IMG/VR virus record: IMGVR_UViG_3300024518_001512
Coordinates: 1-29,799 of that record
Reading direction: 5' to 3' (one strand)
DNA length: 29,799 bases
DNA from: a virus
Lineage: Duplodnaviria; Caudoviricetes
Shown: positions 1 to 29,799 of the stretch, one piece after another
Layout: the number at the start of each line of letters is the position of its first letter
How positions within the stretch are numbered: position 1 is the first letter of the stretch
Translations under genes and position numbers: made by a program
The notes under the pieces: model-generated
What the model saw: the letters and a program-made list of their open reading frames with translations, nothing else
The model's database searches: none
Told to the model about the DNA's origin: nothing

Positions 1-3000
1 GCTCAAGAACGGTCATTCCCGGCTCAATATCGGCACGCTGGGCCAGGTCATCGGCTACAGCCTGCGGAGTGGGGAAGAAGTCAAAGCCTTCGAACTTCTT
101 ACCGACCAACTCGCGTTCTGCGGCCTTGATCGGATCCTCTTGCTTCTTCTCGCCCATGACGGTGGCCATTTCACGAACGGCCGCACGGAGTTCAGCGACG
201 TTCTTGATGTCGGCACGCTCCAGACGACGACGAATTTCTTGGCGCCCCTTCAGCCACCAAGCCTCTGTCGGGATCTTGGCAATGATCTTGTCAGCCATCT
301 CTGGTCGTAAAACAAAATCACCCGACTTCTTTCGGCGCGAGTCGAGTTGACGAGCCAGCAACTTACCGCCTTTGACGTCCTCAAGTGCCCTGATAAAATT
401 CATTGCTTGGTCAGCGCTGACATCGTACTCAGGGTATTCTACATTGTCGGCGTATTCGTCCTTCCATGGGCCGTCTTTGATCTTGTCGTACTCACGACCG
501 ATGTATCGCGATTCAGCCTTGCTTGCTGCTTGGCGCTGGGCCTCACGCATACTGCTCTGGATCGCTTCAATCTGGGTCTTCTGCTTCACGCCGGCCAGTT
601 GAACGGCTTCACCGCTGTCGATGGCGTTGGCGATGTTGGTCATGGTCTCGGCAAGCTCAAGCTCAGTCCGTGCGTTGGCTTCTGCGTAACCGGCCTCTCT
701 GGCGCGCTTCGCTGTGTTTGTCTGGCGATCCTGGTCAAGAGATGCTTGGGCCTTGGCCTGAAGCTTGTCGGCAGTCTCACGGAGCTTCGTTGTCTTGGAC
801 GGGGCCTTGCCAGGTTCAACCGCTTCTGCCGCCGGGGCCTCTTCGCCCTTGGCGTTTGCCGCGAAGGCTTCAGCGTCTTCTCTGTTCTCGAACTGGAACC
901 CAGGCTTTGCCCGGCCGCGAGAGAATCGGCTGTAGTAGCCGTTGTGTTTCTTCGACAACGTGCGGAGCTTGGTGAACGTTTCCCGGTCAACGCGGTCGGT
1001 CATCTGGACAACGTGTAGGGGGATGTCCTTCTTTTCGTTGTATGCTTCGACGATCGTAAAGCCAACGTCTTCAGCTACTTCGTCTTTGCGGAGTGCAACC
1101 GGGGCCTTCCTGGCCGCTTCGCGCTTCCGGCGATCCTCTGCCTTGAGGGCGTCGAACGTCGCCTTCTGCTCGGTGGTAAGCTTTCCAGCTACGCCAAGGC
1201 GCTCAAGCTCTTCGAAGTCGCGGAGGGTCTTGGGATCCTTCAGCCCTTCCAAGCGCTTATCGCGCTCTGCTTGCCGCTGCTTGACCTCTTCGGCGTACTT
1301 GTCTATGTCCTCTTGGGTCGTCTTGTCTACGGCTCTCTGCGTGGCTTCCTCCATCGTCTCAGAGAACGGACTCCATTGGAAGGTGCCGCTGGCAACGAAC
1401 TGTTGAGAGATACCGTTCATCGCAGAGTTGAGGATGTCGGCCTTCTTGTCGCTCATCGATAATCCAAACCCGGCGAGGCGAATCAACTGCTTCTTGGGCT
1501 TCGGAGAGAGGATGGCCTTGATCTTCTCGCGGTTCTCAAGGTAGGACTTGTACGACTCCTGAAGTTGCTCTGGGGTGATATTTCCGGTCTTCAGCCGTTC
1601 GGAGAACGTGTCAATTGCCGCAAGGCTGTCGATGACGGCGGCGCCCTTGGGTGCTTCTGCGGCTTCTGGCTTCTCAACTGTTAAGGATTCCTTTACAGTT
1701 GGTTTCTTGACCACCTTCTGATCGGTGATGAAGACGGATTCAAGGCCCTTCTGCGTGACTATGGTGCGGTATCTGAATTTCCCTTCCTGGTCAACGCGTA
1801 TTCCCTTGTAATCCTTGCCAGTGTTCTTCCATTTCTCCTTGGTGATCTCGACATCACCCTCGGCTTTCTCGTTGATGATAGGGAAGGTGACTTCCTTCCG
1901 GCGCTGGGCCTTCTCAGCTTCAGCACGTTTTACCTTGGCCGATTCCTTCTTCTCGGCCGCTGCGGTAGCTTCGGCGCGTTTTACTTCGGCGATACCAGTG
2001 GCCAAAAGGAGTTCAGATTTCGCGGCGCTCATCCACTTGCTGAACTTGTCCTCTGCCTTGTCAACGGCACTGGACCTTCCAGCAGCCTGCTTACTGTTGA
2101 AGCCACTTCGGCCGGCAACAAGCGTTGATACGGCGCCACTGCGCGTGGAAAGAACAGACTCACGACGTTTCAGATACTCACCCTTGATGCGTTCCAGTTC
2201 GCTTGCCAAGTCGGCCATACGCCCTTCAGGGATATCCTTCAGCGCGTCATCACGAAGACCTTCCATGAAGTTAACGTACTGCTCCTGCTCAACTGTTGCG
2301 GCATTGCCTGGGCTTCTGCTTGTCCCTGAGTATGCGGAAATTGCACGCTCGCGGTCGATGTCGTCACGGCTGAATTCAGGGATTGCCTGCGCTTCTCGTA
2401 CACGACGGAACCCTGCCTGCTGTTCCTTGCGCTCTGCGGCCTTCTTCTTGAGTGCTTCAGCTTTCGGGGCGGCTTCTTTTGGCTTGTCGAATTCTTTGAC
2501 ATGCGCTATCGCTTCATCAATAATCGTAAGGTCAAATCCGTACTTGACGGCGTTCTCTCGATCATCAGACAAGTCGAGCAACTTCAATTCTCGATTCTTA
2601 GGATCTGTCAACCACTCTGCGTCTTCCCACGACTCGAAATAATCTTCCAGTGATTCGACCTTTTCGGATTCGGCTTCGGCTTCCTCTTCAAATGGCGTTG
2701 CTTCAGCCTGCGGAATGCCGGGGAATGGCGGGGGCTGCTGCTTCTCTGCCTGCGGTTCCGGCGCTGGGAAGTCGAATTCATCCGTTTGCGGGGCTGCTGG
2801 GGCTGCTACCAGGTCGCGTAGCTTGCCGTCCTTGGCGATCGCATGACCACCGTTGACCATGATACTGTCAGTCTGGTCGATCTCGAACTCAATACCGTCC
2901 TTCAGCTTGACCATGCCTTCGTCTTTCTCGACCACTTCAAGCCATTCGCCTACAGTGTCGCCCTCGACGAATACCTCGTCACCTTTCTCCAGGTCGATAC

Positions 3001-5944
3001 CGAAGACCTCTTCCGGCTTAGCGTTCTCCATCGCCTTGGCGGCTTCGGCGCTCTCTGGGGTAGCTTCTGCTTCGACTGCTGCGTCACGCCATGATTCGTG
3101 AGCCTCTACGAGCGCGGTAAGGGCAGCGTAAACGTTGCCGTCACCTTCAGCCATGATCGGGGCTACGATTGCCGAGCCTGCGTCCTTCTGCTCCATGATC
3201 GTCTGAATTACGACGTCGGGGGCTGCTCCATCGACGATTCGATACTTCGCCAATGCTGTGGCATACTTCGCCTCATCGGTAAGGCGCAAGGCTTTCCCTT
3301 GGTAGAAGTACTCTGGAGCAACGCCGGCCTGAATGATCTCCATGGATTCGAAGTACGGGGAGTTGTGATTTGCCCGGCGCTGGACGCCTGCCTTGGCTGG
3401 CTCTTTCCGCTTCTTCTTCTTCGGAACTTCAACTTCCGGTACTGCTGCGGCTTCCGGCTTGGCTTCTTCCTTCCCGGTGATTTCTTTCTTGATCTGCTTG
3501 AGGAGGGTGGAACCGCGGCTTGTCAGTGGTCGGTACTTATTCCCGCTAATATGCTCAAGGTCGCCAGAACGAACGGACTCCTTGAAGATGTCAGCAAAGT
3601 CGGCGATCTTCGGCCGGGCGGCGCGCTGCGGCCCTTTCTTCTCAGCCTGCTCCTGCTGTTCGACACGAGCTTCTTCCTGCTTCTGCTGGATAGCTGCGTC
3701 AATGTTCAGCGTCGGTACCGTGATCGGCGAGTCAGGGGCTACAGGCACATCTTGGATGACCGGGGCAACCTCGGGCACGGGAACGGCCGGAGGAAGTTCT
3801 TCAACCGGTGTGCCAGCTTCGCGCGTGGTCTCTGGGATGGATCCGGCATGTTCCGGCCCTGGCATCGTCGAACCGTCTGGCATCGTGTGAACCAGGTTGG
3901 AACCGGCGGCGCGGGCAAGCTCGATTTCTTCTTGACGTCCACCAATTTCGAAGGTTGCTTGGCGGGCCTGCTCCGCTCTCTGGGCTTCGCGCTGCTGAGG
4001 AAGTCCTTGGAACGGCGCGCGAAGATCCTGCTGCATTCTCTGGAAGTCTCTGCGGAGGTTATCGCCAGGTTGGTCCTGTGCCAGCTCTGCGGCTGCTACT
4101 GGATCGTTGTTAGTGGCGCGCATGAGTTCGGCCCATGCCTGCGGCCCTACTTGCTCTTGAATGGCCTGTACGTCGATTACAGGGGCTTCAGCGGCCTGTT
4201 CCGGCGCCTGCTCTTCGCGCGCTGCAAGCTGGGCCTCAAGGATTGCTGGACTCGGACGTTCGGCGAATGGTTCTTGCTGGGCATCTGCCGGGAGGTCAAT
4301 GTTGAATTCACCAGCGGCCGGCGCTTCTGGTAGCGGGGTCTGCAAGAATTCCTCTACCGTCATCTCGCCGCTGTCAAGCTGTTCAAAAGCTTCCTGGGCG
4401 GCTTCGGGGTCGGTTTGGGCGAGCTGCTTGAACTTGTCATAGACTTGATCTTCTGCTTCGTTGGCCTGCTTGCCCTTAGCAGTTTCCGCCCTTTCTGCTT
4501 CACCACGCTTCTGGAATCGGCTCAAAGCGGCTCCACCAGCTACGCGGCCAACGCCGGGGAGGGTGAATGCGACGAGTTCGGCAAGAGCTTGCTCACCGCC
4601 GGGGAATCCAGCCTTGTAGCGTTCCCATGCGTCTTTCGGGTGAAGGCCGTGCTTCCCGGTACCGAAGTCTTGAATGTCGAGAGCGGCGCGAAGCATTTCG
4701 CCAACACGTTCCTCTCCCATCTCGGCAAGGATACCATTAAACCCACCACGGCGGAGGGCTTCATTCAATGCCTTGTTCCCTTTCATGAACTTCCGCATCT
4801 TGCGAGTAGCCAATCTTAGGTACGCTGCTGCTTTCGGGGAAAATTTCCTGAGTATCTTTCTGCCTGCAGGGGAAAAGCCTTCGCCGAGTTGTTCAGAGAA
4901 CAGTTCTACAAACAAATCGCCCTGAGCGCGAACGAAGTCGATTGCCGGGTTGGTCGACGCATCAGAGAGCTCAAGCTTGCCGTCCTTGATCGAGACAGTG
5001 CCAACGCGACGGGAGAGGTGGTCAGTAAGTGCGCGTTGCTGCATGGCCGGCATCGCCTTGAACGATCGGACTGCAGACTTCTTCAGGAACCTACCGCCTG
5101 CCTTGAGTACCGATTTCTCGAACGCCTTCTTTGCGGCCGGGGCAGTGCCACCGCTAACCGCGATCTCAGTCATGAATGCCGGAAGCTCTGAAAGTGTGCT
5201 GTGGACAATGCCGCCGAAACTCCTACCACGGCGCTGATCTTCCTTGACGCGCTTGGCGAAGTCGGTCAAAAGCTGTTCGTCGAGTTTTCTATCGAGGGGA
5301 TCGCCGTAATCATTGGACTTGTACCGATCTGCTGCTGACTTGATCTCGAACATTTCCATCAACGGGAATGGAGTGAACGGGATCTTCGTTCGGATGTCAG
5401 ACTTTGCCATCGATTCGGCGAACCCGACCTTCTCAGTAGGATCAAAGCCAAGGCCCTTGCGAATGCTCTTGTCCAGCGCGCGGCCACCTTTGCCCTCGGT
5501 CCCGAGTAAGGCTCCTTCAAGTCCGGTACGGGCCTCACGCTCTTCGGCCGGGTCGAACTCGTAGAAGGTTGGGCCACCGCGGCGGATCGTGCCAAACGCT
5601 CGCTCCGTTGCCTTTGACTGGCCTTTGATGAACTTGCCAATTGCGCTTTCTTCTTTGCGCGCTGGGGCTGGGCGGGCGCCTTCGAGAATAGCCAAGGCGG
5701 CATCGAGATCTTTGTCTCTGCCAGGACGTGACAGCGGCTTCGGTGCCGGGGCAACCGGGGCTTGCTCTGCTTGGGCTGCAGGCTGAACAGGGGCAACTGG
5801 CCTTGATAGCGCACTTGGACGCTTGCCGCCGACAGGAGGAAGACCTTGGAGAACGTTAAGAGCATCATCGAGTTCAGCATCTCTTGTAGGCTTCACTGGA
5901 TCGCGGAAACGTCGTCTAAACTTATCAAGCGGTTGCTCTGGCAT
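1..5944 (-). CDS. Giant DarB-like / large polyvalent internal virion (ejection) protein, >1980 aa, 3'-truncated, with an adenine methyltransferase domain starting at the window edge
   Basis: ATG at 5944 with AAGGAGG RBS right after the upstream stop. Hand translation (MPEQPLDKFRRRF...) found no stop down to base 2, and the ORF track lists no closed ORF from this start. It ends ...ERELVGKKFEGFDFFPTPQAVADDLAQRADIEPGMTVLE, the FFPTP...VLEP(SAG) start of an N6-adenine MTase. Upstream modules (NGYYSRF..PGFQF, RQTNTAKRAR) are of the kind seen in phage polyvalent proteins. Confidence 0.9.
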   Translation of the reverse strand, partial: MPEQPLDKFRRRFRDPVKPTRDAELDDALNVLQGLPPVGGKRPSALSRPVAPVQPAAQAEQAPVAPAPKPLSRPGRDKDLDAALAILEGARPAPARKEESAIGKFIKGQSKATERAFGTIRRGGPTFYEFDPAEEREARTGLEGALLGTEGKGGRALDKSIRKGLGFDPTEKVGFAESMAKSDIRTKIPFTPFPLMEMFEIKSAADRYKSNDYGDPLDRKLDEQLLTDFAKRVKEDQRRGRSFGGIVHSTLSELPAFMTEIAVSGGTAPAAKKAFEKSVLKAGGRFLKKSAVRSFKAMPAMQQRALTDHLSRRVGTVSIKDGKLELSDASTNPAIDFVRAQGDLFVELFSEQLGEGFSPAGRKILRKFSPKAAAYLRLATRKMRKFMKGNKALNEALRRGGFNGILAEMGEERVGEMLRAALDIQDFGTGKHGLHPKDAWERYKAGFPGGEQALAELVAFTLPGVGRVAGGAALSRFQKRGEAERAETAKGKQANEAEDQVYDKFKQLAQTDPEAAQEAFEQLDSGEMTVEEFLQTPLPEAPAAGEFNIDLPADAQQEPFAERPSPAILEAQLAAREEQAPEQAAEAPVIDVQAIQEQVGPQAWAELMRATNNDPVAAAELAQDQPGDNLRRDFQRMQQDLRAPFQGLPQQREAQRAEQARQATFEIGGRQEEIELARAAGSNLVHTMPDGSTMPGPEHAGSIPETTREAGTPVEELPPAVPVPEVAPVIQDVPVAPDSPITVPTLNIDAAIQQKQEEARVEQQEQAEKKGPQRAARPKIADFADIFKESVRSGDLEHISGNKYRPLTSRGSTLLKQIKKEITGKEEAKPEAAAVPEVEVPKKKKRKEPAKAGVQRRANHNSPYFESMEIIQAGVAPEYFYQGKALRLTDEAKYATALAKYRIVDGAAPDVVIQTIMEQKDAGSAIVAPIMAEGDGNVYAALTALVEAHESWRDAAVEAEATPESAEAAKAMENAKPEEVFGIDLEKGDEVFVEGDTVGEWLEVVEKDEGMVKLKDGIEFEIDQTDSIMVNGGHAIAKDGKLRDLVAAPAAPQTDEFDFPAPEPQAEKQQPPPFPGIPQAEATPFEEEAEAESEKVESLEDYFESWEDAEWLTDPKNRELKLLDLSDDRENAVKYGFDLTIIDEAIAHVKEFDKPKEAAPKAEALKKKAAERKEQQAGFRRVREAQAIPEFSRDDIDRERAISAYSGTSRSPGNAATVEQEQYVNFMEGLRDDALKDIPEGRMADLASELERIKGEYLKRRESVLSTRSGAVSTLVAGRSGFNSKQAAGRSSAVDKAEDKFSKWMSAAKSELLLATGIAEVKRAEATAAAEKKESAKVKRAEAEKAQRRKEVTFPIINEKAEGDVEITKEKWKNTGKDYKGIRVDQEGKFRYRTIVTQKGLESVFITDQKVVKKPTVKESLTVEKPEAAEAPKGAAVIDSLAAIDTFSERLKTGNITPEQLQESYKSYLENREKIKAILSPKPKKQLIRLAGFGLSMSDKKADILNSAMNGISQQFVASGTFQWSPFSETMEEATQRAVDKTTQEDIDKYAEEVKQRQAERDKRLEGLKDPKTLRDFEELERLGVAGKLTTEQKATFDALKAEDRRKREAARKAPVALRKDEVAEDVGFTIVEAYNEKKDIPLHVVQMTDRVDRETFTKLRTLSKKHNGYYSRFSRGRAKPGFQFENREDAEAFAANAKGEEAPAAEAVEPGKAPSKTTKLRETADKLQAKAQASLDQDRQTNTAKRAREAGYAEANARTELELAETMTNIANAIDSGEAVQLAGVKQKTQIEAIQSSMREAQRQAASKAESRYIGREYDKIKDGPWKDEYADNVEYPEYDVSADQAMNFIRALEDVKGGKLLARQLDSRRKKSGDFVLRPEMADKIIAKIPTEAWWLKGRQEIRRRLERADIKNVAELRAAVREMATVMGEKKQEDPIKAAERELVGKKFEGFDFFPTPQAVADDLAQRADIEPGMTVLE

Positions 5945-5953
5945 TTCGCCTCC

Positions 5954-7585
5954 TTACTGGCTGTATCGTTCTTGAAGGATCTTCAGTGTAGCGTCAAGTT
6001 GTTCCTGCTCGACCTCGTTAAGCTCTTCTTTCTGCATCAGCTTGTTTGCTTTAATAATAGTCTTCCGCAGTGCCCCAGCCGCGTCTCCTGTAACCTGTCC
6101 AGAACGAAGAGCACCAGTTGCATTGTCAAGCGTTGCCAATTTTGTTTGGCGTTCCCTGATAGCAGGCCCGTCGTAATACGCGTCAATGCCGCGAGACAGG
6201 ATTCCTTGAGCCGTTGTAGCTTGAGCCGCGCCAGCTAATTGCGTAGGGGTAACACCTGTCCCTTCAAGAGCCCGAGAGAATGCTCCTCGGCCGGGCTGAG
6301 GAACGCCAGCACGGGCCATCGAGAAGCCTGCGCCTGCGTTGATAGCTCTGTTGAGAGGATCTTGTTGCTGCGGAGCCTGCTGCAGAACTGGAGCAACGGC
6401 CGCAGGTCTGGCAAACTGGCGAGACTGCTGAACGGGCTGCTGTGGAGCTGCGACCTGTGGCGTTGCTGACTGCTCGGGGCGCTGGATAGCCTGCGGGGCG
6501 ACTATTGGAGCCTGTCCTCCACCGGTCCCAGGGATAGAGTTATTCACTTGCCCTTGCTCTGGCATCTGCGATGTTGCCTCTGCCAAGGTCTTATTGCGGA
6601 TAACCGCGGTTCCGTCTTCGAGGCTTCCGTATCCGATCACATCGGAGGAGAGTCCTTTTTTGGTCAACCTGTTCTCGCGGTCGGCAATGCGCTGGGCTTC
6701 TTCTTCGGCTGTGCGCTTCGGCCTACTGAAGGCTGTTTTTGCCTTCGGTGCCGGTTTACTAATGAGGCGTTCGCGCTGCTGTTGGCCAGCTCCTACGTTT
6801 GGTACTGGTCGAGTCGGAATTAACTGCTGAGTAGCCTGTCCCGGCTGGGTCGGTGCCGACGGCTGCTGTTGGTCAGACTTTGGCACATCGAGTCCAGACG
6901 CTTGAGCTGCCCAACGGACGGCCTCTTCTTCGTTGGCTCCAGGGTTGCGCTGGGCATAAACGTCGAGAGCGTCGAGGAACCTGTTTCTCGTGGCTTGATT
7001 CTTGAAGTTGCCTTCGTCATCAAGCTCGGCCATATCAATTTCGGAAAAAGGTGCGAGGCGGTCAAATACGCCCATGTAGTAACCCTTTGTCGCACTTGGC
7101 TTCTTCGAGATAACGCCAGCCCCAACGCCAGCCTTCGGGCGCTGCAGCTTCGCCGTCCTCTGTGCCGTCCTCTGTGCCTGCGCCGTCCTGCGTGCCTCTT
7201 CCGCTCTTCCTGAAATGTCAACTCTTCGACCTTCGAGTTTAAGGCGCTGGTCGTCTCGTAATCCTCTTTCAATCGCCTGTTGCTGCCCGAACTTGTCGCG
7301 CTTTGCTTGGGCTTCCCGGCCCTGGATCGCCTGATTTCGATTGAATAGGTTCTGCTTCTCCTGCTCTGCCTGCATGTCCTGGCCGCGGCGGATCTGCTCA
7401 GCCTGCCCAATGTGCGAACGCATGGCGAACTGACGTATTCCCTTGATCTTCGCACGGGTGCCGGCCGGTTCCTGCGCTCTCACCCTGGGAGCTATGCGAT
7501 TTGCTGTGATATTCTCAAGGCCAGTATCGGTAAACTCTTCACGAGCTTTACGGCCACGGCGTTTGATTCCAAATTTCGAAGGCAT
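5954..7585 (-). CDS. Probable internal virion/ejection protein (Q/A/P/R-rich, largely disordered or helical)
   Basis: 543-aa ORF with AAGGAG RBS. Low-complexity composition and position between tail genes and the giant protein fit podovirus ejection proteins. Confidence 0.65.
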   Translation of the reverse strand: MPSKFGIKRRGRKAREEFTDTGLENITANRIAPRVRAQEPAGTRAKIKGIRQFAMRSHIGQAEQIRRGQDMQAEQEKQNLFNRNQAIQGREAQAKRDKFGQQQAIERGLRDDQRLKLEGRRVDISGRAEEARRTAQAQRTAQRTAKLQRPKAGVGAGVISKKPSATKGYYMGVFDRLAPFSEIDMAELDDEGNFKNQATRNRFLDALDVYAQRNPGANEEEAVRWAAQASGLDVPKSDQQQPSAPTQPGQATQQLIPTRPVPNVGAGQQQRERLISKPAPKAKTAFSRPKRTAEEEAQRIADRENRLTKKGLSSDVIGYGSLEDGTAVIRNKTLAEATSQMPEQGQVNNSIPGTGGGQAPIVAPQAIQRPEQSATPQVAAPQQPVQQSRQFARPAAVAPVLQQAPQQQDPLNRAINAGAGFSMARAGVPQPGRGAFSRALEGTGVTPTQLAGAAQATTAQGILSRGIDAYYDGPAIRERQTKLATLDNATGALRSGQVTGDAAGALRKTIIKANKLMQKEELNEVEQEQLDATLKILQERYSQ

Positions 7586-7633
7586 ATTGAGACTCCTTTG
7601 GGTTTATTAAAGATAGGAAGCTGTATTAAAAAA

Positions 7634-8776
7634 TCAAGTTACGAAGGTGAACCCGCCTGATACGTCCCATTTGACGATCACGAAACCGTCGTAGGGAGCA
7701 GTGCCAGCCGTGAGATACCATGCGTTGGTACTTTCTGCCGCTGGCTCTGGCTGGGTAGACGTATCGCTATAATAACCAAGTGTGAAACCTGAATGGCTTT
7801 CGTCATTACTTACAGGTGAGGTGTAGATCTTGTGGTAGGTTCCGAAGGTAGCTCCACCGAAGTCAGGGTTTGAATTACCTGAATATTTACGATACCAATC
7901 GACCTTATGGCTGAAGTCAGTAGGGAAGCCCTTCGCCTCAGCATCGAACCAATCCATGTATATTTGAAAATAGCGCCCACTCTTCCATACGGTATTCTGC
8001 AATGTGGCAGTATACCAATCAGAGCGGGATGGAACTCTTCGCGTCCACGGAAGCGCGTTGAATGCAGCTTCAGCGTCAGCCCATGTCTTGCCATCACCAT
8101 CAAAAAAGAGTGCCTTATTGGCTTTCGATGCAGTGCCTTCAACCGGTCCGAAATAGTAACGCCTGGCATAAGACGAGGTATTTGCTGGAACTTCAAGGTG
8201 TTTCGTGTACCTCAGTGCATCGAGAAACAGGTACTTGTTCCTCGCCCACTTTACCGGGTTAAAATCAGGGTCGAGAGGTCCGTAAAAGGTTGAGCCGCCT
8301 AGCTGTGAACGCGCATCAATCCACGTCACTCCTACTACGGCTTGCAGTTGCGAAATAGTGCGAAATTCAGGGATAGTGTAGGTGTTACTTACGCCCTCCC
8401 AATTGCCGCCATTGTCGGTATAGTCGGCCCAGGCCATGTTGCCGTATGCAGCAAGCATGAATTCTATTGATTTGTCGATATGAAAAGCAATGCCAATCTG
8501 GTCTGGAAATGACAAAGGTGATCCTATCTGCCAAGCCAGTAGTTGATGGCCGGGGAAAGGGGTTGTTACGATATTTTCGCCGTCTGTACTGTCGAGAATA
8601 TTGTCATCATCATCATAGATAGCCCCACGCTCCACCACCGCCTGCCGGATCGCCTCCAGGAATACCCATGCAGGGGCGCTCTGCTTCATCGTCGTCTCAG
8701 AGGTCCAGTTAGGCGAATAGCTGATCGAGGTGGAGGTATCAGTGCAGGATGTCCAGCTCGTAAAAACGAGAGCCAT
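7634..8776 (-). CDS. Hypothetical virion protein, aromatic-rich, possible receptor-binding or tail-tip protein
   Basis: 380-aa ORF whose start overlaps the upstream stop (TAATG). W/Y/F-rich and visibly more AT-rich than its neighbours. No family recognised. Confidence 0.55.
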   Translation of the reverse strand: MALVFTSWTSCTDTSTSISYSPNWTSETTMKQSAPAWVFLEAIRQAVVERGAIYDDDDNILDSTDGENIVTTPFPGHQLLAWQIGSPLSFPDQIGIAFHIDKSIEFMLAAYGNMAWADYTDNGGNWEGVSNTYTIPEFRTISQLQAVVGVTWIDARSQLGGSTFYGPLDPDFNPVKWARNKYLFLDALRYTKHLEVPANTSSYARRYYFGPVEGTASKANKALFFDGDGKTWADAEAAFNALPWTRRVPSRSDWYTATLQNTVWKSGRYFQIYMDWFDAEAKGFPTDFSHKVDWYRKYSGNSNPDFGGATFGTYHKIYTSPVSNDESHSGFTLGYYSDTSTQPEPAAESTNAWYLTAGTAPYDGFVIVKWDVSGGFTFVT

Positions 8777-9330
8777 TAGAAGACCCCGCTTGCTTGCCCG
8801 ATGTAGTCACTCCCGGCGACTATAACCATGATATCCGTGGACGCGGCAAGCCGCAATTGACTACTGAGGGTCATTACGTGACTGAGCTCTACAGGGCCGA
8901 TAAACCCTCCGCCATACCCATCTGGGTAGAGATTGGCATAATGGACGTAGCTTCCAGCGCTACCGGTTACTGAGCTTATTGTTCCGGCAAAGGTAGAAGT
9001 CCCTGCAGTACCACCTTCATCAGGAGGAATACCTATAGCGTCGATCTGATCCTGGAGGTCTTTCAGTGTGGCCTCGATATTGGAGTCATCGAATTCATCA
9101 GGAAGAACCTCGTTGACGTCCTCAAGCTCGCGTAGCCGGAGAACCAGCGCGTCGATCTGCGCCTGAAGAATCCGGACATTCATCTGTATTTGTTCGGAGC
9201 TCTTCCGGTTTCCTTCCAAGAACGCCTTGTTCTGTTTCCATTCCTTGTTCAGAGCGCCAATGGTATCCGGCGGCGGCTCCATTCCCGCAATCTTCCCGGC
9301 CGATCGTTTGCGCTTGATTTCGGTAGGCAT
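8776..9330 (-). CDS. Coiled-coil tail protein, possible tail needle (positional analogue of P22 gp26)
   Basis: Heptad segments (VRILQAQIDALVLRLRELE; IEATLKDLQDQIDAI), a Gly-rich linker and a small C-terminal beta domain. Lies directly after the nozzle gene. Confidence 0.45.
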   Translation of the reverse strand: MPTEIKRKRSAGKIAGMEPPPDTIGALNKEWKQNKAFLEGNRKSSEQIQMNVRILQAQIDALVLRLRELEDVNEVLPDEFDDSNIEATLKDLQDQIDAIGIPPDEGGTAGTSTFAGTISSVTGSAGSYVHYANLYPDGYGGGFIGPVELSHVMTLSSQLRLAASTDIMVIVAGSDYIGQASGVF

Positions 9331-9333
9331 TGA

Positions 9334-11550
9334 TTAACCCTCGGCTGCAGTTCGATCAAGGATAGATGCGGTCGTAGCAATGGCGATTTCCTTCACCTCG
9401 TAGTTCGACGACACCCTGAAGAACATCTCATCGTAAAGCTCGCACTTCGGCAACCGCTGTTTCCGGTCGTCGCCTATCTTCACCTCGCTCACCTTCCGGC
9501 CGCGCCCGTTGAACATCTCCAGCAGGACCGGGTACCCAGTTGCGCGAATCCTGGTAAACGAATGGCGGGTAAGCCGGGGCATGGTGAAGATCTTGGAGGT
9601 CCAGGACATCACCGCTTGGCCCCTGATCGTAGGAAGCTCTGTGAACGTCGTAACGGCCGCTACGCCGCGCTGAAGGTCCATGCGCCAGTTCGTGCTACCT
9701 ACGCCGGTCAGGTAGATCACGCCGTCGTTGACGTAGGCTTTCATGATACTCGGAAGACTGTCATTCCACTCGTTCTTCGAGAACCATTCGCTTGAGACGT
9801 TTCGAACGCCGCCTTCGGATACCTGCATGAGGCCATCAGCAGAGACGTAGAACATGGATGCGTCAACCTTGCACAAGCTCAGAACGTTCAGGAGCGGCCG
9901 CGCATCGGTAAGCTCATCGCTACTCGTCTGATCGCGGAACCCTCCGACTCGGTAAATGTAGGCCGGGATATTGTTGGCTTCGTCGCCCTCGGTGAATACG
10001 ATGATCGATCGCCCTACGATGGGATTTGCCATGATAGTGCTCAGGTACTCGATTGTGTACTCTTCGGGGTATACCCAAGTCCTTTCAATGTCGGACAAGT
10101 ACAGCACCTTGCCGTCGCTGATGACGCTGAAGTTGTTCGGATGCACCGCCGACCTGGCCAAAGCATCTTCGACCGTCGCATTGGGGAAGTTCCCGAAAGG
10201 AGGAAGAGTCTCGCCAGTACCGATGAAGTTGGTGTCGTAGTAGACATCAAGCGCAGACTCATCCAGTAAACGAGGATCAACCGAAGTATCTTCCGTTCGG
10301 TATAGGCGACGCATGAAGTAGCTGACATCACTCCGCACACACGCCATGAAGACGCCTTCGCCGGGCATGAGCTGGATTCTGTCTGAAAGGTCGCTTGGCG
10401 GGCCTTCCTTGCCGACTATGTTCGGGTCAAGTACAATCGCGTCAGTGTCCGGATTGTAAACGTCGGCGATCGTTGATAATCCGGAGAAGAGCCATGAATT
10501 GGTTATCGGGTCGTATGTCTTCGAAGTGTAGTCGATGATTCCCAAGCCGTTGTTGATTCCATCAAGAACAAGCTTCCCGAAGTCGGCCGGAACCTTCTCG
10601 TCGTCGCCATAGATCGGGTCTTTGATTGTCAACTCAGTCGTGCCAATACTTACGATGGACTGCAAACTTCCCTCGACGACACGTTGATCGACGTTGCTCA
10701 TTGCATAGTTGTAATACTTCCGCCGAGGCTGAACGTAGTTGCAGCTGAATCGGAAGTTGACGTACTGCTCACCATGGAGCGTATACGCGATCGACGAAGC
10801 ACCGCCGAAATCGTCAGAGTTGAAATACAGCGTCCGTGGGATAGTCGGGCCGTTCACGTCCTCAAGGGTTAAGGTGCCGTAGACGTAGCGGTCTGTTGAC
10901 GGGCCTGCCGGGTAGCTCCCATACTCTGATGGGAATGGTGTAAGCAGCGGGACGGCCAAGTACGGAATTGCAGGGTCGTGGGCTGATGAAGCTGCCGGAG
11001 CAACGCCCACTGCTTCAGGGCCACCGCGAAATGCAGTATCGGCGTCATACAAGACGACGTAGTTGGGGCCATACAGGGTGTAAAGCGTGTCCGTGTAAAA
11101 ATTCTCCCAGACCCAAGGTAGGATTGTCTTGACGATAAAACCGTCGTCAGTGTATTCAACGCTCTTGGCAAGCGCCCCATCAAAGGCGATGTTGTATTCC
11201 TGATATACGCCATACTGATCCACATAACTGGCCCAGATGCGACTATTCATCCCAAGCCAGTCAGCAACGTAAACGTCAGGGGTAATCGGATCGCAGATGC
11301 GGAACCGGCTGAGCTCGTAAGGGGCGTCGGGCTTCGTAATGCTCCTGATATCCTCACGGGGTAGCCCAGGCTTCAGGAGGAGGGTATCGGTCGAGTGCAT
11401 TGCCGTAAAGTCAGCCGTGACTTTGGAGGGCTGAAGTTTGCCGGCGCGTAGGTCGACATTGTTGGCGATCTGGGCGGCGTTATCTGGCAGATTCCGAGGA
11501 TCATTGATCGACGGAACCATTCCGGCAAAGTTGTCGAGGCGAATATCCAT
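9334..11550 (-). CDS. Tail nozzle / tail tubular protein B (P22 gp10 / T7 gp12-like beta-propeller)
   Basis: 738 aa. N-terminus IRLDNFAGMVP...LPDNAAQIANNVDLRAGKLQP and C-terminal WTSKIF motif are typical of podovirus nozzle/stabilisation proteins. Confidence 0.8.
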   Translation of the reverse strand: MDIRLDNFAGMVPSINDPRNLPDNAAQIANNVDLRAGKLQPSKVTADFTAMHSTDTLLLKPGLPREDIRSITKPDAPYELSRFRICDPITPDVYVADWLGMNSRIWASYVDQYGVYQEYNIAFDGALAKSVEYTDDGFIVKTILPWVWENFYTDTLYTLYGPNYVVLYDADTAFRGGPEAVGVAPAASSAHDPAIPYLAVPLLTPFPSEYGSYPAGPSTDRYVYGTLTLEDVNGPTIPRTLYFNSDDFGGASSIAYTLHGEQYVNFRFSCNYVQPRRKYYNYAMSNVDQRVVEGSLQSIVSIGTTELTIKDPIYGDDEKVPADFGKLVLDGINNGLGIIDYTSKTYDPITNSWLFSGLSTIADVYNPDTDAIVLDPNIVGKEGPPSDLSDRIQLMPGEGVFMACVRSDVSYFMRRLYRTEDTSVDPRLLDESALDVYYDTNFIGTGETLPPFGNFPNATVEDALARSAVHPNNFSVISDGKVLYLSDIERTWVYPEEYTIEYLSTIMANPIVGRSIIVFTEGDEANNIPAYIYRVGGFRDQTSSDELTDARPLLNVLSLCKVDASMFYVSADGLMQVSEGGVRNVSSEWFSKNEWNDSLPSIMKAYVNDGVIYLTGVGSTNWRMDLQRGVAAVTTFTELPTIRGQAVMSWTSKIFTMPRLTRHSFTRIRATGYPVLLEMFNGRGRKVSEVKIGDDRKQRLPKCELYDEMFFRVSSNYEVKEIAIATTASILDRTAAEG

Positions 11551-11571
11551 TATGAAATCAACCTTTTATGG

Positions 11572-11916
11572 TTAAGGCTTTGGAGTCGGAGTGAACGCTA
11601 TAAGGTTCTCGATATAGAACGAGTCCTGATTGGCCCAAGGTTTACCATCAACGGTTGCTTCTGCGGTGAAGTATCGTATTTCCTTCTTCTGAGTATCGTC
11701 TTCGATATCCAAATCCGTACCAGTCAAGACGACAGTTTGAGAAGCGACAGGATTGGCCGGGGTATTAGTCAGAACAAAGTCGCCGTCTTTGTTCTGGAGC
11801 GTGTAAGTCACGAGAGTAACTAAGGAGTCATCGACAACTAATCCGGTCTCTTCGTCTACGATCTCGATCTTGATCCCATATGACTGATTCTGCTTTGCGT
11901 CTTGTAGTAGTGGCAT
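11572..11916 (-). CDS. Small beta-rich (Ig-like) putative virion protein
   Basis: 114-aa ORF with GGAG RBS and an alternating beta-strand pattern, in the tail module. Confidence 0.5.
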   Translation of the reverse strand: MPLLQDAKQNQSYGIKIEIVDEETGLVVDDSLVTLVTYTLQNKDGDFVLTNTPANPVASQTVVLTGTDLDIEDDTQKKEIRYFTAEATVDGKPWANQDSFYIENLIAFTPTPKP

Positions 11917-11928
11917 GATTACTCCGGA

Positions 11929-12588
11929 TCATTTAGTTTTAAGGCTTGTGACCTGATCTTTGTGATTCCTCTTCAGGCTCTTCAACTTCGAGCGCTTCAC
12001 CGCCTTCTTGGTCGTCTCACTCTGGATCTTCAAAACCTTGTTCTTCATGGCGTCGTTCCAGTCACCATCTTTCATGTGCTCACCGGCATCAACAACCTCG
12101 TCGATCACCTTGCGAAGCTTGCCGGAATGGAACGCCAGGTAAATGGCCCCACCGAGCATACAGACGAAACCGGCGCCGAATACCCACATGATGTAATCGA
12201 AGAAGTACGCGGCCCCACTGGCGATGAACGAAGTGAAGGCCGAGGCGATAGCTATCGGGATACCTGCGTCAAAGTGCCAGTAGATCGCAGCGAAGACACA
12301 TGCCGGGATAGCGATGAATGCCACGCCAGCCACCGCAAGCAGGAACCATATCATCCACTGACGGGCAATCGTCTTTGACGGCGTAGGGGGCTTTACTGTG
12401 GCGTTGATGACCTCTTCACCGTAAATGCCACCAACTCGGTATCCAAACGGCAACGGTAGCCCTGGAACCTTCGAGTTGAACACCTTCTTCGTGGGCTTGT
12501 CGGCCAAGGTGCTGGGGCGGGTGATCTCTTCGCCAGCGAAACAGCCGACGAAGAGGAGAAGCATCATTGCCATCAGTAGGATTTTCAT
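11929..12588 (-). CDS. Lipoprotein with three transmembrane helices; candidate lysis (spanin/holin-like) protein
   Basis: Signal peptide MKILLMAMMLLLFVGC ends in a lipobox-like FVGC. It is followed by a Pro-rich ~60-aa linker, three hydrophobic helices and a basic C-terminal tail. Confidence 0.6.
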   Translation of the reverse strand: MKILLMAMMLLLFVGCFAGEEITRPSTLADKPTKKVFNSKVPGLPLPFGYRVGGIYGEEVINATVKPPTPSKTIARQWMIWFLLAVAGVAFIAIPACVFAAIYWHFDAGIPIAIASAFTSFIASGAAYFFDYIMWVFGAGFVCMLGGAIYLAFHSGKLRKVIDEVVDAGEHMKDGDWNDAMKNKVLKIQSETTKKAVKRSKLKSLKRNHKDQVTSLKTK

Positions 12589-12905
12589 TACATGATATCC
12601 GATTCGTCGAATTCGGAATCAGCGAGTTCAGTGATCTTCTTGGCTCCCTCACGGATCAAGGCACGAATGCCAAGGCGAAGGCCGGCGCGCTCTTCCTGCG
12701 TCATCCCAGCCACGATGTCAGCCTTGCTCAGCCCCGGCTTGTAGGTGTTGACAACATCACCACCGCCAGCGATGCGCTCTTCGAACGTCAGCCACGTATG
12801 CAGGCTTTCAAAGTTCTCCGAGTCGAGCCCTGTGATCTCGATCTGCGGTACGGAAACTTCGCCATCTTTGATGGTCGCCGGGTATTTTCCTGGTATTCTG
12901 TGCAT
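12588..12905 (-). CDS. Hypothetical 105-aa protein, possible tail fibre assembly factor
   Basis: Start reassigned to ATG 12905 (AAGGAGG-cagaa-ATG just after the fibre stop), giving MHRIPGKYPATIKDG... Function is inferred from position only. Confidence 0.55.
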   Translation of the reverse strand: MHRIPGKYPATIKDGEVSVPQIEITGLDSENFESLHTWLTFEERIAGGGDVVNTYKPGLSKADIVAGMTQEERAGLRLGIRALIREGAKKITELADSEFDESDIM

Positions 12906-12915
12906 TTCTGCCTCC

Positions 12916-15900
12916 TTAGAGTTCTTTGACCATTGCCCACGAAAGGCCGAAACCGGTGATTTGGGTGATATTGCCAACGCCAGAAATACGGAACTCGATA
13001 TCAATGTCCGTTGCTGGAGTGACGACCCCCTTACCCATGATATTGTCGGGGATATTCGACGCTGACGAAGTAGCGTTGATACGATTTATGCTACATATAT
13101 CAGTCGATAAATATGCCGCATTAGTCACGTCGTATACTTGGATATCAAGAGCACCAGACGCGGAACTGAACAATGGCGACACCGCGAATTCAATCTCATA
13201 CTTAACGTCTCCTAAGAGCGTCACGCGGTATGTTCCCGAGGCAAATCCGATTGTGCCGTCGCGCTGGTCGAACTGAACGGGATCACCCGATGTTAAATCA
13301 GTTGTCTGGCTTCCGCTCATTGTCAGATACGCGTGTGCCTTCGTACCTCCACCGCCACCAGCAGCCCACTTCATCCCTGTAGCTTGAGTGCTGTCAGCGG
13401 TCAAGACGTAATCATTTGTCCCAATCGGCAAACGCGCGTCAACAGTGGAATAGGTGAACAAGTCGCCCTTAGTCGTCAGCGGCGATCCGCCAGCGTTGTC
13501 GTCAACGTACTTCTTATTGGCAACCTGGTAATCCGTCGTAGGAGCGGCTGACGGAGTTGTCGGGAACACGGTGAACGTTGCACCAGCGAACTGAGGAGTT
13601 GCCGCAATCGTAACCGCCTGATCCAGATAACTGTGATCCGCACCGGTACTGCTTACGTGAGTAAACGCCGCATCCCAGTTGGTCAGCTTGGCCGTAGGCA
13701 TTAGGCCATTTTGACTATTGGTCGCGTCTCTGGTGGCCGCGGTGTGCTGGGCGCTCGTGAGGTGGAAGTACTCAGCCGTAGTGCCGCCCTGCAGGCTCGT
13801 CAAGTCATTGTGAACGCCGCTGAAGATTGAATCATCGACATACTTCTTGTTCGCTACCTGATAGTCGGTAGTCGGAGCCTGGCTTGGCGTAACCGGGAAT
13901 GCGGTGAAGGTTCCGCCGGCAAACTGCGGCGCTGCAGTAGTCCTGACGTCCTGGTCGATATACGTGTGATCGGTCCCGTCAGAGCTGACATGGGTTGAAG
14001 CCGCATCCCAATTCGTGAGCTTGCCTGTCGGCATCAAACCGTTCACGCTATTCGTTGCGTCACGAGTCGCAGCGGTATGTTCCGCCGAAGTCATGTGGTA
14101 ATATTCAGCGGCCGTGCCGCCTTGGAGTCCAGTCAGATCGTTGTGAACACTAGTCCCACCACCGCCTGTTGACGTACCGCCAGCAATCAGCCACTTCGAA
14201 ATGCCAGAGTCGTAGGTCAGCGCAATCCACTTGTCGAGGCTGTCCATGACAACATCAGAACCACCAAGTTCCATGTTGCCCGTGCCGTGCTTCAGTGTGA
14301 CAACCCTGGCAGCACTAACCGGCCGGACGTAGATCACGCCGGAATATCCGGTAGCGATAATCGAATTCAAATCGTCAGCAGCGTCATCATTTTCGGTGTC
14401 GATCAAGTGAAGGGCTTGCGTGGAAGTAACATTGCCTCCGCTGATGGTCAACTCGGACGGTGCCGTGAATTCGATACCAGGAGAAGCAAGCGAACCGTCG
14501 ATAACCACGTCAGAAGTCAGTGTAAGCGACGTAGAGGCCGAAATGATACTATCTGCGGCCCCAGTCATGGTAGAGGCATTAATTGACCATGAGGACTCCG
14601 AGAGTACTCCGGCCGAAGCGCCGACAACGGGGATCTGATATTGATTAGTCAGCCCGACAAGGCCAACGTGCTGCGCGGAGGTGAGGTGGTAGTACTCGTT
14701 TGTATCTCCACCTTGCAGCCCGGTAAGGCTGTTGTGGTCGGAGTTTACCAGGGAATCGGCATACGCCTTCGTTGCTACGTCTTGGGCTAAGGTCGGGTCA
14801 GTGACGTTCGAAATCTGCCCGCCGGTCGGCGCGGCCATGTTCGTCCCGTTAATCAACCATGCAGTTGATCCGAGAGCGCCAAGGCCGTCGTCTGCAATGA
14901 TACCGTAGCTTGTCCCAGATGCGCTGATCGCCTCTACCGGGTGAGAGTTCGCAGCATCGCGGTCTGAAAGGGAATTGTGAGAGCTCGCAGTGAATCCGCT
15001 ACCACCGGGGATGGCATCATTGCGCCAATCGACGTAATCACCATCAAGGGAAGGTCGGACGCGAGCATCAACGGCATTGCCATAACTTCCAGTTTGGAAG
15101 ATGACTGATGCAATGGGCCGGACTTCGGCAAACGGAAGTTTGACAGCAAGATTCCCCATCTCAACCGTTGCGCCTTCTTTGGCTGCTGTTGCCGTAGCGT
15201 AGACATCTTGGCCGACTGCGGCGTAAACCTTGTCACCAACGCCGCCGGACCCTAACGCGAAGACATGGCAAAGAACGTAGTCATTGACCGGAACAGTAGT
15301 CAACTGCCATACTGTGCCTGTCCACTCATTATAAACGAGTCGGCCGGTTACTCCGACGCCAGCGGTAGTGTCAGTCACGACGGAGAATCCGGTCTGTTCG
15401 ATCTCGCGAACGTACTCCATCGCTCCATCAAGGTAGAGGATAGGAAGCCCGGCAGTGCTCGTTACTGCGGAGATAGCGAAGCGAAGGTCTTCATCGGTAA
15501 TAACGCCACTGTCAACGCTAAACTGAGCGTCTGCTGCTACGCTACCGTCACCGGCAACGACGAGAGAACCGATGGCCAGTCCGGCGCCCAAAACCTGAGA
15601 ACCGAGCGTATTGTGGAAATGGAAGTGAGTCGCGCCATCCATCTGTAGCCCGTGAGTCTCCGTCAATGGGCCGCTGAGGATCGTTCTGCTATTATCCGCA
15701 TCCCAGTAGAGATAGGCGATAAACACCCAAGGGCCGAGGACTACGCGGTCATCAAAGCTCGTTGAATGGACCATAGTTCCAGTTTCGTCGAACCAGAAGA
15801 AGTGGTCGCCTTCAACGTCGGTCCATGCGATAGTATGATCGCCAGGAGCCTGAATGAGGAGGTTATTCACCGAATAGACAGGGAATCCATTAGTGCTGGT

Positions 15901-17103
15901 GATAGTCAGCTCAAGAGCAACGTCGTCTATACTGAGAGATACTGGAGATTCAGCGAGATCAACCGCAACGCCGTCTTTCAGGACGAATCCAGTGCGTTCG
16001 AGTGCGCTATCGCCTGATTGGGTGTGGCCGACCCATGAAAGATCCTGAACTTTCACGTCGATGATACCGGTTGTAGCGTGGGCCGTAACGACCTTGCCTA
16101 TGCGGATCTGGCTGGAAGGTAGGAGAGGCTTGACGTTGGTTAGCTCTCCGAGAGTTTCTGAAAGCCATAGATCGTCGCCTACTGCCCATACTTCACCTTC
16201 GCTCGTGCCAGTAGTGTCGATGTCCCTTGAACGGCCGCGACTGGTAATAATGCCGTCAGACCCAGAAGCGAACGTATGCGTTGCGATACCGATAGCACCG
16301 CGACGGTTAACGTTGGCGCCAGTTGCATTGGCTTGGGCTAGGAAGCATTCTTGGAGAGTTGCAGTGACCTCACCGTTAAGGGCGACAGGTTGACCGTTGT
16401 TGACGTCGGCGCCAGTGAGGTTGTAGACGCGATTCCAGTCCTCATAACCTACTGAGTTGGCTGATGCCTTGTCAGACTGAACGAGGAGCGTGCTGAAATC
16501 ATTATCCCACTGGACCTGCCCCTCAACCGCTGCCGGGGGAGTTGCAAGGACATTCCAAATCAAATAATCAACGTCGGGGAGATGGCTACCACCACCGGCA
16601 TTATCGTCAACGTATTTCTTGTTAGCAACGTCGTAGTCGTTGACAGGGGAAGAGCTTGGAGTCAATGGGAACGCTGTAAACGTTGCCCCGGCGAATTGCG
16701 GGGTAGATGCAATGGTTACATCCTGGTCAATGAACGTATGATCTGCGCCGCTCATACTGACGTGCGAAAATGCAGCGTCCCAATTAGACATCTTACCGGC
16801 CGGCATCAGCCCGTTGATGGCGTTCGTCGCATCGCGCGTCGCTGACGTATGCTCAGCAGTAGTCATGTGATAGTACTGGCCTGAACTACCACCCTGAATC
16901 CCGGTCAAGTCGTTATGGACGGTGATTGACGTGTTGCCGAGCAACCAGTCAAGCGCGTCCTTTACCGTCGATCCAGATACCGAACTATCGTTCACTACTT
17001 GGGAAGCGGCCAACTGCGGGTCATTATTGCCAGTGATCGGATTAGGATCATCCAGCTCAACTTCTACATTCGCATTCGAAAGCTCAACGCGATACGTCGC
17101 CAT
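12916..17103 (-). CDS. Long tail fibre protein with internal repeats and a C-terminal C1q/TNF-like head
   Basis: 1395 aa, T/G/S/A/D-rich, with AAGGAG RBS. Repeated fibre motifs (VANKKYVDD, HNDLTGLQGG..YYH), TTKGDL...ARLPIGTNDYVLTADS..GMKWA before a poly-Gly hinge, and a ~135-aa beta-sandwich tip. Confidence 0.85.
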   Translation of the reverse strand: MATYRVELSNANVEVELDDPNPITGNNDPQLAASQVVNDSSVSGSTVKDALDWLLGNTSITVHNDLTGIQGGSSGQYYHMTTAEHTSATRDATNAINGLMPAGKMSNWDAAFSHVSMSGADHTFIDQDVTIASTPQFAGATFTAFPLTPSSSPVNDYDVANKKYVDDNAGGGSHLPDVDYLIWNVLATPPAAVEGQVQWDNDFSTLLVQSDKASANSVGYEDWNRVYNLTGADVNNGQPVALNGEVTATLQECFLAQANATGANVNRRGAIGIATHTFASGSDGIITSRGRSRDIDTTGTSEGEVWAVGDDLWLSETLGELTNVKPLLPSSQIRIGKVVTAHATTGIIDVKVQDLSWVGHTQSGDSALERTGFVLKDGVAVDLAESPVSLSIDDVALELTITSTNGFPVYSVNNLLIQAPGDHTIAWTDVEGDHFFWFDETGTMVHSTSFDDRVVLGPWVFIAYLYWDADNSRTILSGPLTETHGLQMDGATHFHFHNTLGSQVLGAGLAIGSLVVAGDGSVAADAQFSVDSGVITDEDLRFAISAVTSTAGLPILYLDGAMEYVREIEQTGFSVVTDTTAGVGVTGRLVYNEWTGTVWQLTTVPVNDYVLCHVFALGSGGVGDKVYAAVGQDVYATATAAKEGATVEMGNLAVKLPFAEVRPIASVIFQTGSYGNAVDARVRPSLDGDYVDWRNDAIPGGSGFTASSHNSLSDRDAANSHPVEAISASGTSYGIIADDGLGALGSTAWLINGTNMAAPTGGQISNVTDPTLAQDVATKAYADSLVNSDHNSLTGLQGGDTNEYYHLTSAQHVGLVGLTNQYQIPVVGASAGVLSESSWSINASTMTGAADSIISASTSLTLTSDVVIDGSLASPGIEFTAPSELTISGGNVTSTQALHLIDTENDDAADDLNSIIATGYSGVIYVRPVSAARVVTLKHGTGNMELGGSDVVMDSLDKWIALTYDSGISKWLIAGGTSTGGGGTSVHNDLTGLQGGTAAEYYHMTSAEHTAATRDATNSVNGLMPTGKLTNWDAASTHVSSDGTDHTYIDQDVRTTAAPQFAGGTFTAFPVTPSQAPTTDYQVANKKYVDDSIFSGVHNDLTSLQGGTTAEYFHLTSAQHTAATRDATNSQNGLMPTAKLTNWDAAFTHVSSTGADHSYLDQAVTIAATPQFAGATFTVFPTTPSAAPTTDYQVANKKYVDDNAGGSPLTTKGDLFTYSTVDARLPIGTNDYVLTADSTQATGMKWAAGGGGGTKAHAYLTMSGSQTTDLTSGDPVQFDQRDGTIGFASGTYRVTLLGDVKYEIEFAVSPLFSSASGALDIQVYDVTNAAYLSTDICSINRINATSSASNIPDNIMGKGVVTPATDIDIEFRISGVGNITQITGFGLSWAMVKEL
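13480..14145 (-). repeat. Two tandem ~333-nt (111-aa) repeat units in the tail fibre; a third copy at ~16585-16917 and a partial copy at ~14665-14785
   Basis: HNDLT.LQGG..EY.H.TSA.HTAATRDATNS.NGLMPT.KLTNWDAA..HVSS.G.DH...DQ.V...A.PQFAG.TFT.FP.TPS.APTTDYQVANKKYVDD recurs. The first His codons at 14145 and 13812 are exactly 333 nt apart. Confidence 0.9.
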
Positions 17104-17112
17104 GACTACTCC

Positions 17113-17646
17113 TTATTCGCCGTAAACGAGAAGCTTGGCAAACGGGCGGAGAAGGATCGGTGTAACCCCTTTCGGTGCGTCTTCCATCTTCACTTCGGGG
17201 AGGGTGTACTCCTCTTCGGCCTCAAGCTTAGCTTTCACTAGCTCCGTTTGGGCCTCCCGCGCTTCAACGGCTTCGTTGAATTTCTTCTTCAGTTTCTCAA
17301 AATCTGCTTCAAACTTGGCTTCATCTTCGAAGATGTACTTCGGCTGGGCCATTCCAGGCAAAAGGCGAGTGACGGCCGTACCGTCAGGATCCTTAATCGC
17401 GTGCTTCTCGCACAGCTCAACCCGCTTCGCGTCGAATTCCTGGTACTTGACCGAGAGCTCTTCACCGAGACTCTTGACGTCTCCGGAAGCGTTCATTGCC
17501 TTGGCGAACGCCGTAAGCTTCATGTCACAACCGATCAGGGTGATGATGAAGGACCACTCAACGCCGGGAAGGCTGGTGATCTGGTGGCTGTTACATGCGG
17601 TCAGTAGGTCTTTTACTTCTGTTCCGGTCAGTTTTACTGTCTTCAT
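17113..17646 (-). CDS. Helical protein resembling DUF1617-type tail-fibre-associated chaperones
   Basis: 177 aa, K/E-rich helices with the pattern RVELCEKHAIKDPDG...KFEADFEKL...LPEVKMED, immediately upstream of the fibre. AAGGAG RBS. Confidence 0.5.
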   Translation of the reverse strand: MKTVKLTGTEVKDLLTACNSHQITSLPGVEWSFIITLIGCDMKLTAFAKAMNASGDVKSLGEELSVKYQEFDAKRVELCEKHAIKDPDGTAVTRLLPGMAQPKYIFEDEAKFEADFEKLKKKFNEAVEAREAQTELVKAKLEAEEEYTLPEVKMEDAPKGVTPILLRPFAKLLVYGE

Positions 17647-17670
17647 TTCGTCATGCTCCTTTTGGGGCGT

Positions 17671-18018
17671 CTAGTTGCTGTTGATCTCTTGCTGATAGAG
17701 TTGGAGGCGATACGCGGCCTCCTCGCGATCCGCACGATCGTGACTGTCGTCCGAAAGCTTGTCGAAGGCCGAGTACTGAGCCAGGGCCTCAAGGAATTGG
17801 TCAGGCCATAGAAGTTCGTCAGTAAGGGCACTTGCTGGGGTATAGACGTATTGCGTCCCTGTGACGGTGATGTTCAACTCAGGCCGGGCATTTAATAGGT
17901 TACGCTGGGCGCGATTGAGAGAGGCAATCATCTCGTCGTCAGAGAAAATCGTAATCTGATTGTCATCGCTGAGGTATTTGCGGGTCTTCGTGACCACATC
18001 GCCTGCGAGCATTACCAT
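17671..18018 (-). CDS. Head-tail adaptor-like protein (DUF6682-like), short paralog
   Basis: GDVVTKTRKYLSD....FSDDEMIASLNRAQRNL...RPE and FLEALAQYSAF match the helical adaptor pattern. The true start may be the ATG at 18012. Confidence 0.65.
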   Translation of the reverse strand: MVMLAGDVVTKTRKYLSDDNQITIFSDDEMIASLNRAQRNLLNARPELNITVTGTQYVYTPASALTDELLWPDQFLEALAQYSAFDKLSDDSHDRADREEAAYRLQLYQQEINSN

Positions 18019-18314
18019 CTTGAAGCCACCTTGTTATCGTTTTTCTGCTTTGCCTCAACCTTTCTCATGACCTTTTCCCACCGGGATTCCATCTTGTCGA
18101 GCTGGCGCTGAAGTGAGGACATATGGATATTCATGTTGGCGAAGAGAGCGGCGACGATTATAGCCGTAAAGGCGCAAAGGATGATGAATTTGCCCTCAAG
18201 CTTACTGATCCTGTCTCGCAGGGGGGCAACCATCTTCTCTTTGATCGCGTTCAGTTTGTCGTAAATATCCTTGCGTCGTTTTTCGCAACGCTCTTCGCGC
18301 TCCTGCTCTGTCAT
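18012..18314 (-). CDS. Single-pass membrane protein with flanking coiled coils; holin-like candidate
   Basis: 100 aa with one TM segment (FIILCAFTAIIVAALFANM) preceded by RISKLEGK, an XhlA-like layout. Confidence 0.45.
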   Translation of the reverse strand: MTEQEREERCEKRRKDIYDKLNAIKEKMVAPLRDRISKLEGKFIILCAFTAIIVAALFANMNIHMSSLQRQLDKMESRWEKVMRKVEAKQKNDNKVASRW

Positions 18315-18321
18315 TTCAGCC

Positions 18322-18585
18322 TCATCTTTCTTGGATTTTAACTTGAAAGTTCCATGCGATTCCCATTACTTTCATGCAGTCCTTACGAGCGTCGTCCTGC
18401 TCGTCAAAACTCCTTGTCGTCGTAACCACGTCAGAACCCAGATAGAAGTTCCAACGCCACTTACCGTCGTCCAAGAATACAACGGCTTCGTGCTCACCCA
18501 AGCTCTTGCTCGCATCGACCGACACATTGGCCATGTCAACGTTCGCCATCGCCTTAATCTCTTCGTTTGTCCTTAGTTTCGTCAT
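18322..18585 (-). CDS. YegP/DUF1508-like small protein (87 aa)
   Basis: Start reassigned to ATG 18585 (TAATG overlap, GAGG upstream). VFLDDGKWRWNFY.GSDVVTTTRSFDEQDDARKDC resembles the DUF1508 pattern. Confidence 0.5.
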   Translation of the reverse strand: MTKLRTNEEIKAMANVDMANVSVDASKSLGEHEAVVFLDDGKWRWNFYLGSDVVTTTRSFDEQDDARKDCMKVMGIAWNFQVKIQER

Positions 18586-19406
18586 TACGGCCTCGCGTTC
18601 TTGTAGGGATGATTGGCAGGTAGTTGACCTTGAAGGCCCCATTCCCAGAGAATGCTACCTTCAACCTTCTGCCGCGTTGCCTCTGAGGTGTCTTCAATGA
18701 TGAGGGTTTCGCCAACGTGGCCAGCGAGGGTCTGACCTACTCTATTGCTCATAATAATGAACGTCTGAGGATCGGAAATCTTCACGGTGTAGGCAACGGT
18801 TTCGTTCCTCGCAGTACCGCTCAAATAGGCAGTGATTGTAGACGAATCAAAATCAAATACGACATTGTAAAGGGCCGGGCCGATACCCATAGCGGGCGTG
18901 AAGTTGGTGTCGGTACCCCCTAACTCATTGGCCACTATACGACCATTAAAGTTGGCGACACTAACACCCCCGACGAATTGCCAATCAGTACACTCACCCG
19001 CGCATGACATAGCGAACATGCCTTCTGCAACATTCCCCAGAGGTAAAAACACCTCAGCGAGATGAAACACAGAGAGGTTGCCGCTACTCGGAACTTGAAA
19101 AGTATCTCCATATGTAGCTAGAGCATCGCCCCCCGCGTAGTACATCATATTCAGGCCGTTCAGGGTGTGCGTACCTGTCTGAGGCCGAGCAACTGTTGTA
19201 GGCTGAGTTAGTGGGGGGTATCCGCTTTTCTGATCTGCTAAACTCGAAACGCCGCCAGAGCCAACAGTGATCGACGTCTCATCCCTTGCGGCCCACCAAC
19301 CTAATGTCGGTATATCATGCGCCGTCCATCCATTTCGTTTTGGATTAACCGCGCCAGTAGCAATCAGCGTCGCCAGGTTACGCTTTATGTTTCGCCGGAT
19401 CGCCAT
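18585..19406 (-). CDS. Concanavalin A/LamG-like beta-sandwich virion protein
   Basis: GWWAARD...VSSLADQKSG...LTQ....RP.....LNGL at the N-terminus and GHVGETLI....RQKVEGSILWEWGL...LPANHPYK at the C-terminus are characteristic of phage LamG-like proteins. Confidence 0.7.
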   Translation of the reverse strand: MAIRRNIKRNLATLIATGAVNPKRNGWTAHDIPTLGWWAARDETSITVGSGGVSSLADQKSGYPPLTQPTTVARPQTGTHTLNGLNMMYYAGGDALATYGDTFQVPSSGNLSVFHLAEVFLPLGNVAEGMFAMSCAGECTDWQFVGGVSVANFNGRIVANELGGTDTNFTPAMGIGPALYNVVFDFDSSTITAYLSGTARNETVAYTVKISDPQTFIIMSNRVGQTLAGHVGETLIIEDTSEATRQKVEGSILWEWGLQGQLPANHPYKNARP

Positions 19407-20137
19407 TACAGCACCTTCTTGATTGTTCCCTTGACGTTCAGTACTGCGTCATCACCATTCGTAACGCTGAACATCTTGATATGCTGGACACCGTAGATGT
19501 TCTCTTGGAACGTACCCTTGACCTCGGTGACGCCATTGATCGCCATGAATGGGCTGGAGTCGAAAAGGGACTCAGTATCGATCGCGGCCTCGTAGTCGGT
19601 GGCCGGGAAGACGGTCGGAAGGGCGTTACTTGCGCCAAGCGGGTTGTTCACGAAGTTAAACGTGGCATTGCCGGTAGCACCAGCGTCAGCACCGTCACAG
19701 GACAGCGAAAGCCCACCAATCGGAGCGTTGCCGACCGGGACCGGGACGCTACTGATGAGGCCGGTAGTAGCAGAGGCGGGCATCTCTTCGTAATCGTTGG
19801 TGAAGACCATGACAGCGAGGCCATGACGCTCGACAACGGTAGTCGCGAGATCGCTGACGACGCGCTGGGTCAACAGGGACTTCTCCGTAACCATCGAGGA
19901 CAGGAGACCAGGAGTCGGCTTACAGCGGAAACCCTTCAGTCCGTCAATAGCCTTCACGAGCAGCGTAAGCGTGGCGTAGGTGTCACAATCAACAGTTGCG
20001 GCGCCGGAGTCGTCAGTGAACGTGAAACGGCCTTCAGTGTTCGTTCCGCCGTTTTCGTCGAACGCGACAGTGTGAATCTTGCTGATGCCGGTATAGCTGA
20101 TATTCAGCATGTGACTTGCGAGAAGAGGTAAATTCAT
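19406..20137 (-). CDS. Hypothetical virion structural protein (243 aa)
   Basis: GGAG RBS, T/A/G-rich beta-type composition, within the structural operon. Confidence 0.55.
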   Translation of the reverse strand: MNLPLLASHMLNISYTGISKIHTVAFDENGGTNTEGRFTFTDDSGAATVDCDTYATLTLLVKAIDGLKGFRCKPTPGLLSSMVTEKSLLTQRVVSDLATTVVERHGLAVMVFTNDYEEMPASATTGLISSVPVPVGNAPIGGLSLSCDGADAGATGNATFNFVNNPLGASNALPTVFPATDYEAAIDTESLFDSSPFMAINGVTEVKGTFQENIYGVQHIKMFSVTNGDDAVLNVKGTIKKVL

Positions 20138-20146
20138 GATGGCTCC

Positions 20147-20734
20147 CTATGCGGTTAATCCGATTCTGCGAGTTGTACGTTCCTGGCGGCGGGCGGCGAC
20201 AGCCTTCCCCCTCCAAAGGTCGAAAGTGTCTTTGTTCTCCGTGATGGCGGAGCGATTGGGGTCGATGTCGCTCCAGGGCTTTCCGCGCATCCGGTAGAGA
20301 GCATAGCGGGCGCCTGCAACAAGGCCCTCGTGGAATCGCTGAAGCACCCAGTCAGGGCCGGTGATGCCGTCTACGTCAGGAGCAAGCGAGACATTCACGA
20401 CAATGCCGTCAGTGATGTCCTGGTCAGGGATGAAGTCTTCTTCGAATGTCAGCGTAGAGAGGTCGGTCATCTTGTAGCCGGCCGGGTCGATAACGCTTTC
20501 GTCGATCTTCACCTCAACCACTCGGATTACAACGCCTTCGTCGGGTGAAAGCGTGTAATCCGCTTGGTCGGTAACGGAGTCGATAGGGTCAAGTTCCTCC
20601 CTCCAGACCTCGGAGCCTTCAAGAAGCTGCTCCCATGCCCACCTGAGTTTGTCTTGAACGACGTTCTCAGGGGGATAACCGGGCATGTCGGCGACTACTT
20701 TAATGGCTAGGTCACTGAGGAAGGTAATGGCCAT
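20147..20734 (-). CDS. Head-tail adaptor / tail tubular protein A-like protein
   Basis: DMPGYPPENVVQDKLR...LLEGSEVWRE...PDWVLQRFHEGLVAGARYALYRMRGKPWSD is the adaptor pattern seen downstream of N4-gp56-type capsid genes. Confidence 0.7.
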   Translation of the reverse strand: MAITFLSDLAIKVVADMPGYPPENVVQDKLRWAWEQLLEGSEVWREELDPIDSVTDQADYTLSPDEGVVIRVVEVKIDESVIDPAGYKMTDLSTLTFEEDFIPDQDITDGIVVNVSLAPDVDGITGPDWVLQRFHEGLVAGARYALYRMRGKPWSDIDPNRSAITENKDTFDLWRGKAVAARRQERTTRRIGLTA

Positions 20735-20735
20735 C

Positions 20736-21335
20736 CTATGCTACTCCGTGGTGAAGGGATTTCTTCATTTCATCGTTGCCGATCTTCCGCTGCTTGTCGT
20801 ACTCTTCAATGTCAATCTGGCGATGGATGATGTAGGTGTACGGCTTCTTCCCACCGATAGACTTGCGGTCTTCGCCGGGGATCTGCTTGAAGAGCGGGAC
20901 GTATGCGTTGTCGATGGCTTCGCGGTAGTCCGAACGAATGACCGTGCGGCGCTGCCGGGGCCAGATCATGAGCTTTCCGTTGACGCCGGCCATGACGAGA
21001 TCGTCGTCCTGCTCGCTCGTCTTCGGGTTGAACGTGACTTCGTAATACCAGTAAGTGCCAACCGGGGGCCGGTCTGCAAAGTCAATGTTCCGGTCGTCAG
21101 CGGCGGCGCGCTTCTCAGCGGCTTTGATGTCGGCCTTGAACTCTGCACGCTCTTTGGCGATCTGGATTTTCAGCTTGGCAATCTCTTGCTCGGCCGGGCT
21201 GAGTTCAACTTCGGCGGTTTCGTCGGCCGCTGTCAGTTCTGGTTGAGTTGGTGTCGATGCTGCTTTTTCTTCGGTCTTGGAAGGGGCTGCTTTTTCAGTC
21301 GCCTTATCCGCCGGTTTGCGTTTCGGTCTTGGCAT
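20736..21335 (-). CDS. Conserved phage protein with a GVNG motif, found downstream of N4-gp56-type capsid genes
   Basis: Disordered N-terminus, then DLVMAGVNGKLMIWPRQRRTVIRSDYREAIDNA. AGGAG RBS. Confidence 0.6.
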   Translation of the reverse strand: MPRPKRKPADKATEKAAPSKTEEKAASTPTQPELTAADETAEVELSPAEQEIAKLKIQIAKERAEFKADIKAAEKRAAADDRNIDFADRPPVGTYWYYEVTFNPKTSEQDDDLVMAGVNGKLMIWPRQRRTVIRSDYREAIDNAYVPLFKQIPGEDRKSIGGKKPYTYIIHRQIDIEEYDKQRKIGNDEMKKSLHHGVA

Positions 21336-21390
21336 GGTCGTTCGCTCCTATTTGTGCTGTAGACTCTTGGCCGTTGGAGAGGTGGGAACT

Positions 21391-21425
21391 AAACCGGCAC
21401 CTACCCCGTAAAAGGTAGGCACCGG
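21391..21425 (-). terminator. Probable weak intrinsic terminator after the capsid genes
   Basis: Minus strand CCGGUGCCUACC-uuuuacgg-GGUAGGUGCCGG-UUU: a 12-bp stem whose two G-U pairs form only on the minus strand, with a short U tail. Confidence 0.65.
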
Positions 21426-21440
21426 ATCAGCATGACGAAT

Positions 21441-22106
21441 CTAGTTGTAGGTACCAGCTTCGAAAGCGACGGGCTCGCCGCTCTGATTGACGGAACTATC
21501 GTCAGCCAGGGAGAACCCAGCCTTCGTGATAGTGCCGGCCGTGACGCCTACCAGGTCGTACTTGCCTGTGAGGGCTTGTACCTGACCACTGGACAGTGCC
21601 TTACTGAGGGTCACTTCATCAGCGGCGTCGCCATCATTGGTGATAGCCAAGATGACAGCGTTTTCGCTGCGGGAAGCGGCCTCAGAACCAACCGTGACCA
21701 TCGAGCCAACGCCTACCAAAGTGGTATTGACGCCAGCATTGAAATGGCCGGTACGGTTTGCGGGGGTGTCCAGGGTGAACTGACTGACAACATCGCCAGT
21801 GCCCTTGTCGCGCATGTCTTCGTCAGCGGGACGGGCGATACGGCTGGTGGATGCAGAGGTAATCTCTTCACCACCGAGGTATTCGCCAACGCCGTCGCCG
21901 AGAGCCTGCGGAGTCGTGACACCGGCTTCGTCGATTTCGATACCGCCGAAAGCTTCGATGGAGCGCATGTTGCGATTCCATTCGATTGCCTTCTCAGCGG
22001 TGGCTTTGATCGTCCGGATCTTCACCCAGTCGGGAACAAAACCAAGGCCGACGTAGAGGTCAGCAGCGGTTCCAACAAAGATTCCTGCTTCTTGACGTAG
22101 TGCCAT
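21441..22106 (-). CDS. Probable capsid decoration / minor head protein
   Basis: 221 aa directly after the MCP with AAGGAG RBS and before the terminator. N-terminal LGFVPDWVKI motif is typical of post-MCP virion proteins. Confidence 0.6.
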   Translation of the reverse strand: MALRQEAGIFVGTAADLYVGLGFVPDWVKIRTIKATAEKAIEWNRNMRSIEAFGGIEIDEAGVTTPQALGDGVGEYLGGEEITSASTSRIARPADEDMRDKGTGDVVSQFTLDTPANRTGHFNAGVNTTLVGVGSMVTVGSEAASRSENAVILAITNDGDAADEVTLSKALSSGQVQALTGKYDLVGVTAGTITKAGFSLADDSSVNQSGEPVAFEAGTYN

Positions 22107-22125
22107 TTTTCAGAATCTCCTTTTA

Positions 22126-23160
22126 CTATTCACTGGTGGGCGGGATGGCGCTTGCAGCGACTTCCAACCGACCGATGAAGGTTTGGGTGAGGATCAAGCA
22201 AGCCTGATCTGCGGTCCAGCTTGCGCTGCCAAGACGACCCATAGGATCACCGGGGGCGGGCTTCGGCTGGAGAACAACGGGTTTGGTTGCACCATGACCC
22301 TGGAGGGGGACGATGGCGTAGGCATCACGCGCCAGGGCAATCAACGGGTAAACGTCGGCCTGGGCTGCACTGGAGACTTCTTCGCCACCACTGAGCCAGT
22401 TAGTGCTCGAAGCACCGGAGGTTTCCCAGGCATCGAAGAGCGAGGACAGCATGACGCGGAAGTCACCAATCGAACCAACTTCGTTCGGCATGGCCTTCAT
22501 TGCGGAGCTGTAATTCGCAACAGGAACCCAACCAGGCAGATTTTCGAGGTCGGCCTTCGCGTCGGTGTGACCCAACAGGATGAACGCTTCACGAATCGGC
22601 TCAGTGGAGACCATGGCCGATGCGGCGATGATGCGAGTGATCTTCTTGGCGCGGTTCTTCATGAAGGCACGTTCCATGCGCTTCAGGTCGGACAGCTTGG
22701 CCGGGGAGTCAACTGCTGCGCGGGACGCAACGTTGTTGGCGTAGAAGACATTGGTACCACCCTTCAGGGCGTTCCAGCGAATGAGCTCGACGACTTCAGC
22801 CTGCTGCTCACCGAGGATGTTGAAGGTCTCCTGGAAGACCGGATCCTCGTGGTACAGTTTGAGTTCGCGAGTCAGCTCAACGAGATCACCATACGTTTCC
22901 AGGGTAACGGAAACATCGGTGTACTTGAGCTTTTTGGCGGCGGGCGTAACGCCTTCGGCCAGGGGTGCGAGTGCCGGCAGAGCTGCGAGCGAATGGTAGC
23001 GACGATAGACGCGAACCTTGCCCTTGTTCTGCGGTTGAGGGTCTTTCTGCCCGAATCGTTCCAGGATCATAACTTCCTGGGCACGCTTCAACAGACGCTT
23101 TGCGGCAAAGACCGCGGTACGTTGACTGAGATCGCCAGTCGTGTTGTAGTTGGTAGCCAT
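22126..23160 (-). CDS. Major capsid protein, N4-gp56 family (344 aa)
   Basis: GDLSQRTAVFAAKRLLKRAQEVMILERFGQ...RRY...LAEGVTP...YGDLVELT...NEVGSIGDFRV...DVYPLIAL...DPMGRLG. Start set at ATG 23160 behind AAGGAGG. Confidence 0.93.
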   Translation of the reverse strand: MATNYNTTGDLSQRTAVFAAKRLLKRAQEVMILERFGQKDPQPQNKGKVRVYRRYHSLAALPALAPLAEGVTPAAKKLKYTDVSVTLETYGDLVELTRELKLYHEDPVFQETFNILGEQQAEVVELIRWNALKGGTNVFYANNVASRAAVDSPAKLSDLKRMERAFMKNRAKKITRIIAASAMVSTEPIREAFILLGHTDAKADLENLPGWVPVANYSSAMKAMPNEVGSIGDFRVMLSSLFDAWETSGASSTNWLSGGEEVSSAAQADVYPLIALARDAYAIVPLQGHGATKPVVLQPKPAPGDPMGRLGSASWTADQACLILTQTFIGRLEVAASAIPPTSE

Positions 23161-23211
23161 AACGGCCTCCTTGTGTTGTTCGGCACCGTGCTCGGACACT
23201 CAGAGGCGTTC
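23161..23211 (-). promoter_or_regulatory. Putative Com-binding RNA hairpin (23194-23211) overlapping an SD-sequestering helix in the MCP leader
   Basis: Minus strand GAACGCCUCUGAGUGUCC versus the Mu Com target as I recall it (GAAUGCCUGCGAGCAUCC): 13/18 identical with stem pairing preserved. Alternative pairing AACG-CCUCU-ga-GUGU / ACAC-aa-GGAGG-c-CGUU covers the SD. Confidence 0.75.
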
Positions 23212-23244
23212 TGGCTAACAGTCTTGCTATTGCGTTTGTGAGAT

Positions 23245-23439
23245 CTATGTAACTTGGAAACGAATGAACTTTTTGCAGTGACGGCACATTACTTCAGTGT
23301 TGGTACCGGAACCGAGGATTCCCTTGAAAAGAATCGTGTTACAACCTGGGTAAGGACAACGAGTGACGACTTCATTGGGCTGTGTGACATGTTCGTCGTA
23401 TGTCGCATGGACCGTATTCGTTCGTTGGTCGTCAGCCAT
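23245..23439 (-). CDS. com: Mu Com-like zinc-ribbon protein (putative RNA-binding translational regulator)
   Basis: 64 aa, RCPYPGCNTILFKG...TEVMCRHCKK fits the Com pattern RC..CNKLL.K.......IKCPRCK. Its start overlaps the scaffold stop (TAATG). Confidence 0.75.
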   Translation of the reverse strand: MADDQRTNTVHATYDEHVTQPNEVVTRCPYPGCNTILFKGILGSGTNTEVMCRHCKKFIRFQVT

Positions 23440-24425
23440 TAGTCTTTCACCTTGAATTCGTTGAATAGGGCCAGTTCCTCAGATTCGCTGAGAGGTGGCT
23501 CACCGTCTCCGCCTTTGCCCTTGGTCCGGCTCTTACCGCCGCCGTCCTTGCCCTTCTTCTTCGTGCGAGCGGTGGACCCGTGGAGGTCCGTGTGCTTCTT
23601 CTTCTTGTCCCTGGCGTCAGAGTCGCGATTCTTGTTCGAGCTCTTGACCGTGGCTTCCTTGAACATGTCGAGAACTGCGGATTGCCCCTCGATCGTGTTT
23701 CCGTCGAACAGGGCTTGGGCGTCCTTGTCCTGCTTGTTGAGCCAGCCCCAGAACTTATGTTTCCCGTCGGCCTGCATGGCAGAAATGTTGAGGTCTGAAT
23801 GGCGGGACTGGAGTGCGCTGTTGTGCTTCTCTGCGGCCAGGTCGGCCCGCATTGCATCGAAGTCCTTGCGGCTTACATAATCTTCACCCTTAGCGGTGGT
23901 GGTCGTGCCGGCGGCTTGAAGGGCCAGGGCAGTCATGAAGTCAACCAGCTCTTCACCGTACTCTTCGCGGAGTTCAGTGACGTTGATTTTCCTGTCGCCA
24001 ATGGTGAGCTCTTCGGCACCCATCAATTCCTTGGTGACTTCTTCGCGAATCTCTGCCTCGCGCTCGGCCATCCGGCGGGTAACTTCGGATTCAGTATCGG
24101 ACTCTTCAGTCTCTTTCTTGTTGTCGGCCACCATGCGCTTTACGCGATCAGCTGCAGACTCGTCGGAATGGTCATCGTCGTCTTCGTCCTCTTCGGACTC
24201 TTCGTCTTCATCGTCATCCGACTCTTCTTCGTCGGAATCATCAGAATCGTTGTCGTCGTCGCTGGTTTCTTCGTCGTCGTTCTCTTCTTCGCCAGATTCG
24301 TCGTCCGTACCTTCATCGGTATCGGCGTCGTCTTCGGAATTCTCTTCGTCTTCGTTGAAGAGATTCTCCATCTGGTCGTCGGTCATGTCTTCAGCTTCTT
24401 GCTCTGCGCTCAAGTCGTCTGGCAT
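23439..24425 (-). CDS. Capsid scaffolding protein
   Basis: 328 aa between portal and MCP. Extremely acidic N-terminus, helical core (FWGWLNKQ), and a Lys-rich C-terminus ending in an acidic helix. Confidence 0.8.
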   Translation of the reverse strand: MPDDLSAEQEAEDMTDDQMENLFNEDEENSEDDADTDEGTDDESGEEENDDEETSDDDNDSDDSDEEESDDDEDEESEEDEDDDDHSDESAADRVKRMVADNKKETEESDTESEVTRRMAEREAEIREEVTKELMGAEELTIGDRKINVTELREEYGEELVDFMTALALQAAGTTTTAKGEDYVSRKDFDAMRADLAAEKHNSALQSRHSDLNISAMQADGKHKFWGWLNKQDKDAQALFDGNTIEGQSAVLDMFKEATVKSSNKNRDSDARDKKKKHTDLHGSTARTKKKGKDGGGKSRTKGKGGDGEPPLSESEELALFNEFKVKD

Positions 24426-24451
24426 TTGGCTTTTCCTTGTTCGTCGGTTAT

Positions 24452-24483
24452 CTCGGGGCGCCTGGTTTACTAGACGCCCCGAG
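24452..24483 (-). promoter_or_regulatory. Strong intergenic hairpin without a U tail, upstream of the scaffold gene
   Basis: CUCGGGGCGUCU-aguaaacc-AGGCGCCCCGAG: 12-bp stem with one U-G pair on the minus strand. Confidence 0.6.
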
Positions 24484-24489
24484 GTCGCA

Positions 24490-24948
24490 CTATGCGGCGA
24501 ACGTGATTGCGCCGGAGGTATAGACTACCCCGCCGATTTCCACGTTCAGGTAGACGGTATCCGCGCCAGTCGCCTCAGTGATGTTGAGGTCGGCCAGGCC
24601 GGTAATGGTCGTATAGAGCACACCGTCAACCACGGAATCACTGCCATTCGGCAGGAAAAGACCGTTGGTCCCGATAGCGATACTATCAGGGGCGGTGGCT
24701 TCGAGCGTGTCACCAGTGGCATCGCTACTGAGATACATGCGCATCCCGGTACGATAGGCGATGACGTCGCCGTTGTTTGCTTTGATGGTAAGGCCAACGT
24801 TGATTACGTTAGCAGCTTCAGCACCGATCACGAATGCGACGGTAGCGGCGGCTTTCTTACCTGCGGGAGTCAGAAAGGTCTGGACTTTACCCCAGACGTG
24901 ACTGATGTTGAGAAGCTTTCTCAACGCATAAGGGAGATATCCGCTCAT
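24490..24948 (-). CDS. Putative virion beta-sandwich protein (152 aa), possible head decoration protein
   Basis: GAAGG RBS, A/T/G-rich beta-strand pattern, in the head module. Confidence 0.55.
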   Translation of the reverse strand: MSGYLPYALRKLLNISHVWGKVQTFLTPAGKKAAATVAFVIGAEAANVINVGLTIKANNGDVIAYRTGMRMYLSSDATGDTLEATAPDSIAIGTNGLFLPNGSDSVVDGVLYTTITGLADLNITEATGADTVYLNVEIGGVVYTSGAITFAA

Positions 24949-24952
24949 GTTG

Positions 24953-25210
24953 TCACCTTCCTTCGTTTGAACGTTTGAGTTCTTTACGAGACTGGTCGGG
25001 CTGGGAAAGCAGCCATTCCAGCGTTTGCCGTCGGATCGTCAGGCATGTTAAGTCCTTCGTCAGATCTTCAGGACAGTGCCGGGGGGAATTAGCGATTTGC
25101 TTTGATACTAGTTCAATCTCATTCTCGACAACGATCTTGAGAATTCCCCAGATGTCATGGTTTTGAGCATTCGAAAGTACTTCTTTTTGGTATTCAGTAA
25201 GCTTTGCCAC
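24953..25210 (-). CDS. Small helical head-module protein (85 aa)
   Basis: GTG start with GAGGG RBS. W..L...V..EIE.......L.WLL..P pattern is typical of small genes between portal and scaffold. Confidence 0.6.
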   Translation of the reverse strand: MAKLTEYQKEVLSNAQNHDIWGILKIVVENEIELVSKQIANSPRHCPEDLTKDLTCLTIRRQTLEWLLSQPDQSRKELKRSNEGR

Positions 25211-25242
25211 TTCTTCCCTCTGTCACTTTCTTGTGTACATCT

Positions 25243-25271
25243 ATTGTATGCAGGTGATCAACGGATGTCAA
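25243..25271 (-). promoter_or_regulatory. Sigma70-type promoter TTGACA-N17-TACAAT for the head genes
   Basis: Perfect -35 (25266-25271), 17-nt spacer and 5/6 -10 (25243-25248), lying in an intergenic gap. Confidence 0.8.
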
Positions 25272-25291
25272 GCAATTGAGACCACAATGGA

Positions 25292-25579
25292 TCAGGACCA
25301 GGAGATCTTGACGATCACACCCAGGTGCCCTTTCTTCTGGTGGAGTACAACGTCATAGCCGTCCTGTGAGGCTAAATGGGTGCGCAACCGGTGGGCGACT
25401 TCCTGTGACGTATCGTCGTTCGGTTTCGATGGAGGAAATTTCAGATCAAGTTCACAATGCCCGTCAGCGACATGCTTTTCGATCTTGTCTTCCGCGCGAT
25501 TGATGACGCGACGTGTCCATTCGGCGTACAGTTCAGCGGTGGCTGTCTGCTTCTTGATCTTGGCTTGCTCTGCGTTCAT
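25292..25579 (-). CDS. Hypothetical phage protein (95 aa)
   Basis: TAATG-coupled ORF ending L...DGYDV......VKISWS, a pattern common in small phage proteins. Confidence 0.6.
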   Translation of the reverse strand: MNAEQAKIKKQTATAELYAEWTRRVINRAEDKIEKHVADGHCELDLKFPPSKPNDDTSQEVAHRLRTHLASQDGYDVVLHQKKGHLGVIVKISWS

Positions 25580-25920
25580 TACATCGTCCTGTATTCGAGG
25601 TAGATTTTCAGGCGGCGGTCGTCCTTCACGTTGACTTGCTCCTCAACCATTTCGCCGATGGCAATGAAGACTTGGCCCTTATACGATATCAGGATCTCGT
25701 CGCCGGCCGTTACTGAATTGCACTCTGCATTGGTTTCTTCGGTCATGTCGATGCCAAAGGCTTGTTTGAATACAACGTCGATCAGCCGGTCTTGTGCTGC
25801 CTGGTGGCGGATGACGATCTCTTTCCCCAGTGCGCTGGAGTCCTCCTGGAACTCAGGGAACCGGATCAGGGATACGTCGTAGATCAGGACGCGGGGATTG
25901 GCGGTGGTTTCTTCGGCCAT
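25579..25920 (-). CDS. Hypothetical protein (113 aa)
   Basis: AGGAG RBS straight after the portal stop. No family recognised. Confidence 0.6.
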   Translation of the reverse strand: MAEETTANPRVLIYDVSLIRFPEFQEDSSALGKEIVIRHQAAQDRLIDVVFKQAFGIDMTEETNAECNSVTAGDEILISYKGQVFIAIGEMVEEQVNVKDDRRLKIYLEYRTM

Positions 25921-25931
25921 GCTGGTGGCTC

Positions 25932-27902
25932 CTATTTGGTTTCTGCTTTTTCGGCAGGCTTCATTGCTTCCAACTGCTTGAGCTTGAGCTCTTCATTCTG
26001 TCTGGCTTGGTCGGCCAGTGCAACCTGGGTATCTACCTTCGTCTTCTCGATCTCCGCCTGTGTCTTCTGCTTGTCGAGCTCGGCGGCTTCCGGATCCTCT
26101 TGGGGCTGCTCCGGCTGCTGCGCTTCCTGGGCCTGCTGCGCGCGTTCTGCGGTTTCCTGCTCGTCGTACATGAACTCATCAGGATCCAGGTCATTCGCTC
26201 GGAGTAGTTCCTCCATGATCTTCATCAGCTTGTTCATGCTTAGGAGTTCTTCGGAGCCCAACACGAGCTGAAGCAGCTGCATGAGCTTGTTCTGACGGAC
26301 AACCTTAGCTTGGAACGAAGAGAACCCGGTAGCCGTGGCCACAAAGTTTCCTTTGCCCTCGGTCTGATCGGGATCGGCCATGTTGAACCGGAAGAAGTCG
26401 TTCGCGGCCGGTTTGGTCCAGCCGTTGTCAACGTTTCGAACGACACCGCCCATATACTTGCCCGACTTCTCAACCAGCTGCTCAGTTTCGAACGCGGTCT
26501 TCTGCACGGAGCCCGTGGCACCCTGGGCGATACGCGGAATGTGCGTCTCTTCGTCCAGGAACTCACGAACGAGCGCGATGACCGGCAGATACGACTCTCC
26601 GACGTCAGCGATAACAAGCTGCTGAAAAGCATCTTCGAGGTTCTGGGCCGCTTCGAGCGTTGGGCGCATCTTACCGGGGGAGATCTCAAGGTCGCCGTCT
26701 TCAGGAAATAGCCGTGGGTTGTAGAAACCTTGGACATCGCCCGCCAGCCGCTTATTGTCCTGAAACGCATTCACCGCGCCATTCAGTACCTCTTGGAGTT
26801 GTTCGCCGTTGTCTGCGACGGACGTGCCAGGAATCCCATCAAGATCATCCTCCCAGAGGAAGCGATAGAACGGCCGGCGCTTGGCATCTTCGCCTTCCAA
26901 TTCGATGTACCTGACGACAACGCCGTTCGCCATCACGGCCAGTACGTCAACCTCATGCCCATCGTAATCTTCGAGGTCAGATGTTATTGCCATCTGATGG
27001 TCAAAACCCTCCTCAGTCTGCTTTTCCTGGTGCTCTTCCAGGATCTTTACCGGTACGCGGGTCCAGAATTCGCGGTATTTGATGGTTCTGGAGGAGTACT
27101 GAACGAACCGGCGCCCAGGTGCAACGTTGTCGTCGTCGCTTTCACCTTCGGAGTCTGTCCCGGCGGCTTCTTCGATAACGCGCTCGATCTCTTTCTCGTC
27201 CCAGCCTTCACCGCGCTTCGCCATCTCGCGGAGTTGGTAGGCGGTAACGTTCTGCTCCCGGCACAGCCCTTCCATGTCGGCGATCTCATCTTGAGTCATG
27301 TCCCAGAACATCTCCCAGACCGGCACCCATTCAACGAACGGAGTATCTACCGTCTTCGTGACGGCTTCAAACCGCTGATTTGCCTGATCGGGAGTATCAA
27401 ATTCCTGCTGAACAGGCTCATACGTGCGCATCGTGTAGTCATCAACGTAGTAATGGCCCCAGGCCATACCGTACTTGCCGGCACTCATTACGGCCTTGAT
27501 CGTTTCCTTGTCGATCGCAGCAATATCGAACTGGGTGCGAATGATTCGTTCGGCATCCTGGATAGCCTCGCCGTGCGCGTCGATCTCTTCCTCAGTCGGC
27601 ACCCGGCCGAGCGTGCTCATCTTGATCCCAAAGCCCAGTTGCCCACCTTCGAGGATGAAGTCGAGAACGAGCCCGGTACCCGCAAGCCATTTCTGCTTGA
27701 CCACCGCGATAAAGTTGTTCGCGCGCCAGTCGGTACCTTCGTCTTTCTTCCAATCCTTTTGGCGGTACCTCCGGATGGTGCAATCGTTCCGCTCCCACTT
27801 GAGAACGAGCTCTTGACGGTCATCACACCAACGTCGGTACAGTACGTCTTGAAGGTATTCAGCGAGGGGGGAAACCGGCTTGGAAGTTGCAGTTCTGGCC
27901 AT
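25932..27902 (-). CDS. Portal protein (P22/N4-like podovirus type)
   Basis: 656 aa. KYGMAWG, VPVWEMFWD, RRPFYRF.WE....IPGTSVAD, ETHIPRIAQG, KTAFET..L motifs and a Q/E-rich C-terminal coiled coil. Located after terL. Confidence 0.9.
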   Translation of the reverse strand: MARTATSKPVSPLAEYLQDVLYRRWCDDRQELVLKWERNDCTIRRYRQKDWKKDEGTDWRANNFIAVVKQKWLAGTGLVLDFILEGGQLGFGIKMSTLGRVPTEEEIDAHGEAIQDAERIIRTQFDIAAIDKETIKAVMSAGKYGMAWGHYYVDDYTMRTYEPVQQEFDTPDQANQRFEAVTKTVDTPFVEWVPVWEMFWDMTQDEIADMEGLCREQNVTAYQLREMAKRGEGWDEKEIERVIEEAAGTDSEGESDDDNVAPGRRFVQYSSRTIKYREFWTRVPVKILEEHQEKQTEEGFDHQMAITSDLEDYDGHEVDVLAVMANGVVVRYIELEGEDAKRRPFYRFLWEDDLDGIPGTSVADNGEQLQEVLNGAVNAFQDNKRLAGDVQGFYNPRLFPEDGDLEISPGKMRPTLEAAQNLEDAFQQLVIADVGESYLPVIALVREFLDEETHIPRIAQGATGSVQKTAFETEQLVEKSGKYMGGVVRNVDNGWTKPAANDFFRFNMADPDQTEGKGNFVATATGFSSFQAKVVRQNKLMQLLQLVLGSEELLSMNKLMKIMEELLRANDLDPDEFMYDEQETAERAQQAQEAQQPEQPQEDPEAAELDKQKTQAEIEKTKVDTQVALADQARQNEELKLKQLEAMKPAEKAETK

Positions 27903-27951
27903 CTGGTAGAATCTCCATGTCTGGCAGTTACAGTGTATTTGCTATGCAATG

Positions 27952-27980
27952 ATTGTACACAGGGCCGCAGGAGATGTCAA
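27952..27980 (-). promoter_or_regulatory. Sigma70-type promoter TTGACA-N17-TACAAT upstream of the portal gene
   Basis: -35 at 27975-27980, 17-nt spacer, -10 at 27952-27957, intergenic. Confidence 0.8.
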
Positions 27981-27989
27981 GCAAAAGAG

Positions 27990-28748
27990 CTATTCTACAT
28001 CTTGACTGAACAGGTCAGGAACATAGGCTTCGGCAATTCTCTGCTCCGCTATCCCGAAATACCCGTCGTCCATCTCTATGCCGATGAACTTCCGGCCTAG
28101 GTTTCCGCAGGCTACTCCCGTTGTGCCGCTTCCCATCGAGAAGTCGAGCACGGTATCACCTTCGTTGGTGTATGTCTTGATAAGGTACTCCATGAGGGCT
28201 ACGGGCTTCTGGGTGGGGTGAGGACCACGCTCACACTTGAACCGCTGAACAGACTTTGGATAACGGTCAGTATCACCGCCGGCATAATCACGAACCTTAC
28301 TCTTTCCAAACGTAGGTGAATGACCTGGGCCACGAGCAGAACTCGTCGGGACATGCCCTGTCGTCTTCTGAGGGTTATATGTGGGCTTCCTACTACCAAC
28401 AAAGACAACGATATCCTCATGAGATTTCATCGGCATAAACTTGGCCTGTAGGAATCCTGTCGGGCGAGACTTCTCCCAAACAAGAGAATACTTAAACATC
28501 TTCATATTCGACGATATAAGCGTCGTGGTGAAAGGCTGTGCCGCAGTCATCACGATGGCCGCATTCGGCTTCGCCACACGCTTCAAGTGCTCCCACATCG
28601 GCTCCAAAGGTATCACACTGTCCCACTTACAAGCTGTCGTGCCATACGGGGGATCGGCCAACACCATATCAACCGAACCATCCTCAATAAAACTCATCTC
28701 CTCAAGACAGTCGCCGCAACGAAGCTCGTAACGTTCACGCAATTCCAC
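27990..28748 (-). CDS. Orphan DNA methyltransferase, N6-adenine/N4-cytosine, beta class
   Basis: GDCLE, catalytic DPPY near the N-terminus, HPTQKP, and SAM-binding VLDFSMGSGTTGVA near the C-terminus. GTG start with AAGGAG RBS. Confidence 0.95.
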   Translation of the reverse strand: MELRERYELRCGDCLEEMSFIEDGSVDMVLADPPYGTTACKWDSVIPLEPMWEHLKRVAKPNAAIVMTAAQPFTTTLISSNMKMFKYSLVWEKSRPTGFLQAKFMPMKSHEDIVVFVGSRKPTYNPQKTTGHVPTSSARGPGHSPTFGKSKVRDYAGGDTDRYPKSVQRFKCERGPHPTQKPVALMEYLIKTYTNEGDTVLDFSMGSGTTGVACGNLGRKFIGIEMDDGYFGIAEQRIAEAYVPDLFSQDVE

Positions 28749-28763
28749 TCTAAGACTCCTTGT

Positions 28764-29405
28764 TTATCTCGTGTAAAACCGATCCAGTACAACGGCCATG
28801 CAGCGCAACGCATGGACGGCTGGGAATTCCCGCCTCTCAGCATCCTTGTCGGCCTGGTGTTCGGCAAGCTGCGCGTAAATGATACTGGAAGAGGAGTATT
28901 TAATCCGGTTGAGCTGATTCCAGCGGTAAATGATCGACATGGGTTGAATCGGGTCGTCCCAGGTTGCATCGAAGAACACCGGCTTTGGCTGGACCATTCG
29001 CGACTTGGAGAACGCCAGAACATTCCCAAACTTCAGATCGTCATACTGCCGGCAGGCGTATGTATTGCAGTAGTACGTCGTCCAGATGTTGTTGATCCAG
29101 CTCACAAGCCCCTCATGATCGATACCGCCGTCACTGCTGCTCAGGATATGGTCAACGGTATACCATTCCGTTTCGTCGAATATGTAGAGGGTTTTCGTGT
29201 CCTTATGGATTCCGGCCATCATGGCGTAACCGACGATCTTGTGATTCCCCTCCGCATCCACCACGTTCGAGGGAAAGTACATACCTCCCATCATGCTGTA
29301 CAGGCCGTCCGGCGCCGCGCTGCGATCTGGGTCGAACCACATTCGAACCTCTTTCGTCTTCATGTCCATGACGCGTTTCAGTGGGGGGATGATTGATCTG
29401 CTCAC
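28764..29405 (-). CDS. Hypothetical protein resembling a degenerate terminase RNase H-like nuclease domain
   Basis: MMGGMYFP...GYAMMAGI....LYIFDE...FPAVHALRCM parallels the terminase pattern GIDWG...A.V..G....YV.DE...DH..DALRY but lacks the acidic catalytic residues. Confidence 0.5.
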   Translation of the reverse strand: MSRSIIPPLKRVMDMKTKEVRMWFDPDRSAAPDGLYSMMGGMYFPSNVVDAEGNHKIVGYAMMAGIHKDTKTLYIFDETEWYTVDHILSSSDGGIDHEGLVSWINNIWTTYYCNTYACRQYDDLKFGNVLAFSKSRMVQPKPVFFDATWDDPIQPMSIIYRWNQLNRIKYSSSSIIYAQLAEHQADKDAERREFPAVHALRCMAVVLDRFYTR

Positions 29406-29494
29406 TTATTCCACCCCCGAATAAAGAACAGAATTAGGATGGTAACAGGGATAAGGTACAGCTCAAGCCGAAAATAGCCGAGAAGTTCGCTCAT
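29402..29494 (-). CDS. 30-aa single-TM peptide, not in the ORF track
   Basis: GAGGA RBS, MSELLGYFRLELYLIPVTILILFFIRGWNK*. It fills the gap exactly and its stop overlaps the next GTG start (GTGA). Confidence 0.6.
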   Translation of the reverse strand: MSELLGYFRLELYLIPVTILILFFIRGWNK

Positions 29495-29514
29495 GTCAGT
29501 TCCTCGTGTTGGGG

Positions 29515-29799
29515 TTATCCTACTGCGTTTCTCGCCCAGTCGTCAACTTGGAGCGCTCCGCCTTCCTTCCAGCGGGTTATGGCCAGGTTCACGGCATTCA
29601 CAAGGGCGTCGAGCCCGTCGTCATGGGCGCCGTTCGGGAATTGAGAGATGTGTTTCATCATCAGGTCAACCCATGGATCGTTTCGGTTTCCGTTCACGAA
29701 GATATTCCCGGCCTCAAACACCGGTTCCAGAAATGCCGATCGCGTAACCTTATCACCCTTCAGCGTAATCTTTCTTACGACTCGGATCCCATCCAGAAT
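29515..29799 (-). CDS. terL: Terminase large subunit, C-terminal nuclease end (5'-truncated)
   Basis: Frame is open from the window edge: ILDGIRVVRKITLKGDKVTRSAFLEPVFEAGNIFV...QFPNGAHDDGLDAL, with the DK..R and FP.G.HDD..DA motifs of Terminase_6C-type domains. Confidence 0.9.
   Translation of the reverse strand: MLDGIRVVRKITLKGDKVTRSAFLEPVFEAGNIFVNGNRNDPWVDLMMKHISQFPNGAHDDGLDALVNAVNLAITRWKEGGALQVDDWARNAVG

Follow-up and report, generated by a model that had tools for sequence, protein, structure and literature searches.

A Com-family zinc-ribbon gene and a putative translational switch in the leader of a phage major capsid gene

We describe a 64-aa protein of the Com family that is encoded directly upstream of the major capsid protein (MCP) gene of a phage and that likely binds a hairpin in the capsid leader, holding the ribosome site open and acting as a translational ON switch. 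The segment analyzed, which we refer to as the window, is a 29.8-kb virus-record fragment (49% complete) whose minus strand encodes, in order, terminase, methyltransferase, portal, an acidic scaffold-like protein, the 64-aa ORF, MCP, and more virion genes; all window features given below lie on this strand unless marked with a plus sign. We read the phage as podovirus-like from its gene content, because it has a phrog_332 portal and an internal virion protein and there is no sheath or tape-measure match among the 29 window proteins, and it is in this sense that the designation 'podovirus' of a preliminary description of the window is retained. No Mu-like features are seen among the phage genes scanned. 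At 2–5,944 the window encodes a virion-associated-type protein of giant size (>1981 aa) that matches a methyltransferase family (phrog_15406), and the complete 61-kb relative G005 carries a different 2974-aa protein at this place.

The com-like gene and its transcription unit

The com-like gene (23,245–23,439) starts within a TAATG sequence that overlaps the stop codon of the upstream gene, which encodes the acidic 328-aa protein (23,439–24,425). Family searches (Pfam, PHROG) give no match to the latter protein, and its position and composition suggest that it is a likely scaffold. To the 3' side of com is the 84-nt capsid leader (23,161–23,244), followed by the MCP gene (22,126–23,160; 344 aa), which begins with an ATG at 23,160. 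The capsid protein matches PF25209 and phrog_1357 (E 1.8e-53), and its best cultured match is an annotated N4-gp56 family MCP (36%). Both the location of a four-Cys Com-like gene immediately before MCP and the 84-nt leader with its motif at 23,211–23,194 had been reported in the preliminary description, and both are borne out. The Shine-Dalgarno (SD) sequence of the capsid gene is GGAGG (23,166–23,170), and its GGAG is invariant in 15/15 aligned leaders. An in-frame GTG at 23,199 was rejected as the MCP start; it lacks an SD and is out of frame in the related leaders L003, L004 and L008.

The scaffold-com-MCP unit is headed by a sigma70-like promoter, TTGACA-17-TACAAT (25,243–25,271; 11/12), and a twin with the same hexamers and spacing (27,952–27,980) precedes the portal gene; both are consensus matches only, and both hexamer pairs recur at matching places in G005. 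An intrinsic-terminator-like hairpin of 14 bp (21,394–21,425) lies behind MCP and the gene that follows it and closes the unit, such that the near-consensus promoter at 25,271 and the terminator-like hairpin at 21,425 bracket scaffold, com and MCP. Neither an RNA polymerase nor an integrase was found among the 47 of 67 G005 ORFs scanned.

The 64-aa protein is a CCCC zinc ribbon (motif RC-x4-C..ILFKG...EV.C-x2-C; CPYPGC...CRHC) that is extended at the N-terminus and lacks a C-terminal tail of the Mu type. It shares 39% over 28 residues with Mu Com (E 9e-5), C28, C33, C52 and C55 aligning with C6, C9, C26 and C29 of Mu Com, and it carries the zinc-ribbon Cys spacing and the LLFK-x-IEIKC signature; the consensus of the family of its relatives is RCPxCxxLLFKGxLxxGxxIEIKCxxCK. 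Searched directly, the window protein matches neither PF10122 (at E≤10) nor a PHROG Com family, and PF10122 is matched by six of its 17 close homologs at E≤1 (best 0.0015). With these 17 as seed, a search of 1.84 billion representatives yields 295 proteins or clusters at E≤0.001, and 147 new relatives from the best 150 of the 295 were aligned with the query. Among the 148 aligned sequences from these best 150, the Pfam family most often matched is PF10122 (71/148 at E≤0.01), and hhalign matches the profile of the same 148 to Mu Com with 97.5% probability (E 6.8e-12). An HMM built from six classical Com sequences ranks the 64-aa ORF first of 502 six-frame window segments (E 4.8e-6), and all 17 homologs score above every reversed control with it; one homolog is labelled 'phage FluMu protein Com' by its source. 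The earlier assignment to Com is upheld by the relatives and by hhalign, with the qualification that the window protein has no direct PF10122 match.

In three homolog pairs the ratios of synonymous to non-synonymous codon differences are 26:11, 21:9 and 25:4, and because synonymous differences predominate in all three, the com ORF is, by this measure, under purifying selection. Judged by its sequence, the 64-aa ORF is a genuine gene, a diverged zinc-ribbon member of the Com family. There are no PDB sequence relatives at E<0.1, and in an Atlas search the top clusters are unnamed, with a PF10122 cluster first appearing at rank 25 (score 0.90), which is a lead only. A Pfam IBR match (E 3e-4, below the cut-off) was rejected as a likeness in Cys spacing. 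A tblastn search with P0017 against the phage collection gave five weak matches, none informative on a capsid link (Bacillus phage Slash was inspected). Some relatives of 104–125 aa, P0018 and P0028–P0030 among them, have two profile matches each, i.e. doubled Com fingers.

A Com-type hairpin in the capsid leader

The capsid leader contains a predicted Com-type target hairpin, GAACGCCUCUGAGUGUCC (23,194–23,211), with a stem formed by 23,209–23,206 and 23,199–23,196 and the loop CUCUGA (23,205–23,200), followed by an A·C mismatch and a G-C pair as in Mu. The published Mu Com target is GAAUGCCUGCGAGCAUCCC (PMC6483171), which is also present in the Mu genome (NC_000929) and had been given correctly in the preliminary description, together with the 13/18 identity of the two elements and the U-A to C-G and G-C to G-U changes in the stem. 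The Com protein of H. sputorum binds CC(N)2-3GAG within the loop of a hairpin (Nowacka et al., PMC6483171), a rule that the window element fits as CC-UCU-GAG, and SELEX on Com yielded the bipartite motif GAG(N)2CC(N)2-3GAG(N)2CC (PMC6483171). Another 13/18 match to the Mu site is present in the window at +17,997, and 12 sites reach 12/18; raw identity is not unique, and was rejected as sufficient evidence, and the significance of the leader element therefore rests on its position, structure and conservation.

Related loci were fetched by capsid similarity, and their selection is therefore blind to the leader. A CCCC finger is encoded upstream of the capsid gene in all 16 of them, in one case with a homing endonuclease between. 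Inclusion of three finger-fetched metagenome loci and removal of duplicates and of the near-duplicate L007 gives 16 distinct leaders, and 15 of these contain a C(N2-5)GA hairpin (≥3 bp) with its loop 42–53 nt before the start, compared with 0.62 expected from dinucleotide shuffles; the search window and the loop range were set after data inspection and the loci are related. In L170 the finger is present, the hairpin is absent and the start is open. In locus L156, which is not among the 16 leaders, visual inspection shows a stem of 2 bp at most, and including this locus would give the hairpin in 15/17.

The three inner stem pairs hold in all of 16 hairpins compared, with two or three pair types at each: pair 1 is C-G in 14 and U-A in two, pair 2 is G-U in eight, G-C in seven and A-U in one, and pair 3 is C-G in nine, G-C in five and A-U in two. 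The occurrence of G-U, G-C and A-U at pair 2 points to RNA of the minus strand as the signal. The A·C mismatch of Mu follows the stem in 15/16 hairpins, and a (U)AGCC just 5' of the hairpin is also conserved among the leaders. In an ungapped alignment of eight related rows whose loops and stems are of equal length, pairing occurs in 100% of cells, which is reached by 0/500 shuffles, and slid controls give ≤62.5%; pair-count measures on the same rows are weaker, being matched by 37 and 79 of 500 shuffles.

In the complete G005 genome the relaxed motif has a single match, at the capsid leader, and a control pattern has none. The leader of the methyltransferase gene in the window has no such hairpin, and 4/4 distant capsid relatives from the phage collection (30–36% identity) have neither finger nor hairpin. 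Rfam gives no match in the window leader, in seven related loci (at gathering) or in phage G001 (below), and one chance snoRNA row only in 19 further loci. A second small hairpin in the window, AAUAG[CAAGA]CUGUU with a C-N2-GA loop (23,231–23,217), lies upstream of the main target; it is not called in L002 and is perhaps due to chance. In L171 a GIY-YIG-type homing endonuclease gene is located between com and two tandem target hairpins (945–2,000 of that locus), and its capsid frame has no ATG after the SD, the start apparently being ACG or ATT.

Predicted occlusion of the ribosome site and a proposed mechanism

An OFF stem-loop (23,154–23,217) is predicted in which ACAC, the SD, CGUU and the region of the start codon are paired to the target strands and the upstream UAGCCA. 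The minimum free energy (MFE) structure includes the three helices named in the preliminary description, AACG (23,210–23,207) with CGUU (23,164–23,161), CCUCU (23,206–23,202) with GGAGG (23,170–23,166), and GUGU (23,199–23,196) with ACAC (23,176–23,173), but the fold does not end before the AUG as had been stated; UAGCCA (23,217–23,212) pairs with UGGCUA (23,159–23,154), covering the UG of the start codon. The stability of the OFF fold has a z of -2.8, which 0/200 shuffles reach. With a predicted opening cost of 19.2 kcal/mol the capsid start is the most occluded of the 28 starts in the window (the next is 15.8), and it is also the most occluded of 13 starts in G005; such strong occlusion is odd for a gene needing high expression. 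The 16 com-bearing leaders have a median opening cost of 17.0 kcal/mol (range 4.8–27.5), and the four distant capsid relatives without finger and hairpin have open starts (7.0–8.7 kcal/mol).

Forcing the hairpin lowers the predicted opening cost of the capsid ribosome site from 18.3 to 9.1 kcal/mol, in agreement with the two mutually exclusive folds described earlier, and this is reached by 0/60 shuffles that preserved the hairpin, SD and protein. The coupling is negative in 11/11 leaders and is reached by ≤2/60 shuffles in seven of them, and competition between the folds thus extends beyond chance to these seven but not to the other four, for which the values are within the shuffle range (L003, 15; L004, 9; L148, 22; and L155, 30 of 60). 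Holding the hairpin lowers the opening cost in 15/15 leaders, although by only 0.2 kcal/mol in L167. A sliding 14-nt block gives the greatest relief of the ribosome site when it lies over 23,217–23,192, spanning the target.

In 11/15 leaders the predicted partner strand of the target belongs to the ribosome site, and in 3/15 to codons 5–10; in L167 there is none, the hairpin being present and not sequestered. The CCUCU/GGAGG anti-SD helix is limited to L001 and L002 (the closest clade), and in L146, L154, L155, L169 and L171 it is the 3' stem strand that pairs with the SD, closer to the arrangement in Mu. The conservation anticipated in the preliminary description is therefore found for the hairpin and its covariation, and the exact anti-SD helix is confined to the two closest leaders. 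RNAalifold gives no consensus structure for a 15-leader MAFFT alignment, in which the stem is visibly misaligned and the OFF partners differ, and the OFF fold is therefore not one conserved helix; in these models the logic of occlusion is conserved across the leaders and the exact helix is not. Because the same folding test does not reproduce the known switch of Mu (SD opening 1.7 versus 1.6), it serves as a rough guide with limited weight in both directions. In L003, L004 and L148, where the target pairs with MCP codons 5–10, a loop base (A or G) tracks a synonymous Asn codon (AAT or AAC), a possible compensatory change.

We propose that without the protein the target strands would pair with the SD and start codon, at an opening cost of 18–19 kcal/mol, and that with the hairpin held the cost would drop to about 9 kcal/mol, the level of an ordinary start. 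Once the RNA is complete, the OFF fold is favored over the hairpin by 10–13 kcal/mol, a penalty that makes simple equilibrium capture of the hairpin too costly in the window, but the hairpin costs only 0.7–2.1 kcal/mol while the 3' end of the RNA lies between 23,194 and 23,170. Since the OFF fold prevails when complete and the hairpin costs 1–2 kcal/mol before the SD is transcribed, Com probably captures the nascent hairpin co-transcriptionally, within an interval of ~25 nt. Early transcripts, made before any Com is present, would fold shut in the leader; scaffold and Com, from one host-sigma70-type transcript, would accumulate first, so that capsid protein would follow scaffold, and synthesis of this costliest protein would be delayed until Com has built up. 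The earlier proposal that a Com/target module has been redeployed to gate capsid synthesis is supported with regard to family, target and occlusion: gene order, kinship, hairpin covariation and complementarity are seen directly in the genomes, the opening costs are folding predictions, and binding and activation are what we infer.

The leader could instead open without Com, through ribosome standby, temperature or co-transcriptional initiation, with Com being dispensable or fine-tuning. This would accommodate L167 and L170, in which the finger is kept without a buried target, and there is a parallel in P. syringae, where a stop codon in com upstream of lscB, the one knock-out, left expression and levan output unchanged (PMC3899960), although other com copies could act there in trans. 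We nonetheless regard it as unlikely, since the loop C and GA are retained while the stem covaries in 15/16 leaders, finger, hairpin and occlusion are jointly absent in 4/4 distant relatives, and com appears to be under purifying selection. It is quite unlikely that Com binding acts on the capsid mRNA through processing, stability or Rho-type termination rather than on initiation. The same motif does overlap intrinsic-terminator-like hairpins in other phages, such that a transcription-level use exists as a predicted form, but in the window no U-tract follows the hairpin and no minus-strand terminator is called in the leader, and in 11/15 leaders the partner strand is the SD/start region.

Alternatively, Com could bind the hairpin and repress or cap capsid translation, as negative feedback or control of stoichiometry, for example by stabilizing the upstream UAGCC helix that covers the start codon. 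We consider repression distinctly improbable, given that Com activates in Mu (PMC6483171), that holding the hairpin cuts the opening cost in every one of 15 leaders (if barely in L167), and that binding to terminator-type leaders would antagonize the terminator. In several leaders, though, the conserved (U)AGCC can pair over the SD end or the start codon even when the hairpin is formed, and L145 and L154 remain at 18–19 kcal/mol in that state. Small phage C4 fingers can be transcription activators, the late activator Ogr of P2 being DNA-binding, and the motif could on this analogy be a DNA site for the finger, but the profile match is to Com, the stem letters vary freely while pairing including G-U is retained, and there is no promoter-like site in the leader, which makes this reading very improbable.

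Com-type motifs in other phages and known Com systems

A scan for the window's motif returned 121 loci from 26 of 64 parts, of which five are finger-capsid loci; in six others the motif forms the 5' arm of a hairpin of 16–17 bp that is followed by a U-rich tract, and the remaining loci look like chance matches. Phage G001 (L133) has three such terminator-type leaders (8,634–8,720, 14,727–14,822 and 16,660–16,751), each preceded by GAGCGCC-N2-3-GAGCGCC, the bipartite SELEX motif, and a PF10122 gene over the cut-off is located 7 kb upstream of them. Tandem Com-type motifs with a terminator-like hairpin and U-tract also precede head, tail and lysis genes in L173, L197, L210, L215, L220 and L228, with com adjacent or, counting L133 in the set, 7 kb upstream. 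We regard these leaders, as read from their sequences, as candidates for Com antitermination, and binding there would, as in the capsid leader, turn expression on.

Scanning for the tandem form returned 56 loci, 26 of them terminator-type by script (15 non-redundant). A same-strand Com-HMM match whose end lies -1 to 440 nt upstream is present in 6/15 terminator-type loci and in 1/27 others (Fisher p 0.005, with a self-chosen threshold and a statistic that ignores kinship). Fifteen ORFs scanned downstream of terminator-type leaders (L022 included) encode three head proteases, four portals, one tape measure, one endolysin and six unknown or weakly matched products. L189 and L221 are Mu-style com-methyltransferase operons in which com contains the tandem motif and ParB/methyltransferase genes lie downstream, and they link the classical operon to the form found at virion genes. 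Whole-record PF10122 searches found no com in eight terminator-type fragments (7–65% complete) nor in G009, in which com was found with the classical-Com HMM. The tandem-motif scan of bacterial genomes gave 120 loci from 5 of 64 parts, one terminator-type and none with com; these matches were rejected as real Com sites and are read as chance in GC-rich DNA.

Taking these together, we somewhat favor the view that Com is a widespread and overlooked phage late-gene switch in which one hairpin is read in two ways, by a translational activator where it is buried by the ribosome site, as in this capsid leader, or by an antiterminator where it supplies the 5' arm of a terminator before portal, protease, tail or lysis genes, with one phage having three leaders and a distant com; Mu com-mom would then be a special case of RNA-based timing of virion assembly. 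Com has so far been a single-gene curiosity of phage Mu. If our reading is correct, phages that apparently rely on plain host-type promoters use a 64-aa RNA-binding protein to schedule their most abundant virion protein behind its scaffold. The same reading would give many small unannotated phage zinc fingers (the 295 clusters at E≤0.001) a function that can be tested and a target that can be predicted, and would offer synthetic biology a compact switch, inducible by protein, for translation or antitermination.

Among the papers listed by a literature search, with subscription journals largely outside its scope, none connects Com with capsid genes or with terminators, and the available portions of PMC7549136, bioRxiv 10.64898/2026.07.27.740549 and PMC5737381 hold nothing further on such a link; the PMC5737381 catalogue of 224 RNA motifs, or similar ones, could include the motif without its connection to Com. 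Com homologs in the Mu-like prophages FluMu, Pnm1 and B3 precede methyltransferases (PMC3299994), and these resemble the window in the reuse of Com before a non-mom gene, although they remain DNA-modification genes at the mom position. In Pseudomonas, com is found before LlpA bacteriocins, tailocin cargo and lysis genes, and levansucrase (PMC6240691, PMC4684702, PMC3899960), and the general role of Com 'remains to be explored' according to a Pseudomonas review; these genes are likewise outside the mom context, but no RNA target or capsid link is described in the portions of these sources available.

The closest comparison is with phage Mu, in which Com activates mom translation (PF10122 Zn_ribbon_Com; Hattman 1991, Wulczyn & Kahmann 1991, cited in PMC6483171). 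The two systems share the CCCC zinc ribbon, a hairpin with a C-(N)2-3-GA loop, the A·C mismatch and G-C pair below the stem, an activator gene directly upstream on one transcript, and a structured initiation region. They differ in that the gene regulated here is that of the major capsid protein rather than a DNA modifier, and the target is in the 84-nt intergenic leader and is buried by the ribosome site, whereas that of Mu is inside com and beside a separate inhibition hairpin. The protein is also longer at its N-terminus by ~25 residues, has x4 spacing in its first knuckle and lacks the C-terminal tail, and the phage is without Mu-like features in the genes scanned. The comparison supports a locus that is not a com-mom operon but that encodes a Com-family protein with a com-mom-like mode of working.
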